Positions 1-64,000 of a stretch of DNA of 64,000 nt are shown here, one piece after another (the stretch's first letter is position 1; every line of letters starts with the position of its first letter). The notes under the pieces were generated by a model. It saw only the letters and a list, made by a program, of their open reading frames with translations. It ran no database searches and was not told the origin of the DNA. Source of the DNA: Myxococcota bacterium (GTDB lineage: Bacteria > Myxococcota_A > UBA9160 > UBA4427); NCBI GenBank assembly GCA_965250285.1, contig OZ252299.1, positions 4,960,001 to 5,024,000 of the forward strand, written 5' to 3'. The position numbers and the translations under genes are program-made.

Positions 1-422
1 CCGAGCTTCGTCGCCGCCTCGCGCGCGAGCCAGCCGAGGACGTTCACGGCGACCGAGAAGTTGTTGGCGTGCAGCACGGCCATGCGATCGCCGAGCGCCT
101 GGAGCGATTCGAACTCGGCGCTCGTCAAGCCGGTCGTTCCGGTCACGTAGGCGACGCCGCGTTCGGCGGCGGCCGCTGCATTGGCGAGCGTCGCCTTCGG
201 AATCGAGAAGTCGATCACCACGTCGCAGTCGGCGAGCGCGGCCGCGGCGTCATCGGTCACCACGACGCCGCCTTCGATCGCGGTGCCGAGGCCCGGGTGA
301 CCGGGTGCTTCGAGCGCTGCGCCGACGACGAGGTCGTCGCGCGCCCCGACGGCTGCGCGCACCTGCTCGCCCATCTTGCCGAGCGCGCCGACCACGCCCA
401 CCCGCGTCTCGTTCGTCGTCAT
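1..422 (-). CDS. dapB: 4-hydroxy-tetrahydrodipicolinate reductase (5' part; runs off window start)
   Basis: Not in ORF track. Read manually from ATG at 422: MTTNETRVGVVGALGKMGEQV...DVVIDFS...YVTGTTG, matching the DapB Rossmann (GxxGKMG), DFS and GTTG motifs. Starts 1 nt after the dapA stop. Confidence 0.93.
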   Translation of the reverse strand, partial: MTTNETRVGVVGALGKMGEQVRAAVGARDDLVVGAALEAPGHPGLGTAIEGGVVVTDDAAAALADCDVVIDFSIPKATLANAAAAAERGVAYVTGTTGLTSAEFESLQALGDRMAVLHANNFSVAVNVLGWLAREAATKL

Positions 423-423
423 C

Positions 424-1296
424 TCAGAGTCGCTCCAGCTCTTTGAGGGTCACGCGCAGTCGCTCGCGGTTCGGCTCCGTCATGCGCGTGAGCGGCAGCC
501 GGATCTCCGATTCGCAGAGGCCCATGATGTGCAGCGCCTCTTTGACCGGGATCGGGTTGGTCTCGCAGAACAGGACGTCGAAGAGCGGCATCAGCTTGTA
601 GTGCAGCGCCTGGGCTCGAGGCAGATCAGAACCCTCCGCGGCCTGATAGAGCGCGAGCATCTCTTCGGGCACGACATTGGCGCTCGTCGAGATACAGCCG
701 TGGCCGCCGACGGCCATGAGCGGCAGCGTCAGACCATCGTCGCCCGATAGCACCGCGAAGTCGTCCCCACATGCCGCGACCACGTGCGCGATCTGATCGA
801 GGTCGCCGCATGCCTCCTTGACGCCTACGACGTGTTCGAGTGCGGCGAGCCGGCCGATGGTCTCGGGCGCGATGTTCGACGCGGTGCGGCCGGGGATGTT
901 GTAGACGACCAGCGGCAACGCGGTCTCGGCTGCGACCTGCGCGTAGTGCTGGTAGATGCCCTCTTGCGTCGGCTTGTTGTAATAGGGCGACAGCAGCAGG
1001 GCCCCGTCGGCACCGGCCTGCTTCGCGTGCTGCGTGAGCGCGACCGCCTCGGCCGTCGAGTTCGAGCCCGTGCCGGCGATCACCGCGACCCGGCCGGCCA
1101 CCGCCTCGACGGTGACCTCGACCACCCGGCGGTGCTCTTCGTGGGACAGCGTTGCCGACTCGCCCGTCGAGCCACACGGCACGATGCCATGCACGCCCGC
1201 CTCGATCTGTCTCTCGATCAGCGCGCGCAGCGCGGGCTCGTCGACGGCGCCATCGGCAAACGGGGTCACGATCGCGGTATGGATGCCCTCGAACAT
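424..1296 (-). CDS. dapA: 4-hydroxy-tetrahydrodipicolinate synthase
   Basis: MFEGIHTAIVTPF, GSTGES, YNIPGRT, GVKEA (Schiff-base Lys), ETNPIPVK; GAGGGAG RBS before ATG 1296. Confidence 0.97.
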   Translation of the reverse strand: MFEGIHTAIVTPFADGAVDEPALRALIERQIEAGVHGIVPCGSTGESATLSHEEHRRVVEVTVEAVAGRVAVIAGTGSNSTAEAVALTQHAKQAGADGALLLSPYYNKPTQEGIYQHYAQVAAETALPLVVYNIPGRTASNIAPETIGRLAALEHVVGVKEACGDLDQIAHVVAACGDDFAVLSGDDGLTLPLMAVGGHGCISTSANVVPEEMLALYQAAEGSDLPRAQALHYKLMPLFDVLFCETNPIPVKEALHIMGLCESEIRLPLTRMTEPNRERLRVTLKELERL

Positions 1297-1321
1297 GCGG
1301 TGCTCTCCCTCGCTCGCGGCG

Positions 1322-2233
1322 TCAGCCCTCGAGCGCTTCACCTGCCTGGAGCGGGATCGTCCCCTCGAAGACGGTCGCAGCGGGTCCGGTCATGAAGACG
1401 TGCGCGTCGTCGTTGGCCCACTCGATCACGAGGGTACCGCCGCGCAAGCGGATGCGAACCTCCCGGTCGACGACGCCCCGAAGCATCTGGGTCACGGCGA
1501 CCGCGCAGGCACCACTGCCACACGCGAGGGTCTCTCCGGTGCCGCGCTCCCACGTACGCTGGTCGATCTCGCCGCGCGAGGCGATCCGAACGAATTCGAC
1601 GTTGACGCGGTTCGGGAACGCGTCGTGATGCTCGACGATCGGTCCGAGCGTCTCGACCGGCGCTGCATCGACATCGTCGACGACGATCACCGCGTGCGGG
1701 TTGCCCATCGATACACTCGACACGGCGACCTCGCTCGCGCCGCCGAGACCCGCTCCGTCTGGCACGCCCAGCGCGACGTCGAGCACGGGCCCGTCGCCGC
1801 TGGCAGCGGCGAGTGTCGTGGGGATCTTCTGCGGCTCGAAGATCGGGAGCGCCATGTCGACGCGCACCATCGCCTGGCCGTCGGCTTCCCCGGCCCAGCG
1901 CGGGCGGACGACGCCCGACAGCGTCTCGATGCCGAGCTCATCGGCCGACGTGTGGCCCGCATCGCGCAGGTACTTGTAGAAGGCGCGAATGCCGTTGGCG
2001 CACATCTCGACCTGGCTGCCGTCGGGGTTGTAGATCTCCATCCGGAAGTCGGCCGCGTCGCTCGGTCGGACGACGAGCAGCTGGTCGAAGCCGACCCCGA
2101 AGTTGCGATGCGCGACGCGCTTCGCGAAGGCGACCAGGTCGGCCGGTAGGCGGTCGCGCACGCCGTCGAGCACGACGAAGTCGTTGCCCGCGCCGTGCAT
2201 CTTCGTGAATCGGATCTCGTTCGTCTCGGCCAT
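1322..2233 (-). CDS. dapF: diaminopimelate epimerase
   Basis: FTKMHGAGNDF, EMCANG, SMGNPH, ERGTGETLACGSG (both catalytic Cys present). Confidence 0.97.
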   Translation of the reverse strand: MAETNEIRFTKMHGAGNDFVVLDGVRDRLPADLVAFAKRVAHRNFGVGFDQLLVVRPSDAADFRMEIYNPDGSQVEMCANGIRAFYKYLRDAGHTSADELGIETLSGVVRPRWAGEADGQAMVRVDMALPIFEPQKIPTTLAAASGDGPVLDVALGVPDGAGLGGASEVAVSSVSMGNPHAVIVVDDVDAAPVETLGPIVEHHDAFPNRVNVEFVRIASRGEIDQRTWERGTGETLACGSGACAVAVTQMLRGVVDREVRIRLRGGTLVIEWANDDAHVFMTGPAATVFEGTIPLQAGEALEG

Positions 2234-2361
2234 GTCAACCTCGCTGGAGTGGTCGCTTCGTTTCGTGCGGTCGCCGTGTCGGGCCCGCATCGCTGCGCGC
2301 GGCGCACGGGATCACGGGTGGTCCCCGACCACCGCGCGTGTCGCCCGGTCGGGGATGGGGT

Positions 2362-3840
2362 TCAGGGCTTCGGCTTCGCGCCGGCGTCGATGCCGAGCGC
2401 CTTCGCCTCCGACTCGTTCGCCTTCACTGCGCGCTCGAGCTCGGCTTCGGCGCGCGCCAGCGCCTCGGCGACGGTGTCGCGTGCGGTGCCGCCCACGAGC
2501 GTTCGCTCGCTGAAGCTGCGGTCGAGGTCGAGCAGCTCGGCGGCGCTCGCCGGGAACGCCTTGTGAAAGGCGCGCAGCTCGTCGTGGGTCAGCGAGTCGA
2601 GCGAACGATCGTCGCGCACCGCGTAGCCCACCACGCTGCCGACGGCTTCGTGGGCTTCGCGGAAGGGCACGCCTTCGCGTACCAGCGCCTCGGCGAGATC
2701 GGTCGCCAGCAGCATCGGGTCGCGCGCCGCCTCGCCCATGCGCTCGACCTGCACACGCAGCGTCGCCAGGGCACCGGCCGTCACCTCGATGCAGTCGCGC
2801 AGCGTCTCGACCGAGTCGAAGAGCGGCTCCTTGTCTTCCTGCATGTCGCGGTTGTAGGTGAGCGGCAGGCCCTTCATCGTCGTGAGCAATGAGACGAGGT
2901 TTCCGACGGCGCGCCCCGTCTTGCCGCGCACGAGCTCGGGGACGTCGGGGTTCTTCTTTTGGGGCATCAGGCTCGAGCCGGTCGAGTATGCGTCGGCGAG
3001 CTCGACGAAGCCGAACTCGGCGCTCGACCAGATCACGAGCTCTTCGCTGAGCCGCGAGAGATGCACCATGCAGATCGCCGCATGGCTCATGAACTCGAGG
3101 GCCGCGTCGCGGCTCGAGACGGTATCCATGCTGTTCTGCGTCGGCGCGTCGAACCCGAGGGCCTGGGCGGTATCGTGACGATCGAGCGGCAGCGTCGAAC
3201 CCGCCATGGCGCCGGCGCCGAGCGGCGAGTGCCGGATCCGCGCGCGGCAGTCGGCGAAGCGCGATGCATCACGGCCGAACATCTCGAAGTACGCGAGCCA
3301 GTGATGCGCGAGGCGCACGGGCTGCGCCCGCTGGAGATGCGTGTAGCCGGGCAGCACGGTGTCGAGATGCTCTGTGCAGCGACCGAGCAGCACGCCCCGC
3401 AGCTCGGTGAGCGCCTGCTCGGTCGCGAGGCACGTCTCGCGCAGAAAGAGGGCCAGGTCGGTCGCGACCTGATCGTTGCGCGATCGCCCCGTGTGGAGCC
3501 GGCCGGCGACGGGCCCGATCTGCGCGGTCAGCCGCGCCTCGACGTTCATGTGGATGTCTTCGAGGCCCGGGTCGAACTCGAATCGCCCGGCTTCGATCTC
3601 GGCCATCACCTGGCCGAGCCCCTCGACGATCGCATCGACATCGGCCTGGGGGATGATCCCCGCGCGCCCGAGCATCTGCGCATGCGCGATCGAGCCCCGA
3701 ATGTCGTGGCGCGCGAGTGCCTTGTCGTAGTGGATCGACGCGCTGAAGCGTTCCACCGTCGGATCGGTGGCTTCGCTGAATCGCCCGCCCCAGAGCTTCT
3801 CGCTCCGGGTGGCGTCGTCGGTGTCGCTTCGGCGGCTCAT
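2362..3840 (-). CDS. argH: argininosuccinate lyase
   Basis: KLWGGRF, HTGRSRNDQV, PGYTHLQ, TGSSLMPQKKNPD signature; start trimmed to ATG 3840. Confidence 0.97.
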   Translation of the reverse strand: MSRRSDTDDATRSEKLWGGRFSEATDPTVERFSASIHYDKALARHDIRGSIAHAQMLGRAGIIPQADVDAIVEGLGQVMAEIEAGRFEFDPGLEDIHMNVEARLTAQIGPVAGRLHTGRSRNDQVATDLALFLRETCLATEQALTELRGVLLGRCTEHLDTVLPGYTHLQRAQPVRLAHHWLAYFEMFGRDASRFADCRARIRHSPLGAGAMAGSTLPLDRHDTAQALGFDAPTQNSMDTVSSRDAALEFMSHAAICMVHLSRLSEELVIWSSAEFGFVELADAYSTGSSLMPQKKNPDVPELVRGKTGRAVGNLVSLLTTMKGLPLTYNRDMQEDKEPLFDSVETLRDCIEVTAGALATLRVQVERMGEAARDPMLLATDLAEALVREGVPFREAHEAVGSVVGYAVRDDRSLDSLTHDELRAFHKAFPASAAELLDLDRSFSERTLVGGTARDTVAEALARAEAELERAVKANESEAKALGIDAGAKPKP

Positions 3841-4046
3841 GACGCCCGGTACTCTCGCGGTTTCCAAGCGGATTCTCAACCTGCGGGTCGGCTGCGGTGG
3901 GCCCGCGCACGCGGCCATCCCGCCCGCCCTGCTAGCCTGTGGCGCGTCCGGGCCCGGTTCGAGAACCAGGGCCCGAGCGAACGTGTCTCCTGGGGGGTGT
4001 CGCACGTGCGGGCCGGCCTGTGCCCGCCGCGCGACCGGGGATCGGG

Positions 4047-6611
4047 ATGCCGCCGGACAGTCGAGACAGAAGCGGGGGCCAGAACCGCGGAGGTCGCAAG
4101 GCCCCCCGCAAGAAGGCCGCTCGCCGCAGCGCCGGCCCCGGCCAGAAATCCGCCCGCAAGGGCGGCGCCAAGAAGTCGGCCGCGAAGAAGAAGGCCGCCG
4201 CGAGCCGGCGCGGCCGCCCCGCCGGCGGCGAGCGCAAGGGCACGCCGCGACGCTCCGCGGCCGAGAAGCGGCGCCGCCGCGCCCGGCTCGTCCGCACGCT
4301 CCGACGTCTCGGTCTCGCGCTCGCCATGGCGGCCTTCGTCGTGGGCCTCTTTGTGGCGCAGTGGGTGGTGCGCCTCGACCGCGAGGTCGTCGCGCGCTTC
4401 GAGGGCCGGCGCTTCGACGTGCCCTCGAAGGTCTTCGCCGCGCCGACCGTCGTCTACCCCGGCATGGATTGGCAGCGCGTCGACCTGGCGGGCTGGCTGC
4501 GACGCCTCGGCTACCGCGAGCAGTCGGGCGACCGCGATCTCGACCCCGGCCGCTACACCTGGGCGCCCGGCGAGCTGCGCGTGCACCTGCGGGCCTTCGA
4601 TCACCCGATGCGACCCGAGCCGGCGCGCGAGGTCGTCTTCTTTCTCGAGGCGGGCCGGATTCGCGACATCGTCGACCTCGCCGACGATCGGTTTCTCGAC
4701 GTCGTCGTGCTCGAGCCCGAGCCGGTCTCGGCGTTCCTTGGCAGCGAGCGCGAGCAGCGCGATCTCGTCTCGATCGACGAGGTGCCCGAGCACCTGGTCG
4801 ACGCGATCTATGCGGTCGAGGATCGCCGCTTCGAGGAGCACCACGGCATCGATGTACGCCGCATCGGGGGCGCCGCGCTCGCGAACCTGCGCGCCGGTCG
4901 CATCACCCAGGGCGGCAGTACGCTGACCCAGCAGCTGGTGAAGAACTTCTTCCTCACCCCCGAACGCACCTTCGAGCGCAAGGCGCGCGAGGCGGTGATG
5001 GCGCTGCTCGTCGAGGCCCGGTACGAGAAGCCGGCGATCCTCGAGGCGTATCTCAACGAGATCTACCTCGGTCAGCGCGGCTCGACCGCGGTGCATGGTG
5101 TCGGCGAAGCGGCCCGCCTCTACTTCGGCAAGCACGCGAGCGATCTCTCGCTGTCGGAGTCGGCGCTGATCGCCGCCATCATCCAGTCGCCCAACGGCAT
5201 CTCGCCCCATCGTCGCCCCGAGCGCGCCCAGAAGCGACGCGACCTCGTGCTGACGCTCATGGACGACCTCGGCTACGCGCCCAGCGATGCCGTCGCCGCT
5301 GCGAAGGCCGAGCCGATCCGCGTGGCGAGCGTGACGCCCGAGGAAGGCGAGGTGCGGTACTTCCTGGCCGCGCTGAGCCAGCAGCTGCCCGAGGTCTACG
5401 ACGAAGAGACGCTCGAGAGCGAGGGGCTGCAGATCTACACGACGCTCGTGCCTTCGATGCAGCGCGCCGCCGCGCGGGCGCTCAAGGAGGGGCTCGAGCG
5501 CGTCGAGGGTCGGGTGGCCAACGACCTGCCCCCGGAGAAGCGTCTGCAGGGATGCCTGATCGCGATGCGTCCGCAGACGGGCGAGATCCTCGCGCTGGTG
5601 GGCGGGCGCGACTTCGGCGTCTCGCAGTTCAATCGCTGCACCCAGGCCCGCCGCCAGGTGGGCAGCGTCTTCAAGCCCTTCGTCTACGTCGCCGCGCTCG
5701 ACCCCGCGAGTGGTCCCGTCGCCACGCTCGCCAGCCGCATCGACGACTCGCCCTTCGAGATCGAGACGCCCGACGGCATCTGGCGACCCGAGAACTGGGA
5801 TCGTGAGTTTCACGGCGAGGTCGGCCTGCGCGAAGGCATCGAGCGCTCGATGAACGTCGCCTCGGCGCGGCTCGCCCAGGAGGTCGGGATCCCACGCGTC
5901 GCTTCGACCGCGACGCGGCTCGGGATCTCCAGCGAGCTGCCGCGCGTGCCCTCGCTCGCGCTCGGCACGGCCGAGGTCGCGCCGGTCGAGGTCGCTCGGG
6001 CCTACGCGACGCTCGCCAACGGCGGCCGTCGGCCCGTGCCGCGCACGTTCGTCGATGTCGTGGGTTCGACGGGTGTGGCCGATGAGCATCGCCCGCTCGA
6101 AGCGGCGAGCCGCGTCATCGATCCGGGCGTCGCCTACCTCGCGACGTCGCTCCTGCAGGGTGTCGTCGATCGGGGCACGGCGGTCGGGGTCCGTCGCGCC
6201 GGGCTCAAGGGGCCGATCGCCGGCAAGACCGGGACGACCGACGACGAGTTCGATCTCTGGTTCGTCGGCTACACGCCCGAGCTCGTCGCCGTCGTCTGGG
6301 TCGGCTACGACGAGCCGCGCGGCGTCGGCGCACCGTCGAGTCGGGGCGCCCTGCCGATCTGGGTGGACTTCGTGACGGAGGTGACGGGGCAACGCGTGCG
6401 GGGTGCGTTCCCGCGACCGGCCAATGTCGAGGAGGCGATGGTCGAACCGACGACCGGCGCGCTCGCGTTGGCCGGCTGTCCCGACGCACGCAGCGAGGTC
6501 TTCATCGAGGGCACGCTGCCCGACGTCACCTGCCCGGGCGGGGCGGGCGGCGACCGGCGGCCCGGCGTGCTTCGCCGTACCTTTGGCCGCCTCTTCGGCT
6601 CGGGCGGCTAG
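4047..6611 (+). CDS. mrcB: penicillin-binding protein 1B (class A PBP: TM, UB2H, transglycosylase, transpeptidase)
   Basis: EDRRF..HHGID, QGGSTLTQQLVKN and YLNEIYLG TG motifs; SVFK, SMN and KTGT TP motifs; UB2H-like segment after the TM helix. Confidence 0.93.
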   Translation: MPPDSRDRSGGQNRGGRKAPRKKAARRSAGPGQKSARKGGAKKSAAKKKAAASRRGRPAGGERKGTPRRSAAEKRRRRARLVRTLRRLGLALAMAAFVVGLFVAQWVVRLDREVVARFEGRRFDVPSKVFAAPTVVYPGMDWQRVDLAGWLRRLGYREQSGDRDLDPGRYTWAPGELRVHLRAFDHPMRPEPAREVVFFLEAGRIRDIVDLADDRFLDVVVLEPEPVSAFLGSEREQRDLVSIDEVPEHLVDAIYAVEDRRFEEHHGIDVRRIGGAALANLRAGRITQGGSTLTQQLVKNFFLTPERTFERKAREAVMALLVEARYEKPAILEAYLNEIYLGQRGSTAVHGVGEAARLYFGKHASDLSLSESALIAAIIQSPNGISPHRRPERAQKRRDLVLTLMDDLGYAPSDAVAAAKAEPIRVASVTPEEGEVRYFLAALSQQLPEVYDEETLESEGLQIYTTLVPSMQRAAARALKEGLERVEGRVANDLPPEKRLQGCLIAMRPQTGEILALVGGRDFGVSQFNRCTQARRQVGSVFKPFVYVAALDPASGPVATLASRIDDSPFEIETPDGIWRPENWDREFHGEVGLREGIERSMNVASARLAQEVGIPRVASTATRLGISSELPRVPSLALGTAEVAPVEVARAYATLANGGRRPVPRTFVDVVGSTGVADEHRPLEAASRVIDPGVAYLATSLLQGVVDRGTAVGVRRAGLKGPIAGKTGTTDDEFDLWFVGYTPELVAVVWVGYDEPRGVGAPSSRGALPIWVDFVTEVTGQRVRGAFPRPANVEEAMVEPTTGALALAGCPDARSEVFIEGTLPDVTCPGGAGGDRRPGVLRRTFGRLFGSGG

Positions 6612-6661
6612 CGACGTCGCGACGACTGGGCCGCATGATCTGGATGAACGGAGACCTCGGG

Positions 6662-7228
6662 GTGCCGACCGCCCACCGCACGCATCGCCCGCTGTGCCGA
6701 AGTCGCTTCGGAGCCGACGCGTCGTGGGGGCCGACCGTGTGGGTCGGCCTCGCCCTGCTCGCAGCGCTGCAGTGGGCATGCGTCACCGGGGGACCTCCGG
6801 GCGGGCCCGTCGAGCCGGTCCGGGCCTCCGAGATGCTCGAAGACGCCGATCCCGCGCGCCGCGCGTCGATGCGTCTCGTGCTGCAGGGGCTCGACGCCGA
6901 CGCGAACTTCGATCGCAATCAGGCTCGGGGCAGCTACGAGCGTGCCATCCAGGTCGATCCGACCAACCCGATGGCGTACCTCGCGCTCGCGCGTCATGAG
7001 CTCGACGATGAAGAGGGCAGGCGCGCGCTTCAGCTATTGGAGCAATCGGCGGCCTTGTTCGAGGCCGAGGGCCTGCGTATCGATCCCGTGGGCGTGCATC
7101 TCGTCGGGCTCCGCGGCCTCGCCTACGAAGCACTCGGCGAGGACGGGTCGGCCGAGCTCGAGCAGGCCGCGACGCTCGCGCCCGAGGTCTGGGGCGACGG
7201 CTATCTCGCGCCCGAGGAGCTTCGGTGA
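6662..7228 (+). CDS. TPR-repeat putative lipoprotein (LpoP-like PBP1B partner)
   Basis: Hydrophobic stretch ending LAALQWAC (imperfect lipobox); TPR-like ARGSYERAIQVDPTNPMAYLALAR; directly downstream of mrcB. Start uncertain (GTG 6662 with GGAG RBS, or 6635). Confidence 0.7.
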   Translation: MPTAHRTHRPLCRSRFGADASWGPTVWVGLALLAALQWACVTGGPPGGPVEPVRASEMLEDADPARRASMRLVLQGLDADANFDRNQARGSYERAIQVDPTNPMAYLALARHELDDEEGRRALQLLEQSAALFEAEGLRIDPVGVHLVGLRGLAYEALGEDGSAELEQAATLAPEVWGDGYLAPEELR

Positions 7229-7869
7229 GCGAAGCGGATGACGCGCGCGTGAGCGAAGCGACGACGACGGGCGCCAACGGACAGGCCAGCCCGGCTTCGA
7301 TCAGCGAAGCAGATGTCGTGTCGGACGACGCGCCCTCGGGGTGGCCGCCGAAGCTCATCGCACTCGGCGCGGCCTTCGTCACGGCGCTCGGCCTCGATCA
7401 GGCGACCAAGCTCTGGATCGCCGCGAACCTGCCCGTCGGTGGAACGCCGCGGCCGGTCATCGATGGCTTCTTCTATCTCTCTCACATGCGCAATGCCGGC
7501 GCGGCCTTCGGCTTCTTCGAAGATGTGCCGGTCGAGCTTCGACGGATCGGCTTCTCGGTCGTGGCCGCACTCGCTGGCTGGGTCGTGCTGCTCTTCTACC
7601 GAAGCATGGCCCCCGGGGATCGTCTCAACGGCCTGGCGCTCGGGTGCATCGTGGGCGGTGGGCTCGGCAATCTGATCGATCGCCTCGCACGCGGTGAGGT
7701 GATCGATTTCGTTCGGTTCGAGCTATGGGGGCCGTGGTCGTTTCCCGACTTCAATCTCGCCGACGTGTTCATCATGGTGGGCGTGACGATTCTCATGATC
7801 GAGTTGCTCGTGTCGGAGGGCGTCGCTCGGGCCGAGGTGATCGAGAGCGGCGACGGCAAGGCCGGGTGA
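7225..7869 (+). CDS. lspA: lipoprotein signal peptidase II
   Basis: LDQATK, NAGAAFG, GGGLGNLIDR, VIDF and FNLAD motifs; GTGA overlap with the upstream gene. Confidence 0.95.
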   Translation: MSEADDARVSEATTTGANGQASPASISEADVVSDDAPSGWPPKLIALGAAFVTALGLDQATKLWIAANLPVGGTPRPVIDGFFYLSHMRNAGAAFGFFEDVPVELRRIGFSVVAALAGWVVLLFYRSMAPGDRLNGLALGCIVGGGLGNLIDRLARGEVIDFVRFELWGPWSFPDFNLADVFIMVGVTILMIELLVSEGVARAEVIESGDGKAG

Positions 7870-8246
7870 GACGATCGGCGCTTCGCCCGCGCTCGTCCGA
7901 CGCGCGGCGTCCACGCGTGCGGGCCCACCCGCCCACCTCAATCGGGTTGGCCTGCGTCGCGCGTACGCAGATGGCCATGCGAACGACCGCGATCGTGTGC
8001 CAACCCGCATGATCGAAGCCGTCGAAGATGTGCACGATCACGACCCAATCAGATCGGGGCTTTGACCCCCGCATCGCCGTGTCGCACCGAGCGCACTGTC
8101 GGTTCGGGTGCCTTCCCGGCGACCCAAAAAATTTCGACGAAATCGCCGAATGAAATTTCGCTTGCGGATCGCTCGATTCGCAGCGGGAAGGGTACACTCG
8201 ATCGTGTTGAATCTGCAGACGCTGCGCGCGCCATTCGTTCCCGTCA

Positions 8247-8276
8247 TTGACATCGATCGCCGCGGTACGGTAAGAA
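8247..8276 (+). promoter_or_regulatory. possible sigma70 promoter
   Basis: Perfect TTGACA, 18-nt spacer, weak -10 TAAGAA, inside an AT-enriched intergenic region upstream of the IclR gene. Confidence 0.35.
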
Positions 8277-8752
8277 ACGCGAACCCCCTGGGCTTCCTTG
8301 GATCAACCCATCGGATCCAATCGCCCGCATCATCCACGGTGGTGCGTCGATGGCCTCGAGCGTGCATGACGAGCACCGAATCATCGAATCTCGATTCGAT
8401 GCTCTGGTGTACGGTGCGACCGAGCGATTCATCGAACGAGACGCAGCATCGATGCGGGAGCCCTTCGCCGGGTTCGCTGGAGTTGGAGAGGGGCAAGTGA
8501 TCTTGCCCGCCGCAACCTCCGACAGCGAACGGTGTCATCCGACGAGGCCTTGGGGTGCATCACGCGCGCGATCGAGCTCGATGCCGCGTGGGCTGACCAG
8601 GGACGAAGCCACCGAGCGTCGCCCCGTCGTCACCCGCGTGTAGCCTCCATCGCCCCGCCGCCGGGGCGAGTCGACTTCGATCGAGTGCGTCAGACGTTGA
8701 TGCGCCGGCCCGGTCCACCGGGTCCGACGCGAGTGGGTGGAGATCGAAGTCC

Positions 8753-9541
8753 ATGCCGAAGCCGAAGAGCGACTACTCGATCCAGACCGTGAGCAATGCA
8801 CTGCGATTGCTCGAGGCTTTCAGTGACGCGCAGGAGCTGGGGGTGAGCGAGCTCTCGCGCCGGCTCGACCTGCACAAGAACAACGTGTTCCGTCTGCTCG
8901 CCACCCTGCAGCAGTCGGGTTACGTCGAGCAGAGCGACGACAATGATCGCTATCGCCTCGGTCCCGCATGCCTCGAGCTCGGTCATGCGTACGCGCGCCA
9001 CCACACGCTGGTGCGCCGTGCGCGGCCGATTCTCGAAGAGCTCGTGCGCAAGGTCGGCGAGACCGCGCACCTCGCGATGTTGCGCGATCACGAGGTCGTG
9101 CATCTCGACGGTGTGCTGGCCGACCAGCGCGTCGTCACTTCGCTGCGCGTGGGTGAGCGGCTGCCGGCGCACTGCACCGCGCTCGGCAAGGTGTTGCTGG
9201 CCCTCGGCGATGCGCGCGACCGCGAAGCCTTCGATCAGCGCGTGAGCGGGCAGGATGGCTTGAGCACGCTCACCGATTCGACGCTCGACGATGCCCAGGG
9301 CCTCGCGCGCGAGCTCGAGCAGGTCGCCGAAGACGGCTACGCCCTCGATCGCGAAGAGTGCGAGCCCGGCATGTGCTGTGTCGGCGCACCCGTGCGCGAC
9401 GATCGCGGCCTCGTCGTCGCGGCCATCTCGATCTCGGGGCCGAGCTTTCGCATGGGGCAGTCGGTGCTCGATACCGATCTGGGCCGCGCGGTGGTCGCGG
9501 CCGCCGATCAGCTCTCACAGGAGCTCGGCTACGGCCTCTAG
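8753..9541 (+). CDS. IclR family transcriptional regulator
   Basis: N-terminal HTH ([21 protein letters not shown]), [34 protein letters not shown]. Confidence 0.95.
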
Positions 9542-9660
9542 CCCAGGCGCGCCGCAACGCGCGCGCATCGGCTCGGGCCAGCGCCCGCGCGGTGCCCGTC
9601 GCTCGACATCTGCCTGACTCTCAGTCGCATGCGCTCGTCGCTCGCCGATCGTCGTCCACC

Positions 9661-9688
9661 TTGCCGGGGCGTCGGCTTCTCGTATGCT
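9661..9688 (+). promoter_or_regulatory. possible sigma70 promoter for the acyl-CoA dehydrogenase gene
   Basis: TTGCCG-N16-TATGCT, about 65 nt before ATG 9754. Confidence 0.4.
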
Positions 9689-9753
9689 CGCCGCGAATTC
9701 CCCGAGCGCGGCGCTTCACCCCCATGCGCCGCGCGGTGTATGGAGCCCCCGAC

Positions 9754-10896
9754 ATGGATTTCTCTCTCGACGACGACCTGCTCGTCCTCCAGCAAACCGC
9801 CCGTCGCTTCGCCGACGAAGAGGTGATCCCGATCGCCGCCGAGCACGACCGCACGGGCGAGTTCCCGCGCAAGGTCATCGAGAAGGCGTGGGAGCTCGGT
9901 CTCGCGAGCACGTGTATCCCCGAGCAATTCGGCGGCGTCGACCTGTCGATCCAGGGCAGCTGCGTCGTGGTCGAGGAGATCTCGCGTGGCTGTGCCGGCA
10001 TCGCGACCTCGGTCATGTGCAACGACCTCGGGCTCACGCCGATTCTCGTCGGCGGCAGCGAGGCCCAGCAGGAGCGCTGGCTCGCGCCGTGCGCCGAAGA
10101 GTTCAAGCTCGTTTCGTTCTGCCTGAGCGAGCCTGCCGCCGGTTCGGACGTCGCCGGTCTGCAGCTGCACGCGGAGAAGCAGGGCGATGAATACGTTCTG
10201 AATGGCACGAAAGCGTGGATCACGAACGGGGGCGAGGCCGACCTCTTCACCGTGTTCGCAACGCTCGATCGTTCGAGTCGGCACAAGGGCATCTGCGCAT
10301 TCGCGATCGAGCGCGGGACCCCGGGGCTCGAGCCCGGCAAGAAAGAGGACAAGCTCGGGCAGCGCGCGAGCGACACGCGCGTGATCCACTTCGACGATGT
10401 CCGTGTCAAGGCGGACCAGCGACTGGGAGAAGAAGGCGAGGGCTTCAAGATCGCCATGCAGACCCTCGATCGCAGTCGCCCCATGATCGGCGCGCTCGCG
10501 GTTGGGATCGCTCGCCGCGCGCTCGAGGAGAGCGTCGGTTACGTCGGCGAGCGCAAGGCATTCGGCCAGCCGATCGGCGACTTCCAGGGCATTCAGTTCA
10601 TGCTCGCCGACATGGACAAGGACATCGAGGCGAGCCGCCTGCTCACGATGCAGAGCGCGTGGATGGTCGACCAGGGGCTGCACGCGTCGCGCCAGAGCTC
10701 GATCGCCAAGTGCTTCGCGACCGACGCGGCCATGAAGGCGACCGTCGATGCCGTGCAGGTCTTCGGCGGGAACGGCTACACCCGCGAGTACCCGGTCGAG
10801 AAGCTGATGCGCGACGCCAAGCTGATGCAAATCTACGAGGGCACGAACCAGATCCAGCGCGTCGTGATCGCTCGCGAGCTGCTCGCCGGCAACTAG
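9754..10896 (+). CDS. acyl-CoA dehydrogenase (short-chain/butyryl-CoA type)
   Basis: [47 protein letters not shown] (catalytic Glu). Confidence 0.95.
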
Positions 10897-11262
10897 CCGG
10901 GCCCAGCCGGCGTCCTCGCACGGGAATCCGGAGACCGGGCCCCGCTGGCGGTGCCGGGGCCGTCGACGGGCGCAGGGCCGGCCGAGTCACCCGGCCCGGC
11001 CGCAGCGAGCGCGCGCTCGGCGGCGGCGGTGCGGATTCCCAGGCCCCGGATGCGGCATCACGCGTGCATCGTGCACACCCGGGCGTTAGAATTTTCGAAC
11101 GACCCGGGCGGCCCCTGGCCCCCCGGGTCGGGGCTTCTTCGGAGCCGACCCGGCGCGGCGCCGCGGCGGCTACCCAGAGCGCCCAAGCGACCCCCCGCGC
11201 ATCCCCGACGCGAGTGACATCCGGGACAAGTGCTTCGAGCGGGCGGGTCAGAGGATGGTCCA

Positions 11263-12549
11263 GTGAGTCTCAAGAAAGACGCCCTCGCGTATCACTCGGA
11301 GGGACGTCCCGGCAAGCTCAAGGTCGTTCCAACGAAGCCAACCGTCACGGCGGATGACCTCTCCCTCGCCTACACGCCCGGCGTCGCCGCGCCCTGCCTC
11401 GAGATCGAGAAGGACGAAGACCGCGCCTACAGCTACACCGCGAAGGGCAACCTCGTGGCGGTGATCACGAACGGCACCGCGGTGCTCGGTCTCGGCAACA
11501 TCGGCGCGCTCGCCGGCAAGCCCGTGATGGAGGGCAAGGGCGTCCTCTTCAAGCGCTTCGCCGACATCGACGTGTTCGACATCGAGATCGACTCGACCGA
11601 CCCCGAAGAGGTGATCCGCACCTGTGAGCTGATCGGCGGCACCTTTGGTGGGATCAATCTCGAAGACATTCGTGCGCCCGAGTGCTTCGAGATCGAGACG
11701 CGGCTGCAGGAGTCGCTCGACATTCCGGTCTTTCACGACGACCAGCACGGCACGGCGATCATCTCGGCCGCCGCCCTGCTGAATGCGCTCGAGATCGGTG
11801 GCAAGCAGATCGGAGACATCCGCGTGGTGGTGTCGGGCGCCGGCGCTGCATCGATCGCGTGCATGAAGCTCTACAAGAGCCTCGGTGTGCGCGGCGAGAA
11901 CATCCTCATGACCGACAGCCGGGGCGTGATCTACAAGGGCCGCGGCGAGGGTATGAACGAGTTCAAGGAAGAGTTTGCGGCCGAGACCGATGCGCGCACG
12001 CTGGCCGACGCGATGGTCGGCAGCGACGTGTTCGTCGGGCTTTCGCAGGCCGGCATCGTGACCCAGGACATGGTCAAGTCGATGGCCGACCGCCCCATCA
12101 TCTTCGCCATGGCCAACCCCGACCCCGAGATCACGCCCGACGAGGTCAAGGCGGCGCGCAGCGACGCCATCGTCGCCACGGGGCGCTCGGACTTCCCGAA
12201 CCAGGTCAACAACGTGCTCGGGTTCCCCTTCATCTTCCGCGGCGCGCTCGACGTACGGGCGAAGGCGATCAACGAAGAGATGAAGCTCGCTGCCGTGCAC
12301 GCCCTGGCCGAGCTCGCCCAGCGGGGCGAGCCGGTGCCCGACGTCGTGCGGCGCGCGTATCCCGAAGAGGCGTTCGACTTCGGGCCCGACTACATCATCC
12401 CCAAGCCCTTCGATTCGCGCGTGCTGCTCTATGTCGCGCCGGCCGTGGCCCAGGCGGCGATGGATACCGGCGTCGCGCGCAAGACGGTCGACCTGCGCGA
12501 ATACGAGAAGACGCTGCAGCAGAAGGTCGCGGAGATCGCCGCGCTCTAG
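11263..12549 (+). CDS. malic enzyme (MaeB-like ME domain, no PTA domain)
   Basis: [55 protein letters not shown] start with GAGG RBS. Confidence 0.93.
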
Positions 12550-12569
12550 CGCTGCGGCGTCGGCTGCCC

Positions 12570-14240
<1,671 letters not shown>

Positions 14241-14285
14241 GCTTCGGGCGCGATGCGCCGGTGCTCGATGAGAGGGAGGGGCCGC

Positions 14286-15500
14286 ATGAAGCGGATCATC
14301 GCCGGTGTCGTCGTGGGCGGCCTCGTCGTCGCCGCTGCGATCGCCTTCTTCTATCAGCGCGAGGCCCAGCGGCTCTCCTTCGCCGCCTCGCTCTTCTCGG
14401 GCGCCGAGCAGTACGAGCGCTTCGATCGTCTCGACCAGTACTTTCCGACGGTCGACGTGGCTGCGCCTGTCGAGCCCACTGCGTTCCCCACCGGGCCGCT
14501 GATTTCGATGCCGGCGACGTTCGAGTACCTGGGCGAGACGGTCGACACCGAGGTGTTCCTCGAAGAGACCGATACGAGCGCGCTGCTCGTGCTGCAGGAC
14601 GGTGCGCTGCGCTACGAGCGCTACATGCTCACGGGCGGCCCCGATGTGCGCTGGCTCTCGATGTCGGTCGCCAAGAGCTTCGTCTCGGCCGCGCTGGGCA
14701 TCGCGGTCGCCGAAGGCCACATCGAGCGCATCGAAGACCCGGTCACGAAGTACGTGCCCTCACTCGCGGGCTCGGCCTACGACGGTGTGTCGATCAAGGA
14801 CGTTCTGCAGATGTCGTCCGGTGCGAGCTGGAACGAGGACTACAGCGATCCCGAATCGGACATCAACCGCATCGGCCGCGTCCTCGCCGTGGGCGGATCG
14901 CTCGAATCGCTCGCAGCGACGATGGAGCCCGACCTCGAGCCCGGCACGTTCAACCGGTACAACTCGATGGATACGACGGTCCTGACCCTGGTGCTCGTGC
15001 GAGCGACCGGGCGGACCGTCGCGGATTTCATGGAAGAGAAGCTCTGGCGGCCGATCGGCGCAGAGTCGCCGGCGTTCTGGCTGATCGACAGCGACGGGGT
15101 CGAGATGGGCTTCTTCGGTCTCAACGCCACGGCCCGTGACTACGCGAAGTTCGGCGAGCTCTACCGGCGCGGGGGTGACTGGTTTGGCGCGCAGCTCGTT
15201 CCGGCCGACTGGGTCACGGCGTCGGTCACCCCCGACGCGCCGCACCTGATGCCCGGGGACCACCCCTTCAGCGACTATCCCATGGGCTACGGCTATCAGT
15301 GGTGGGTGATGGACGGCGACGAAGGCGAGTACTCGGCGATCGGGGTGTACAACCAGTTCATCTACGTGAATCCCGCGAAGCGTCTGGTGATCGTCAAGCT
15401 GTCGGCGAACAGCGACTACGGCACGACGGCCGACGAGTCGAGCTACCGCGAGTTCGAGACGCTCGAGTTCTTTCGGGCGGTCGGCGACGCAGCCGGCTGA
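14286..15500 (+). CDS. serine hydrolase, beta-lactamase class C / NylB-like family, N-terminal signal or anchor
   Basis: SMSVAKS (SxxK), LQMSSG, FNRYNS (YxS), RDYAKFG, GYGYQWW; hydrophobic N-terminus. Confidence 0.88.
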   Translation: MKRIIAGVVVGGLVVAAAIAFFYQREAQRLSFAASLFSGAEQYERFDRLDQYFPTVDVAAPVEPTAFPTGPLISMPATFEYLGETVDTEVFLEETDTSALLVLQDGALRYERYMLTGGPDVRWLSMSVAKSFVSAALGIAVAEGHIERIEDPVTKYVPSLAGSAYDGVSIKDVLQMSSGASWNEDYSDPESDINRIGRVLAVGGSLESLAATMEPDLEPGTFNRYNSMDTTVLTLVLVRATGRTVADFMEEKLWRPIGAESPAFWLIDSDGVEMGFFGLNATARDYAKFGELYRRGGDWFGAQLVPADWVTASVTPDAPHLMPGDHPFSDYPMGYGYQWWVMDGDEGEYSAIGVYNQFIYVNPAKRLVIVKLSANSDYGTTADESSYREFETLEFFRAVGDAAG

Positions 15501-15565
15501 GCGTTTCGCGAACACCCTGGACGCGCGCGACGACCTCGGTGCAGAATCGAAGGGGAGGTCATCCC

Positions 15566-16360
15566 ATGCCGCAGATTCCGATCCGCAAAGCGACAGACGA
15601 CGCCGATGAGCTCTACGCGGCGCTCGACGAAGCGGGTTGCCTCGTGGTGACCGGTGCCTTCGACGCCGCCGCGGGCGCGCGCGTGCGCGCCGAGCTCGAG
15701 CCACACATGCCCGAGCCCGGCGGCGCGACCGATCTCGACGACCCCGATTCCTTCTATCCGGGCAAGACGCGGCGGACGACGGCGCTCGTCGCGCGTTCGG
15801 AGCAGGTGCGCGAGCTCGTCGTGCATCCCGTCGCGAGGTCGCTCTGCGACCGACACCTGTTGCCCGGTTGCGAGCAGTATCGGCTGCACGTCACCGCCGG
15901 GCTCGAGGTCGGGCCGGGCGCGCGCAAGCAGATCCTCCACCGCGAGGAAGATCCGTTCTCGTTCTTTCCCATGCCGCGACCGAAGCTGATCCTCGCGACG
16001 ATGTGGGCGATCTCCGACTTCACCGCGGCCAACGGTGGCACGCAGCTGGTGCCGGGCAGCCACCGATGGGAGGCCGGCCGCGAAGCCGAGCCCGACGAGA
16101 TCGTGCAGGCCGAGATGCCCGCCGGGTCGGTGCTGTTCTGGGTCGGGGGGCTGCTGCACGGGGCCGGGGCGAACGTCTCGGAAGACTGGCGCTACGGCGT
16201 GATCCTGACGTACTCGCTGGGCTGGCTGCGGCAGGAGGAGAACCAGGCGCTCGACGTGCCGGCCGAGGTGGCGGCGACCCTCACGCCCGAGCTGCAGGCG
16301 CTCACCAGTCGCACGATGTGCGGCTCGCTCGGCTTCTTCGATCCACGGATGCAGAGCTAG
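15566..16360 (+). CDS. phytanoyl-CoA dioxygenase family (Fe(II)/2OG) protein
   Basis: QILHREE (HxE), DFTAANGGT..VPGSH, LLHGAGAN, LGWLRQEEN; GGAGG RBS. Confidence 0.9.
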   Translation: MPQIPIRKATDDADELYAALDEAGCLVVTGAFDAAAGARVRAELEPHMPEPGGATDLDDPDSFYPGKTRRTTALVARSEQVRELVVHPVARSLCDRHLLPGCEQYRLHVTAGLEVGPGARKQILHREEDPFSFFPMPRPKLILATMWAISDFTAANGGTQLVPGSHRWEAGREAEPDEIVQAEMPAGSVLFWVGGLLHGAGANVSEDWRYGVILTYSLGWLRQEENQALDVPAEVAATLTPELQALTSRTMCGSLGFFDPRMQS

Positions 16361-16372
16361 GGCGGCTGGGCG

Positions 16373-17152
16373 TCAGCTCGTGGCCGCCTCGTTCGTCTCT
16401 TCCGTTTCTTCGGCCTCGCGCTTCGCACGCCGTCGCGCCGGGTCGAAGAGCCAGGCGACCCCGACGCCGAGCAGATAGAGCACGATCATGGGCAGGCCGA
16501 GCAGCACCTGACTCACGACGTCGGGTGGCGTGAGGATCGCGGCGGTCACGAAGATGATCAGCACCGCGTAGGGCGTGGCCTTGAGCAGCTGCGGCGCGCT
16601 CACGATGCCCGAGATCGAAAGGAAGAACACGAAGAGCGGCAGCTCGAACGCGATGCCGAACGCGAGGAAGAGCCGCGTCGTCAGCTTGAAGACCTCGGAC
16701 ATCGTCCACGCCGAGGCGACGAACTCGTTCGAGAAGCTGTCGAAGAACTGGAACACCAGCGGGAAGACCTGGGTGTATCCGAAGGTCGCTCCGCCCGCGA
16801 AGAGCACGGTCGAGAACAGCACGAACGGGATCACGAACTTCTTCTCGTTCGCGTAGAGCCCTGGGGCGACGAACGACCAGATCTGCCAGAAGATGATGGG
16901 CAGATCGAGGATGAAGCCGGCGAGCAGCGCGCTCTTGAGGTAGGTGAAGAAGATCTCGCCGGGCGCGATGGCCTGGAGCGATCCGCCTTCGAGCGCGAGC
17001 GCATCGACCGCCGGCGCGAGCAGGAAACCGAAGATCTGCTCGGCGAAGGCGAACGACGCGATCGCGCACACGACCCACGTACCGAGAATCACCGCAATGC
17101 ACTTGCGCAGATCGGCGAGATGCTCGGTGACCGGCGCCTCGTGCTCTTCCAT
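16373..17152 (-). CDS. tatC: twin-arginine translocase subunit TatC
   Basis: EHLADLR, QIWSFVAPGLY, GIAFELP, AAILTPPD. Confidence 0.96.
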   Translation of the reverse strand: MEEHEAPVTEHLADLRKCIAVILGTWVVCAIASFAFAEQIFGFLLAPAVDALALEGGSLQAIAPGEIFFTYLKSALLAGFILDLPIIFWQIWSFVAPGLYANEKKFVIPFVLFSTVLFAGGATFGYTQVFPLVFQFFDSFSNEFVASAWTMSEVFKLTTRLFLAFGIAFELPLFVFFLSISGIVSAPQLLKATPYAVLIIFVTAAILTPPDVVSQVLLGLPMIVLYLLGVGVAWLFDPARRRAKREAEETEETNEAATS

Positions 17153-17605
17153 TCAGTCGTCGCGCCCGCTGCGCGCGGGATCCTTCGCCGGGTCGTCGGC
17201 GTCGCCCGTGTCTGCGGTGGATGAAGCGCCCGTGGCCGACGAAGCACCGGCGGTCTCTTCCGTCTCTTCGCGGTGCAGCTCGTCGTTCGATTCATCGGCG
17301 AGTTCGGCCATCACCGCGGCCTCGGCGGCGGGGTCGGGGCCGCCGATCGTCTGCGCGGGGGCGGGCTGGTAGTCGCGATCGCCGAGCAGATCGCGCTCGT
17401 CCTCGTCGGTCTTCGGTCGCGGCGGCGGCGGGCGGTTCGCGTCGGGCTCCATCGAGAGTGCCCCACGCAGGTCAGCTGAGGCGCGCCTGAACTCGGCCAT
17501 CCCTTTGCCGAGGGTGCGCGCGAGCTCGGGCAGGCGCTTCGGCCCGAACACGAGCAGCGCGATCACGGCGAGGAACGCCATCTCCTGAAAGCCGATCCCG
17601 AACAT
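17153..17605 (-). CDS. tatB: twin-arginine translocase subunit TatB
   Basis: MFGIGFQE..LLVFGPKRLPELARTLGK followed by a long acidic tail; immediately upstream of tatC. Confidence 0.85.
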   Translation of the reverse strand: MFGIGFQEMAFLAVIALLVFGPKRLPELARTLGKGMAEFRRASADLRGALSMEPDANRPPPPRPKTDEDERDLLGDRDYQPAPAQTIGGPDPAAEAAVMAELADESNDELHREETEETAGASSATGASSTADTGDADDPAKDPARSGRDD

Positions 17606-17808
17606 CGCATGAAATCTAGCAGGGTGGTCGGCGCGACCGGCCACATCGGGTCGGCGGGCCACCCCACAATCAGGGCGGAAGACAGGACGAGACGCGAGGC
17701 GGGTGGGAGATGGGGACCGACCGACACCCCCCCGAATGATCGGCCGGCCCCACCCCTCCGAACGGATCGGGCGCGGGATCTCTCGGATCCCCACCCGACC
17801 GCGCTCTC

Positions 17809-18327
17809 TCACTCGACTCGCGTCTCGCCCCCAGGCACCGGTTCGCCGTGCGGCTCGGCGCCGGTGCGCACCTCGAGAAGCTCCAGACCGAGAGCGACGC
17901 GATCGCCGGCCTCGGGGTTGCACCATGCGACCCGGGCGATGGCCTCGAGCCGCGCTCGTCCGTCGACCTCGCGCACGGTGACGCGCAGCGAGGCGCCCAC
18001 GTCGTGGGTCTCACGGGCCAGCATGCACAGGCCGCCCCGAGATTCGTTCGCCGTGAAGCCGACGGCGCTGTGCTGGCTGGCGTCGCAGCGCGGGTACGGG
18101 CTGTACTCGACCATGCGCACGACCGGGCTTCGCTTCCACGCCCTTCGCGCCATCGAGCCACCCAGCTGGTCGACATCGGGGTCGAGGGCGAGGTCGAGCT
18201 CTTCGTAGGTCGATTGGCCGCGCATCAGCATCGAGTTCGGATCGCTCACCGAGTCATCTCCGTCGTTCGGCATGTCGCTCGTCATCGCTTCGAGAAAGGG
18301 AAGGTCGCGCTCGCGGACAGCGTTCAT
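17809..18327 (-). CDS. PilZ-domain protein (putative c-di-GMP receptor)
   Basis: RRAWKR (RxxxR) and NESRGG (D/NxSxxG) motifs, ARVAWC..LGLE barrel end; ATGA overlap with the HD-GYP gene. Start could be a downstream Met. Confidence 0.78.
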   Translation of the reverse strand: MNAVRERDLPFLEAMTSDMPNDGDDSVSDPNSMLMRGQSTYEELDLALDPDVDQLGGSMARRAWKRSPVVRMVEYSPYPRCDASQHSAVGFTANESRGGLCMLARETHDVGASLRVTVREVDGRARLEAIARVAWCNPEAGDRVALGLELLEVRTGAEPHGEPVPGGETRVE

Positions 18328-19589
18328 CGGTCGGTCTCGAGCCAGGCCGTGGCCTGGGCGATCGAGTCGATCGGGTCGTCGCCGGGCTCGAAGGGCATGT
18401 CGCCCAGCGGGCCGACCGCGCAGAGCCCGAGCTCGGCGAGCGAAACGAGCACCCGCACGATCTGCGGATCGAAGGCGCTGCCGGCCTGCTTGCGCAGCGT
18501 CTGGACGGCCTCGGCCGTCGACAGCGCCTTGCGATACGGGTGGGCGTGCGTGAGTCGGTCGAAGTCGTCGGCGACCGCGAGAATGCGCGAGAGCAGCGGG
18601 ATCGATTCGCCGCGCAGCTCGGGCGGCTGCCCTTCCCCGTCCCAGCGATCGTGATGATGAAGGATCGCTTCGCTGACCGATGGCGGATAGCCGAGCGGGG
18701 CCACGAGTCGGGCGCCGACCTCGTGATGATCGGCGGGGCGATCGATGCGCTCGATGCGCTCTTCGAGGGGCTCGCCCTCGATCTCCTCGACGCCGCCGAT
18801 GCGCCCGATGTCGTGCAGGAACGCCGCGACGCGAAGCTCTTCGCAGCGCGGCTCGGGCAGAGACATTCGCTGGGCGATCAGGTCGGCGAGATAGGCGACG
18901 CGGCGGGCGTGGCCCTGCTTGTGCGGCTCGCGGCTCTCGATGGTCTCGGCGAGCGAAGCCAGAAAGTCGTTCCGGCGCTCGCTGTCCTGGCCCTGCCGCA
19001 TGCCGTCGCCCGTCGGCGCGATGGCCTCCTGCACGCGCGCGCGCAGCTCGTAGTCGACGTCGAGGGCCGCGAGCGCCGTCTCGGGGTCGCGGTCGCGACC
19101 GAGCGCCTCGCCGATCCCCTGCAGGAAGGTCACGAGCTGGCTGCGCGAGCCGCGCCGTTCGATGGCTCGGCGCACCGTGCTCGCGACCTCGACCACGTCG
19201 AAGGGCTTGGTCAGATAGTCGAAGACGCCGTTGCGGATCCCGGCCACGGCGGTGTCGACCGACGCGAAGCCGGTGATGACGATGACCTCGATCTGGGGCC
19301 AGCGCTGGCGAACCATGCGCATCAGCTCGTCGCCCTTCATCCCGGGCATGTTGAGGTCGATCGTGACGACCTCGATGTCGGCCTCGCGCTCGAGGGTGCG
19401 CAGCGCCTCGCCGCCCGACTCGGCAGACAACACCTGGTACTGCGGTGAGAGGATCATGCGCAGCGACTCGCGGGGGCCCTTCTCGTCATCGACGACGAGC
19501 ACCGTGGACCGTTCCTGCTCGGGCGCGCTCCCCTCGAGCCGTGCCATGGCATCTTCGATTCGGCGGTTCAGGGAATGAAGCCTCGTCAT
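18324..19589 (-). CDS. response regulator with HD-GYP domain (RpfG-like)
   Basis: REC (VLVVDDE, IDLNMPG, YLTKPF) plus HD-GYP (GHARRV, LHDIG, HHDRWDGEGQP, RILAVADDFD, RKA, GSAFDP). Confidence 0.9.
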   Translation of the reverse strand: MTRLHSLNRRIEDAMARLEGSAPEQERSTVLVVDDEKGPRESLRMILSPQYQVLSAESGGEALRTLEREADIEVVTIDLNMPGMKGDELMRMVRQRWPQIEVIVITGFASVDTAVAGIRNGVFDYLTKPFDVVEVASTVRRAIERRGSRSQLVTFLQGIGEALGRDRDPETALAALDVDYELRARVQEAIAPTGDGMRQGQDSERRNDFLASLAETIESREPHKQGHARRVAYLADLIAQRMSLPEPRCEELRVAAFLHDIGRIGGVEEIEGEPLEERIERIDRPADHHEVGARLVAPLGYPPSVSEAILHHHDRWDGEGQPPELRGESIPLLSRILAVADDFDRLTHAHPYRKALSTAEAVQTLRKQAGSAFDPQIVRVLVSLAELGLCAVGPLGDMPFEPGDDPIDSIAQATAWLETDR

Positions 19590-19663
19590 GTGCGTTCTCC
19601 GTCTCGCGGCGTCCCGTCTCGGGGGACTCGATCGCTCGGGGGGCGGAATCGACCGCGTATAAG

Positions 19664-19680
19664 AGCAAGGGCCGTGCCCA
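19664..19680 (-). promoter_or_regulatory. sigma54 (-24/-12) promoter
   Basis: Minus strand reads TGGGCACGGCCCTTGCT (GG-N10-GC, with GGCACG and TTGC), 75 nt upstream of the HD-GYP start. Confidence 0.8.
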
Positions 19681-19707
19681 ACCTCACCGCGTGCGCAGAA
19701 ATGTCGA

Positions 19708-19720
19708 CAAGTGGTTGATT
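19708..19720 (-). promoter_or_regulatory. IHF binding site
   Basis: AATCAACCACTTG matches WATCAAN4TTR exactly, with an A/T tract upstream, between the sigma54 box and the palindromes. Confidence 0.7.
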
Positions 19721-19778
19721 TCGAAGGAATTTTGGCGCCGGCGGGCCGTGTCGCCGGGCGGCGGGGTCGGCCCGTCCG

Positions 19779-19893
19779 CCGTTCCGATCGGAACGGTGCG
19801 TCGGGGAACGTGGCCCAAGTCACCGGAAAGATTGGTGTTTCGGGGATCGTACCGATCGGAACATCGCGCCGGCGCGCATGTTCGGATCCGAAC
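19779..19893. promoter_or_regulatory. three related palindromes, candidate enhancer (UAS) sites
   Basis: GTTCCGATCGGAAC (19781-94, inside the perfect 18-mer 19779-96), GTACCGATCGGAAC (19849-62), GTTCGGATCCGAAC (19880-93). Confidence 0.6.
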
Positions 19894-19903
19894 GCGCAGG
19901 GAC

Positions 19904-21331
19904 TCAGTCGCCGGGCGGCGCCACCCCGAGCTTGTCCATCTTCAGCTTCAGCACCCGGCGCGTGAGGCCGAGCATCTCGGCGGCCCGGGTCTGGTTCCAG
20001 TCAGCCTGCTCGAGCGCCTCGCGCAGCATGGTCTCTTCGAAGCGCGCGACTGCGTCCTCGAAGCCGATCCGCCCCTGGCGCCAGTCTTCGCGCAGCGCCT
20101 CGTCGCTCCCGGCCCGGTGGATCGCCTCAGGAAGATGAGCCAGATCGATCGGGCCGCCTTCGCTCAGCGCAAGGCCGTGCTCGATTGCGTTCTCGAGCTC
20201 ACGGACATTGCCGGGCCAGGGGTACGACTCGAGCGCGGCGCGTGCCGGCCGTGAGAGTCGCGGTCGTTCGGGCGCGGCCTCTTCGGGCTTCGCGTCGCCG
20301 TCGGCCGCCCCGGTGTCGGCATGGGAATGGGCATGCGCGACGCCGCGCTCGATGAAGACGCCGGCGAGCAGGGCGATGTCTTCGCGCCGCTCGCGCAGCG
20401 GCGGCAGGCCCAGGGGCACGACGTTGATCCGATAGAAGAGATCCTCGCGAAAACGCCCCTCTTCGACCTCCTTCTTCAGGTCGCGGTGGGTCGCCGCGAT
20501 GACGCGCACGTCGACGGCGACCTCGTCGCTCGATCCGACGCGTTGGACGACGCGCTCCTGCAGCGCGCGCAGTAGCTTGACCTGCACGTCGGCCGGCAGC
20601 TCGCCGATCTCGTCGAGCAGCAGCGTGCCCCTGTGCGCCGCCTCGAAGCGGCCGATGCGGCGCTCATGGGCCCCGGTGAAGGCGCCGCGTTCGTGGCCGA
20701 AGAGCTCGCTCTCGACGAGATCGCGAGGGATCGCGCCGCAGTTGACCGCCACGAACGGGCCGTCGCCGCGGGGGGAGAGGCCGTGGATCGCCCGGGCAGC
20801 GAGCTCTTTGCCCGTGCCGCTCTCACCCGTCAGCAGCACCGTCGCGCGGGCCTTTGCGATTCGCTCGATGTCGTGGAAGACCGCGCGCATCGCGGGACTG
20901 CGGCCCACCATCTCGCCGAGTCGCTGGCGATCTTCGACCTCGTCCCGCAGACGGACGACTTCGGCCTCGAGGGCGCGATGTTCGAGCAGCTGGCGCACCT
21001 TGATGCGCAGGGCGTCGAGCTCGAAGGGCTTCGTGACGAAGTCGCGAGCCCCGAGCTTCATCGCCTCGACAGCGACGGCCACCGTGTTCGTGGCCGTGAG
21101 GACGACGACCGGGATCGGCAGCCCGCGCTCAGCCAGCTCGGCGAGCAGCTCGAGACCGTTTCGGCCCGGCATCATCACGTCGAGCAGCACGAGGTCGGGT
21201 GCCCTCTGCCCGATCGACTCGAGCGCGGCATCGACGCCGTCCGCCGTCTCGACCTCGCACTCGCTCTTGAGCAGCATGCGAAGCGACTCGCGGACAGCCG
21301 GTTCGTCGTCGACCACCAGAACGCGGGACAT
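19904..21331 (-). CDS. sigma54-dependent response regulator (NtrC/AtoC family, REC-AAA+-Fis HTH)
   Basis: LLDVMMPG, GESGTGKE, ESELFGHERGAFTGA, LLLDEIGE, WPGNVREL, NQTRAAEMLG. Confidence 0.96.
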   Translation of the reverse strand: MSRVLVVDDEPAVRESLRMLLKSECEVETADGVDAALESIGQRAPDLVLLDVMMPGRNGLELLAELAERGLPIPVVVLTATNTVAVAVEAMKLGARDFVTKPFELDALRIKVRQLLEHRALEAEVVRLRDEVEDRQRLGEMVGRSPAMRAVFHDIERIAKARATVLLTGESGTGKELAARAIHGLSPRGDGPFVAVNCGAIPRDLVESELFGHERGAFTGAHERRIGRFEAAHRGTLLLDEIGELPADVQVKLLRALQERVVQRVGSSDEVAVDVRVIAATHRDLKKEVEEGRFREDLFYRINVVPLGLPPLRERREDIALLAGVFIERGVAHAHSHADTGAADGDAKPEEAAPERPRLSRPARAALESYPWPGNVRELENAIEHGLALSEGGPIDLAHLPEAIHRAGSDEALREDWRQGRIGFEDAVARFEETMLREALEQADWNQTRAAEMLGLTRRVLKLKMDKLGVAPPGD

Positions 21332-21471
21332 CCACGGCAAGCTACCACAGGGCGTCGGCGCGACGAGCCGTGACGCGCGCGCGCCGGCTCGGCTCGTCGT
21401 GTTCGGCTTCGCTTTGTCGGTCGAACGGTCCGGTTCTCGGTCCGGCTCGCGGCGCGGGGGGCGCCGCGCGC

Positions 21472-21548
21472 TTCACGCGACGGGCGCCACGCGTTTCACG
21501 CTGCGGGCGCCACGCGTTTTCACGCTGCGGGCGCCACGCGTGTCACGC
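21472..21548. repeat. 23-24 bp tandem repeat, about 3.3 copies
   Basis: TTCACGC(GA/TG)CGGGCGCCACGCGT units; the last partial copy contains the stop codon of the upstream fusion gene. Confidence 0.85.
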
Positions 21549-24254
21549 GGCAGGCAGCTCGACGACGAGCACGCTCTCGCCGGCCTCGGCTTCGTCGACC
21601 GAGAGGTCGCCGCCCTGCGACTCGACCAGTCGCTTGGCGAGCACCAGGTCGAGCATCGTCAGGTCGGGCACCGTCCCCTCGCCGTTGCCCGCCGGCACGC
21701 CGCCGTCGGCCGGGGCGCCTGGCTCGGCTGCGCGGGTGTGTCGGATGAGCACGCGCACCGAGGGTTCGCCTCCGTGGCCGCGCTCTGTGTACTTCGAGGC
21801 GAGGTACACGTCACCGCGCTCCGAGGCCTGCTCGATCGCGCGGTCGAGCAGCCCGGCGATCGCGTCTTCGACCTGCTCGGCGTCGGCGCGCACCATCGGC
21901 TGGGTGTGATCGAGCTCCTTGAGCACGAGCAGTCGCCGCGACTGAATCACGGGTCGGCGTTCGTCGAGCAGCCGATCGAGCAGGCGGGCGATGTCGACGG
22001 GTTCGGCCTTGCGCTGGCCCTCGGCCAACGACTGCAAGCGCGAGACGACGCGGTCGATGCGCTGAACGTCCTGCACGACAAGCTCGCGGAAGTGCGTGCG
22101 GAACTCGGGGTCGTCGTAGTGGTCGGGTAGCAGCTCTGAAAAGGTGCGGATCGACACCAACGGGTTGCGCACCTCGTGCGCGATGGCGCCGACGAGCTCA
22201 TAGAGGTCGGGGTCGATGCCGTCTTCACGGGCGGGTGGCGGCGCATTGGCCCCGCGCGTGGCGTCCTGATCGAAGGGCTCGTCGAACGGCAGGGCCTCCT
22301 CGGCCAGCTGGTGCGCGACGGCGTCGCCCTCGGCGGCGTCGGGGAGGGGGCGGACCGGCGGCGCAAGTGGCTCGACGTCGGGCAGCAGCTCGGCGACCGG
22401 GCTCGTCGCGGGTTCGAGATCGGAGCGGGCGTCGATGGGGCCGGTCTGGACGGCGAACGGCTCGGGGTCTTCGATCAGCTCGACGTCTGCGAAGAGCTCG
22501 TCGAGGTCGTCCTCATCGCCGATCGGCTCGGCGCCGATCGATGACCCCAGGTGATCGTCGGGCGACGCTTCGACGGCCACCGGTGACGCCTGTTCGCCGA
22601 GCGGCGACGCCTCCTCTGCGAACGGCGAAGCTTCTTCTCCGAGCGGTGACGCGTGTTCGCCCAGCGGTGACGCCTGTTCGCCGAGCGGGGACGGTTCGGC
22701 GTCGAGCAGCTCGGCCTGGGGGAGCCAAGCGTCGTCGTCGGCTTCGAGATCGTCGTCGAAGCCTTCGTCGGGAAAGAGGTCTTCCTCTTCATCGGCCTCG
22801 ATCCCGGCTTCGAGCTCGACCGATGCGGCGTGATCCGCGACGAGCGGCGCGCGAAGCTCGTCGTCGAGGGCTTCGGCCGAGATCGGCGCGGCACCCAACG
22901 TGGCCTCGTGGCCGACGTCGAGATCGTCTTCGTGGCCCGAGCGGGCGCCGGGGTCGAGATCGGCGAGGCCGTCGATCGGTTCGCCCGCGATCGGCACCGC
23001 GAGCGTCTCGGGGCTGGGGCGCGGAAACGCCGTCGGCCGATCGATCTCGCTCTCTTCGGGGGTCGCGTCTGCGTGCCCGGCGTCCTCGAGGTGCAGACCG
23101 CGATGCGCGGTCTCGGGCTCGAGGTCGCTGCGGCCGAGTGGCTCGTCGAGCCACGGCACGTCGGCGGGGAACCGCAGGTGGATCGGCTCGATCGGGTCGG
23201 CCTGCGTGAACGACAGGGTGCGCGTCACGACGGCCTCGAGCTCGTGGAGATTGCCGGGCCAGGGATACGCCACGAGCTTGGCGAGCGCGTCGTCGCCGAA
23301 GCGGCGCGGTGACTCGCCGCGGGCGCGGGCGAGGGCAGCGGCCGTGTCGGCGACGAATGTCGTGAGGTGCGCGCGACGCTCGCGCAGCGGCGGCAAGACG
23401 ATGGTGAGACCCGACAGCGTCTCGGCCAGGCGGGTGTCGAGACCGGGCTCGAGATCGAGGTCGTGCGCGCCCGCGACGCTCGCCATGAAGCGGTGCCCGT
23501 GTCGACTCGCGCCCGCGTCGGGCAGCCCGAACTCGATCCAGTCGCGCAGACGACGCTGCAACGCGATCGGCAGACGGTCGACGTCTTCGAGGTGGAACGT
23601 GAGCAAGCCGTCGCGCGGCGCCAGGTCGCCGACGCTCGCGAGTCGCAGCAGCTCGCCGGCGCTCATGTCTTCACGACACGGAATCTGAATGAACGTGTGC
23701 TCGGGTCGGCCGCTCGATAAGTGGATGGTGCGTGCGAGCAGCCCGCGCCCCGTGCCCGCCTCCCCGTGAATCAGCACCGGCACCCGGGCGAGGTGCGGGT
23801 CGAGCGCGCGCATCATCTCGGGCAGCTCGAGATCGCCGAACCAGCGCGCGAAGCGCGCCTGCACCTCGGCGCGCCCCTGCCGCGCGCTGAGAGGCGAAGC
23901 GCGGCGATGCTGCACGGCGGCGCGGAGCGCCCGGCGCAGGGTTCGGGCCTCGGGCGGATGCACGAGTACGCGACCGGGGAGCGTGTCGAAGAGCCGCCGG
24001 GCTTCGTCGACGTCGCCGGCTTCGGCGAGCAGGATCCAGTCGCAGTCGGCTCCCTTCGCCGCGTGTCTGTGTACGAAGTCGAGCTCGATCTCGAAGTCGC
24101 CGCTCAGTCCGAGGACGACGACGGTCGGCGCCTCGGCTGCCTCGAGCACGCGGTCGCCGGGCGCAGCCAGTACGGCTCGCTCGCCGACACCGCTGATGCG
24201 CGCGATGGCCGCGCGGGCTTCGGCGTCTCGGTGGATGATCCAGATGCTCAGCAT
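21543..24254 (-). CDS. multidomain signalling protein: degenerate REC + degenerate sigma54 AAA+ + acidic linker + HisKA + degenerate HATPase
   Basis: Start trimmed to MLSIWIIHRD (ATG 24254). GEAGTGRG, HLEDVDRL, LPPLRER, YPWPGNLHEL; D/E-rich linker; AHEVRNPL H-box; LAKRLVESQGG. Confidence 0.85.
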   Translation of the reverse strand: MLSIWIIHRDAEARAAIARISGVGERAVLAAPGDRVLEAAEAPTVVVLGLSGDFEIELDFVHRHAAKGADCDWILLAEAGDVDEARRLFDTLPGRVLVHPPEARTLRRALRAAVQHRRASPLSARQGRAEVQARFARWFGDLELPEMMRALDPHLARVPVLIHGEAGTGRGLLARTIHLSSGRPEHTFIQIPCREDMSAGELLRLASVGDLAPRDGLLTFHLEDVDRLPIALQRRLRDWIEFGLPDAGASRHGHRFMASVAGAHDLDLEPGLDTRLAETLSGLTIVLPPLRERRAHLTTFVADTAAALARARGESPRRFGDDALAKLVAYPWPGNLHELEAVVTRTLSFTQADPIEPIHLRFPADVPWLDEPLGRSDLEPETAHRGLHLEDAGHADATPEESEIDRPTAFPRPSPETLAVPIAGEPIDGLADLDPGARSGHEDDLDVGHEATLGAAPISAEALDDELRAPLVADHAASVELEAGIEADEEEDLFPDEGFDDDLEADDDAWLPQAELLDAEPSPLGEQASPLGEHASPLGEEASPFAEEASPLGEQASPVAVEASPDDHLGSSIGAEPIGDEDDLDELFADVELIEDPEPFAVQTGPIDARSDLEPATSPVAELLPDVEPLAPPVRPLPDAAEGDAVAHQLAEEALPFDEPFDQDATRGANAPPPAREDGIDPDLYELVGAIAHEVRNPLVSIRTFSELLPDHYDDPEFRTHFRELVVQDVQRIDRVVSRLQSLAEGQRKAEPVDIARLLDRLLDERRPVIQSRRLLVLKELDHTQPMVRADAEQVEDAIAGLLDRAIEQASERGDVYLASKYTERGHGGEPSVRVLIRHTRAAEPGAPADGGVPAGNGEGTVPDLTMLDLVLAKRLVESQGGDLSVDEAEAGESVLVVELPAA
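22560..22695 (-). repeat. in-frame 21-nt repeat encoding ASPLGE(Q/H/E), about 6 copies
   Basis: PSPLGEQASPLGEHASPLGEEASPFAEEASPLGEQASPVAVEASP. Confidence 0.85.
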
Positions 24255-24732
24255 GGGTCGGGTCGGAATCAGGACCTGGCTCTCGTCGGGCGAGGGCGCA
24301 GCGAAGGTTCGACGCTCGCCGATCGAGTCACTCGACTCGACGCGAAACGCCGCTCGGCGTCCTCCAGAAGTGGTGTGGAACAGTCCTTCGTGGCGAAGCA
24401 CGTGTGAGCGCGCGGAAGATGATGCGCGCTCGTCGGCAACCGCTGCGCAGCGAGCGTGCAGGTGCTCTCCCGGCGCTCGATGCTTCGCGTGCGATCGGAA
24501 CCGGCGCTCGGTTCGGCTCGTGCCCCGGCTCCTCCCAGGCGGTCGGTGATGGGCTGTGTGTGGGCCACGCGTGTCATGCGAGTGTGCGGCCAGAGTACCC
24601 GAATCGGGGCCAGGCATGGCGCGCCGAAGGGCGGCCCGCAGGGCCCGCGGGGGGCCTCTGGGCGTCAGCCTCGGTAGGATGGGATGGTCCCGCTTCGTGA
24701 ACCCCCGACCGCTGCCCGGTGCCGAGAGGTGC

Positions 24733-25773
24733 ATGCCGATTCGCCCGCTTCCTTCCTTCTCTCTCTGTCCGAGCGTCGGGGCCATCCGACGAGCGTGGGC
24801 GCTCGCCCTGGTCGCGCTGGCGCTCTCGGTGCGGCCGGCGTGGGCCATCGATCTCGAGGGCGAGTGGTACGTGCTGGTGCACTCCGAGGTGCGGCCAACG
24901 CGTGTCGCGGGCGGCATCGAAGACGCACCTCCGCCCGGCCTCGAGTACCGCGACAGCGTCTGGATCTTCGAGAAGCAGGCGGAGGGGCTCAGCTGGACGG
25001 TCATCCCCCAGGTCGCTTTCGTCGATGAGACCGGTCGCTACGAGCAGATCCACGGGGAGCGCGCGCGCTTGCGGTCCCCGTGGCGCCCGTCGGCCAGCCA
25101 GCTGGCCGAGATTCGCAAGGGGCTGGTGCTCGACAAGCGGACCGCGCGCGCGAAGATGCTGCGACGGCGCGGTGCCGATGCGTTCGAGTCGGGCGAGATG
25201 GCCCGGCCGAGCGGCGCGTCGTCGGTTTCGTTCGGGGAGCGCTGGACGCTCGAGGGGTTGGATGGCGCCCCCGTGTTCACCCACGCGGCGTCGCTCTCGT
25301 CGGGCCGCAGCGACACGCTTCGCGGCATGACGCGCTGGAGCGCCGACCAGGTCGACGAAGAGGCCGGTCGGATCGAGGGGCACTATCAGCGCGACGGCAG
25401 CGAGTTCGGTCGCTTCTACATGTTCAAGCGCGGCGATGCCCACCCGAGCGACGCCGGGTTCGCGGCCGAATCCGAGGACGAGTCGCTCTTCGGACCGGGA
25501 GGGACGGCACGCACGTCGGTCGCCTCTCTGCAGGCCTCCCTCGATGCCCTCTCGAAGGCAACTGGCGACGAGGAGACCGAGCTGCGCACCCAGATCCGCG
25601 CCGACATTCAGTCGCTCGTCGAAGCGGCGTACACGCGCCAGGGCAAGGGCGTGCGCGTGTACCGGGCCCAGATCGAGCAGATCGTCGACGAGATCGAGCG
25701 CCTCTGCGTCGTCGAGGGCGTCTCGCTCGAAGAGATCGACCGCCGCTTCGAGGCGAAGGCGCTCGGTCAGTGA
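24733..25773 (+). CDS. hypothetical exported protein
   Basis: GAGG RBS; signal peptide RRAWALALVALALSVRPAWA; beta-rich N-part and helical C-part; GC3-biased codons. Confidence 0.75.
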   Translation: MPIRPLPSFSLCPSVGAIRRAWALALVALALSVRPAWAIDLEGEWYVLVHSEVRPTRVAGGIEDAPPPGLEYRDSVWIFEKQAEGLSWTVIPQVAFVDETGRYEQIHGERARLRSPWRPSASQLAEIRKGLVLDKRTARAKMLRRRGADAFESGEMARPSGASSVSFGERWTLEGLDGAPVFTHAASLSSGRSDTLRGMTRWSADQVDEEAGRIEGHYQRDGSEFGRFYMFKRGDAHPSDAGFAAESEDESLFGPGGTARTSVASLQASLDALSKATGDEETELRTQIRADIQSLVEAAYTRQGKGVRVYRAQIEQIVDEIERLCVVEGVSLEEIDRRFEAKALGQ

Positions 25774-26252
25774 GCGAGGGCGCGCCTCCGCTCGTGCGCC
25801 GGGCCGCGCTGCACGAGCTCGATCGCGTCGCCGCGCTGTGGACCGCGATCACGCAGCACCACGAGCCGATCGACCCCGTCTTCCGGATGCGCGTCGACGC
25901 CGACGTCGCGGTCCGCGAGCTGCTCGGTCAGATCCACCGCGACGCGCATTCGGCCATCTTCGTCATCGACGAGGCCGGAGATCTGCCGGGCATCTGCATC
26001 GTCCGCATCGACTCGGCACCGCCGATCATGGTCGAGGACGAGCGCGCCGAGATCACCGACCTCGGCGTTCGGCCGGCCGCGCGTCGCCGGGGCCTGGCCA
26101 CGGCGCTCGTCGAGGCGGCGCTCGCCTGGGTGCGTTCATGCGGCGTCGAGCGCGTCGAGGTGCACGTGGCGAAAGCCAACGCCGAAGGCCAGGCGTTCTG
26201 GCGGGCGCGTGGGTTCGGCGATCTGATGGACGTGCTGCAGAAACGGCTGTAG
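25770..26252 (+). CDS. GNAT family N-acetyltransferase
   Basis: LGVRPAARRRGLATAL (motif A) and NAEGQAFWRARGF; GTGA overlap with the upstream gene. Confidence 0.9.
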   Translation: MSEGAPPLVRRAALHELDRVAALWTAITQHHEPIDPVFRMRVDADVAVRELLGQIHRDAHSAIFVIDEAGDLPGICIVRIDSAPPIMVEDERAEITDLGVRPAARRRGLATALVEAALAWVRSCGVERVEVHVAKANAEGQAFWRARGFGDLMDVLQKRL

Positions 26253-26358
26253 CCTCCGCCGTCGCGCGCTCCCCGGCCCCGTCTCCATCTGACCCCGCCG
26301 ATCCGGAACGTCCTGCCCGACGCGCGTCGTTCGGTCGGCCCTCTCGCGAAGCCACGCC

Positions 26359-27714
26359 ATGACTCCCCCGACCGATTCCCGCCCGCTGAACCCCCTCGCG
26401 AAGCAGCTGAACGACGACCTCGAGCAGGCCGCGCCCGAAGTCTTCCGCATGCTCTCGGCGTATGGCCGACGCCTCTACTTTCCGAAGGGCATCCTCTCGC
26501 AGAGCGCGGAGGCCAAGGAGAAGGCGCACCGCTTCAACGCGACGATCGGCATCGCCACCGAAGACGGTGGCCCGATGTACCTCGATAGCGTCCAGCGGCA
26601 CCTCGGTGACATCGACCCGAAGGACGCCTACCCGTACGCGCCGGCGCCGGGTCGCCCGGGGCTCCGTGAGCTCTGGCGCGAGAAGCACCTCGCCGAGAAC
26701 CCGAGCCTCGAGGGCAAGGCGTTCGGCCTGCCGATCGTGACCGCCGCCATCACCCACGGGCTCTCGCTGGTGGGGGCGCTCTTCGCGGACGAAGGCGACG
26801 CGATGCTGCTGCCCGACAAGCTGTGGGGCAACTACCGGCTGACCTTCGAGGTCGACTACGGCGCGAGGATCGAGACCTTCCCCTTCTACCAGGGCGAGGG
26901 CTTCGACACCGAGGCCTTCGCGGCGGGCCTCGCCGCGGCGAGCGAGGGGCGCGACAAGCTGATCGTGCTGCTCAACTTCCCCAACAATCCGACGGGCTAC
27001 ATGCCGACCCCGGCGGAGGGCGACGCGATCGTGGCCGCCCTCGAAGCGCAGGCGAAGGCGGGGACGAAGCTCGTCGTGGTGACGGACGACGCCTACTTTG
27101 GGCTCTTCTTCCATCTGGGCGGTGAGTCGATGACCGAGTCGCTCTTCGGTCGGCTCTGTGGACTGCACGAGAACCTGCTCGCGGTGAAGCTCGACGGCGC
27201 GACCAAGGAGCTCTTCGTCTGGGGGCTGCGGTGCGGCTTCGTGACCTACGGCCCGGGGCGACCGGACACCGCAGACGAGGTCTGCCGGGTGCTCGAGCAG
27301 AAGACGAAGGGGGCGATCCGCGGCGGCGTGTCGAACGTGCCGCAGCTGTCGCAGGCCCTCGTCGAGAAGGCGCTCGCCTCGTCGACCATCGATGAAGAGC
27401 GCAAGCAGAAGTGCGAGACCCTGCGCGCGCGGGCCGAGCGCGTGTACGAGGTCGCGAACGAGCCCCGTTTCGCCGAGAGCTGGAAGGTGTACCCGTTCAA
27501 CAGCGGCTACTTCATGTGTGTCGAGCTGAAGGACGTCGACGCCGAGACGCTGCGTGTCCATCTGCTCGACCAGCACGGCATCGGTCTCATCGCGACCGGC
27601 GCCCACGACCTGCGCGTCGCGTTCTCGTGCCTCGAGGTCGACGAGGTCGAGCCGCTGTTCGAGGCGCTGCATCAGGCCGTGAACGAGCTCAACGCCGCCC
27701 GCCGCGCCGACTGA
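26359..27714 (+). CDS. PLP-dependent aminotransferase class I/II
   Basis: NATIG, LNFPNNPTGY, TDDAYFG, KLDGATKE (PLP Lys), LRVAFS. Confidence 0.92.
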   Translation: MTPPTDSRPLNPLAKQLNDDLEQAAPEVFRMLSAYGRRLYFPKGILSQSAEAKEKAHRFNATIGIATEDGGPMYLDSVQRHLGDIDPKDAYPYAPAPGRPGLRELWREKHLAENPSLEGKAFGLPIVTAAITHGLSLVGALFADEGDAMLLPDKLWGNYRLTFEVDYGARIETFPFYQGEGFDTEAFAAGLAAASEGRDKLIVLLNFPNNPTGYMPTPAEGDAIVAALEAQAKAGTKLVVVTDDAYFGLFFHLGGESMTESLFGRLCGLHENLLAVKLDGATKELFVWGLRCGFVTYGPGRPDTADEVCRVLEQKTKGAIRGGVSNVPQLSQALVEKALASSTIDEERKQKCETLRARAERVYEVANEPRFAESWKVYPFNSGYFMCVELKDVDAETLRVHLLDQHGIGLIATGAHDLRVAFSCLEVDEVEPLFEALHQAVNELNAARRAD

Positions 27715-27790
27715 CCGGGCGCGCGCCGCTGCGTCACCCGCGCCTCAATCGTCGTCGCCGGGCGATCATCCCGCTTGCGTCACCGGCGCG

Positions 27791-29230
27791 TCAGTCGTCG
27801 TCGCCGGGCGACCATCCCGCTGGCAGCTCTTCGAGGATGCGCGCGGTCAATCGCCCGCTCTCGATGAGCTGCTCGATCCGAACGCGCTCGTCGACACCGT
27901 GGATGCCCGCGCTGTCGGCGGCGCTCAGGCGGCGCGGCACGAACCCGTACGAGACGATGCCGAGCTCACGAAACCAGTGCGCATCGGTGAAGCCCGCCGT
28001 GAGGCGCGGAACGACGATCGCCTCGCTGTCCTCGACCTCGGCGACGCGCTCGATGGCGCGGAAGAGCGCGGTCTCGGGCGATGAGCCGACGGAGGGGAAC
28101 GCGAGGAGCGGTGTCACCTGCACGCGCTCGTCGGCGATCACGCGGCGGATCGACTGCGTGAAGTCTTCGCAGCGTTCGCCCGGGAGCAGACGCGCGTCGA
28201 GATGCGCCATCGCCCGCGCCGGTACGACGTTGGTGGTATGGCTGCCCTCGAGCACGGTGATCGACACCGTGTTGCGGACGAGCGCGTTCCAGCCCGGGTT
28301 CGCGAGGAAACGACGCTGGAAGGGCCCCTTCGAGACGACGGCGGCCTTCAGCTCCGAGAAGCCCGCCCGGTCGTCGGGGGGAGCGACCGGTGCCATCGCG
28401 GCGAACTGCTCTTCGACGATGGGCAACACGCGAATCGGCGACTCGATGCGGCGCACGCGATCGAGGGCGGCGACGAGCCGGGGCACAGCATGGTCGGGCG
28501 ACGGTGCCGAGCCGTGGCCGGGGCGACCGTAGGCCTCGACTTTCAGCCAGCAGGGGGACTTCTCGTTGACCGTGACGCCCCAGACGCTGCGTCCGCGCGC
28601 CATGGGGCGGATCCCGCCGCCTTCGGTCAGCAGGAACTCGGCGTTGCCCAGGAGCTCGGGCCGCTCGCGCGCAACGTAGCCGGCGCCGAAACGTCCCCCG
28701 GTCTCTTCGCCCGGCGTGGCGAGCAGGATCACATCGCGTGCGATCGGATGCTCGCGCCCGGCGAGCGCGAGCAATGCGAGGATGTGCGCCACGGTCACGC
28801 CCTTGGCGTCGAGCGCGCCGCGCCCGTGCACCCAGGTTTCGTCGATCACGCCTTCGAAGGGCGGGATCTGCCACATCTGTGCGTCGGCCTGGACGACGTC
28901 GAGATGCGAGAGCAACACCACCGGTCGGCCCAGCCCCGCGCCTTCGACCCGGGCCCAAAGCGCCGCGTGGATGCCGCGGCCACTCGGGTCGGGCGTATCG
29001 ATGACCCGGGCTTCGATGCCCAGACCCGCGAGCCGCTGGGCGAGGAACTCGGCGAGTGCGCGCTCGCCATCGACGCCGCTGACCGTCGGCAGTCGGATCG
29101 ACTCGCGCAGCAGCTCTGCGCCGAGCGGCGGCGCGCTCTGTGCGGCAGCCGGCGTCGGCACACTGATCGAGACGAAGAAGGCGGTCGGCCACAAGAAGAG
29201 AAGAGAGAGAAGCTCGGGTCGCAGCAGCAC
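27791..29230 (-). CDS. M20/M25/M40 family metallopeptidase, exported
   Basis: SHLDVV, GRGALDAKG, PGEETGG, GFTDA, HGVDER; signal peptide ending PAAA. Start uncertain. Confidence 0.88.
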   Translation of the reverse strand: MLLRPELLSLLFLWPTAFFVSISVPTPAAAQSAPPLGAELLRESIRLPTVSGVDGERALAEFLAQRLAGLGIEARVIDTPDPSGRGIHAALWARVEGAGLGRPVVLLSHLDVVQADAQMWQIPPFEGVIDETWVHGRGALDAKGVTVAHILALLALAGREHPIARDVILLATPGEETGGRFGAGYVARERPELLGNAEFLLTEGGGIRPMARGRSVWGVTVNEKSPCWLKVEAYGRPGHGSAPSPDHAVPRLVAALDRVRRIESPIRVLPIVEEQFAAMAPVAPPDDRAGFSELKAAVVSKGPFQRRFLANPGWNALVRNTVSITVLEGSHTTNVVPARAMAHLDARLLPGERCEDFTQSIRRVIADERVQVTPLLAFPSVGSSPETALFRAIERVAEVEDSEAIVVPRLTAGFTDAHWFRELGIVSYGFVPRRLSAADSAGIHGVDERVRIEQLIESGRLTARILEELPAGWSPGDDD

Positions 29231-29512
29231 GACGCTGCGTGCAAACCGAGGGGAACGGACGACAGTCGGTCGCGGGACGCGGCGATTCGCCCACGGCCTT
29301 TCGCGCCGGCCACCGCACACGTCGGGCGCGTCGCTGCGCACGTCGCATGACCATTCCGCAGAGCCGCGATTCTTCCCTCGGGGCTGCAATTTTCTCTCCG
29401 GAATCGGGTGCGACCTGCCGATATGAATTCGTGGGATGGGTCAGGTCCTTGGGTGCGATGTTGCCGGCTAGTGGCTAACTATAACGCCCGACCATCCCCC
29501 AGGAGAACCCGG

Positions 29513-30958
29513 TTGACGCCCCCTCCGGTCACGACACGATTGCGCCGTGAACTCGCGGCACCCGGCCAGAACGGCTGCAGAACGCAGCGCTGGCTCCGCC
29601 TCACCGCACTCGCCTTCCTCTTCGCGTGCATCTCGGTCACGCTGCCGCTCGCGCCATTCGCCTTCGACCCGGTCGACGATCGCAAGCGAGCCGACGACAC
29701 ACCGCCGGTGTCGCTGCCGCCGCCCTGGGTCATCGATGGTGTCGAGCGCCCCGGTGTCGTCGCCGAGTACGAGCCCGTCTCGATCGACGATCTGCCCAAC
29801 TACCAGAAGCACCCGATCTACGGCCCCGAACCGCCGCCGTCGTTGACCGTCGTCACGAGCGGCAAGCTCGGCCGAGGCCAGTCTCTCGGTCGCGCCCTGC
29901 GCGAGCACGGCATCAAGCCGTCGATCATCCACGTGATCGACCGCGAGATGCGCCCCACCTTCGACTTCCGCCACTCGCGACCCGGCGATCGATACCGCCT
30001 CGCCCAGGACGCCGACGGCAACCTGGTCGACTTCGTCTACATCAACAAGCCCGAGTCGAGCTACCACCTCAGCTGGAACGGCGAGGGCTACGTCGTGAGC
30101 GAGGAGCCCTCCGAGCTGCAGGCCGAAGCGGCGACCATCGCCGGCAGCATCGATTCGTCGCTCTACAAGGCGATTCGCGGCCTGGGTGAGCGTACGGCGC
30201 TGGCCAACGACTTCGCCGACCTCTTCGCCTGGGACATCGACTTCAGCCGCAACGTGCAGCCCGGCGACCGCTTCTCGATCCTCTACGAGCGCCTCTACCG
30301 CACCACCGCCGATGGCGAGCGCGAGTACGTGCGCCCGGGGCGGATCCTCGCCGCGCAGTACAGTGGCGACGTCGGAGATCATTCGGTGGTGCTGTTCGAG
30401 AAGGATGGGCGCGAGCGCTACTTCCGCCCCGATGGCAGCTCGATCGAGCGCGCCTTCCTCGCCGCCCCCCTCAAGTTCAGCCGCATCAGTTCGCGCTTCA
30501 CGAAGGCGCGCGCGCATCCGATCCTCAAGATCACCCGCCCGCACAATGGCATCGACTACGCCGCGGCCGCCGGCACGCCGATCTGGACCGTCGCCGACGG
30601 CACCGTGATCTTCCGGGGCAAGGCCGGCGCCTCGGGCAACCTGGTCAAGATCCGCCACCTGAACGGCTACGTCTCGTACTACGCCCACCTCTCGCGGTTC
30701 GCAGACGGGCTGAAGGTCGGTCAGCGGGTCTCGCAGAAGGAGGTGATCGGATTCGTGGGCTCGACCGGGCTCTCGACCGGGCCCCATGTCTGCTTCCGGG
30801 TCCAGAAGAACGGCATCTACGTCGACCCTCAGGAGATCGCGAGCCCGGCGGGCCAGCCGATCACCGAGGAGGTGTGGCCCGAGTTCCGCCAGCAGCGCGA
30901 TCTGCTGATGACCGACATGGGCGGGGGTGCCCTCGCCGCGGCCGATGAGGCCCTCTAG
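29513..30958 (+). CDS. M23 family peptidoglycan DD-endopeptidase (MepM/OapA-like)
   Basis: AGGAG RBS plus TTG; TM helix; FAWDIDF, RISSRF, HNGIDY, YAHLS, STGPHVCF. Confidence 0.9.
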   Translation: MTPPPVTTRLRRELAAPGQNGCRTQRWLRLTALAFLFACISVTLPLAPFAFDPVDDRKRADDTPPVSLPPPWVIDGVERPGVVAEYEPVSIDDLPNYQKHPIYGPEPPPSLTVVTSGKLGRGQSLGRALREHGIKPSIIHVIDREMRPTFDFRHSRPGDRYRLAQDADGNLVDFVYINKPESSYHLSWNGEGYVVSEEPSELQAEAATIAGSIDSSLYKAIRGLGERTALANDFADLFAWDIDFSRNVQPGDRFSILYERLYRTTADGEREYVRPGRILAAQYSGDVGDHSVVLFEKDGRERYFRPDGSSIERAFLAAPLKFSRISSRFTKARAHPILKITRPHNGIDYAAAAGTPIWTVADGTVIFRGKAGASGNLVKIRHLNGYVSYYAHLSRFADGLKVGQRVSQKEVIGFVGSTGLSTGPHVCFRVQKNGIYVDPQEIASPAGQPITEEVWPEFRQQRDLLMTDMGGGALAAADEAL

Positions 30959-31104
30959 GGCCGCCTGCAGGCCTCCATTCAAGTTTCAGTGCGCTCTCTG
31001 GCGCCTCGACCGACGCGCCCGGGCGCGCGGCCCAGGTGTCGCAATTCGCATGGGCCGAATCGGGCCCATCACCGCGGCATCTGAGAAAGCTGTGCGCGGC
31101 CCAA

Positions 31105-31146
31105 GGGGCCGAAGGCCGTGCACGCGGGGCCGAAGGCCGCGCACGC
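31105..31146. repeat. 21-bp direct repeat, 2 copies
   Basis: GGGGCCGAAGGCCG(T/C)GCACGC twice in an intergenic region. Confidence 0.75.
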
Positions 31147-31195
31147 GAAGGGGCGCCGACCGGGTCGTTTCGAACCCGGCGGCGGAGGACCTCGA

Positions 31196-31624
31196 TTGGA
31201 TCTCGAGTCGCGACTGGCGGACCAGGGCCGAGCCCTGGCCGAGCGCGAGGCGAAGCACGCCGACGCGCTGGTGCGTGCCCGTGCGCTCGCCGATGCGCTG
31301 CACGCGGAGGTCGCCCGCGCGATCGACGCCTATCACCGGGAGACGGCCGAGGCCCCCCAGCTCGCGCTTGCCCTCGGAGACGTGAAGCACGATGACAAGC
31401 ACCTGCACGCGTTCGAGTTCGACGTGCGGCGGGGGCGCGTGCGCGTGATCGTCGTCGTGAAGAGCCGGGGCGAAGCGACGCTCGTCGGGCCCTTCCACAT
31501 GGGCCGCGACGAGGGTCCGTGTCGGCGTGTGCCCTTCAGCGACGACGATGCCGTCGACGACACGCTGCGCGACGCCCTCGGCGATCTGCTGGAGAGCTTT
31601 CTCGAAGAGGCGACGGCCCGCTGA
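31196..31624 (+). CDS. hypothetical protein
   Basis: GGAGGA RBS plus TTG; coding-like codon bias; TGATG coupling to the next gene. Confidence 0.7.
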   Translation: MDLESRLADQGRALAEREAKHADALVRARALADALHAEVARAIDAYHRETAEAPQLALALGDVKHDDKHLHAFEFDVRRGRVRVIVVVKSRGEATLVGPFHMGRDEGPCRRVPFSDDDAVDDTLRDALGDLLESFLEEATAR

Positions 31625-32265
31625 TGTCGGTGCCGACCTCGTCGACGCACGCGATCGAACACGTGACGCACGTGCGTGTCGGCACGCTCAACCCGCCCAA
31701 GCTCGAAGCCGTGCGCAGCGCGCTGGTCGCGTTCGCGCCGGCGGTGGCCGTCGAGGGCGTCGCCGTCGAGAGCGGCGTACCCGACCAGCCCGTTGGTTTC
31801 GACGAGATCGTGGCCGGCGCGCGGGAGCGCGCGCGCGCCGCGTTCGCGAGTGACGCATGCGATCTGGCCGTCGGCATCGAGGACGGCCTCGTTTCGATCC
31901 CGGCGCTCGGCGCCGACGCTGTGAACGTCGGCGCGGCGGCGGTCAGTGACGGGGTGCGTACCTCGGTGGGGCTGTCTTCGGGCTTCGCGTACCCGCCCGG
32001 CTGCGCGCGGCCTGCGCTCGAACAGCGCGAGCCCATTGGCGGTCTCTTCGATGCGCTGATGGGCGCCGACGATCACGGCGCACCGAGCGCGCTCTCGCAG
32101 GGCAACATCGGTCGGCTGACCGGAGGCGTGCTGACACGCGCCGAGTACGGCCGCCATGCCGTGCTCTGCGCGCTGGTGCGATTCCTCCATCCCGACCTGT
32201 ATGACGCCGCCGAGACCGGCGTGTCGAACGGGCACGACACCGGGAGAGCGCTCGATGCCGAGTGA
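31624..32265 (+). CDS. yjjX: inosine/xanthosine triphosphatase (YjjX/DUF84)
   Basis: VGTLNPPKLEAV, SGVPDQP, GARERA, VGIEDG, GNIGRLTGG..R. Confidence 0.85.
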   Translation: MSVPTSSTHAIEHVTHVRVGTLNPPKLEAVRSALVAFAPAVAVEGVAVESGVPDQPVGFDEIVAGARERARAAFASDACDLAVGIEDGLVSIPALGADAVNVGAAAVSDGVRTSVGLSSGFAYPPGCARPALEQREPIGGLFDALMGADDHGAPSALSQGNIGRLTGGVLTRAEYGRHAVLCALVRFLHPDLYDAAETGVSNGHDTGRALDAE

Positions 32266-32333
32266 CTCGGTCTCGATCCCGTGTCAGGACGATCCGCTCG
32301 CGTTCTCATGCGCGGGTGCCCGGAGAGTGCCCG

Positions 32334-33680
32334 ATGCCTAGCGATTCGAAGCCGATCGAGAGCGACGAAGATCTGCTCGCCTGGTTCCGCGCCGGTGAGA
32401 CCCCCCTCGAAGACTCGAAGGTGGGCACCGAGCACGAGAAGATCGGGCTCTACGCCGACACGCTCGAGCGCGTGCCCTACGAAGGACCGCGTGGGATCGG
32501 TGCGCTGCTCGAGGCGGTGCGTGAGCGCGTCGGTTGGGCGCCGATCATGGAGGGCCCGAACCTGATCGGGCTGAAGCAGGACGGCGCCTCGATCACGCTC
32601 GAGCCCGGCGGTCAGATCGAGCTCTCGGGCGCGCCGCTGCGCACGGCGCGCGACACGTGTCGCGAGTTCAACGCGCACGTCGATCTGCTGAACGAAACGA
32701 GCGAGTCGTTCGGGATCGTCTGGCTCGGGATCGGCGCCGATCCGGTGCATGCGGTGCCGGAGATCCCGGTCATGCCGAAGGCCCGCTACGAGATCATGCG
32801 AGCGTACATGCCGAAGCGGGGCACGCTCGGTCTCGACATGATGCACGCGACCGCGACGGTGCAGGCCAACTTCGACTATGTGAACGAGGCCGACATGGCC
32901 GAGAAGATGCGCATGGCGATGGGGATCGGTCCGATCGCGAGCGCGCTCTTCGCCAACTCGCCGATCGCGGCCGGGCACGAGTCGGGCTTCGTCTCGAAGC
33001 GCGTGCACGTATGGCGCGACACCGATCCGGATCGCTGCGGGATGCTCGAGTTCGTCTTCGATGAGGGCTTCGGCTACCACCGCTACCTCGAGTGGGCGCT
33101 CGACGTGCCGATGTACTTCATCGTACGCGACGGCGTGTATCGCGCGGCCCACGAGGTGACGTTCCGGCAGTTCATCGAGTCGGGCTTTCGCGGCGAGCGC
33201 GCGACGATCGCCGATTGGGACACGCACCTGACGACGCTGTTTCCCGAGGTGCGGCTCAAGCAGATCATCGAGGTCCGCGGCGCCGACAGCGTGCCCCGCG
33301 ATCTGATCTGCGCGCTGCCCGCTCTCTACAAGGGCGTGTTCTACGACGATCAGGCGCGCCGGGAGGCGATCGACCTGGTGTCGGATTGGGGCCCGGCCGA
33401 TCGCAAGGAGGCCCTCGAACGCGTCGCCCTCGAAGGGCTCGGCGCTCAGGTCGCCGGCGAACCGATCCTCGAGCGGGCACGCGCACTGGTCGAGATCTCG
33501 GCGCGCGGTCTGGATCGCCTGGTCGCGACGGGGCTCTCGGAGGAGGACGAGGACGTCTTTCTCGAGCCGCTTCGGGCGATCGTCTCAGACGGTCGGAGCC
33601 CGGGTCGGCAGATGCTCGACCTGTGGCGGGGCGAGTGGGAGGGCGACATGCGGGAGTTGATCGAGTACGCGCGATACTGA
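32334..33680 (+). CDS. gshA: glutamate--cysteine ligase (GCS2, plant/alphaproteobacterial type)
   Basis: GTEHEK, TLEPGGQIELSG, MPKARY, QANFD, ALFANSP, TLFPEVRLK, EVRGAD. Confidence 0.92.
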   Translation: MPSDSKPIESDEDLLAWFRAGETPLEDSKVGTEHEKIGLYADTLERVPYEGPRGIGALLEAVRERVGWAPIMEGPNLIGLKQDGASITLEPGGQIELSGAPLRTARDTCREFNAHVDLLNETSESFGIVWLGIGADPVHAVPEIPVMPKARYEIMRAYMPKRGTLGLDMMHATATVQANFDYVNEADMAEKMRMAMGIGPIASALFANSPIAAGHESGFVSKRVHVWRDTDPDRCGMLEFVFDEGFGYHRYLEWALDVPMYFIVRDGVYRAAHEVTFRQFIESGFRGERATIADWDTHLTTLFPEVRLKQIIEVRGADSVPRDLICALPALYKGVFYDDQARREAIDLVSDWGPADRKEALERVALEGLGAQVAGEPILERARALVEISARGLDRLVATGLSEEDEDVFLEPLRAIVSDGRSPGRQMLDLWRGEWEGDMRELIEYARY

Positions 33681-33710
33681 TAGTCTCCCGCCCCCACCCC
33701 GAGGAACCCC

Positions 33711-34271
33711 ATGCCGAATCGACCCATGAAGGTGAGCTTCGCGCTCGACGACCAGGACATCGCGTACTTCCGGTCTCGCTTTCGAAAGGCGAAGCGCGTC
33801 GCGCGCGACCAGGACGAGGGCGAAGTCATCGATCAGGCGCGCAGCCTCATCGCGTCGATTCGCGCGACGAAGAAGGCGCCGAGCTTCGTCCGCGAGTCGG
33901 TGGTCGCGATCGAAGATCTCGTCGAGCTGATCGAGGACGATCGGTACCGAGCGCCGAAGTCGGTGACGAGCAAGGTGATCGCGGCGCTGGCCTACTTCGC
34001 GAATCCCGACGACCTGATCCCCGACGAGATCCCGGTGCTCGGCTTCCTCGACGACGCGATCATGATCAAGATCGTCGAGAGCGAGTTCCGGCACGAGCTG
34101 GTCGCGTACCGCAAGTTCCGGCGCTTCGAGAAGGGCGCCGAGCAGCGCCCCTGGACGAAGGTGGCGAGCGCCAGACTGCCCGGGCGCCTCGAGGAGCAGC
34201 GCAAGAAGCTGCGGGCCGAGGTCGACCGAAAGCAGAAGGCGGACGCAGAGAAGGGCAGCGGAATCCTCTAG
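33711..34271 (+). CDS. YkvA/DUF1232 family protein
   Basis: ALAYFANPDDLIPDEIPVLGFLDDA motif. Confidence 0.88.
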   Translation: MPNRPMKVSFALDDQDIAYFRSRFRKAKRVARDQDEGEVIDQARSLIASIRATKKAPSFVRESVVAIEDLVELIEDDRYRAPKSVTSKVIAALAYFANPDDLIPDEIPVLGFLDDAIMIKIVESEFRHELVAYRKFRRFEKGAEQRPWTKVASARLPGRLEEQRKKLRAEVDRKQKADAEKGSGIL

Positions 34272-34359
34272 GATTGTCGGGTCGGCCGCCGACGGCTCGG
34301 GGCCGAGAGGTACACCGGCAAGGCCACTTGGCACGCGCCCACGAAGGGCTGGTTTCGAC

Positions 34360-35508
34360 ATGTCGGGATCGGATCTCCCCCGCATCGTAGTGGTGGACGA
34401 CGAGGAGGCAATCCTCGAGACGATGTCGTTCACCTTCATGGACGAGTACGAGGTGCTGACGACGACCGACGCCCACGAGGCGCTGCGGCTCGTCGGCGAG
34501 AATCAGCCCGTCCACGTCGTGATCACCGATCAGCGCATGCCCGGCATGACGGGTGTCGAGCTGTTGAAGGCCGTCTACGAGCAGTACCCCGAGACCATGC
34601 GCATCATGCTGACCGGCTTCGCCGACGGCGACGCGACCCTCAAGGCGATCAACGAGGGGCATGTCTATGCGTACATCAGCAAGCCCTGGGAACCCGAAGA
34701 GCTGAAGCAGGTCGTTCGGCGAGCCACCGAGCACTCGAAGCTGGCCGCCGAGAACCGTCGACTCGTGGGCGACCTCGAGGGCGCCGTGTCGATCATGCAG
34801 GCGGTGATGGACCGACTCGAGATGGGCGCCATCGCCATCGACCGCGATCACCTGGTGCGCGCGATCAATCAGCCTGCGCTGGGTCTGCTGCGCTGCAGCG
34901 GCGCCGATCCGATCGGGCGCCCGATCGACGATCTGCTCGGCTCGGTCGGGCTCGCCGATCTCGGCGCTTCGGTGCGCGGGCTTCAGGAAGAGCACGGCAG
35001 CTTCGAAGACGTCGATCTGCGGACCGACGGCAAGGGGCATCAGATTCGAATCAGCAGCGAGAACCTGCCGAGTGAGAACGGGGGGTCGCTCGGCCGGGTC
35101 ATCCTCTTCAAGGAGATCAGCCACGAGCCGCTGCGCCGCAAGCTCGAAGAGCTCGTCGCGGGCGTGGTGAAGGGCGACGACCCGACGCGCGAGACGCTCG
35201 AGGCAACGCTCGAGTCGCTGCACTCGCTCGGCAGCGACGTCAAACAGAGCGGCATCGACTCGATCGGCATGTCGACGCTGCTCGAGCGCGTGTCTCGCAG
35301 CCAGACGGCGATCCAGAACTGGCTCGACGTCGACGATGCGCTGGTGAGCAATGACTTCCCCGACGCACAGCTGCTGATCGACCGCATGCGCGTCGCGACC
35401 CAGCGCTGGCCGTACGCCGATGAGCTGCCCGAGCCGGTGCGCGAGCTCGCCCGCCGCGTCGAGGCGTACTACGAGAGCGGGGAGAACCCGCGGCAGCGGG
35501 TGCTCTGA
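34360..35508 (+). CDS. response regulator with PAS domain and unknown helical C-terminal domain
   Basis: VVVDDE, ITDQRMPG, YISKPW; PAS (INQPALGLL..IGRPI..VILFKEIS); no recognisable output domain. Confidence 0.85.
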   Translation: MSGSDLPRIVVVDDEEAILETMSFTFMDEYEVLTTTDAHEALRLVGENQPVHVVITDQRMPGMTGVELLKAVYEQYPETMRIMLTGFADGDATLKAINEGHVYAYISKPWEPEELKQVVRRATEHSKLAAENRRLVGDLEGAVSIMQAVMDRLEMGAIAIDRDHLVRAINQPALGLLRCSGADPIGRPIDDLLGSVGLADLGASVRGLQEEHGSFEDVDLRTDGKGHQIRISSENLPSENGGSLGRVILFKEISHEPLRRKLEELVAGVVKGDDPTRETLEATLESLHSLGSDVKQSGIDSIGMSTLLERVSRSQTAIQNWLDVDDALVSNDFPDAQLLIDRMRVATQRWPYADELPEPVRELARRVEAYYESGENPRQRVL

Positions 35509-37199
35509 TGGTCGAGGCGACGGCGCTCGCAGAACCGGCACCGGCGGCGGCCCAGCCCGCCGGTCTCGATCGGCTCGAGCTCCGCATCGAGCGTCTCAAG
35601 GTCACGTTCCGATTCACCTTCGCCTTTCACGCGCGCGAGGTGCGCTTCGAGCGCGACGACGGCACCGGCTTCGAGCGCGTCTTCCCCGAGACGTTCTCGT
35701 TTCACGCGCACCGACACGATCCGACCGAGCTGCTGCTGCAGCTCGAAGACCTGATCTCGAAGCCGCGGCTGATCGATCGCCGCGCCAATCGACGGGACGC
35801 CCAGCAGCTCGTGGCGCGGCTGCTGGCCGAGGCGCCGCTCTATCTGAACGAGATGACCGACTCGCTCGAGGCCTCGGGCCGCCTGCAGGGTGCGGCGCTG
35901 TCGCGCATGCACCTCGACGTCGCGCTGCTCTCGCAGATCCTCGGGCGGTTCATCCAAACCCACGATCTGCCCGACCACCGCCGGCTGCGGGTCTCGGGCT
36001 GGGTGCTCGAACGTCGCCAGCTGATCTCGCTGTCGCGCGTCATGCGAGAGCGCGTCGAGCCGGCGTATCTCGAGGCCTACGTGCGCGGCGACGTCGAGCC
36101 CGTCGATCCGAGCGACGACCCGAGCGAGAGCGGCTTCTTTCACATCGTCGAATCGGGCGAGCAGGACGCAGTCAATCGCATCATCGTGCGCATGACCGAG
36201 CGTGCGTTCTACGTGTGGCTGGGGGTGTGCCTCGACGAAGAGAACCAGGCGTTCGAGAAGGAGGGTTCGCCCTTCGAATCGCGCGAACGCGAGGTGCTCT
36301 ACGCGATTCGCAACGAGCCAGGCGAAACGGTGCGGCGGGGCGACGAGCTGGTGCCGTTCCTGCGCCGTCGCGACCGCGACTCGAAGCGGGTGCTCGGCCG
36401 GCTCGAGCGCTGGTTCCTGCGCCAGTACGACATCCCGAATGCGTCCGCGATGATCCACCACGCGGCGTATCTCGACTCGGGCGTCGACGATGGTCAGGCG
36501 TCGCTCACGTGGCACACGCAGGGGATCCACCTCGCGCTGCTGCTCGGTCTCGCTGCGCCGTTCGTCGGCGCGACCCTTGCCTACAACCGCGCGCCCGGTT
36601 TCTTCGATCTGCTCTTCTCGGCCGAGGTGTTCCTCGTGAACGCCATGGCGGTGTGGTTTCTGCTCTACCGCTTCTGCCTCAAGCGAGACCTCTCGTTCTT
36701 CCATGCCTCGGTGCCGCGGATCGCCGCCGGCATCATCGTCGGCTACCTGCCCGTGTTCCTGATCGACGAGGTCTGGGATCTCGCGAGCCGATCCGTTCTC
36801 ACGCTGACGACGCTGGTGGGTGCGATCGGGCTGGTCACGCTGCTCTACATCTATGTCGAGGTGCAGCGCAGGCTCGGTGACGCCGATCTGGCGTTTCGCC
36901 GTGCGCGGGGCCTCTTTCTGCTGGGCGTCGTGCAGGCGACGGCGGTCGGCATCGCGATGACCAGCCTCGTCGGTCAGTTCATGGTGAGCCGCAACTGGTC
37001 GCCGGGGCCGATCGAGTTGCCGATCGAGGCGCTTCGACCGAGCCTCGAGCCGATGGTCGGCGCGCTGCCTCCGATCGTGGGGGTCGAGCCCTTCTACGGG
37101 TTCCCGCCCGTGCTGCTCGTGATGACCTTCCTCTCCTTCTTCATTGGCGTGTTCCTGCAGCTGATGTGGGAGGAGTTGCCGATCACCGAGCCGCTCTAG
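35508..37199 (+). CDS. hypothetical membrane protein (soluble N-domain plus about 6 TM helices)
   Basis: 563-aa ORF with strong GC3 bias, coupled by TGATG to the upstream gene; hydrophobic C-terminal segments. Confidence 0.8.
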   Translation: MVEATALAEPAPAAAQPAGLDRLELRIERLKVTFRFTFAFHAREVRFERDDGTGFERVFPETFSFHAHRHDPTELLLQLEDLISKPRLIDRRANRRDAQQLVARLLAEAPLYLNEMTDSLEASGRLQGAALSRMHLDVALLSQILGRFIQTHDLPDHRRLRVSGWVLERRQLISLSRVMRERVEPAYLEAYVRGDVEPVDPSDDPSESGFFHIVESGEQDAVNRIIVRMTERAFYVWLGVCLDEENQAFEKEGSPFESREREVLYAIRNEPGETVRRGDELVPFLRRRDRDSKRVLGRLERWFLRQYDIPNASAMIHHAAYLDSGVDDGQASLTWHTQGIHLALLLGLAAPFVGATLAYNRAPGFFDLLFSAEVFLVNAMAVWFLLYRFCLKRDLSFFHASVPRIAAGIIVGYLPVFLIDEVWDLASRSVLTLTTLVGAIGLVTLLYIYVEVQRRLGDADLAFRRARGLFLLGVVQATAVGIAMTSLVGQFMVSRNWSPGPIELPIEALRPSLEPMVGALPPIVGVEPFYGFPPVLLVMTFLSFFIGVFLQLMWEELPITEPL

Positions 37200-37500
37200 C
37201 GCCCAGGTGCGGACGAGGCGTGAGCGACACATCCCGCCCGAATGCACTGAACCTGCACGTCCCAGCGAACGTCCGTTCTGGCGGCGCGGCTCGTATGGCG
37301 CCCCCGGCGGTGGCGATGGGATGGGGCGGTCCGTACCATGACGCCGCGCGGCGCGCTCCGGCATCGAACCCGACCCCCCTGCCCGCCCGTGCGATGGCCG
37401 CATCCCCGACTCATCGTGCCCTCAGGCGTCTGGGCACCCGATCGGGGCTCGGGGTTGGCTCGAACTTCGATGCAGGGGTGTCGAGCGGAAGGAAAGAGGA

Positions 37501-38442
37501 TTGGCCGACGAAGTCCAGCACACCAAGGTGCTCATCATCGGGAGTGGCCCGGCCGGCTACACGGCCGCGATCTACGCCGCGCGCGCGAACCTCGAGCCGA
37601 TCATGCTCGCGGGCCTGACCTTCGGTGGTCAGCTGATGATCACGACCGACGTCGAGAACTTTCCCGGCTATCCCGAAGGCGTAACGGGTCCGGCGATGAT
37701 GGAAGAGCTGCAGAAGCAGGCCGAGCGCTTCGGCACGACGATCCTCTACGAAGACGCGACCACCGTCGACTTCAGCAAGCGCCCCTTCGAGGTGGCGACC
37801 GACAGTGCGCGCTTCACGGCCGATGCCGTGATCATCGCGACCGGCGCCTCGGCGCGCTGGCTGGGGCTCGACAGCGAGAAGCGACTCACGAACTTCGGTG
37901 TGTCCGCGTGCGCCACCTGCGACGGTGCGCTCTACCGCGACAAGCCGATGGTCGTGGTGGGCGGGGGCGACACCGCAGCCGAAGAGGCGCTCTTTCTCAC
38001 GCGCTTCGCGACCAAGGTGACGATGGTGCATCGCCGCGACGAGCTGCGCGCATCGAAGATCATGGCCGACCGGGTCCTGTCGAACGACAAGATCGAGATG
38101 GCCTGGGACTCGGTCGTCGAAGAGATCATGGGTGACGACGTCGTCACCGGTGTCCGTCTCAAGGACGTGAACACGGGTGAGACGCGCGAGCTGCCCGTCG
38201 AAGCGGTCTTCATCGCGATCGGCCACAGCCCGAACACCGCGCTCTTCGAGGGTCAGATCGAGCTCGAAGAGACGGGATACATGAAGGTCGAGCCCGGCAC
38301 GACGCACACGTCGGTCGAGGGCGTCTTTGCGGCGGGCGACATCGCCGACAGCATCTACCGCCAGGCGATTACGGCAGCGGGGACGGGCTGCATGGCCGCA
38401 ATCGACGCCGAGCGGTGGTTGGCCGAGCAGGGGCTGGACTAG
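37501..38442 (+). CDS. trxB: thioredoxin-disulfide reductase
   Basis: IIGSGPAG, GGQL, CATCDG, GGGDTA, HRRD, AAGD; TTG start. Confidence 0.97.
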   Translation: MADEVQHTKVLIIGSGPAGYTAAIYAARANLEPIMLAGLTFGGQLMITTDVENFPGYPEGVTGPAMMEELQKQAERFGTTILYEDATTVDFSKRPFEVATDSARFTADAVIIATGASARWLGLDSEKRLTNFGVSACATCDGALYRDKPMVVVGGGDTAAEEALFLTRFATKVTMVHRRDELRASKIMADRVLSNDKIEMAWDSVVEEIMGDDVVTGVRLKDVNTGETRELPVEAVFIAIGHSPNTALFEGQIELEETGYMKVEPGTTHTSVEGVFAAGDIADSIYRQAITAAGTGCMAAIDAERWLAEQGLD

Positions 38443-38485
38443 ACCGGCCCCGCAAGGCGCAGTGCGAGCAGGAGCGAAGCAGTCG

Positions 38486-39565
38486 ATGGCGCTGACGAAG
38501 GGCATGCTCGAGAGGCTCACCGATCGTTCCACCGACATCGTCTGTGGGACGGATCGCAGAGGCCGCGTCACCTACTACAACGACGGGGCTTCGAAGAGCC
38601 TCGGCTACACCGAGGCCGAGATCCTCGGTGAGTTCGTCGGCCGGCTGTATCCGAGCATCGACGAGGCGCGCCGGGTGGCCGAAGCGATGCGGTCGACCGA
38701 GCACGGCGGGCCGGGCATCGTCGAGACGTTCCGTACGACCTTCCTCGCGAAGAGCGGCGAGCAGATTCCGGTCGCGATCTCGGGCACGCTGCTGCATGAC
38801 GACGACGGCAACGAGAGTGGCACGATCGGCTACGCCAAGGATCTTCGCGAAATCCTCCACAAGGATCAGCTCGCCACCCTGGGTGAGGTGGCGATCGGTC
38901 TCTCGCACGAGATCAACAATCCCCTGGCCGTCATTCTGAATCAGATCGAGCTGCTCGAAGGCGACGTCGCCGATCTCGCGGGCGAGACCGACACCTCGGT
39001 CGAGTGCGAACGCCTCGACGCCGTGCGCCGCGAGGTCGCGCGCATCACCGAGATCCTCGAGCGTCTCGGCGAGATGGTACGGACCGACACCTACGAGACG
39101 ATCAACTACGTCGGGCCCGCGCGCATGATCGACCTGCGCAGCGATCAAGCACGCACGAACCAGGATGACGGTCGTCTCAAGGGGTTGAAGATCCTGGTCG
39201 TCGATGACGACGAGGGCATCTGCCGGACGATGAAGGAGATGCTCTCTTCGGACGGCTGCATCGTGAAGACCGCGAGCGATGGCACCAAGGCGCTCGACCG
39301 GCTCTCCGTCGAGGGCTTCGACCTGATGCTCTCCGATGTCGTCATGCCGAACATGGACGGGCACGAGCTGTACCTGAGGGTGCAGGAGCTCTATCCGAAG
39401 ATGCCGGTCCTGATGATGACCGCGTTCCATTACGACAAGGATCACATCATCAAGCGCAGCCGGGTCGAAGGGCTGCAGGGCGTCATCTTCAAGAAGCCGG
39501 TCGACCCCGCGCGCCTACGCGAAGTGATCGCCGAGACGACGGGTCGCTTGGCCAGCGAAGACTGA
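38486..39565 (+). CDS. PAS-HisKA-receiver protein lacking the HATPase domain
   Basis: PAS; LSHEINNPL H-box; short linker; REC (LVVDDD, LSDVVMP, KKPV); AGGAG RBS. Confidence 0.85.
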   Translation: MALTKGMLERLTDRSTDIVCGTDRRGRVTYYNDGASKSLGYTEAEILGEFVGRLYPSIDEARRVAEAMRSTEHGGPGIVETFRTTFLAKSGEQIPVAISGTLLHDDDGNESGTIGYAKDLREILHKDQLATLGEVAIGLSHEINNPLAVILNQIELLEGDVADLAGETDTSVECERLDAVRREVARITEILERLGEMVRTDTYETINYVGPARMIDLRSDQARTNQDDGRLKGLKILVVDDDEGICRTMKEMLSSDGCIVKTASDGTKALDRLSVEGFDLMLSDVVMPNMDGHELYLRVQELYPKMPVLMMTAFHYDKDHIIKRSRVEGLQGVIFKKPVDPARLREVIAETTGRLASED

Positions 39566-39584
39566 ACGCCGGTCCCCCCTCCCT

Positions 39585-40280
39585 TCAGACATCGAACGAC
39601 GCACCGGGCGTGAGTCTGGGCGTGCGAGCAAGGCACACGGCGACACCGGGTCGCTCGAGGCCCGCTCGTTCGAGCGCGTCGACGCACGCAGCCAGCGTGG
39701 CGCCCGTCGTCGATACGTCGTCGACCAGCGCGACACGTGGTCGCCCCCCGAGCGCGGGGCGCGCGCGAGGGGTCACCGCGAAGGCCCCTGCCACGTTTGC
39801 TCGGCGGCCCGCGATGCCGAGGCCCTTCTGGGGGCTCGTCGCTCTCACCTTGATGAGCCAGCGCGGATGGCAACGGGCCCCGGTCGCATGGGCGAGCGCG
39901 CGGGCCCAGAGCAGGGACGCGTGGGCCACGCCTCGCCGCGGTGCGCGGCGGACCGGGACGGGGCAGATCACGTCGACGTCGTCGATTCGCTCCGCGCAGC
40001 GCAGGGCCAGCACGCGCAGCAGGGACCGCGCCGGTCCGTCGATGCCGACGAGGCCCGGTCTCGGGTACTTCACGCGGCGCACCCACTCTGCGCCCTCGCC
40101 GAGATAGAGCAGCGGAGACCAGAGCGGCCAACGCGTCCCGCGGTGCACGACGTGGCATCGCACGTCGATCAGCGAGGCGCAGCGACGGCACAGCGCCGAG
40201 GTGTACGGGGGATGGGCCTCGCCCGGGGCGATCGGCTGGGCGCATCCGAGGCAGCGGGACGGAGCCAGCAGGTCGAGCAC
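39585..40280 (-). CDS. comF: ComF family phosphoribosyltransferase-fold protein
   Basis: CLGC..LCRRC zinc ribbon, PVP, QKGL..RRANV, LVDDVSTTGAT. Start uncertain (40280 to 40436). Confidence 0.82.
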   Translation of the reverse strand: MLDLLAPSRCLGCAQPIAPGEAHPPYTSALCRRCASLIDVRCHVVHRGTRWPLWSPLLYLGEGAEWVRRVKYPRPGLVGIDGPARSLLRVLALRCAERIDDVDVICPVPVRRAPRRGVAHASLLWARALAHATGARCHPRWLIKVRATSPQKGLGIAGRRANVAGAFAVTPRARPALGGRPRVALVDDVSTTGATLAACVDALERAGLERPGVAVCLARTPRLTPGASFDV

Positions 40281-40526
40281 ACCGAGCCACCTCGCGCTGC
40301 TCTTCGTGTTCTTGCTGCTCGTCTCGCTCGTTCGGCTCGTCTCTTTCTTCGGGCTCGGCGGGCGCGACTGTCTCGTGTGTCTCGGCCGGGAATGCAGCGG
40401 TTCGTGCGCGGGCATGGCGACGGCTCCGCGGGACACCGGGGCAGTGTTGCACGCGATCCGCGCGCCGTGCGCGTCAAGACCGGTCGTGATGCGGTGGCGG
40501 CGTCGCCCGCTCGCTCGGCTTTGTTG

Positions 40527-40637
40527 GCCCGCGTTCGCCCGCGTTCGCCCGCGTTCGCCCGCGTTCGGCGGGGTTCGCCCGCGTTCGCCTGGGATCGCCT
40601 GCGTTCGGCTCCGTTCGGTCGCGGGGCGCCGCGTTCG
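40527..40637. repeat. 10-bp tandem repeat (GCGTTCGCCC), 3-4 perfect plus several degenerate copies
   Basis: Visible directly between rsfS and comF. Confidence 0.85.
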
Positions 40638-40643
40638 CGTCGC

Positions 40644-41036
40644 TCAGGCCGGTTCGGCGAGCGCCTCTGCTTCGATGCCGAGATCGGCCGTCAGGTCGAG
40701 ACGCGGGGCGTCGGCCCAGAGCCGCTCGAGGTCGAAGTGTTCGCGGGCCTCGGGGTCGAACACGTGAATGACCACGTCGTTGCCGTCGATCAGCACCCAG
40801 CGCCCGTCGTCGAGGCCCTCGTGACCGAGCAGCTCTTCACCGGCGTCGCGCAGCGCGTGAATCACCGCGTCGGCGACCGAGCGGACGTGGCGGTCGGACC
40901 GGCCCGACACCACGAGAAACGTGTCGGCGAACGAGCTGACTTCGCGCATGTCGAGCACGATCGGGTCTTCGCCCTTGAGCTCGAGCGCGGCCTCCACGAT
41001 GAGGCGCGCTTTGTCGATGCGACCGAGATCGGTCAT
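40644..41036 (-). CDS. rsfS: ribosome silencing factor
   Basis: KGED..LD, DTFLVVSG.S.RHV, WVLIDG.DVVIHVF, RxHFDLERLW; follows nadD. Confidence 0.95.
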   Translation of the reverse strand: MTDLGRIDKARLIVEAALELKGEDPIVLDMREVSSFADTFLVVSGRSDRHVRSVADAVIHALRDAGEELLGHEGLDDGRWVLIDGNDVVIHVFDPEAREHFDLERLWADAPRLDLTADLGIEAEALAEPA

Positions 41037-41767
41037 CGGGGGGTCTCCTGCGCGGTGGCCGCCGACGTGGGCGGCGAGGCTTCGGCGCTGGCGGGGCCGG
41101 GGGTGTAGCACCCGCTCTCGTGCACCGCATGGCGAATCGGTTCGGGCAGCCAGGCGTCGGCGTCGTGCCCCTCGGCGAGCGCCGCCCTGAGCTCGGATGC
41201 CGAGACGTCGACCGGGGTGATGTCGATCAGGCGAATCCACGTGTGGCCGCGCACGTGCTTCGCAGACCGTCCATCGGCCGCGACCTCGAAGTCGGAGCGG
41301 GCGACCTCGGGGATCCACTCGCCGAGATGGCCTTCGAGCAGCGGCGGCCGGGTGCAGACGGCCCACGAGCAGGCCCCGAGCAGCTCACGCGGTGCTCGCC
41401 AGGCGCCCATGTCGCGGAACGCGTCCTGGCCGACGATGAAGACGAAGTCGTCGGAGCGTCCGCCGGTCCACTCGGCCAGCGTATCGACCAGCCACGAGGG
41501 GCCGTCGCGATCGATCTCGCAGCGGCTCGTCTCGAAGCGCGGCTCGTCGGCGATGGCGGCCTCGACCCAGGCGAGCCGGAGCTCGGCTGGGGCGATGCGA
41601 TCGGCCGCAGCGACGGCGCTCGTGTCCTTGTGGGGCGGGCTCGCGTTGGGGATGAAGACGACGCGGGCGAGGCCGAGCGCATCGGCGACGTCGCGCGCGG
41701 CCTGCAGATGCCCGATGTGGATCGGGTTGAAGGTACCGCCGAACAGACCCGTCATCTGCGCCGTCAT
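41033..41767 (-). CDS. nadD: nicotinate-nucleotide adenylyltransferase
   Basis: GGTFNPIHIGH, PPHK, FIVGQD, VSASELR. Confidence 0.94.
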   Translation of the reverse strand: MTAQMTGLFGGTFNPIHIGHLQAARDVADALGLARVVFIPNASPPHKDTSAVAAADRIAPAELRLAWVEAAIADEPRFETSRCEIDRDGPSWLVDTLAEWTGGRSDDFVFIVGQDAFRDMGAWRAPRELLGACSWAVCTRPPLLEGHLGEWIPEVARSDFEVAADGRSAKHVRGHTWIRLIDITPVDVSASELRAALAEGHDADAWLPEPIRHAVHESGCYTPGPASAEASPPTSAATAQETPR

Positions 41768-43020
41768 TCGCGGAGCTGACCGTCTCCGAGCAGCACGAAC
41801 TTCTTGGTCGTGAGCCCTTCGAGGCCCATCGGGCCATAGGCGTGGAGTCGCGACGTCGAGATGCCGATCTCGGCGCCGAGCCCGAGCTGGAACCCGTCGG
41901 CGAAGCCTGTCGAACAGTTCACGCCGACACATGACGACTGCACGCGTCGCAGCCACTCCTGGCTGTGGGCGTAGTCGTTCGTGATGATGATGTCGGTGTG
42001 GTCCGACCCGTGCGTGCGAATGTGATCGATCGCCTCGGTCATGTCGTCGACGACGCGGACGGCGAGGATCGGTGCGAGGTACTCGGCCGGCCAGTCTTCG
42101 TCGCTCGCCGGCTTCGCCTCGCTGAAGACCTCGCAGACCGTCTCGTCGCCGCGGATCTCGACGCCTTCTTCGTGTAGCGCCTTGAGCACGGTGGGCAGCT
42201 TCGTCTGTGCCGCATCGCGGTGGCAGAGCAGCGTCTCGAGCCCGTTGCAGACGGGCATCTGTCGAATCTTCGACTGACTGACGATGCGCGTCGCCATCTC
42301 GACGTCGGCGCTCGCGTCGATGTAGACGTGACACACGCCCGCGTCGTGGGCGACGACGGGGATCGTCGATTCGTTCATCACCTTCTCGATCAGGGCCGAC
42401 CCACCACGCGGGATCACCATGTCGATGAACTGCCGGGCCTTGAGGAGCACGTCGATGGCGGCTCGGTCGGTCGTGGGCAGCAGCGTGATCGCGTCGGCGG
42501 GCAGACCAACCTCGGCCGCCGCCTGACGCAGCACGCGCCCCAGTGCCTGGTTCGAGTGGAAGGCCTCGCTCCCGCCGCGCAGGATCACGCCGTTGCCCGC
42601 CTTGACACAGAGCGCCGCCGCATCGACCGTCACGTTCGGCCGCGCCTCGTAGATCATGCAGATCACGCCGAGCGGGATCGCCATGCGGCCCACACGCAGG
42701 CCGTTGGGGCGGACGTTGAAGTCGCTGATCGCGCCGACCGGATCCTGCAAGGCGGCAACGTCGTGCAGGCCCTGGATCATGTCGTTCCACTTGCCGTCGG
42801 AGAGGCCGAGGCGGTTCACCAGCGGCTCGGCGACGCCGTTCTCGCGCGCCGCCTGCATGTCGCGCTCGTTGGCAGCGCGGATCTCGTCGCGCGCCGCTTC
42901 GAGCAGCTCGGCCGAGCGCAGCAGCCAGGCGTCCTTGGTCGCGGTGGAGAGCGCACCGAGGGTCTCGGCGGCGCGTCGCGTCCGCTCGGCCAGGGAGAGA
43001 ATGTCGGTTTCGAAGCTCAT
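41764..43020 (-). CDS. proA: gamma-glutamyl phosphate reductase
   Basis: PLGVI, YEARPNVT, LRGGSEA, IPRGG, VCNGLET, FADG.QLGLGAEIGIST. Confidence 0.96.
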   Translation of the reverse strand: MSFETDILSLAERTRRAAETLGALSTATKDAWLLRSAELLEAARDEIRAANERDMQAARENGVAEPLVNRLGLSDGKWNDMIQGLHDVAALQDPVGAISDFNVRPNGLRVGRMAIPLGVICMIYEARPNVTVDAAALCVKAGNGVILRGGSEAFHSNQALGRVLRQAAAEVGLPADAITLLPTTDRAAIDVLLKARQFIDMVIPRGGSALIEKVMNESTIPVVAHDAGVCHVYIDASADVEMATRIVSQSKIRQMPVCNGLETLLCHRDAAQTKLPTVLKALHEEGVEIRGDETVCEVFSEAKPASDEDWPAEYLAPILAVRVVDDMTEAIDHIRTHGSDHTDIIITNDYAHSQEWLRRVQSSCVGVNCSTGFADGFQLGLGAEIGISTSRLHAYGPMGLEGLTTKKFVLLGDGQLRE

Positions 43021-43118
43021 GGTGGTTCCGGTCCGGGTGGATCGTGCGGGGATGGAGGGCGGTGTCCTTCGGGCCGCAGCGCGGTCCGTGGAGCGACCCG
43101 CTTCGGCCGCGACGGGTC

Positions 43119-44252
43119 TCAGGTGTCGAGCACCACGAGATCGTCGCGATGAATGATCGCGTCGCCGTTCGAGTAGCCTAGCACTGGCTCGATCTCGCGT
43201 GTGGAGCGCCCGGCGAGCCGGCCCGACTCGTCTGCATCGTACGCAGCGAGCCCGCGCGCGACTTCCTGGCCCTGCGGATCGAACAGCGCGACCACGTCGC
43301 CTCGTGCGAACTCGCCGGCGACGCGTGCAACGCCCGCGGGAAGCAGACTGCGCCCGTCTTCGCAGATCGCGCGCACTGCGCCGGCGTCGAGATGCAGTGC
43401 GCCGCGCGCCCTGGTCGTGAAGGCCAGCCAGTGCTTACGCGACGAGATGCGGTCGGTCGCGAGAAAGAGGGTGCCCAACGCTTCGCCGCCTGCCACACGC
43501 TCGAGCACGTTCGGCTCGCGTCCGTTGCAGAGCAGGGTGGCTGCGCCCGACCGCGCGGCCGCCTTCGCGGCTTCGAGCTTGGTGATCATCCCGCCGCGAC
43601 CGAACACGTTGCTCGAGCCCTGTGCACACTGTTCGACTTCGGGCGTGATCTTCTCGACGACGTCGAGCAGCGGCGGCGTGGGTTCGCCCGCAACCGGCGC
43701 CTCGCGGTACAGACCGTCGACGTCGGTGAGGATCACGAGCAGGTCGGCTCCGACCAGGTTCACGATGCTGGCCGACAGGTTGTCGTTGTCGCCGAAGCGG
43801 ATCTCGTCGGTGGCGACCGTGTCGTTCTCGTTCACGATCGGAACGACACCGCGCGCGAGCAGCTCGGTCAGCGTGTGGCGCGCATTGAGGAACCGCTCTC
43901 GATCCTCGAGGCCCGCCCGCGTCAGCAACAGCTGACCCACGTGCCGATCGTGTTCGGCGAAGCGCTGCTTGTAGGTTTCGACGAGCGCGATCTGGCCCAC
44001 GGCCGCGGCCGCCTGCTTCTCGGGGATCGAGCGTCCGAAGTGATCCCAGCCCAGCTGTCGCGAGCCCGCCGCGATCGCACCCGACGACACCAGGACCACC
44101 TGCCGCCCTTCGTCGCAGAGTGCGGAGAGCTGCCGCGCGATGTCGCCGAACGCCTCGTCTCGAATGGCCCCGTGGTCGGTCAGCGTGCTGCTGCCGACCT
44201 TCACGACGATGCGCTGCGCTTCCTTCTGAGCGCTTCGATGCGAACCGCTCAT
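43119..44252 (-). CDS. proB: glutamate 5-kinase (with PUA domain)
   Basis: VVKVGSS, VSSGAI, NENDTV, FGDNDNLS, GGMITK. Confidence 0.96.
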   Translation of the reverse strand: MSGSHRSAQKEAQRIVVKVGSSTLTDHGAIRDEAFGDIARQLSALCDEGRQVVLVSSGAIAAGSRQLGWDHFGRSIPEKQAAAAVGQIALVETYKQRFAEHDRHVGQLLLTRAGLEDRERFLNARHTLTELLARGVVPIVNENDTVATDEIRFGDNDNLSASIVNLVGADLLVILTDVDGLYREAPVAGEPTPPLLDVVEKITPEVEQCAQGSSNVFGRGGMITKLEAAKAAARSGAATLLCNGREPNVLERVAGGEALGTLFLATDRISSRKHWLAFTTRARGALHLDAGAVRAICEDGRSLLPAGVARVAGEFARGDVVALFDPQGQEVARGLAAYDADESGRLAGRSTREIEPVLGYSNGDAIIHRDDLVVLDT

Positions 44253-45343
44253 GTGGGCCTCACTTCGGCGCGTTCGGCGTCGCGTACCGTGTCGAGATCG
44301 TCTGCGCGCTGCGCTCGCGCCACGGCCTCGAAGATGCGACCCACCAGCGCATCGATGCCGTCGCCCGTCGCCGCCGAGATCACGAGCGCCTCGTGCCCGC
44401 GCTCGGTGAGCGAAGCCCGCGCGCGATCGATCGTCGCTGCATCGGCGACGTCGGTCTTCGAGAGCACGACGATCTCGGGTCGCTCGAGCAGCCGCGCGTC
44501 GTAGCGGCCGAGCTCTTGGCGCAGGGTGTCGTAGTCGTCGAGCAGATCGCGCCCTTCCATCGTCATCGCACCGAGATCGAGCAGATGAACGAGCACACGG
44601 GTGCGTTCGACGTGGCGCAGAAAGCGGTGGCCGAGACCGGCACCTTCGGCGGCGCCCTCGATCAGGCCAGGGATGTCCGCGATCACCAACCGGTCGTCGC
44701 CGCGCTCGACGACGCCGAGCGAAGGCGTGAGCGTGGTGAACGGATAGGCTGCGACCCGCGGTCGCGCTTCGCTCACGCGCCCGAGCAGGGTCGACTTGCC
44801 CGCGTTCGGAAAGCCCACGAGCCCGACGTCGGCCAGCAGCTTGAGCGACATGCGCAGCGAGAGGGTCTCGCCGGGCAGACCCGGCAGGGCGAAGTCGGGC
44901 GCCTGGCGCCGGCTGTTCTTGAAGTGGATGTTGCCGAGGCCGCCCTTCCCGCCCTTCGCCGCGACGAAGCGCTGGCCGTCCTCGGCGAGGTCGACGAGCG
45001 GCTCGTCGCCATCGCCGCCTGCTCGATCTTCGCTCGCGTCGTAGACGACGGTTCCGACGGGCAGGTGGATCACGAGATCGTCGCCGTTCGCGCCGGTCTT
45101 GCCCGACGATCCACCACCCTCGCCATTCTTCGCCGCCATCTTCTGGCGGTAGTGGAACTCGCTGAGCGTGTTGCGATTGCGATCGGCGACGAGCACGACA
45201 TCGCCGCCCTTGCCGCCATCGCCCCCGTTGGGGCCGCCCTTGGCAACGAACTTCTCGCGCCGAAACGAAGCCATCCCGTTGCCGCCATCGCCGGAGCGGA
45301 CGGTCAGACGAGCTTCGTCGACGAACGAGTGATCGCTTTTCAT
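44249..45343 (-). CDS. obgE: GTPase ObgE/CgtA
   Basis: FVDEA, GGDGGKGG, GFPNAGKS, YPFTT, DIPG, FLRHVER. Confidence 0.97.
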   Translation of the reverse strand: MKSDHSFVDEARLTVRSGDGGNGMASFRREKFVAKGGPNGGDGGKGGDVVLVADRNRNTLSEFHYRQKMAAKNGEGGGSSGKTGANGDDLVIHLPVGTVVYDASEDRAGGDGDEPLVDLAEDGQRFVAAKGGKGGLGNIHFKNSRRQAPDFALPGLPGETLSLRMSLKLLADVGLVGFPNAGKSTLLGRVSEARPRVAAYPFTTLTPSLGVVERGDDRLVIADIPGLIEGAAEGAGLGHRFLRHVERTRVLVHLLDLGAMTMEGRDLLDDYDTLRQELGRYDARLLERPEIVVLSKTDVADAATIDRARASLTERGHEALVISAATGDGIDALVGRIFEAVARAQRADDLDTVRDAERAEVRPT

Positions 45344-45530
45344 GTGCAGGCCGATGCGGTGGCGGTGGATGGCTTCCGACCGCGGCGCTCGTCGCTCTCC
45401 CCTGTGTCGGGCTCCGCAAGCGAAGCCCGCCTGTCAACAGGGGGGAGGATGAACCGGCATCGACCCGTGCGCGAACTCGAGCCGCGCGGCCCGATGCACC
45501 GGGCCATGCGCGACGAGGCCGCGGACCCGA

Positions 45531-45839
45531 CTAGCTCTCGACGGCCGCCGAAGTGCCCTTAGAAACGGCCGCCGAAGGGCCCTTAGAAAGAGACGGGTCG
45601 ATGTGCGCGAGCTTGCGACCGCGCGAGTCGCCGTACGACACGGTGCCATCGCAGAGCGCGAAGAGCGTGTAGTCCTTGCCGAGCCCGACGTTCTTGCCCG
45701 GATGGATCTTCGTACCGACCTGGCGGACGAGGATCGAACCGGCGGTGACCGTCTGGCCGCCGAAGACCTTCATGCCTCGGCGCTGACCGTTCGAGTCGCG
45801 ACCGTTGCGCGAGCTGCCCTGACCCTTCTTGTGCGACAT
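45531..45839 (-). CDS. rpmA: 50S ribosomal protein L27 (C-terminally extended)
   Basis: [33 protein letters not shown]. Confidence 0.97.
45541..45588. repeat. 24-bp tandem duplication in the rpmA 3' end
   Basis: ACGGCCGCCGAAG(T/G)GCCCTTAGAA twice. Confidence 0.85.
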
Positions 45840-45902
45840 GGCGTGCTTCCTTCAGCTCCGGGTCGGTTCGCCGACCCGGTGGTTTCGTGAACGACCCGAG
45901 CG

Positions 45903-46214
45903 CTAGCCCTGGATCGCGTCGATGCGGACCTCGGTGTAGGCCTGTCGGTGGCCCTGGGTCCGGCGGTAGCCCTTGCGGCGCTTCATCTTGAAGATTCGGA
46001 TCTTCGGGTGGCGCGCCTGAGCGGTGATCGTGCCCTGGACCTGAGCCCCTTCGACGAGCGGCTGGCCGATCTTGACCGAGTCGTCTTCGCCCACGAGCAG
46101 CACCTCGGGCAGGGTCACCTCGGCGCCGACGTCGCCCTCGATCTTCTCGATGCGAACGGCCTGGCCGGGCTCGACACGAACCTGCTTACCACCGGTGCGG
46201 ATAACGGCGTACAT
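45903..46214 (-). CDS. rplU: 50S ribosomal protein L21
   Basis: MYAVIRTGGKQ, KRRKGY...GHRQ. Confidence 0.98.
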   Translation of the reverse strand: MYAVIRTGGKQVRVEPGQAVRIEKIEGDVGAEVTLPEVLLVGEDDSVKIGQPLVEGAQVQGTITAQARHPKIRIFKMKRRKGYRRTQGHRQAYTEVRIDAIQG

Positions 46215-46217
46215 GGA

Positions 46218-48416
46218 TCAATCCTCTGGTTTTTCGGAACGCGGGATTATGGGCGATTCCGCTTTGGCGTCAAGCGGTTCGGGCGCTGCGGCGCGCAGCG
46301 GAACCCGCTCGGGAGCCCGGGGGGAGGCCGCGACGCGTGTTCCGCTCGAATCCACCTCATCCGCGGGCTCGGACCCGGTCTCGTCGGCCGCCGAAAGCAC
46401 CTGGAGCGGAGGCTCGACCTCGGGCTCGCTCCCCTCCACGGCGCCCGGCTCGCTGCTGTCGGGGGTGGTCTCGACCGGCTCGGGCTCGCTGCTGTCGGGG
46501 GGGGTCTCGACCGGCTCGGGCTCGCTTGCCTCGGCGGGTTCGGCCTCGCTGGGCGGACGGGTTTCGTCGGTGGCCTCGGTCGCGTCGGCCGCCGGCGCGC
46601 CGTCCAGAGCCTCGGCGACGGGTGCCGCCTCGGCGCCAGCGACCTGCTTCGCGGTCGCGTCCCCTTCGCTCTGGTCGGTCGTCTCCTGCGTCTCGTTCGT
46701 CTCGGTGGCCTCGGCTTCGTCGGTCGCGGCGCCCTTGCCCGCCCCGTTCCGGCCGCCGCGCTTGCGCGAGCGCCGGCCGTTCTTGCGCTCGCGGGCCTCG
46801 ACCTTCTTCGCCTCTTCTGCGGCGGCGACCTCCTTCGGATCGCGCAGCCAGTCGAGCGCGATCTCGACCGACGGACCGTCGTCGAGGGCCACGAGCTCGA
46901 ACTGCTCCTGATGGATACCGGGGCGCGAGATGATCTCGATCTCGCGACCGAGCTCGTCCGAGAGCGCCTTCACGGCCGATGCCAACGGTCCGCGCAGCTG
47001 GTCGGCCAGGCGCGGGCTCACCGCGATGCCGACGTGGCGCCCGCAGAAGCGAGGCAGGTCGGTGCGGATCTCGCGAAGCAGCTTGTAGCCGACCGTCTCG
47101 GCCGACAGGATGTAGCCGCGCCCCTCGCAGTGCGGGCACGGCTCGCAGAGTGTCTGCACGAGACTCTCGCGCGTGCGCTTGCGCGTCATCTCGACGAGCC
47201 CGAGCTCGCTGATCTTTAATATGTTCGTGCGGGCCTTGTCGGCACGAATTGCGTCCTGGAGCGCCCGGTACACCTTGTCGCGGTGCTCGGCCTTCTCCAT
47301 GTCGATCAGGTCGATGATGATCAGACCGCCGATGTTGCGGAAGCGCAGCTGATTCACGACCTCGCGCACGGCTTCGAGGTTGTTCTTGAAGACGGTCTCT
47401 TCGAGGTCGCTCTTGCCGACGAAGCGGCCGGTGTTCACGTCGATCGCCGTCAGCGCCTCGCTGTGATCGATCACGAGCGAACCGCCGCTCTTCAGCCAGA
47501 CCTTGCGTTCGAGGTTGGCGTGGATCTGCGACTCGAGGTCGAAGTGATCGAAGATCGGCTCGAAGCCCTCATAGAGCTCGATCTCGGGTCGGGGTTCGGC
47601 CATGAAGTCGTCGGCGAACGTCTTGATCTGTGCGTAGGCATCTTCGCCGTCGATCACGATGCGCTTGGTCTCGTGGTTGGCGAGGTCGCGAATGATGCGC
47701 AGCGAGATGTCGTGCTCTTCGTGCAGCACGCAGGGCGCCGGGTTCTCGGCGTTGCGCTGACGAATGCGCGTCCACACCGTTGTCAGGTACCGGATGTCGG
47801 CCTCGAGATCGGCCTCGCGCACGCCGTCGCCCGCCGTGCGGATGATGAAGCCGATGTCCTTGGGCTTCAGCTTGTCAACGATGTCCCTGAGCCGGCGGCG
47901 CTCCTTGTCGGATCCGATGCGGCGCGACACGCCGACCCGCTTCGACCAGGGCGTCAGCACCAGGTGCCGGCCGGGGATCGAGATGTTCGACGTGATGCGC
48001 GCGCCCTTGGTGCCGATCGGCTCCTTGGCGATCTGCACCACGATCTCCTGGCCCTCTCTCAGGACCGTCTCGATCGGCGGCGGAGCCGCGCGGCGGCCGC
48101 GGCCGCCCCGGCGCGGGCCCTTCGGAGCGCCCTTGCCGTTCTTCCCGGTCTTGCCGTTCTTCGCCTCGCCACCGTTCGAGGTGCCGGTGTTGTCGAAGTA
48201 GTCGCCGACGTAGAGGAAGGCGGCCTTTTCGAGGCCGATGTCGACGAAGGCGGCCTGCATGCCGGGGAGCACCCGGGTCACGCGCCCCTTCACGACGTTG
48301 CCCACCACGTTCTTGTCGGCTTCGCGCTCGATGTGCAGCTCGGTGAAGACCGAGCGCTCGAGCAGCGCCACGCGGGTTTCCCCGCCCTCGGCGTTGATCA
48401 CGATCTCGTTCTGCAT
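46218..48416 (-). CDS. rng: ribonuclease E/G family protein with acidic disordered tail
   Basis: LPGMQAAFVDIG, QIAKEPIGTKGAR, AIDVNTG, GGLIIID.IDM, EMTRKR, CPHC.G.G; about 200-aa E/P/A-rich tail. Confidence 0.93.
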   Translation of the reverse strand: MQNEIVINAEGGETRVALLERSVFTELHIEREADKNVVGNVVKGRVTRVLPGMQAAFVDIGLEKAAFLYVGDYFDNTGTSNGGEAKNGKTGKNGKGAPKGPRRGGRGRRAAPPPIETVLREGQEIVVQIAKEPIGTKGARITSNISIPGRHLVLTPWSKRVGVSRRIGSDKERRRLRDIVDKLKPKDIGFIIRTAGDGVREADLEADIRYLTTVWTRIRQRNAENPAPCVLHEEHDISLRIIRDLANHETKRIVIDGEDAYAQIKTFADDFMAEPRPEIELYEGFEPIFDHFDLESQIHANLERKVWLKSGGSLVIDHSEALTAIDVNTGRFVGKSDLEETVFKNNLEAVREVVNQLRFRNIGGLIIIDLIDMEKAEHRDKVYRALQDAIRADKARTNILKISELGLVEMTRKRTRESLVQTLCEPCPHCEGRGYILSAETVGYKLLREIRTDLPRFCGRHVGIAVSPRLADQLRGPLASAVKALSDELGREIEIISRPGIHQEQFELVALDDGPSVEIALDWLRDPKEVAAAEEAKKVEARERKNGRRSRKRGGRNGAGKGAATDEAEATETNETQETTDQSEGDATAKQVAGAEAAPVAEALDGAPAADATEATDETRPPSEAEPAEASEPEPVETPPDSSEPEPVETTPDSSEPGAVEGSEPEVEPPLQVLSAADETGSEPADEVDSSGTRVAASPRAPERVPLRAAAPEPLDAKAESPIIPRSEKPED
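46246..46273 (-). promoter_or_regulatory. sigma70 promoter for rplU inside the rng 3' end
   Basis: TTGACG-N16-CATAAT followed by GC-rich CCCGCG, about 30 nt before the rplU ATG. Confidence 0.7.
46447..46526. repeat. 36-bp in-frame tandem repeat, about 2.2 copies, in the rng tail
   Basis: Encodes (SEPEPVET(P/T)PDS) twice; contains a G8 run at 46497-46504. Confidence 0.8.
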
Positions 48417-49125
48417 GCGTCCCGCTTCGCAGAGCCGGGGTCGGCCGTGGTCGCGCGTCGTCCCGTTCGGGTTCGATCGCTGCGCACACGACCGCCTTGC
48501 GGCGTTGGCGAGCCGTTTCGAGGTGCCAGAGGGCGTCTATCCGCCGGGCCAGCCGGCGAATGCGGGGAGCTTCAGGTGATGGGGACGGGGGCGCGCTCGG
48601 CGCACCGCCGCTGAACGGAGACTCCTCTCAGTCTCCCGAAATCCAAAGAGAAATCACGTTCTCGATGACTCTGTTGGGCTGTGACTCGCATTCGTTCTCA
48701 ACCTACGGTCGGCCCTTCGATCCACGTCTGCGAGCCCCATGCGAACGATCCAGCTCCCCGCTGTCGTTCATCTCGCAGATCCCGTCCGATCAACCGCGTC
48801 CTGGTCGCATCACCTGCGACACCGGTGCCGTGGCGGAGTCCGCTCCGTGTCGCCCACAAGCGACGAGAGCGGCCTCTGCCGGGCGTGGACCCGGCGATGA
48901 CCCGTGGGACGCGTCGTCCCACATACTCGAGATGCCTGACCCGCGATCCCCGTTCGACTCGGTTTGGTTCCGAGTCGGAACGCCCGGTGCGGCTGCCAGC
49001 GGTGCGCGCAGATTGGCCTAGGATCGGCTTCGATCTTCGGCCGGGTTTCTGCCACCTTGGGCATTGTTCCGGACCGGCTGTGGGTCTGGACGGGCTCGAG
49101 TCGAGCCATCCGTCGGACGGAGACC

Positions 49126-50634
49126 TTGGGTCGGCCGTCCAATCCTGTCGAGACGATCGGCAATGGAGGACTCGCCGTCAACCGCGATCCCCGACGCGAC
49201 CTGCCCTCGGTCGACCGCCTCGCCGGGGCGGTCTGCACCGCGTTTCCCGAGATTCCGGCCTGGGCGGCCACCGAGGGCGCGCGCAGCGCCGTCGAAGGGG
49301 CCCGGGCCCGCCTGAGCGCCCTGCCCCAGGGGGCATCATTCGAGCTGCCGACCCACGACGCTTTGATCGACGAAGCCGCGTCTTCGGCTCGGCTGCTCTC
49401 ACGGCCGCATCCCCGCAGGGTCATCAACGCCACCGGGATCGTGCTCCACACGAACCTCGGTCGCGCGCCCATGGCCGAGGGCGCGGCGCAGGCCGCCGCG
49501 CTGGCGGCCGCCCGTCCGTCGAGCCTCGAGTTCGACGTCGAGACCGGGCGCCGCGGTCAGCGACTCGGTCCGCTCGACGCGAAGCTGTCGCGGCTGGCCG
49601 GCGCCGAGGCCGGCTTCGCCTGCAACAACGGGGCGGCGGCGGTTCTGCTCGGTCTCTCGAGCCTTGCGGCCGGTCGCGAGGTGGTCGTGTCGCGGGGCGA
49701 GCTGGTCGAGATCGGGGGCTCGTTTCGCGTGCCCGAGATCATGGAGAAGGCAGGCGTGCGGCTCGTCGAGGTCGGCTCGACCAATCGCACCCACCTGCGC
49801 GACTACGAGCGGGCCATCGGCCCCGATACGGCGCTGCTGCTCAAGGTGCATCGAAGCAACTTCGAACAGCGCGGTTTCGTGAAGGAAGTCGCTCTCTCCG
49901 AGCTCGTCGCACTCGGTCGCGCGCACGGCCTGCCGGTGATGGAAGACCTCGGCAGCGGCACGCTCTTCGATCTGACGCCCCACGGCTTTCCGCTCGAGAC
50001 GAGCGTCGCTGCGCGGGTCGCGACCGGCGTCGACGTCGTGTGCTTCTCGGGTGACAAGCTGATGGGCGGTCCCCAGGCGGGGCTGGCCCTCGGCCGACGC
50101 ACGGTGATCGACGCGATGCGCGCCGATCCCCTCGCGCGGGCCCTGCGCCTCGATGCGATGACGCTCGCGGCGCTCGACTGGACCCTCGACGCCATGCTCG
50201 AGGGCCGGGCCGAGCAGGCGCTGCCCGCCGTGGCGCAGCTGCTGGCCGCGCCCGATGCGCTCGACCGACGGGCGCGGGCACTCGCGGGCCGGGTCGGCGA
50301 CGCGCGCCCCGAAGTCTCGATCGAGGTGATCGATGACCGAGCGCCGGTGGGGGGCGGCAGCCTGCCGGGCTTCGAGCTCACCTCTCGCGTGCTCGAGGTG
50401 CGCGGCGGTCCCCCCGCCGACGAGCTGGCTCGCCGACTCCGCGCACGATCGACCCCGGTGGTGGCGCGGGTGCGCGACGACGCGCTGCGCGTCGATCTGC
50501 GAACGGTGTTCGAGGACGAGGTCGAGACCCTCATCGACGCGCTCGTCGACGCACTCGGGACACCCGCCTCGTCGCCACCCGAAAGCGACGCAATCGGGAC
50601 ACCCGCCGCGTCGCTTTCGGGCGGCGACGCGTGA
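49126..50634 (+). CDS. selA: L-seryl-tRNA(Sec) selenium transferase
   Basis: LPSVD, VINATG.VLHTNLGRAP, SRGELVEIGGSFR, KVHRSNF, EDLGSG, FSGDKL.GGPQAG. Start codon unclear. Confidence 0.93.
   Translation: MGRPSNPVETIGNGGLAVNRDPRRDLPSVDRLAGAVCTAFPEIPAWAATEGARSAVEGARARLSALPQGASFELPTHDALIDEAASSARLLSRPHPRRVINATGIVLHTNLGRAPMAEGAAQAAALAAARPSSLEFDVETGRRGQRLGPLDAKLSRLAGAEAGFACNNGAAAVLLGLSSLAAGREVVVSRGELVEIGGSFRVPEIMEKAGVRLVEVGSTNRTHLRDYERAIGPDTALLLKVHRSNFEQRGFVKEVALSELVALGRAHGLPVMEDLGSGTLFDLTPHGFPLETSVAARVATGVDVVCFSGDKLMGGPQAGLALGRRTVIDAMRADPLARALRLDAMTLAALDWTLDAMLEGRAEQALPAVAQLLAAPDALDRRARALAGRVGDARPEVSIEVIDDRAPVGGGSLPGFELTSRVLEVRGGPPADELARRLRARSTPVVARVRDDALRVDLRTVFEDEVETLIDALVDALGTPASSPPESDAIGTPAASLSGGDA
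50570..50629. repeat. 22-bp inverted repeat in the last codons of selA
   Basis: CGTCGCCACCCGAAAGCGACGC (50570-91) versus GCGTCGCTTTCGGGCGGCGACG (50608-29), one mismatch. Confidence 0.75.
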
Positions 50635-50697
50635 ATGCGCTGCCGTCCCGGGCGCGGCCGCGGTCGATGGATGAAGCGCCCGCGCATCGCCGACACT

Positions 50698-50825
50698 TCC
50701 GAATGATTCGACTCGCGTCGGCCTCGCGGCCCATGTCTCCGAAATGATTCGAATCGCGTCGGCCCCGCGGCCCATGCCTCCGAAATGACTCGACTCGCGT
50801 CGGCCTCGCGGCCCATGCCTCCGAA
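50698..50825. repeat. 40-41 bp tandem repeat, about 3.2 copies
   Basis: TCCGAAATGA(T/C)TCGA(C/A)TCGCGTCGGCC(T/C)CGCGGCCCATG(C/T)C units starting at 50698, 50738 and 50779; no spacers. Confidence 0.9.
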
Positions 50826-50889
50826 TTGGCGCCTGGCTTTCGTTGATGCCCTCGGGGCCATCCGTTAGCTTTCGAACGCGGGTCGTTCC

Positions 50890-52089
50890 ATGACAGATCA
50901 TCGGTCTCTGCGCTCCACGAAGCGAGCGCGGGCCGGTCGTGCATCGAGCAAGGGGCCGAGGCGCCTCGACCTCGACGACGCGACTTCGCGGATGCGCTTG
51001 GGGGGCACCACGGAGCGGGCAACGACGGAGGCGGGCGCGGCGAACACGTCGGCCGCAGATGCGGGTGGACCGGTCCGGTCCGCCTCGGCACCCGTACGCG
51101 TGATCGCGATCGGCGGTGGCAAGGGCGGCGTCGGCAAGACGTTCGTGTCGGCCAACCTCGTGTTCACCCTCGCCCGCATGGGGCAGCGCGTCGTCGCGGT
51201 CGATGCCGATCTCGAGGGCGCCAACCTCCATACGTGTCTCGGTGTCGGGACGCCGGACGTGTCGCTGGCCGACTTCGTCGCGCAGCGACAGGACGACATC
51301 TCGAAGCTGCTCGTGCAGACGCCCGAGCCGGGGCTTCGCCTGCTCGCCGGCACCCACGCGCACCTCGGTGATGCGCAGCCCAGTCATCTGCGGCGCGTGC
51401 GTCTGATGCGCGAGCTCAGGCAGCTGCCCGACACCGACGCGGTGGTGATCGACCTCGGGGCGGGCATGCACAGCTCGGTCCTCGACTACTTCCTGACCGC
51501 AGACGATGGGTTGCTCGTGCTGCAGCCCGAGCCGACCTCGGTCGAGAACGCGTACTCGTTTCTGCGCGCCGCCTTCTACCGCCGGCTGCGTCTCGCGATG
51601 GTCGGACACGGCGTGCGCAAGCTCGTGACCGAAGCCATGGATCAGCGCAACGAGAGCGGGCTCCGCACCCCGAACGACCTGCTGCGCGAGATCGAGCGAC
51701 GCGACCCGGGTGAAGGGCGCCGCTTCGTCGAGACGATGAAGTCGTTCCGCCCGCGCCTGATCGTGAATGAGGTGCGGACCGCCGAGGACGTCAAGCTCGG
51801 CTTCTCGGTCGCCGGCGTGTGCCGCCGCTACTTCGGCATCGAGGCGGACTACCTCGGCTACGTGAACCACGACGAGGCGGCGCGACGTTCGGTCGTCGCG
51901 CGCAAGCCCGTCGTCGATTTCCAGTCGAGCAGCGATGCCGCCATCTATCTACAGCGGATCGCGCGCAAGCTCGTCTCCGATTCGGCGGCCGCCGATGCAC
52001 CGCCGCCGCCAAAACCGAAGACGAACCTCCTCGGCGCCCCGCCGAATCCGACCACCGAGGCGTCGACCAGGCCGCCCGAAGAGGAGTGA
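50890..52089 (+). CDS. MinD/FlhG(FleN)-family P-loop ATPase
   Basis: GGGKGGVGKT deviant Walker A, VDADLEGANLH, IDLGAG, PEPTS.ENAY, LIVN. Start uncertain (50890 or 50992). Confidence 0.9.
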   Translation: MTDHRSLRSTKRARAGRASSKGPRRLDLDDATSRMRLGGTTERATTEAGAANTSAADAGGPVRSASAPVRVIAIGGGKGGVGKTFVSANLVFTLARMGQRVVAVDADLEGANLHTCLGVGTPDVSLADFVAQRQDDISKLLVQTPEPGLRLLAGTHAHLGDAQPSHLRRVRLMRELRQLPDTDAVVIDLGAGMHSSVLDYFLTADDGLLVLQPEPTSVENAYSFLRAAFYRRLRLAMVGHGVRKLVTEAMDQRNESGLRTPNDLLREIERRDPGEGRRFVETMKSFRPRLIVNEVRTAEDVKLGFSVAGVCRRYFGIEADYLGYVNHDEAARRSVVARKPVVDFQSSSDAAIYLQRIARKLVSDSAAADAPPPPKPKTNLLGAPPNPTTEASTRPPEEE

Positions 52090-52152
52090 CCGAGTGCCCC
52101 GTTCGGTCTCTCGACGAACGATCAACCAAGCCCCCGCTGGATCGCCGCACGC

Positions 52153-52833
52153 ATGAAGTCGCTGCAGGATCAGAACCACTACGAGGTGCTCGACGTTCCG
52201 CGTCAGGCTGACGCGGCGCAGATCGAGCGCGCCTATCGGCTCGCGACCGCGACGTACACCGATCGCTCGCTCGCCTGCTACTCGATCTACGATGAACGCG
52301 AAGTCGAGTCGCTGCGCGATCGGATCGAGACGGCATTTCAGGTGCTCGGCAACGACGACGCCCGGGCCGCCTACGATCGTGCCATCGGCGGGAGCGGAGC
52401 CGCGCCGCAGCCGGCCCGCGAGGCTCGGCCGATCGAAGTCGATCCCGGCGCCAGCTGGCGCGAGGTGCCGCTTGCCGCCGGAGGCGCCGAGACCGAGCTG
52501 CCGGCAGCGAGTGAGGCGTTCCGCGAGCTCGAATCGGACGTCGAAGACGAGAGCGGCGAGTTCGATGGCGCGACCCTGCGCCGGGCGCGACTGCGCCGGG
52601 GCATCGAGCTCGATCAGATCTCCGATGTGACCAAGGTCAGCATCAAGAATCTGCGCCTGATCGAGGACGAGGTCTTCGAAGATCTGCCGGCGACGGTGTA
52701 CGTGCGCGGCTTCCTGAAGGCCTACGCGAGTACGATCGGTCTCGATCCCCAGCGTGTCGCGACGAGCTACATCGAGCGCTTCGAACAGGCGCGCGCCCAG
52801 CAGGGGCGGCCGCGATTTCTCGGCCGCGGCTGA
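52153..52833 (+). CDS. J-domain-like plus RodZ-type XRE HTH protein
   Basis: NHYEVLDV..A..QIERAY and AFQVL...RAAYD (J-like, no HPD); LRRARLRRG..L..IE..F..LP..YVRGFLKAYA..IGLD (HTH_25-like). Confidence 0.85.
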   Translation: MKSLQDQNHYEVLDVPRQADAAQIERAYRLATATYTDRSLACYSIYDEREVESLRDRIETAFQVLGNDDARAAYDRAIGGSGAAPQPAREARPIEVDPGASWREVPLAAGGAETELPAASEAFRELESDVEDESGEFDGATLRRARLRRGIELDQISDVTKVSIKNLRLIEDEVFEDLPATVYVRGFLKAYASTIGLDPQRVATSYIERFEQARAQQGRPRFLGRG

Positions 52834-52956
52834 CCCGGCAGCGCCTCCCGAGCATTTGCGAACGTGTTCGCCGCGCGGATGGGCCGGCCCCAACGCCTCG
52901 CCGCGTCTATGCTTTTCGCTTCGGCCCCCACCATGCCCCGGCCGACGGGAGCGCCC

Positions 52957-53967
52957 ATGGCACCCGCTGACGATCTCGAGCTCGGCGCGTTCGTGCAGCT
53001 CGATGACCCCGCCGAGCCGCCGATCGAGCGCTTCGTCGTCGATGAGGAGCGGGCCGAGCAGCGCCTCGACCAGGCGATCTCGGAGCTGACCGGCGCGTCG
53101 CGCAGCCAGGTCGGTCGCTGGATCCGCGAGGGTCGGGTGCAGATCGAAGAGGCCGTGGTCACGCGTCCCGCCCGCAAGGTCCACATGGGTGAGCGCCTCG
53201 AGCTCAGCCGGCCGCGCCCCCAGGTCTGGTCGGTCGAGGCCGAGGCGATCCCCCTCGACGTCGTTTTCGAGGATGGCCACCTGATCGTCGTCGACAAAGC
53301 GGCGGGCATGGTCGTGCACCCCGCCCCGGGGCACCGCAGCGGCACCCTCGTGAATGCGCTGCTCCATCACTGCGACGATCTCGCCGGCATCGGCGGGGCG
53401 CTGCGTCCGGGCATCGTGCATCGACTCGACCAGGGCACCACCGGCATCCTCGTGGTCGCGAAGGACGACGCGACCCATCAGGGCCTGGCCGCGCAGTTCG
53501 AAGACCACTCGATCGATCGCCTGTACCGCGCGATCGTGCGCGGCACACCGAAGGCGAACGAAGGGCGCGTCGATCGCGCGATCGGGCGCCACCCGACCGA
53601 CCGAAAACGCATGTCGGTGCGGGCGCGCTCCGGGCGCGCAGCCATCACGAACTGGTCGGTCGAGGAGCGCTTCGCGGGCTCGAATCACGCGCTGCTGGCC
53701 GTGCGCCCCGAGACGGGTCGGACGCACCAGATTCGGGTGCACCTCGCGTCGGTCGGCCTGCCGCTCGCCGGTGATCGCGTCTACGGACGCGCCCGAGCGA
53801 GCAAGGCGAGCGGGCTGCCGCCGCTCGACCGCCCGGCGCTGCATGCGGCTCGCCTCGGCTTCACCCACCCCGCCACCGGAGAGCGGCTTGCGTTCGAGTC
53901 GCCGCTGCCGAGCGACCTCGAGGTCATGCTCGCCGCGCTACGAGATCGGGAGCAATCGCGATCATGA
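52957..53967 (+). CDS. rluD: 23S rRNA pseudouridine synthase, RluD type
   Basis: S4 domain (RLDQ..SRS), VDKAAGMVVHP, RPGIVHRLD, TGRTHQIRVH, LHA; upstream of pgeF. Confidence 0.92.
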   Translation: MAPADDLELGAFVQLDDPAEPPIERFVVDEERAEQRLDQAISELTGASRSQVGRWIREGRVQIEEAVVTRPARKVHMGERLELSRPRPQVWSVEAEAIPLDVVFEDGHLIVVDKAAGMVVHPAPGHRSGTLVNALLHHCDDLAGIGGALRPGIVHRLDQGTTGILVVAKDDATHQGLAAQFEDHSIDRLYRAIVRGTPKANEGRVDRAIGRHPTDRKRMSVRARSGRAAITNWSVEERFAGSNHALLAVRPETGRTHQIRVHLASVGLPLAGDRVYGRARASKASGLPPLDRPALHAARLGFTHPATGERLAFESPLPSDLEVMLAALRDREQSRS

Positions 53968-54641
53968 ACCCGATCGAGCACGGACTTCTAGGCGAGCTCG
54001 GGGTCGAGCATGGCTTCGGCGTGCGAGGCTGGCTCGGCCCCGCGGGGCTTGTTCGCCCCGTGCAGGTGCACGGTGTCGCCGTCGCGCATCCTGACGCAGC
54101 GGGCGAGCTGGTTCCGAAAGAGGCCGATGCCGTGCTCTCGCCGGCGGGCGGACCGCCGGTCGCGGTCGTGACGGCCGACTGCGTCCCGGTGCTCGTCGCG
54201 GCGCCCCGCGGTGCGGCGGTCGGAGCAATTCATGCGGGCTGGCGGGGACTTGCGGCCGGCGTCATCGGTGAGGCACTCGCCGAGTGGCGGCGCCGATTCG
54301 GCGCCCTGGACGGGGTCGTGGCCGCGATTGGCCCCCATGCCCGAGCCTGCTGCTACGAGGTCGATGCCCCGGTGCGCGACGCGTACGCGCACGTCGACGC
54401 CCGCCTGCACGCCCGGGCCTTCTCGCCGTCGCGCCCCGGCCACTGGATGGCCGATCTCGCGGCGCTGGCGCGTGCCGCGCTGTGCGAGGGCGGCCTCGAT
54501 CCGGCGCGAGTCGGCGAGGTCGACGGCGCGTGCACGATCTGCGACGCGGCCCGCTTCGAGTCGTTCCGCCGGGACGGCGCCGCGGCCGGGCGACTCGTGC
54601 ACGCAGTGCGGCCCGCGGTGGCGCCCGTCGGTCCAGCTTGA
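53964..54641 (+). CDS. pgeF: purine nucleoside phosphorylase / peptidoglycan editing factor (YfiH/PgeF)
   Basis: QVHG, TADCVPVL, HAGWRG, IGP..CCYEV, CTIC, SFRR. Confidence 0.92.
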   Translation: MNPIEHGLLGELGVEHGFGVRGWLGPAGLVRPVQVHGVAVAHPDAAGELVPKEADAVLSPAGGPPVAVVTADCVPVLVAAPRGAAVGAIHAGWRGLAAGVIGEALAEWRRRFGALDGVVAAIGPHARACCYEVDAPVRDAYAHVDARLHARAFSPSRPGHWMADLAALARAALCEGGLDPARVGEVDGACTICDAARFESFRRDGAAAGRLVHAVRPAVAPVGPA

Positions 54642-54666
54642 CAGCCGTTCGGCCCCTGCCTACGGT
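54638..54666 (+). promoter_or_regulatory. sigma70 promoter, probably for rho
   Basis: TTGACA-N17-TACGGT; the -35 box overlaps the pgeF stop codon. Confidence 0.65.
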
Positions 54667-55524
54667 TTCAGAGATCGTGGGCCCCAGGGCCACCATCATC
54701 CTCCTTCACACGTCGATGTACCGAAGCCGCCGCGGCTCGATCGAGCCCGGGGGAGCCCCGAAGAGGCGACGGGCGTTCGGTGCGAGGCAAGACGGCGCGG
54801 AAGGTGGGCTCGAGTCGCGCCACTCGAGGTCGATCGTCCCGATGAAATGAGAGCGGGTCCGAAACGGGACCCGGGCCCGTCGACGCAGACCACCGCCGGC
54901 GGCCAGAAACAAGCGACAGACGACACACGGCAGATCCAAGACGGACGCGAGACCCAGGCGAATCACCTCATCGAGCAATCTCGTTCAACTTTTCGGGGCG
55001 AGTGACCGAAACGGGAAACCGAAGCGGTCCAGAACGGCGGAATCAGACGGGCGTGCGATCGACCGCACCCCTCGAATCACCGCCTCCCCGACGACGCGCA
55101 CCGGCGCAAGACCGGTCGCAAGGCGGGTCCAACAGGGACGAGCCGAACGGAGCAGGGCCTGACCCCCGTTCGGGATGCACACCCCGAGCCGCCATCGCGG
55201 CGCCGCCTCCCGAGGCGCGCGGCCCGAATTCGGCTCGAGGGATCACAGCGATCGACGCGATGTATGGCGTAGCGAACGCGCAGCTTCTCCCCACCCAACC
55301 CCCCAGCAGAGCATCGACACTTTCTTCCGCGGCACGACCGCGGTCCTACCCGGGCAAACCGCCCATTCGTGACTCGAGCATCAGCCAGACCTGGAAACAC
55401 ACTCCAGCCGGAAACGACGCACAGAGCTGACCAGACCGTCACCCCCCATCCCACCCGACCGGGCCCAGGGCCCTTCCCAAAACCACCGCCGGACCCGATC
55501 CGGACCACGAAAGCGAGAAACCAG

Positions 55525-56976
55525 TTGGCCGAGCGCAATGAATCGAGCTCCAACGACAACAAGGACAAGCCGAGCCGCAGCCGGCGGGGCCGGGGGCGGC
55601 GCAGCCGCTCGGGCGGCGGCCGCGGGCGCGGCGGGCACGACGGTTCGCCGAAGCGCGACTACCTGCCGTCGGACGCCGAGCTGGCCGAAGACGAGGCCGC
55701 GCTGACGAACGACGACGGCGCCGAGAAGGTCTACGTCAAGGAGCTCAAAGAGAAGACGATGCAGGAGCTCACCGAGCTCGCTGAGGAGATCGGCGTCGAG
55801 AACGCGGGTGGCCTCCGCAAGCAGGATCTGCTCTTCGCCGTCTTGAAGGCCCAGACCGAGCAGAAGGTGAAGATCTTTGCCGAGGGCGTCGTCGAGATCC
55901 TGCAGGACGGCTTCGGCTTCCTGCGCGCCCCCGATCAGAACTACCTCGCGGGCCCCGACGACATCTACGTGTCGCCTTCGCAGATTCGCCGCTTCAACCT
56001 TCGAACGGGTGACACGGTCGAAGGTCAGGTGCGACCGCCGAAGGAGGGCGAGCGCTACTTCGCGCTCCTCAAGGTCGAGAGCATCAACTTCGAGAAGCCC
56101 GAGAAGGCGAAGCACAAGATCCTGTTCGACAACCTGACGCCCCTGTATCCCCAGGAGAAGTTCGCCCTGGAATGCAAGGAAGGCGGGCTGACGACACGGA
56201 TCATCGATCTCATCGCCCCGATCGGAAAGGGACAGCGCGCGCTGATCACTTCGCCGCCGAAGGCCGGTAAGACGATGGTCATCAAGGACATCGCCAACGC
56301 CATCGCGTCGAACAACCCCGAGGCCTACCTCATCGTGCTGCTCATCGACGAGCGGCCCGAAGAAGTGACCGACATGCGCCGCACCGTGAAGGCCGAGGTC
56401 ATCTCTTCGACCTTCGACGAGCCGGCCACCCGCCACGTGCAGGTCGCCGACATGGTGATCGCCAAGGCCAAGCGTCTGGTCGAACACGGCCGCGACGTCG
56501 TGATCCTGCTCGACTCGATCACTCGCCTCGCGCGCGCCCACAACACGGTCGTGCCGCACTCGGGCAAGATCCTGTCGGGCGGTGTCGACTCGAACGCCCT
56601 GCACAAGCCGAAGCGCTTCTTCGGTTCGGCGCGCAACGTCGAAGAGGGCGGCAGCCTGACGATCGTCGGCACCGCGCTGATCGACACCGGATCGCGCATG
56701 GACGAGGTCATCTTCGAAGAGTTCAAGGGCACCGGTAACAGCGAGATCGTGCTCGATCGCAAGCTGGCCGACCGGCGCACGTTCCCTGCCATCGACATCA
56801 ATCGGTCGGCGACGCGGCGTGAAGAGCTCCTCATGGACGAGAACACCCTCAACCGCATGTACATCCTGCGCAAGGTGCTCGCCCCGCTCTCGCCGGTCGA
56901 CTCGATGGAGTTCCTGCTCGGCAAGATCAAGGCGACCGAGGACAACGCCGAGTTCCTCGAGTCCATGAACTCGTAG
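55525..56976 (+). CDS. rho: transcription termination factor Rho with Arg/Gly-rich N-terminal extension
   Basis: [55 protein letters not shown]. Start TTG 55525 chosen; in-frame GTG at 55369 is possible. Confidence 0.96.
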
Positions 56977-57293
56977 CGTTCGGGCGCCGACCGGCGCGAC
57001 CGGCTCTCGGGTGAGCTCAGCGTGGCCGTGCCCGGCGTGCGCGTGCCGTCGGCCTGCGCGCGAGCGCCTTGATCTAGCGGGAGATCCGAACGCGGGGGAT
57101 CGTCCGACGCGGCGGTGACGCTCTCCGCGTCCCATTCAGACGCGCTTCGGCGGGTTTCGGGACCCTTTCGCGTGCGAGCGGCACCTATTGCCTAGGTGCG
57201 CTGCGCGCGTGGCCTGCCGGGACCGATCTACGAGCAGGTCGGTCGGGTCGGTGACGCGCCAGGATCTGCGCGTCGGGGCGGTGGAGGTCGATC

Positions 57294-58970
57294 TTGGGTC
57301 GGAAGCACGTTTGGATCGGACTCGTCCTCGTGCTGGGCGTCGCCCTAGTGTGGTTCGCCTCGACCGCGTCGCGACCGTCCGACCGCGTTTCGCCTGCAGC
57401 GGCCGCGCAGCAGACCGCAGCGACTCATCCCGACGCCCCTCACGACGAGACGCCCCACGCCCGCGACTTGGGTGGCACCGGTTCGCGCGCAGCGGATGCG
57501 GCGTCTGGCCGATCCGAAGCGGCGAACGCCGACGCACCTCCCGCCGAGCACAAGCCCGCCGACTCGCTCGACGACGCCGATTGGCCCGTGGTCGAACGCC
57601 GCATCACCGCGGCGGTTGCGTTTGCCCGTGATGTGAAGGGCGTCCACGTATCCCCCGAGCTCCTCGACCGACTGCAAGAGGGCGGTGACGTCGATGTGAC
57701 CATCGAGCTCGCGTCGGGCTTCCACTCGGTCGACGACTCGCTCGCTGGCACGCGGCATGACGCGCCCTTCTATCTCAAGCACGTCCCGTTCACCCAGGTG
57801 CGGGTCGGCCCGCAAGCGCTCGAGAACCTGCTGCGCTCGTCTCGAACGGGCTCGGTTTCGGTGAGCCTGTGGGCGGCGCCCTCGCTCGCCGAGACGATCC
57901 CGCTCGTCGGCGCCGACGTGGCGCACGATTGGGACGCAGAGGGCGAGGGGCTCACGGTCGTGGTAGTCGATACCGGCGTCGAGACGGATCACCCGTTCTT
58001 CGCGGGTCGCATCGTCGACGGCCACTGCTTCTCGTCGGGTGCCCTGTGTCCCGGTGGCAGCACGATCGCCACTGATTCGATCGCGGCCGGCGATGCGTGC
58101 GAGTCGCCCACGTACGACTGTGAGCACGGCACCGGGGTCGCCGGCGCCGCGGTCGGCGCCGCCGGTTCGCGCGTGGGCGTCGCGCCTGCCGCGTCGTTGA
58201 TCTCGATCATGGCCGCGTCGCCCCTCGACGAAGGCAACGAGCTCGGCTTCACCTCGACCGATCTGGTGCGCGCGCTCGAGCAGGTCTACGACCAGCGCAA
58301 CGAGTACGCGATCGCTTCGGTCAACCTGAGCCTCGGCACCGACCCGGTGCCGAACGCGGCCTGCCAGGATCTCCAGCCGAGCTTCAACGCGGTGCTGGCC
58401 CTGCTGCGCGATGCCGAGATCGCGGTGGTCGCTGCGGCGGGCAACGAAGGCGAGAGCGAGGACGGCAAGCGCAATCTGAGCTGGCCTGCGTGCGTCGACG
58501 GCGTCGTCAGCGTCGGCGCAACGACCAAGGACGACGAGGTCGTCGGGTTCAGCAACTCGTCGAGTCGCCTCGACCTGCTCGCGCCCGGCGTCGGCGTTCG
58601 CACGTCGAACGTTGGCGGCGGCTATGCGTCGGTGAGCGGCACGTCGATCGCCGCCCCGCACGTCGCGGGCGCCTTCGCGACGATTCGCAGCGTGTACCCC
58701 GACGAGCAGGCCGATCGCATCCTGCTCGCGCTTCGAATCAGCGGGCAGTCCCTGCGCGACGACGCCAACGGCGTCACGGCGTCGCGGATCGACGTCGCCG
58801 CCGCGATCGTGCTGATCGAAGATGGCGATCTGCGCTGGGACCACGAGAAGGTGTACGACGAGGTCTTCGACGGGCCTTCGAAGTGTGGGTTGATCGGGGT
58901 CGAGATGCTGCTGCCGATCGCCGCGCTGTCGCTGGCGCGAATGCGACGGGCGAGGCGCTCGGCGCGCTAG
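57294..58970 (+). CDS. S8 subtilisin-like serine protease, exported, with C-terminal membrane anchor
   Basis: Catalytic triad VVDTG, EHGT and SGTSIAAPHVAG; AAAGN oxyanion motif; N-terminal TM/signal; GGAGG RBS. Confidence 0.92.
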   Translation: MGRKHVWIGLVLVLGVALVWFASTASRPSDRVSPAAAAQQTAATHPDAPHDETPHARDLGGTGSRAADAASGRSEAANADAPPAEHKPADSLDDADWPVVERRITAAVAFARDVKGVHVSPELLDRLQEGGDVDVTIELASGFHSVDDSLAGTRHDAPFYLKHVPFTQVRVGPQALENLLRSSRTGSVSVSLWAAPSLAETIPLVGADVAHDWDAEGEGLTVVVVDTGVETDHPFFAGRIVDGHCFSSGALCPGGSTIATDSIAAGDACESPTYDCEHGTGVAGAAVGAAGSRVGVAPAASLISIMAASPLDEGNELGFTSTDLVRALEQVYDQRNEYAIASVNLSLGTDPVPNAACQDLQPSFNAVLALLRDAEIAVVAAAGNEGESEDGKRNLSWPACVDGVVSVGATTKDDEVVGFSNSSSRLDLLAPGVGVRTSNVGGGYASVSGTSIAAPHVAGAFATIRSVYPDEQADRILLALRISGQSLRDDANGVTASRIDVAAAIVLIEDGDLRWDHEKVYDEVFDGPSKCGLIGVEMLLPIAALSLARMRRARRSAR

Positions 58971-58974
58971 CCCA

Positions 58975-59266
58975 CTCGATTGCAGGACAGACTTGGGTGC
59001 CAGGGCCGGGGCGGATGGGGGGCGCCGTGCTCGGACATTTTCGGGCGCAGGGGCTTGGTTGCTCGGAGCGAGGGTGACGGGCGCCCTGCGAACTGCGCGC
59101 GGCACCCCCCATCCGCCCCGCTCGGTTGCAGGACAGACTTGGGTGCCAGGGCCGGGGCGGATGGGGGGCGCCGTGCTCGGACATTCTCGGGCGCAGGGGC
59201 TTGGTTGCTCGGAGCGAGGGTGACGGGCGCCCTGCGAACTGCGCGCGGCACCCCCCATCCGCCCCG
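58975..59266. repeat. two tandem 146-bp near-identical elements with long internal inverted repeats (MITE/REPIN-like)
   Basis: Copies at 58975-59120 and 59121-59266, two differences seen; arms CGGGGCGGATGGGGGGCGCCG and CGGCACCCCCCATCCGCCCCG. Confidence 0.9.
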
Positions 59267-59339
59267 GCCTCGGGCGGGCTCGTTGGTTCGCTTGGTCGGG
59301 TTGGGGGTGCCCGTTCGCGCGAAGGTGACTGGGTGGGGG

Positions 59340-59981
59340 TTAGAAGACGAAGTAGATGCCGGCGGAGGCGTCGCCGGTGAAGAGGATCTTGCCGTCGTCC
59401 GACTGGATGCACGGCTCGCCGCCTTGTGAGCAGAAGATGTCGGTGCCGTCGGGCATTGCGGTCGACAGCACGCGCCCTTGCATGCGCAGGCCGACGTGGC
59501 GCCCGAGCGGGATCTTCACGCCCCCGTGGACCCCGACGGTGAAGAACCACTGGGCCTGGGCGGTCTGGCGATCGGGCTGGTAGCCGGTGGCACCGACGCT
59601 CAGCCCGACGACGGGGTAGAGCCACGGGCGAAGCTCGGTGTCGGCCTCGAGGCCGGCCTGCACGAGATGCACGAACACCGGCACCTGGGTGTCGGGGCGC
59701 GTATCCGAGCGCACCTGAAGCGGCGAGCGCTGGAACTGGTAACTGACGAAGAAGACCTGGGCCATGTCGGGCCGCGGACGCAGGCCGAACATGCCGCCCA
59801 CGGTCCAGCCGGGCTCGAACTCGGCCGACACGCCTTCGGTCGGCAGATCGCGGCGGAATGCGGCGCCCCCGAGCAGCGTGATCTCGAACTCGGGATCGAA
59901 CTCGGCTCGGGCGGGGGCGGCCGTGCCGAGCGCGAAGATTCCCACGCAAGCGACCGAGGCGACGAGGATCCAACACCGCAT
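59340..59981 (-). CDS. outer-membrane beta-barrel protein
   Basis: Signal peptide ending PARA; alternating beta strands; terminal AGIYFVF beta-signal. Confidence 0.8.
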   Translation of the reverse strand: MRCWILVASVACVGIFALGTAAPARAEFDPEFEITLLGGAAFRRDLPTEGVSAEFEPGWTVGGMFGLRPRPDMAQVFFVSYQFQRSPLQVRSDTRPDTQVPVFVHLVQAGLEADTELRPWLYPVVGLSVGATGYQPDRQTAQAQWFFTVGVHGGVKIPLGRHVGLRMQGRVLSTAMPDGTDIFCSQGGEPCIQSDDGKILFTGDASAGIYFVF

Positions 59982-60052
59982 CGCGGCATGATACCGGGAT
60001 TGGGGGCGGGCATGGTCGAAGTTCCCCGCACCCTTCGGCATGATGGGGCCCC

Positions 60053-61132
60053 ATGGCGAAGTACGAGAATCGGATTCGAGAGGCGACGGAGCGGGCGCGG
60101 GAGCTGGAGGGCCAGCTGTCGAATCCCGAGATCGCCAAGGACGCGGGGCAGTTCCAGAAGCTCGCGCGCGAGCTGGGCGATCTTCGGCCCATCGTCGAAG
60201 GCGGCGAGCGTTACATGGCCGTGGTTTCACAGCTGGCGGACGCTCGGGTGATGGCCGACGACGACGACGCCGACATGGCCGAGATGGCCCGCGCCGAAAT
60301 CGGCGAGCTCGAGAGTGAGCTCGAGGCGCTCGAGACCGAGCTGCACGATCTGATGGCGCCGAAGGATCCCAACGACAGCAAGAATGCGCTGCTCGAGATT
60401 CGCGCGGGGGCGGGGGGCGACGAGGCCGCGCTCTTCGCGGCCGACCTGTTTCGAATGTACACGCGCTATGCCGAGACGCTCGGTTGGAAGATCGAGATGC
60501 TCTCGTCGAGTGAGACGCCAGGAGGCGGCTTCAAGGAGGTCGTTGCCATGGTGAAGGGGCCCGACGTGTTCAGCCGCTTCAAGTACGAGCGCGGCGTGCA
60601 CCGGGTTCAGCGCGTGCCTGCGACCGAGAGCCAGGGGCGCATCCATACCTCGACCGTGACCGTGGCGGTGATGCCCGAAGCCGAAGAGGTCGATGTCGAC
60701 ATCGACCAGAACGATCTGCGAATCGACGTCATGCGGGCCGGTGGACCGGGCGGTCAGAGCGTCAACACGACCGACTCGGCGGTGCGCATCACGCACCTGC
60801 CCACGGGTCTCATCGTTCAGTGCCAGGACGAGAAGAGCCAGCACAAGAACAAGGCGAAGGCGATGACCGTGCTGCGCGCCCGACTCTACGCGCTCGAAGA
60901 GGAGCGGCTCGCGAGCGAGCGCGCCGAAGACCGGCGCAGCCAGGTCGGCACGGGTGAGCGCAGCGAGAAGATCCGCACCTACAACTTTCCGCAGAGCCGC
61001 GTGACCGATCACCGCGCCAACATCACGCTGCACAAGCTCGATCAGGTGATGGCGGGGGATCTCGGAGAGCTGCTCGACGGTGTGAAGAAGAAGATCCTGG
61101 CCGAGCAGGAACTCGAGCGGGCGCCCGGGTGA
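60053..61132 (+). CDS. prfA: peptide chain release factor 1
   Basis: [17 protein letters not shown] (PxT), GGQ, RTYNFPQ. Confidence 0.97.
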
Positions 61133-62007
61133 GTCAGGCCGACAGCGCGAAGACCAGCTGGACCGTCCTCGAGCTGCTGCGCTGGACGACCGACCACTTC
61201 ACGTCGAAGGGCATCGAGACGGCGCGCCTCGATGCCGAGCTGCTGCTCGCCCACGCCCTCGAGACCGAGCGGCTCCGGCTCTACGTCGACTTCGACAAGC
61301 CCGTGCTGCCCGACGAGCGCGCTCGCTTTCGCGATCTGGTGAAGCGCCGCGCGACCGACCGTGTGCCGGTGAGCCAGCTGCTGGGCGAGCGCGAGTTCTG
61401 GTCCCTGCCCTTTCGAGTGAGCGGCGACGTGCTCACCCCGCGCCCGGAAACCGAGACCCTGGTCGAGGCGGCGCTGGCCCGGCTGGGCGACGCCGAGGCC
61501 GCCTGGCGGGTCCTCGACATCGGCACCGGATCGGGGGCCATCGCCCTCAGTCTTGCGCGAGAACGGCCTCAAGCTGCCGTCACCGCTACGGATATTTCGT
61601 CCGCGGCCCTACAGATTGCACGCGCGAATGCCGATGAGTTGCAGGTTGGTGAACGACTGCGCTTCCTCGAGGGATCGATCTTCGAGCCCATCGAGGGGGA
61701 ACAGTTCGATCTGATCGTTTCGAACCCCCCGTATCTGGCCGGGTCGGCCCGCCAGTCGCTGCCGCCGGAGCTCGCACACGAGCCCGACGAAGCGCTCTTC
61801 GGGGGGCCCGACGGATACGAGGTGCTCCGGCCTCTGGCGGCCGGCGTGTTCGAGCACTTGGCGTCCGGTGGTCACGTTCTGGTCGAGATCGACCCCGGAC
61901 AGGCGCAGCAACTCGCGGAGTGGTTCGCGGAAGCGGGATTGGTCGAAGTTGAGACCCTGCGCGACCTGGCAGGGCGGCCGAGGGGGGTCGCTGCCAGGAG
62001 GTCGTAA
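61129..62007 (+). CDS. prmC: release factor glutamine methyltransferase
   Basis: PRPETE, DIGTGSG, SNPPY; GTGA overlap with prfA. Confidence 0.96.
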
Positions 62008-62018
62008 GGAAGACGAGC

Positions 62019-63386
62019 ATGGCAGCATCCACGGCCGCGAAGGCCCTGAAGATCATCACGCAAGGCGACGCCGACTTCGAGTCGAGCTGGCGGAAGATCT
62101 GCGATCGACACGTCGACGCGCACACCGCCCTCTTCGATGAGGTCGCCGAGCGCATCGAGAAGGTGCGCACGGGCGGCGACCGGGCTCTGATCGGAGCAAT
62201 CGAAGAGCACGACGGCGTCGAACTCGACCGCGTCGAGGTCACGCCGGCCGAGTGGGATCTCGGCTGCGAGTCGGTCGCGAGCAGCGACCGCGCCGCGATC
62301 GGCAAGGCCGCCATGCGGATCCGCGAGTTTCATCGCAAGCGCATCCCGTCGAGCTGGGAGATGCGCGAAGAAGGCGGCGGCTACATGGGCCAGCGCGTGC
62401 GGCCCCTCGCCCGGGTCGGCGTCTACGTGAGCGGTGCCCAGGGCCAGAACCCGTCTTCGGTGATCATGAACGCCACACCGGCTTCGGTGGTCGAGGTGCC
62501 CGAGATCGTGCTCGCGACGCCGGCCGGACCGAATGGTGAAGTGCCGCCCGAGATTCTGATGGCGGCGCGGGTCACGGGCGTGCATCGCGTCTTCAAGATG
62601 GGCGGGGCGCACGCGCTCTCTGCCCTCGCCTACGGTACGGCCTCGGTCCCCCGCGTCGACAAGATCGTCGGCTCGGGCGGCGCCGACGTGGCCGCGGCCA
62701 AGCGCCAGCTCTTCGGTGTGATCTCGGTCGACGCCGAAGCCGGCGGCCCTCGCGAGCTCTGCATCGTCGCCGACAAGGGCGCGACACCTTCGTGGATCGC
62801 GGCCGACCTGATCAGTCAGGCCGAGCACGCCGATGACGGCCGCATCGTGTTCGTGACCCACGTGAAGGGTCTCGTCACGAAGGTGCAGGATCAGCTCACC
62901 CGACAGCTGAAGGCGCTCGGCACCGACGGCAAGGCCGCAAAGAAGGTGCTCGCCTCGGGCGGCATCGCCATCGTCACGAAGAAGCTGCAGGATTCGATCG
63001 ATCTCGCGAATCAGTACGCGCCCGAGCACCTCGTGCTCGCCGTCGATCAGCCCGAGGTCGTGAGCAAGCAGGTCGAGAACGCGGGCGCGATCTATCTGGG
63101 GCACTACACCCCGGTGGCCGTGGGCGAGTACCTCGCGGGCCCGAACCATGTGCTGCCTCGTGGCGGCACGGCGCGCTTCTTCTCTCCGCTGGGCGTGGAT
63201 GACTTTCTCAAGCGCACGAGCTTCGTGAAGTTCGAACCGCCGAAGCTGCGCGAGCTGGGCCTCGACGTGATCCGACTGGCCGAGGTCGAGGGCAACGCGG
63301 CGCACGGCAAGTCGATCGATCTGCGGCTCCAGCGGATCCGGCGTGCGCGCCGCGAGCGCGAGGCCGCCCGAGAAGCCGAGCTCTAG
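62019..63386 (+). CDS. hisD: histidinol dehydrogenase homolog, divergent (possibly inactive)
   Basis: DLISQAEH, APEHL, AGPNHVLP and AEVEG..AH are present, but several conserved motifs are altered (see findings). Confidence 0.75.
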   Translation: MAASTAAKALKIITQGDADFESSWRKICDRHVDAHTALFDEVAERIEKVRTGGDRALIGAIEEHDGVELDRVEVTPAEWDLGCESVASSDRAAIGKAAMRIREFHRKRIPSSWEMREEGGGYMGQRVRPLARVGVYVSGAQGQNPSSVIMNATPASVVEVPEIVLATPAGPNGEVPPEILMAARVTGVHRVFKMGGAHALSALAYGTASVPRVDKIVGSGGADVAAAKRQLFGVISVDAEAGGPRELCIVADKGATPSWIAADLISQAEHADDGRIVFVTHVKGLVTKVQDQLTRQLKALGTDGKAAKKVLASGGIAIVTKKLQDSIDLANQYAPEHLVLAVDQPEVVSKQVENAGAIYLGHYTPVAVGEYLAGPNHVLPRGGTARFFSPLGVDDFLKRTSFVKFEPPKLRELGLDVIRLAEVEGNAAHGKSIDLRLQRIRRARREREAAREAEL

Positions 63387-63445
63387 CAACGACGAGAGAC
63401 CGCTCCGCGGCGCCTGCCGGGCGCGGGGCATCGGAGTCGACGGGC

Positions 63446-64000
63446 GTGCAGTCGATCGCTGAAACGATGATGCTCGTGACCTGCGCGTTGGCGGTCTACG
63501 TCGGCCTGCGGGTGTTGTGGATCTTCACGCGCACCCACGGTCTGGCCGAGCTCTCGATCGGCATCAACGTGCTCGGCATCGCGGTGGGCGGGCTGGTGCT
63601 GACGGTCGTCGGCGTCATGGGCAAGACGGATGGCTCCGCCTACGGTACGCCGACGTACAAGGTCGGCATCGCCTTCCTGGCGCTGCATCTCGTCGCCATC
63701 TACTTCGGCACGTGGAAGATCTTCCGCCCCGCGTCGAAGACCGTCTTCTGGCTCTGCGTGGCGTCGCTCGTGCCGATCGTGTTCTGGTACGTCATGGCGA
63801 GCGAGCACCAGGGCACGGTCTGGGTGCGGCCGGTGCTCTTTCAGATGATCCGAGGCCTGGGCATGACGTGGGCGGCGTTCGAGTGCTTCCACCACGCCGA
63901 CAAGCTGCGTCGACAGGCGGCCCTCGGGCTCGCCGATCCGATGATGGCCCACCGGTTCTGGCTCTGGGCGATCGGCGCGACTTCGGCGCTCGTGGTCTGC
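63446..64000 (+). CDS. hypothetical multi-pass membrane protein (runs off window end)
   Basis: Not in ORF track. Read manually from GTG 63446 (GGAG RBS): ..MMLVTCALAVYVGLRVLWIFTRTHGLAE..FRP..WAAFE..LRRQAALGLADPMMAHRFWLWAIG.., about 6 TM segments, open to 64000. Confidence 0.8.
   Translation, partial: MQSIAETMMLVTCALAVYVGLRVLWIFTRTHGLAELSIGINVLGIAVGGLVLTVVGVMGKTDGSAYGTPTYKVGIAFLALHLVAIYFGTWKIFRPASKTVFWLCVASLVPIVFWYVMASEHQGTVWVRPVLFQMIRGLGMTWAAFECFHHADKLRRQAALGLADPMMAHRFWLWAIGATSALVVC

Follow-up and report, generated by a model that had tools for sequence, protein, structure and literature searches.

Pseudo-histidine-kinases such as DivL, ChpT, PhyT, NifL and RetS are known singly, and sequence alone does not reveal what they do. 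PhyT of Sphingomonas, ChpT and Spo0B each combine a His-bearing DHp with a degenerate CA domain, as does a fusion protein encoded in the window analyzed here, a stretch of 64,000 nucleotides from an uncultured Myxococcota class. PhyT also shares with the fusion the Asn at H+4 and a non-acidic H+1 (PMC5898713). Unlike these three proteins, the fusion is soluble, is joined to a pseudo-receiver and a pseudo-bEBP AAA+ domain, has no known donor receiver, and is accompanied by an intact kinase that lacks a receiver and shares its specificity. As in phosphatase-biased HisKA proteins (DrBphP, the E372 variants of CrdS), the H+4 residue is kept and the H+1 acid is dispensable; and, as with PleC and DivJ on DivK (PMC4211667), two kinase-like proteins meet on one regulator. 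DrBphP, CrdS and PleC, however, keep a canonical nucleotide-binding CA, whereas the fusion has lost these residues and takes its input from a dead sigma54-activator module.

DivL of Caulobacter resembles the fusion in its DHp-CA fold (4q20, Z 17.4, rmsd 3.6, 199 residues aligned) and, as is predicted for the fusion, it is devoid of kinase activity and dedicated to a regulator that another kinase phosphorylates. It carries, however, Tyr for His and has no phosphatase activity, whereas the His and Asn+4 of the fusion are selected when a partner exists. In NifL-NifA a kinase-like DH-GHKL protein regulates a sigma54 activator, two domain types that the fusion holds in one chain; but NifL binds ADP/ATP and acts in trans on an active NifA, whereas the in-chain AAA+ of the fusion is itself dead and its target has a receiver. 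RetS-GacS likewise involves two DHp-bearing proteins per pathway, one of them inhibitory; RetS differs by its sensor and functional receiver domains, and a heterodimer is hypothetical for the fusion. Atypical bEBPs (NtrX, VpsR, FleQ, and FleT, which is devoid of HTH and partners FleQ; PMC10084136) share the REC-AAA+ scaffold with some activator motifs gone, but the fusion has lost the whole set of activator motifs and carries a kinase-derived module in place of the HTH. In the openly accessible texts covered by our literature search, no description of a pseudoREC-pseudoAAA+-DHp-pseudoCA architecture was found.

The fusion gene (P0001; 21543..24254, minus strand; ATG at 24254, stop at 21543) encodes 903 amino acids with this domain order. 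The motifs quoted in the initial annotation, made from the sequence alone, were all found. The Pfam scan that it had proposed matched Sigma54_activ_2 (157-290), AAA_lid_14 (291-361) and HisKA (686-744), while Response_reg, HTH_8 and HATPase_c gave no match. AlphaFold2 predicted the receiver, AAA+, DHp and CA folds with confidence, and pLDDT was <50 across most of aa 370-678. Among the genomes compared, all drafts or MAGs, the fusion is present, near single-copy, in 135 of the 151 of the class, and in 0 of 323 outside it; both halves lie in one frame at 197/210 loci. The folded domains show dN/dS values of 0.12-0.23, indicative of purifying selection and lowest in the DHp (0.12), and GC3 per domain is 0.83-0.92. 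These data agree with the initial view of a real fusion in an open, GC3-biased frame that is no decaying pseudogene. Five loci with the halves in different frames and the unusually long, repetitive linker of the window would point to an assembly artefact or a decaying pseudogene, a reading whose probability is practically nil, since it is ruled out by the conservation data above. A profile search of protein representatives ranked full-length family-like matches first and ordinary activators below; the database labels of the gene, NtrC regulator or kinase, are mislabels.

The N-terminal domain (aa 1-118; 23901..24254, minus strand) fits an aspartate-less pseudo-receiver as defined in PMC12632262, with HR for DD, G49 for the phospho-Asp and no Lys. 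Among 120 labelled orthologues the phospho-Asp is kept in three and the Lys in none, as expected from the REC-like N-terminus without acidic pocket first described. Domain and motif analysis placed next the REC-AAA helix and a degenerate sigma54-type AAA+ core (aa 119-290; 23385..23900, minus strand), with a Walker A GExGTGR (Arg in 117/120 orthologues, Lys in 3/120), a Walker B LEDVD, variable, non-conserved arginine-finger positions, and deletion of the GAFTGA loop by comparison with NtrC1. The lid (aa 291-363; 23166..23384, minus strand) retains WPGN, and a disordered linker follows in place of the Fis HTH. The Walker A Arg and the missing GAFTGA and Fis HTH had thus been correctly annotated. 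The fold is confirmed as bEBP-clade AAA+ by the Pfam matches and by fold matches to NtrC1, NtrC4 and NtrX (REC-AAA+ scaffold: NtrC4, Z 21.5; NtrX, Z 20.1).

The HisKA DHp hairpin (aa 682-748; 22011..22211, minus strand) scored 39.3 bits (cut-off 26.9) and carries His693 (22176-22178) and the H+4 Asn697 (22164-22166). The GHKL/CA fold (aa 752-903; 21546..22001, minus strand) is without the first N-box Asn, the G1 Asp and the G2 glycines, the three boxes noted as missing at the outset. Across 120 orthologues, the first two residues are each found in none, the G1 position holds F/Y/H in 109, and the last G2 Gly is kept in five; the lid varies from 10 to 30 aa, and Arg838 is invariant (120/120). 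HATPase_c matched neither the fusion nor any of 87 homologues (87/87), while the DHp-CA model matched GHKL kinase CA domains (VanS CA, Z 18.5, rmsd 1.7, 127 aligned). Judged by its residues, the CA probably cannot bind ATP. At the level of sequence, the fusion lacks the residues needed to bind ATP in the CA, to accept phosphate in the receiver, to contact sigma54 and to bind DNA; the catalytic residues of receiver, AAA+ and CA are gone from nearly all of the 120 orthologues, which sustains the proposal of a multi-pseudoenzyme. The intact H-box also proposed holds for this protein but not across the family, the His being gone in 10/120 orthologues and in 12/14 genes of the sister order.

Three genes on the same strand accompany the fusion. 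P0002 (19904..21331, minus strand) encodes an intact NtrC-type sigma54 activator (REC-AAA+-Fis), the putative main substrate, whose orthologues keep the receiver Asp and Lys in 97/97 cases. The palindrome GTTCCGATCGGAAC occurs three times (19781-19794, 19849-19862 and 19880-19893), a likely activator enhancer. A sigma54 -24/-12 promoter, GGCAC-N5-TTGCT (19664..19678, minus strand), lies ahead of a REC-HD-GYP gene (P0003; 18324..19589, minus strand), likely a c-di-GMP phosphodiesterase and second substrate, and of a gene for a PilZ-domain protein found by domain scan (17809..18327, minus strand). The receivers of the activator and of REC-HD-GYP have the alpha-1 motif ESLRM in common; in this genome (G000) their alpha-1 likeness is 8/14, tied with one unrelated receiver. 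REC-HD-GYP is not nearby at 24/90 activator-bearing loci, its genome-wide absence being verified for G017 only. A canonical sigma54 promoter precedes the fusion at 102/122 loci, including 14/14 partner-less ones, and none was found within 300 bp upstream of P0001 itself. The PilZ and HD-GYP neighbours led us to consider c-di-GMP binding by the dead AAA+, as in FleQ and VpsR; the idea was set aside as improbable, the module being retained in genomes that have lost both.

The intact, receiver-less orphan kinase (P0004; G000:C1:4645207-4646604) is unlinked to the fusion. The two DHp hairpins are near-identical, loop included: 22 of 27 consensus residues agree, against 13 for the next best of 31 H-boxes. 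A DHp-CA tree did not place the pseudokinase relative to the orphan kinase, and either duplication or convergence through a common partner may account for the likeness. Kinase orthologues have Glu at H+1 and Asn at H+4 (both 53/53), and the retained Asn suggests that the kinase may be bifunctional. A manual count across the 151 class genomes gave kinase and activator in 81, neither in 57, the activator only in nine and the kinase only in four. A kinase of this type is absent from all 14 activator-less genomes, and was not found in four activator-bearing ones (G086, G130, G134 and G154). We infer that both activator and kinase are cognate to the fusion.

Conservation of the H-box followed these partners. 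Where the activator is present, the orthologues keep the His in 105/106 and the H+4 Asn in 106/106; the H+1 kinase acid is kept in 97/106 and replaced by A or Q in 9/106. In the 14 genomes whose lack of the activator was verified genome-wide, the His is kept in five and the Asn in six. The activator was lost in seven independent clades and the His in six of them. Of the five that keep the His, three still have a different cognate receiver, a stand-alone REC in L124 and REC-HD-GYP in G089 and G123; HExRN also survives in L153 and L185, for which no partner was found. In the sister order, which has neither activator nor kinase, 2/14 genes keep the His and 0/14 the Asn. Both residues are kept in 7/7 genomes where the kinase is missing and a receiver is present, and in 2/11 where both are missing. 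These sequence comparisons show that the H-box is conserved where a cognate receiver exists. The His decays repeatedly upon loss of the partner regulator while the dead domains stay, a pattern overlooked in the initial annotation: the latter are retained in 14/14 sister-order genes and in the 14 partner-less genomes. A search of the sister order with a single query (0/32) had suggested that the family is absent there, and was overturned by profile searches (27/32 and 14/14). Because the dead domains persist class-wide without partners, we infer a second, partner-independent core role for the pseudoREC-AAA+ and pseudoCA. The family thus offers repeated natural knock-outs by which the H-box residues can be tied to one identified regulator and its kinase.

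Since the intact motif is kept almost only alongside the two neighbouring response regulators, the fusion is likely an off-switch for them. The best explanation, to which we give about even confidence, is a kinase/pseudokinase split in which the fusion would serve the activator and REC-HD-GYP as their dedicated phosphatase, opposing the unlinked kinase. The kinase would autophosphorylate and then phosphorylate both receivers, and the phosphorylated activator would fire the sigma54 promoter that precedes REC-HD-GYP and PilZ. The fusion, sigma54-transcribed in most relatives, would dock the receivers through its DHp and hydrolyse the phospho-Asp via Asn+4, the His helping or serving as a sink, while the pseudoREC-AAA+ module and pseudoCA would gate or localise this activity. 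It would then appear that two genes, unlinked but sharing a specificity code, divide the two activities of a kinase between them, and that a dead sigma54-activator domain has found new use as a regulatory module in a signalling circuit that the fusion marks in this class. An invariant H+4 Asn with a dispensable H+1 acid is the phosphatase-only pattern of CrdS, where the E372A/D/G/Q variants still act as phosphatases but N375 is indispensable (PMC3510030). In CrdS, H371A slows dephosphorylation only about fourfold; the His of the fusion, unlike this mild effect, is kept nearly as strictly as the Asn, an observation that goes against a phosphatase. So does the ATP requirement of the DrBphP phosphatase (PMC8292422), set against a CA that probably binds none.

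PhyT, with its non-acidic H+1, H+4 Asn and degenerate CA, was once taken as a phosphatase and proved a phosphotransferase (PMC5898713), so that the motif does not discriminate between the two activities. In a phosphotransferase of the PhyT/ChpT/Spo0B type, His693 would take the phosphoryl group from a donor receiver and pass it on to the activator, or would carry it from one of the two receivers to the other; the fusion may also sequester the unphosphorylated regulator. The dead CA, the His kept with a partner, the HRxxN precedent of PhyT (PMC5898713), the docking motif common to two receivers, and the persistence of activator, His and downstream promoter in a few genomes where the kinase was not found argue for such a shuttle. 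We nevertheless consider it unlikely: an intact kinase that has no receiver, carries the same docking helix and is co-lost with the regulator could phosphorylate that regulator directly and makes the shuttle unneeded; REC-HD-GYP is not always nearby (24/90 loci without it); and a non-systematic search identified no donor hybrid kinase, the co-occurring kinase having no receiver. Of the ChpT-type His first proposed, the partner-directed chemistry stands, and the ChpT label becomes second-best. ChpT and Spo0B were not among the sequence and fold matches listed, headed by canonical kinases, DivL and RetS. The three-protein system can be rebuilt in vitro and could decide between phosphatase and phosphotransferase. 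The DHp could also bind the regulator without chemistry, as a DivL/NifL-like sensor or anti-activator whose dead AAA+ and CA relay a signal or block sigma54-activator assembly. This would suit dead domains that are under purifying selection and outlast their partners, the sigma54 promoters that persist in partner-less genomes, NifL, which binds the NifA AAA+ through DH and GHKL (PMC12998190), and DivL, without kinase and phosphatase activity (PMC4211667). It seems improbable, since mere binding needs no near-invariant His and Asn+4, DivL carries Tyr at the His position, and the GHKL of NifL binds nucleotide with residues that the fusion lacks.

The near-identical hairpins, the absence of the kinase from the 14 activator-less genomes and the RetS-GacS DHp heterodimer (PMC8498467) would be consistent with a RetS-like inhibitor that heterodimerises with the orphan kinase and blocks or modulates its autophosphorylation. 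We hold this to be quite improbable, because His and Asn+4 track the receivers and not the kinase (7/7 above), and heterodimerisation does not demand catalytic-face residues. Nla6S reportedly works as a kinase although its CA domain is non-canonical. The intact GHKL fold, the retained His and usually Glu, and the invariant Arg838 would allow the same here, but with no first N-box Asn or G1 Asp in any orthologue, bulky residues at the latter position, a variable lid, the H+1 acid gone in 9/106 partner-bearing orthologues and an intact kinase of the same specificity at hand, such activity is very improbable. A doubtful last reading makes the sigma54-induced dead-enzyme core, pseudo-activator and pseudokinase together, a feedback hub that would sense sigma54 activators or hold them back with no chemistry involved, its phosphatase face being optional. 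If true, the hub would be class-defining and a NifL-NifA-like pair in cis, with the phosphatase face of the DHp shut off independently at least six times and once in the sister order, each shut-off going with loss of the kinase-regulator pair.

Finally, the disordered linker (aa 364-681; 22212..23165, minus strand), rich in acidic residues, Pro and Ala, measures about 318 aa and not the roughly 350 first estimated. It is the longest among 125 orthologues (range 23-318, median 84), is expanded in the lineage of the window, and holds a 21-bp tandem repeat at 22581-22693.

The fusion gene P0001 (window 24254 to 21543, minus strand, 903 aa) matched, in the HMM scan suggested by the initial annotation, the sigma54-type AAA+ core, the AAA+ lid and HisKA of Pfam; no match to a receiver (Response_reg), an HTH or HATPase_c was obtained. 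An AlphaFold2 model from a 35-sequence alignment showed a receiver, an AAA+, a DHp and a CA fold, all confident, around a disordered middle. The N-terminal half resembled NtrC4, NtrX, FleQ and VpsR (Z 19-21); for the C-terminal module the matches were DivL and the CA domains of kinases (Z 17-18.5). When aligned to an intact kinase of the same genome, the protein has G801 in place of the first N-box Asn, H839 in place of the G1 Asp and D869 in place of the last G2 Gly. Pfam, model, fold matches and kinase alignment bear out the earlier description of a degenerate sigma54 activator fused to an apparently ATP-dead histidine kinase, except for the proposed linker length. The loss of catalytic residues extends across the family. 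Of 120 labelled orthologues, 3 kept the receiver Asp and none the receiver Lys; the Walker A Lys survived in 3 (117 have Arg), and the first N-box Asn and the G1 Asp in none. HisKA was matched in 77 of 87 database homologues, HATPase_c or Response_reg in none. On the features tested the protein is neither an activator, a receiver nor a kinase; it would work like known pseudo-histidine-kinase regulators, and our literature search (subscription journals and supplements lay outside its scope) found no description of its architecture. The linker contains a 21-bp tandem repeat (EQASPLG-like, window 22581-22693), and the proteins of the nearest relatives are also long (943 and 886 aa). A 23-bp repeat of about 4.4 copies (21453-21555) lies between fusion and activator.

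The fusion is a real, conserved gene. The profile of its pseudoREC-AAA+ half matched 135 of 151 genomes of the class (probably UBA9160, renamed Vahlivitia according to 10.64898/2026.07.10.737566), nearly always once; that of the DHp-CA half matched 70 of 401 phylum genomes and 0 of 323 outside the class. A homologue search for the same architecture, also proposed initially, found both halves in one frame at 197 of 210 loci (a partly redundant set); another 8 run off a contig edge, and in 5 the two halves occupy different frames. In these last (L081, L109, L170, L180, L197) the break lies in or after the linker and may be a sequencing error or a natural split. Once duplicates and 3 genes with an open 3′ end had been removed, the final set comprised 125 orthologues. 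The dN/dS, pooled over those of 23 disjoint pairs that were less saturated, was 0.21 for the receiver, 0.23 for AAA+, 0.12 for DHp, 0.21 for CA and 0.56 for the linker; conservation and the values of 0.12-0.23 in the folded domains agree with the view that the frame is not a decaying pseudogene. Extra paralogues (L353:5962-6888, L354:5194-6054, L355:5367-6320, L356:1279-4665) include stand-alone DHp-pseudoCA proteins with a degenerate H-box and another complete fusion, which lacks the His and lies at an unrelated locus.

In the conserved gene order, an aminotransferase, a GNAT and a hypothetical gene lie divergently upstream of the fusion, which is followed by an NtrC-type activator, REC-HD-GYP, PilZ, tatB and tatC. 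The hypothetical gene (24556-25773, plus strand, no Pfam match) adjoins the fusion in both orders and probably starts near 24700. A small conserved hypothetical gene (31118-31624, plus strand, no Pfam match) by an M23 peptidase is syntenic order-wide. The activator has its phospho-Asp, Lys, Walker A and B intact in 97/97 orthologues and a GAFTGA/GAFTDA-type loop in 95; about half of them (L031-L210) carry GAFTDA (48 versus 36 with GAFTGA, n=97). A sigma54 promoter follows the activator at 77 of 92 loci (0.9% in shuffles); in the window it lies at 19664-19678, ahead of REC-HD-GYP and PilZ, and is conserved among relatives. The palindrome GTTCCGATCGGAAC, with at most two mismatches, precedes this promoter at 52/92 loci versus 0/460 shuffles, and promoter and three copies together span 19664-19893; it is likely a binding site of the adjacent activator. 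Another sigma54 promoter precedes the fusion at 102 of 122 loci (0.6% in shuffles), at a median distance of 94 bp; none was found upstream of it in the window's own genome.

Conservation of the H-box follows the regulator. The activator was scored present for 106 orthologues (six by hand: one lies 14 kb off, two are split and three run into a contig end) and absent for 14 by whole-genome searches, with best matches of at most 384 bits versus at least 450 for true orthologues; four others had unknown status and one was a second copy. Beside the activator, the H-box His was kept in 105, the H+4 Asn in 106 and the H+1 acid in 97 (otherwise A in 6, Q in 3). The only His loss there, at L120, is a CCC codon. 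Without the activator, the His remained in 5/14 and the Asn in 6/14, and mean DHp identity to the consensus fell from 0.65 to 0.39, against drops of 0.04-0.11 in the other domains. A tree that leaves out the DHp places these 14 genes in seven separate clades, six of which contain His losses (sign test by hand, 0.5^6 = 0.016). Among the five His-keepers, L124 has directly after the fusion a stand-alone, activator-derived receiver (123 aa, L124:6268-6636, minus strand, Asp intact), two retain a REC-HD-GYP orthologue, and genome searches found no partner for L153 and L185. In the sister order the fusion occupies the same synteny at 14/14 loci, none of which has an activator, REC-HD-GYP or PilZ between fusion and tatC; the His was kept in 2/14 and the Asn in 0/14, and the activator was found in 0/32 genomes.

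The best match of the C-terminal profile elsewhere in the window's genome was the orphan kinase P0004 (G000:C1:4645207-4646604, or L271:9208-10605, plus strand), with HisKA, HATPase_c and an intact CA. From the His onward it shares 22 of 27 residues with the fusion DHp consensus; the next of 31 H-boxes shares 13. All 53 of the orthologues compared (53/53) have H, E and N, and their N, G1 and G2 boxes are intact; 85 of the 151 class genomes carry the gene in a single copy. Among compared genomes with the fusion (one unlabelled and four others left out), 77 had activator and kinase, 12 neither, 4 the activator only and 0 the kinase only; no kinase orthologue was found in two other activator-less genomes. 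Class-wide (n=151, hand count) the figures were 81 both, 57 neither, 9 activator only and 4 kinase only, these last all with the locus split or at a contig end. Both receivers, those of the activator and of REC-HD-GYP, have the alpha-1 sequence ESLRM (72 and 53 distinct sequences), and in M. xanthus common DHp specificity residues are described as setting phosphotransfer and phosphatase partners (PMC3892784). We infer that P0004 is the true kinase of the activator. By eye it has a GAF-like region; its gene is directly downstream of a PBP1a-like gene.

In the simplest reading, because a direct kinase is available, writer and eraser are split: P0004 would phosphorylate the receivers, the fusion, gated by its dead domains, would remove this phosphate, and the activator would drive REC-HD-GYP, a likely c-di-GMP phosphodiesterase, and PilZ from the sigma54 promoter. 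Sequence comparison shows the lost catalytic residues, the co-losses and the promoters; which proteins are cognate, which way phosphate flows and whether the dead domains gate it we infer. We give a fusion acting as phosphatase or His sink an even chance. In CrdS the H+1 acid is reported to serve kinase activity only and the H+4 Asn phosphatase activity only, and E372A, D, G and Q dephosphorylate normally (PMC3510030); these phosphatase-competent variants match the H+1 substitutions of the fusion family. Against a phosphatase, no kinase was found in four activator-bearing draft genomes, the kinase may itself be bifunctional, the His is kept more strictly than a pure phosphatase requires, and DrBphP is reported to need ATP for phosphatase activity (PMC8292422). 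PhyT, described as a phosphotransferase despite a similar H-box and degenerate CA (PMC5898713), also counts against a phosphatase. We consider a phosphotransfer shuttle rather unlikely; DivL/NifL-like binding seems slightly less probable still, a RetS-like heterodimer improbable, and a non-canonical kinase very hard to credit.

We conclude that the fusion has a phosphate-independent core role. The pseudo-receiver, pseudo-AAA+ and pseudo-CA remain conserved where the partners are missing and throughout the sister order, 14/14 partner-less genes keep their sigma54 promoter, and two residues, the Walker A Arg and Arg838 next to the lost G1 Asp, are fixed, not drifting; together these argue for such a role. 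Reported binding of the NifL DH and GHKL domains to the NifA AAA+ domain (PMC12998190) and FleT, described as an HTH-less activator partnering FleQ (PMC10084136), serve as leads only. Three further degenerate sigma54-activator-like genes of the window's genome (G000:C1:2104396-2105790, 1688895-1689971, 1920546-1922660) lack GAFTGA and keep an HTH-like tail, two with the Walker A Arg; sigma54 promoters at G000:C1:3270145 (-), 6081849 (+) and 3476281 (+) precede two pilin-like genes and one ammonium-transporter-like gene, named by eye.
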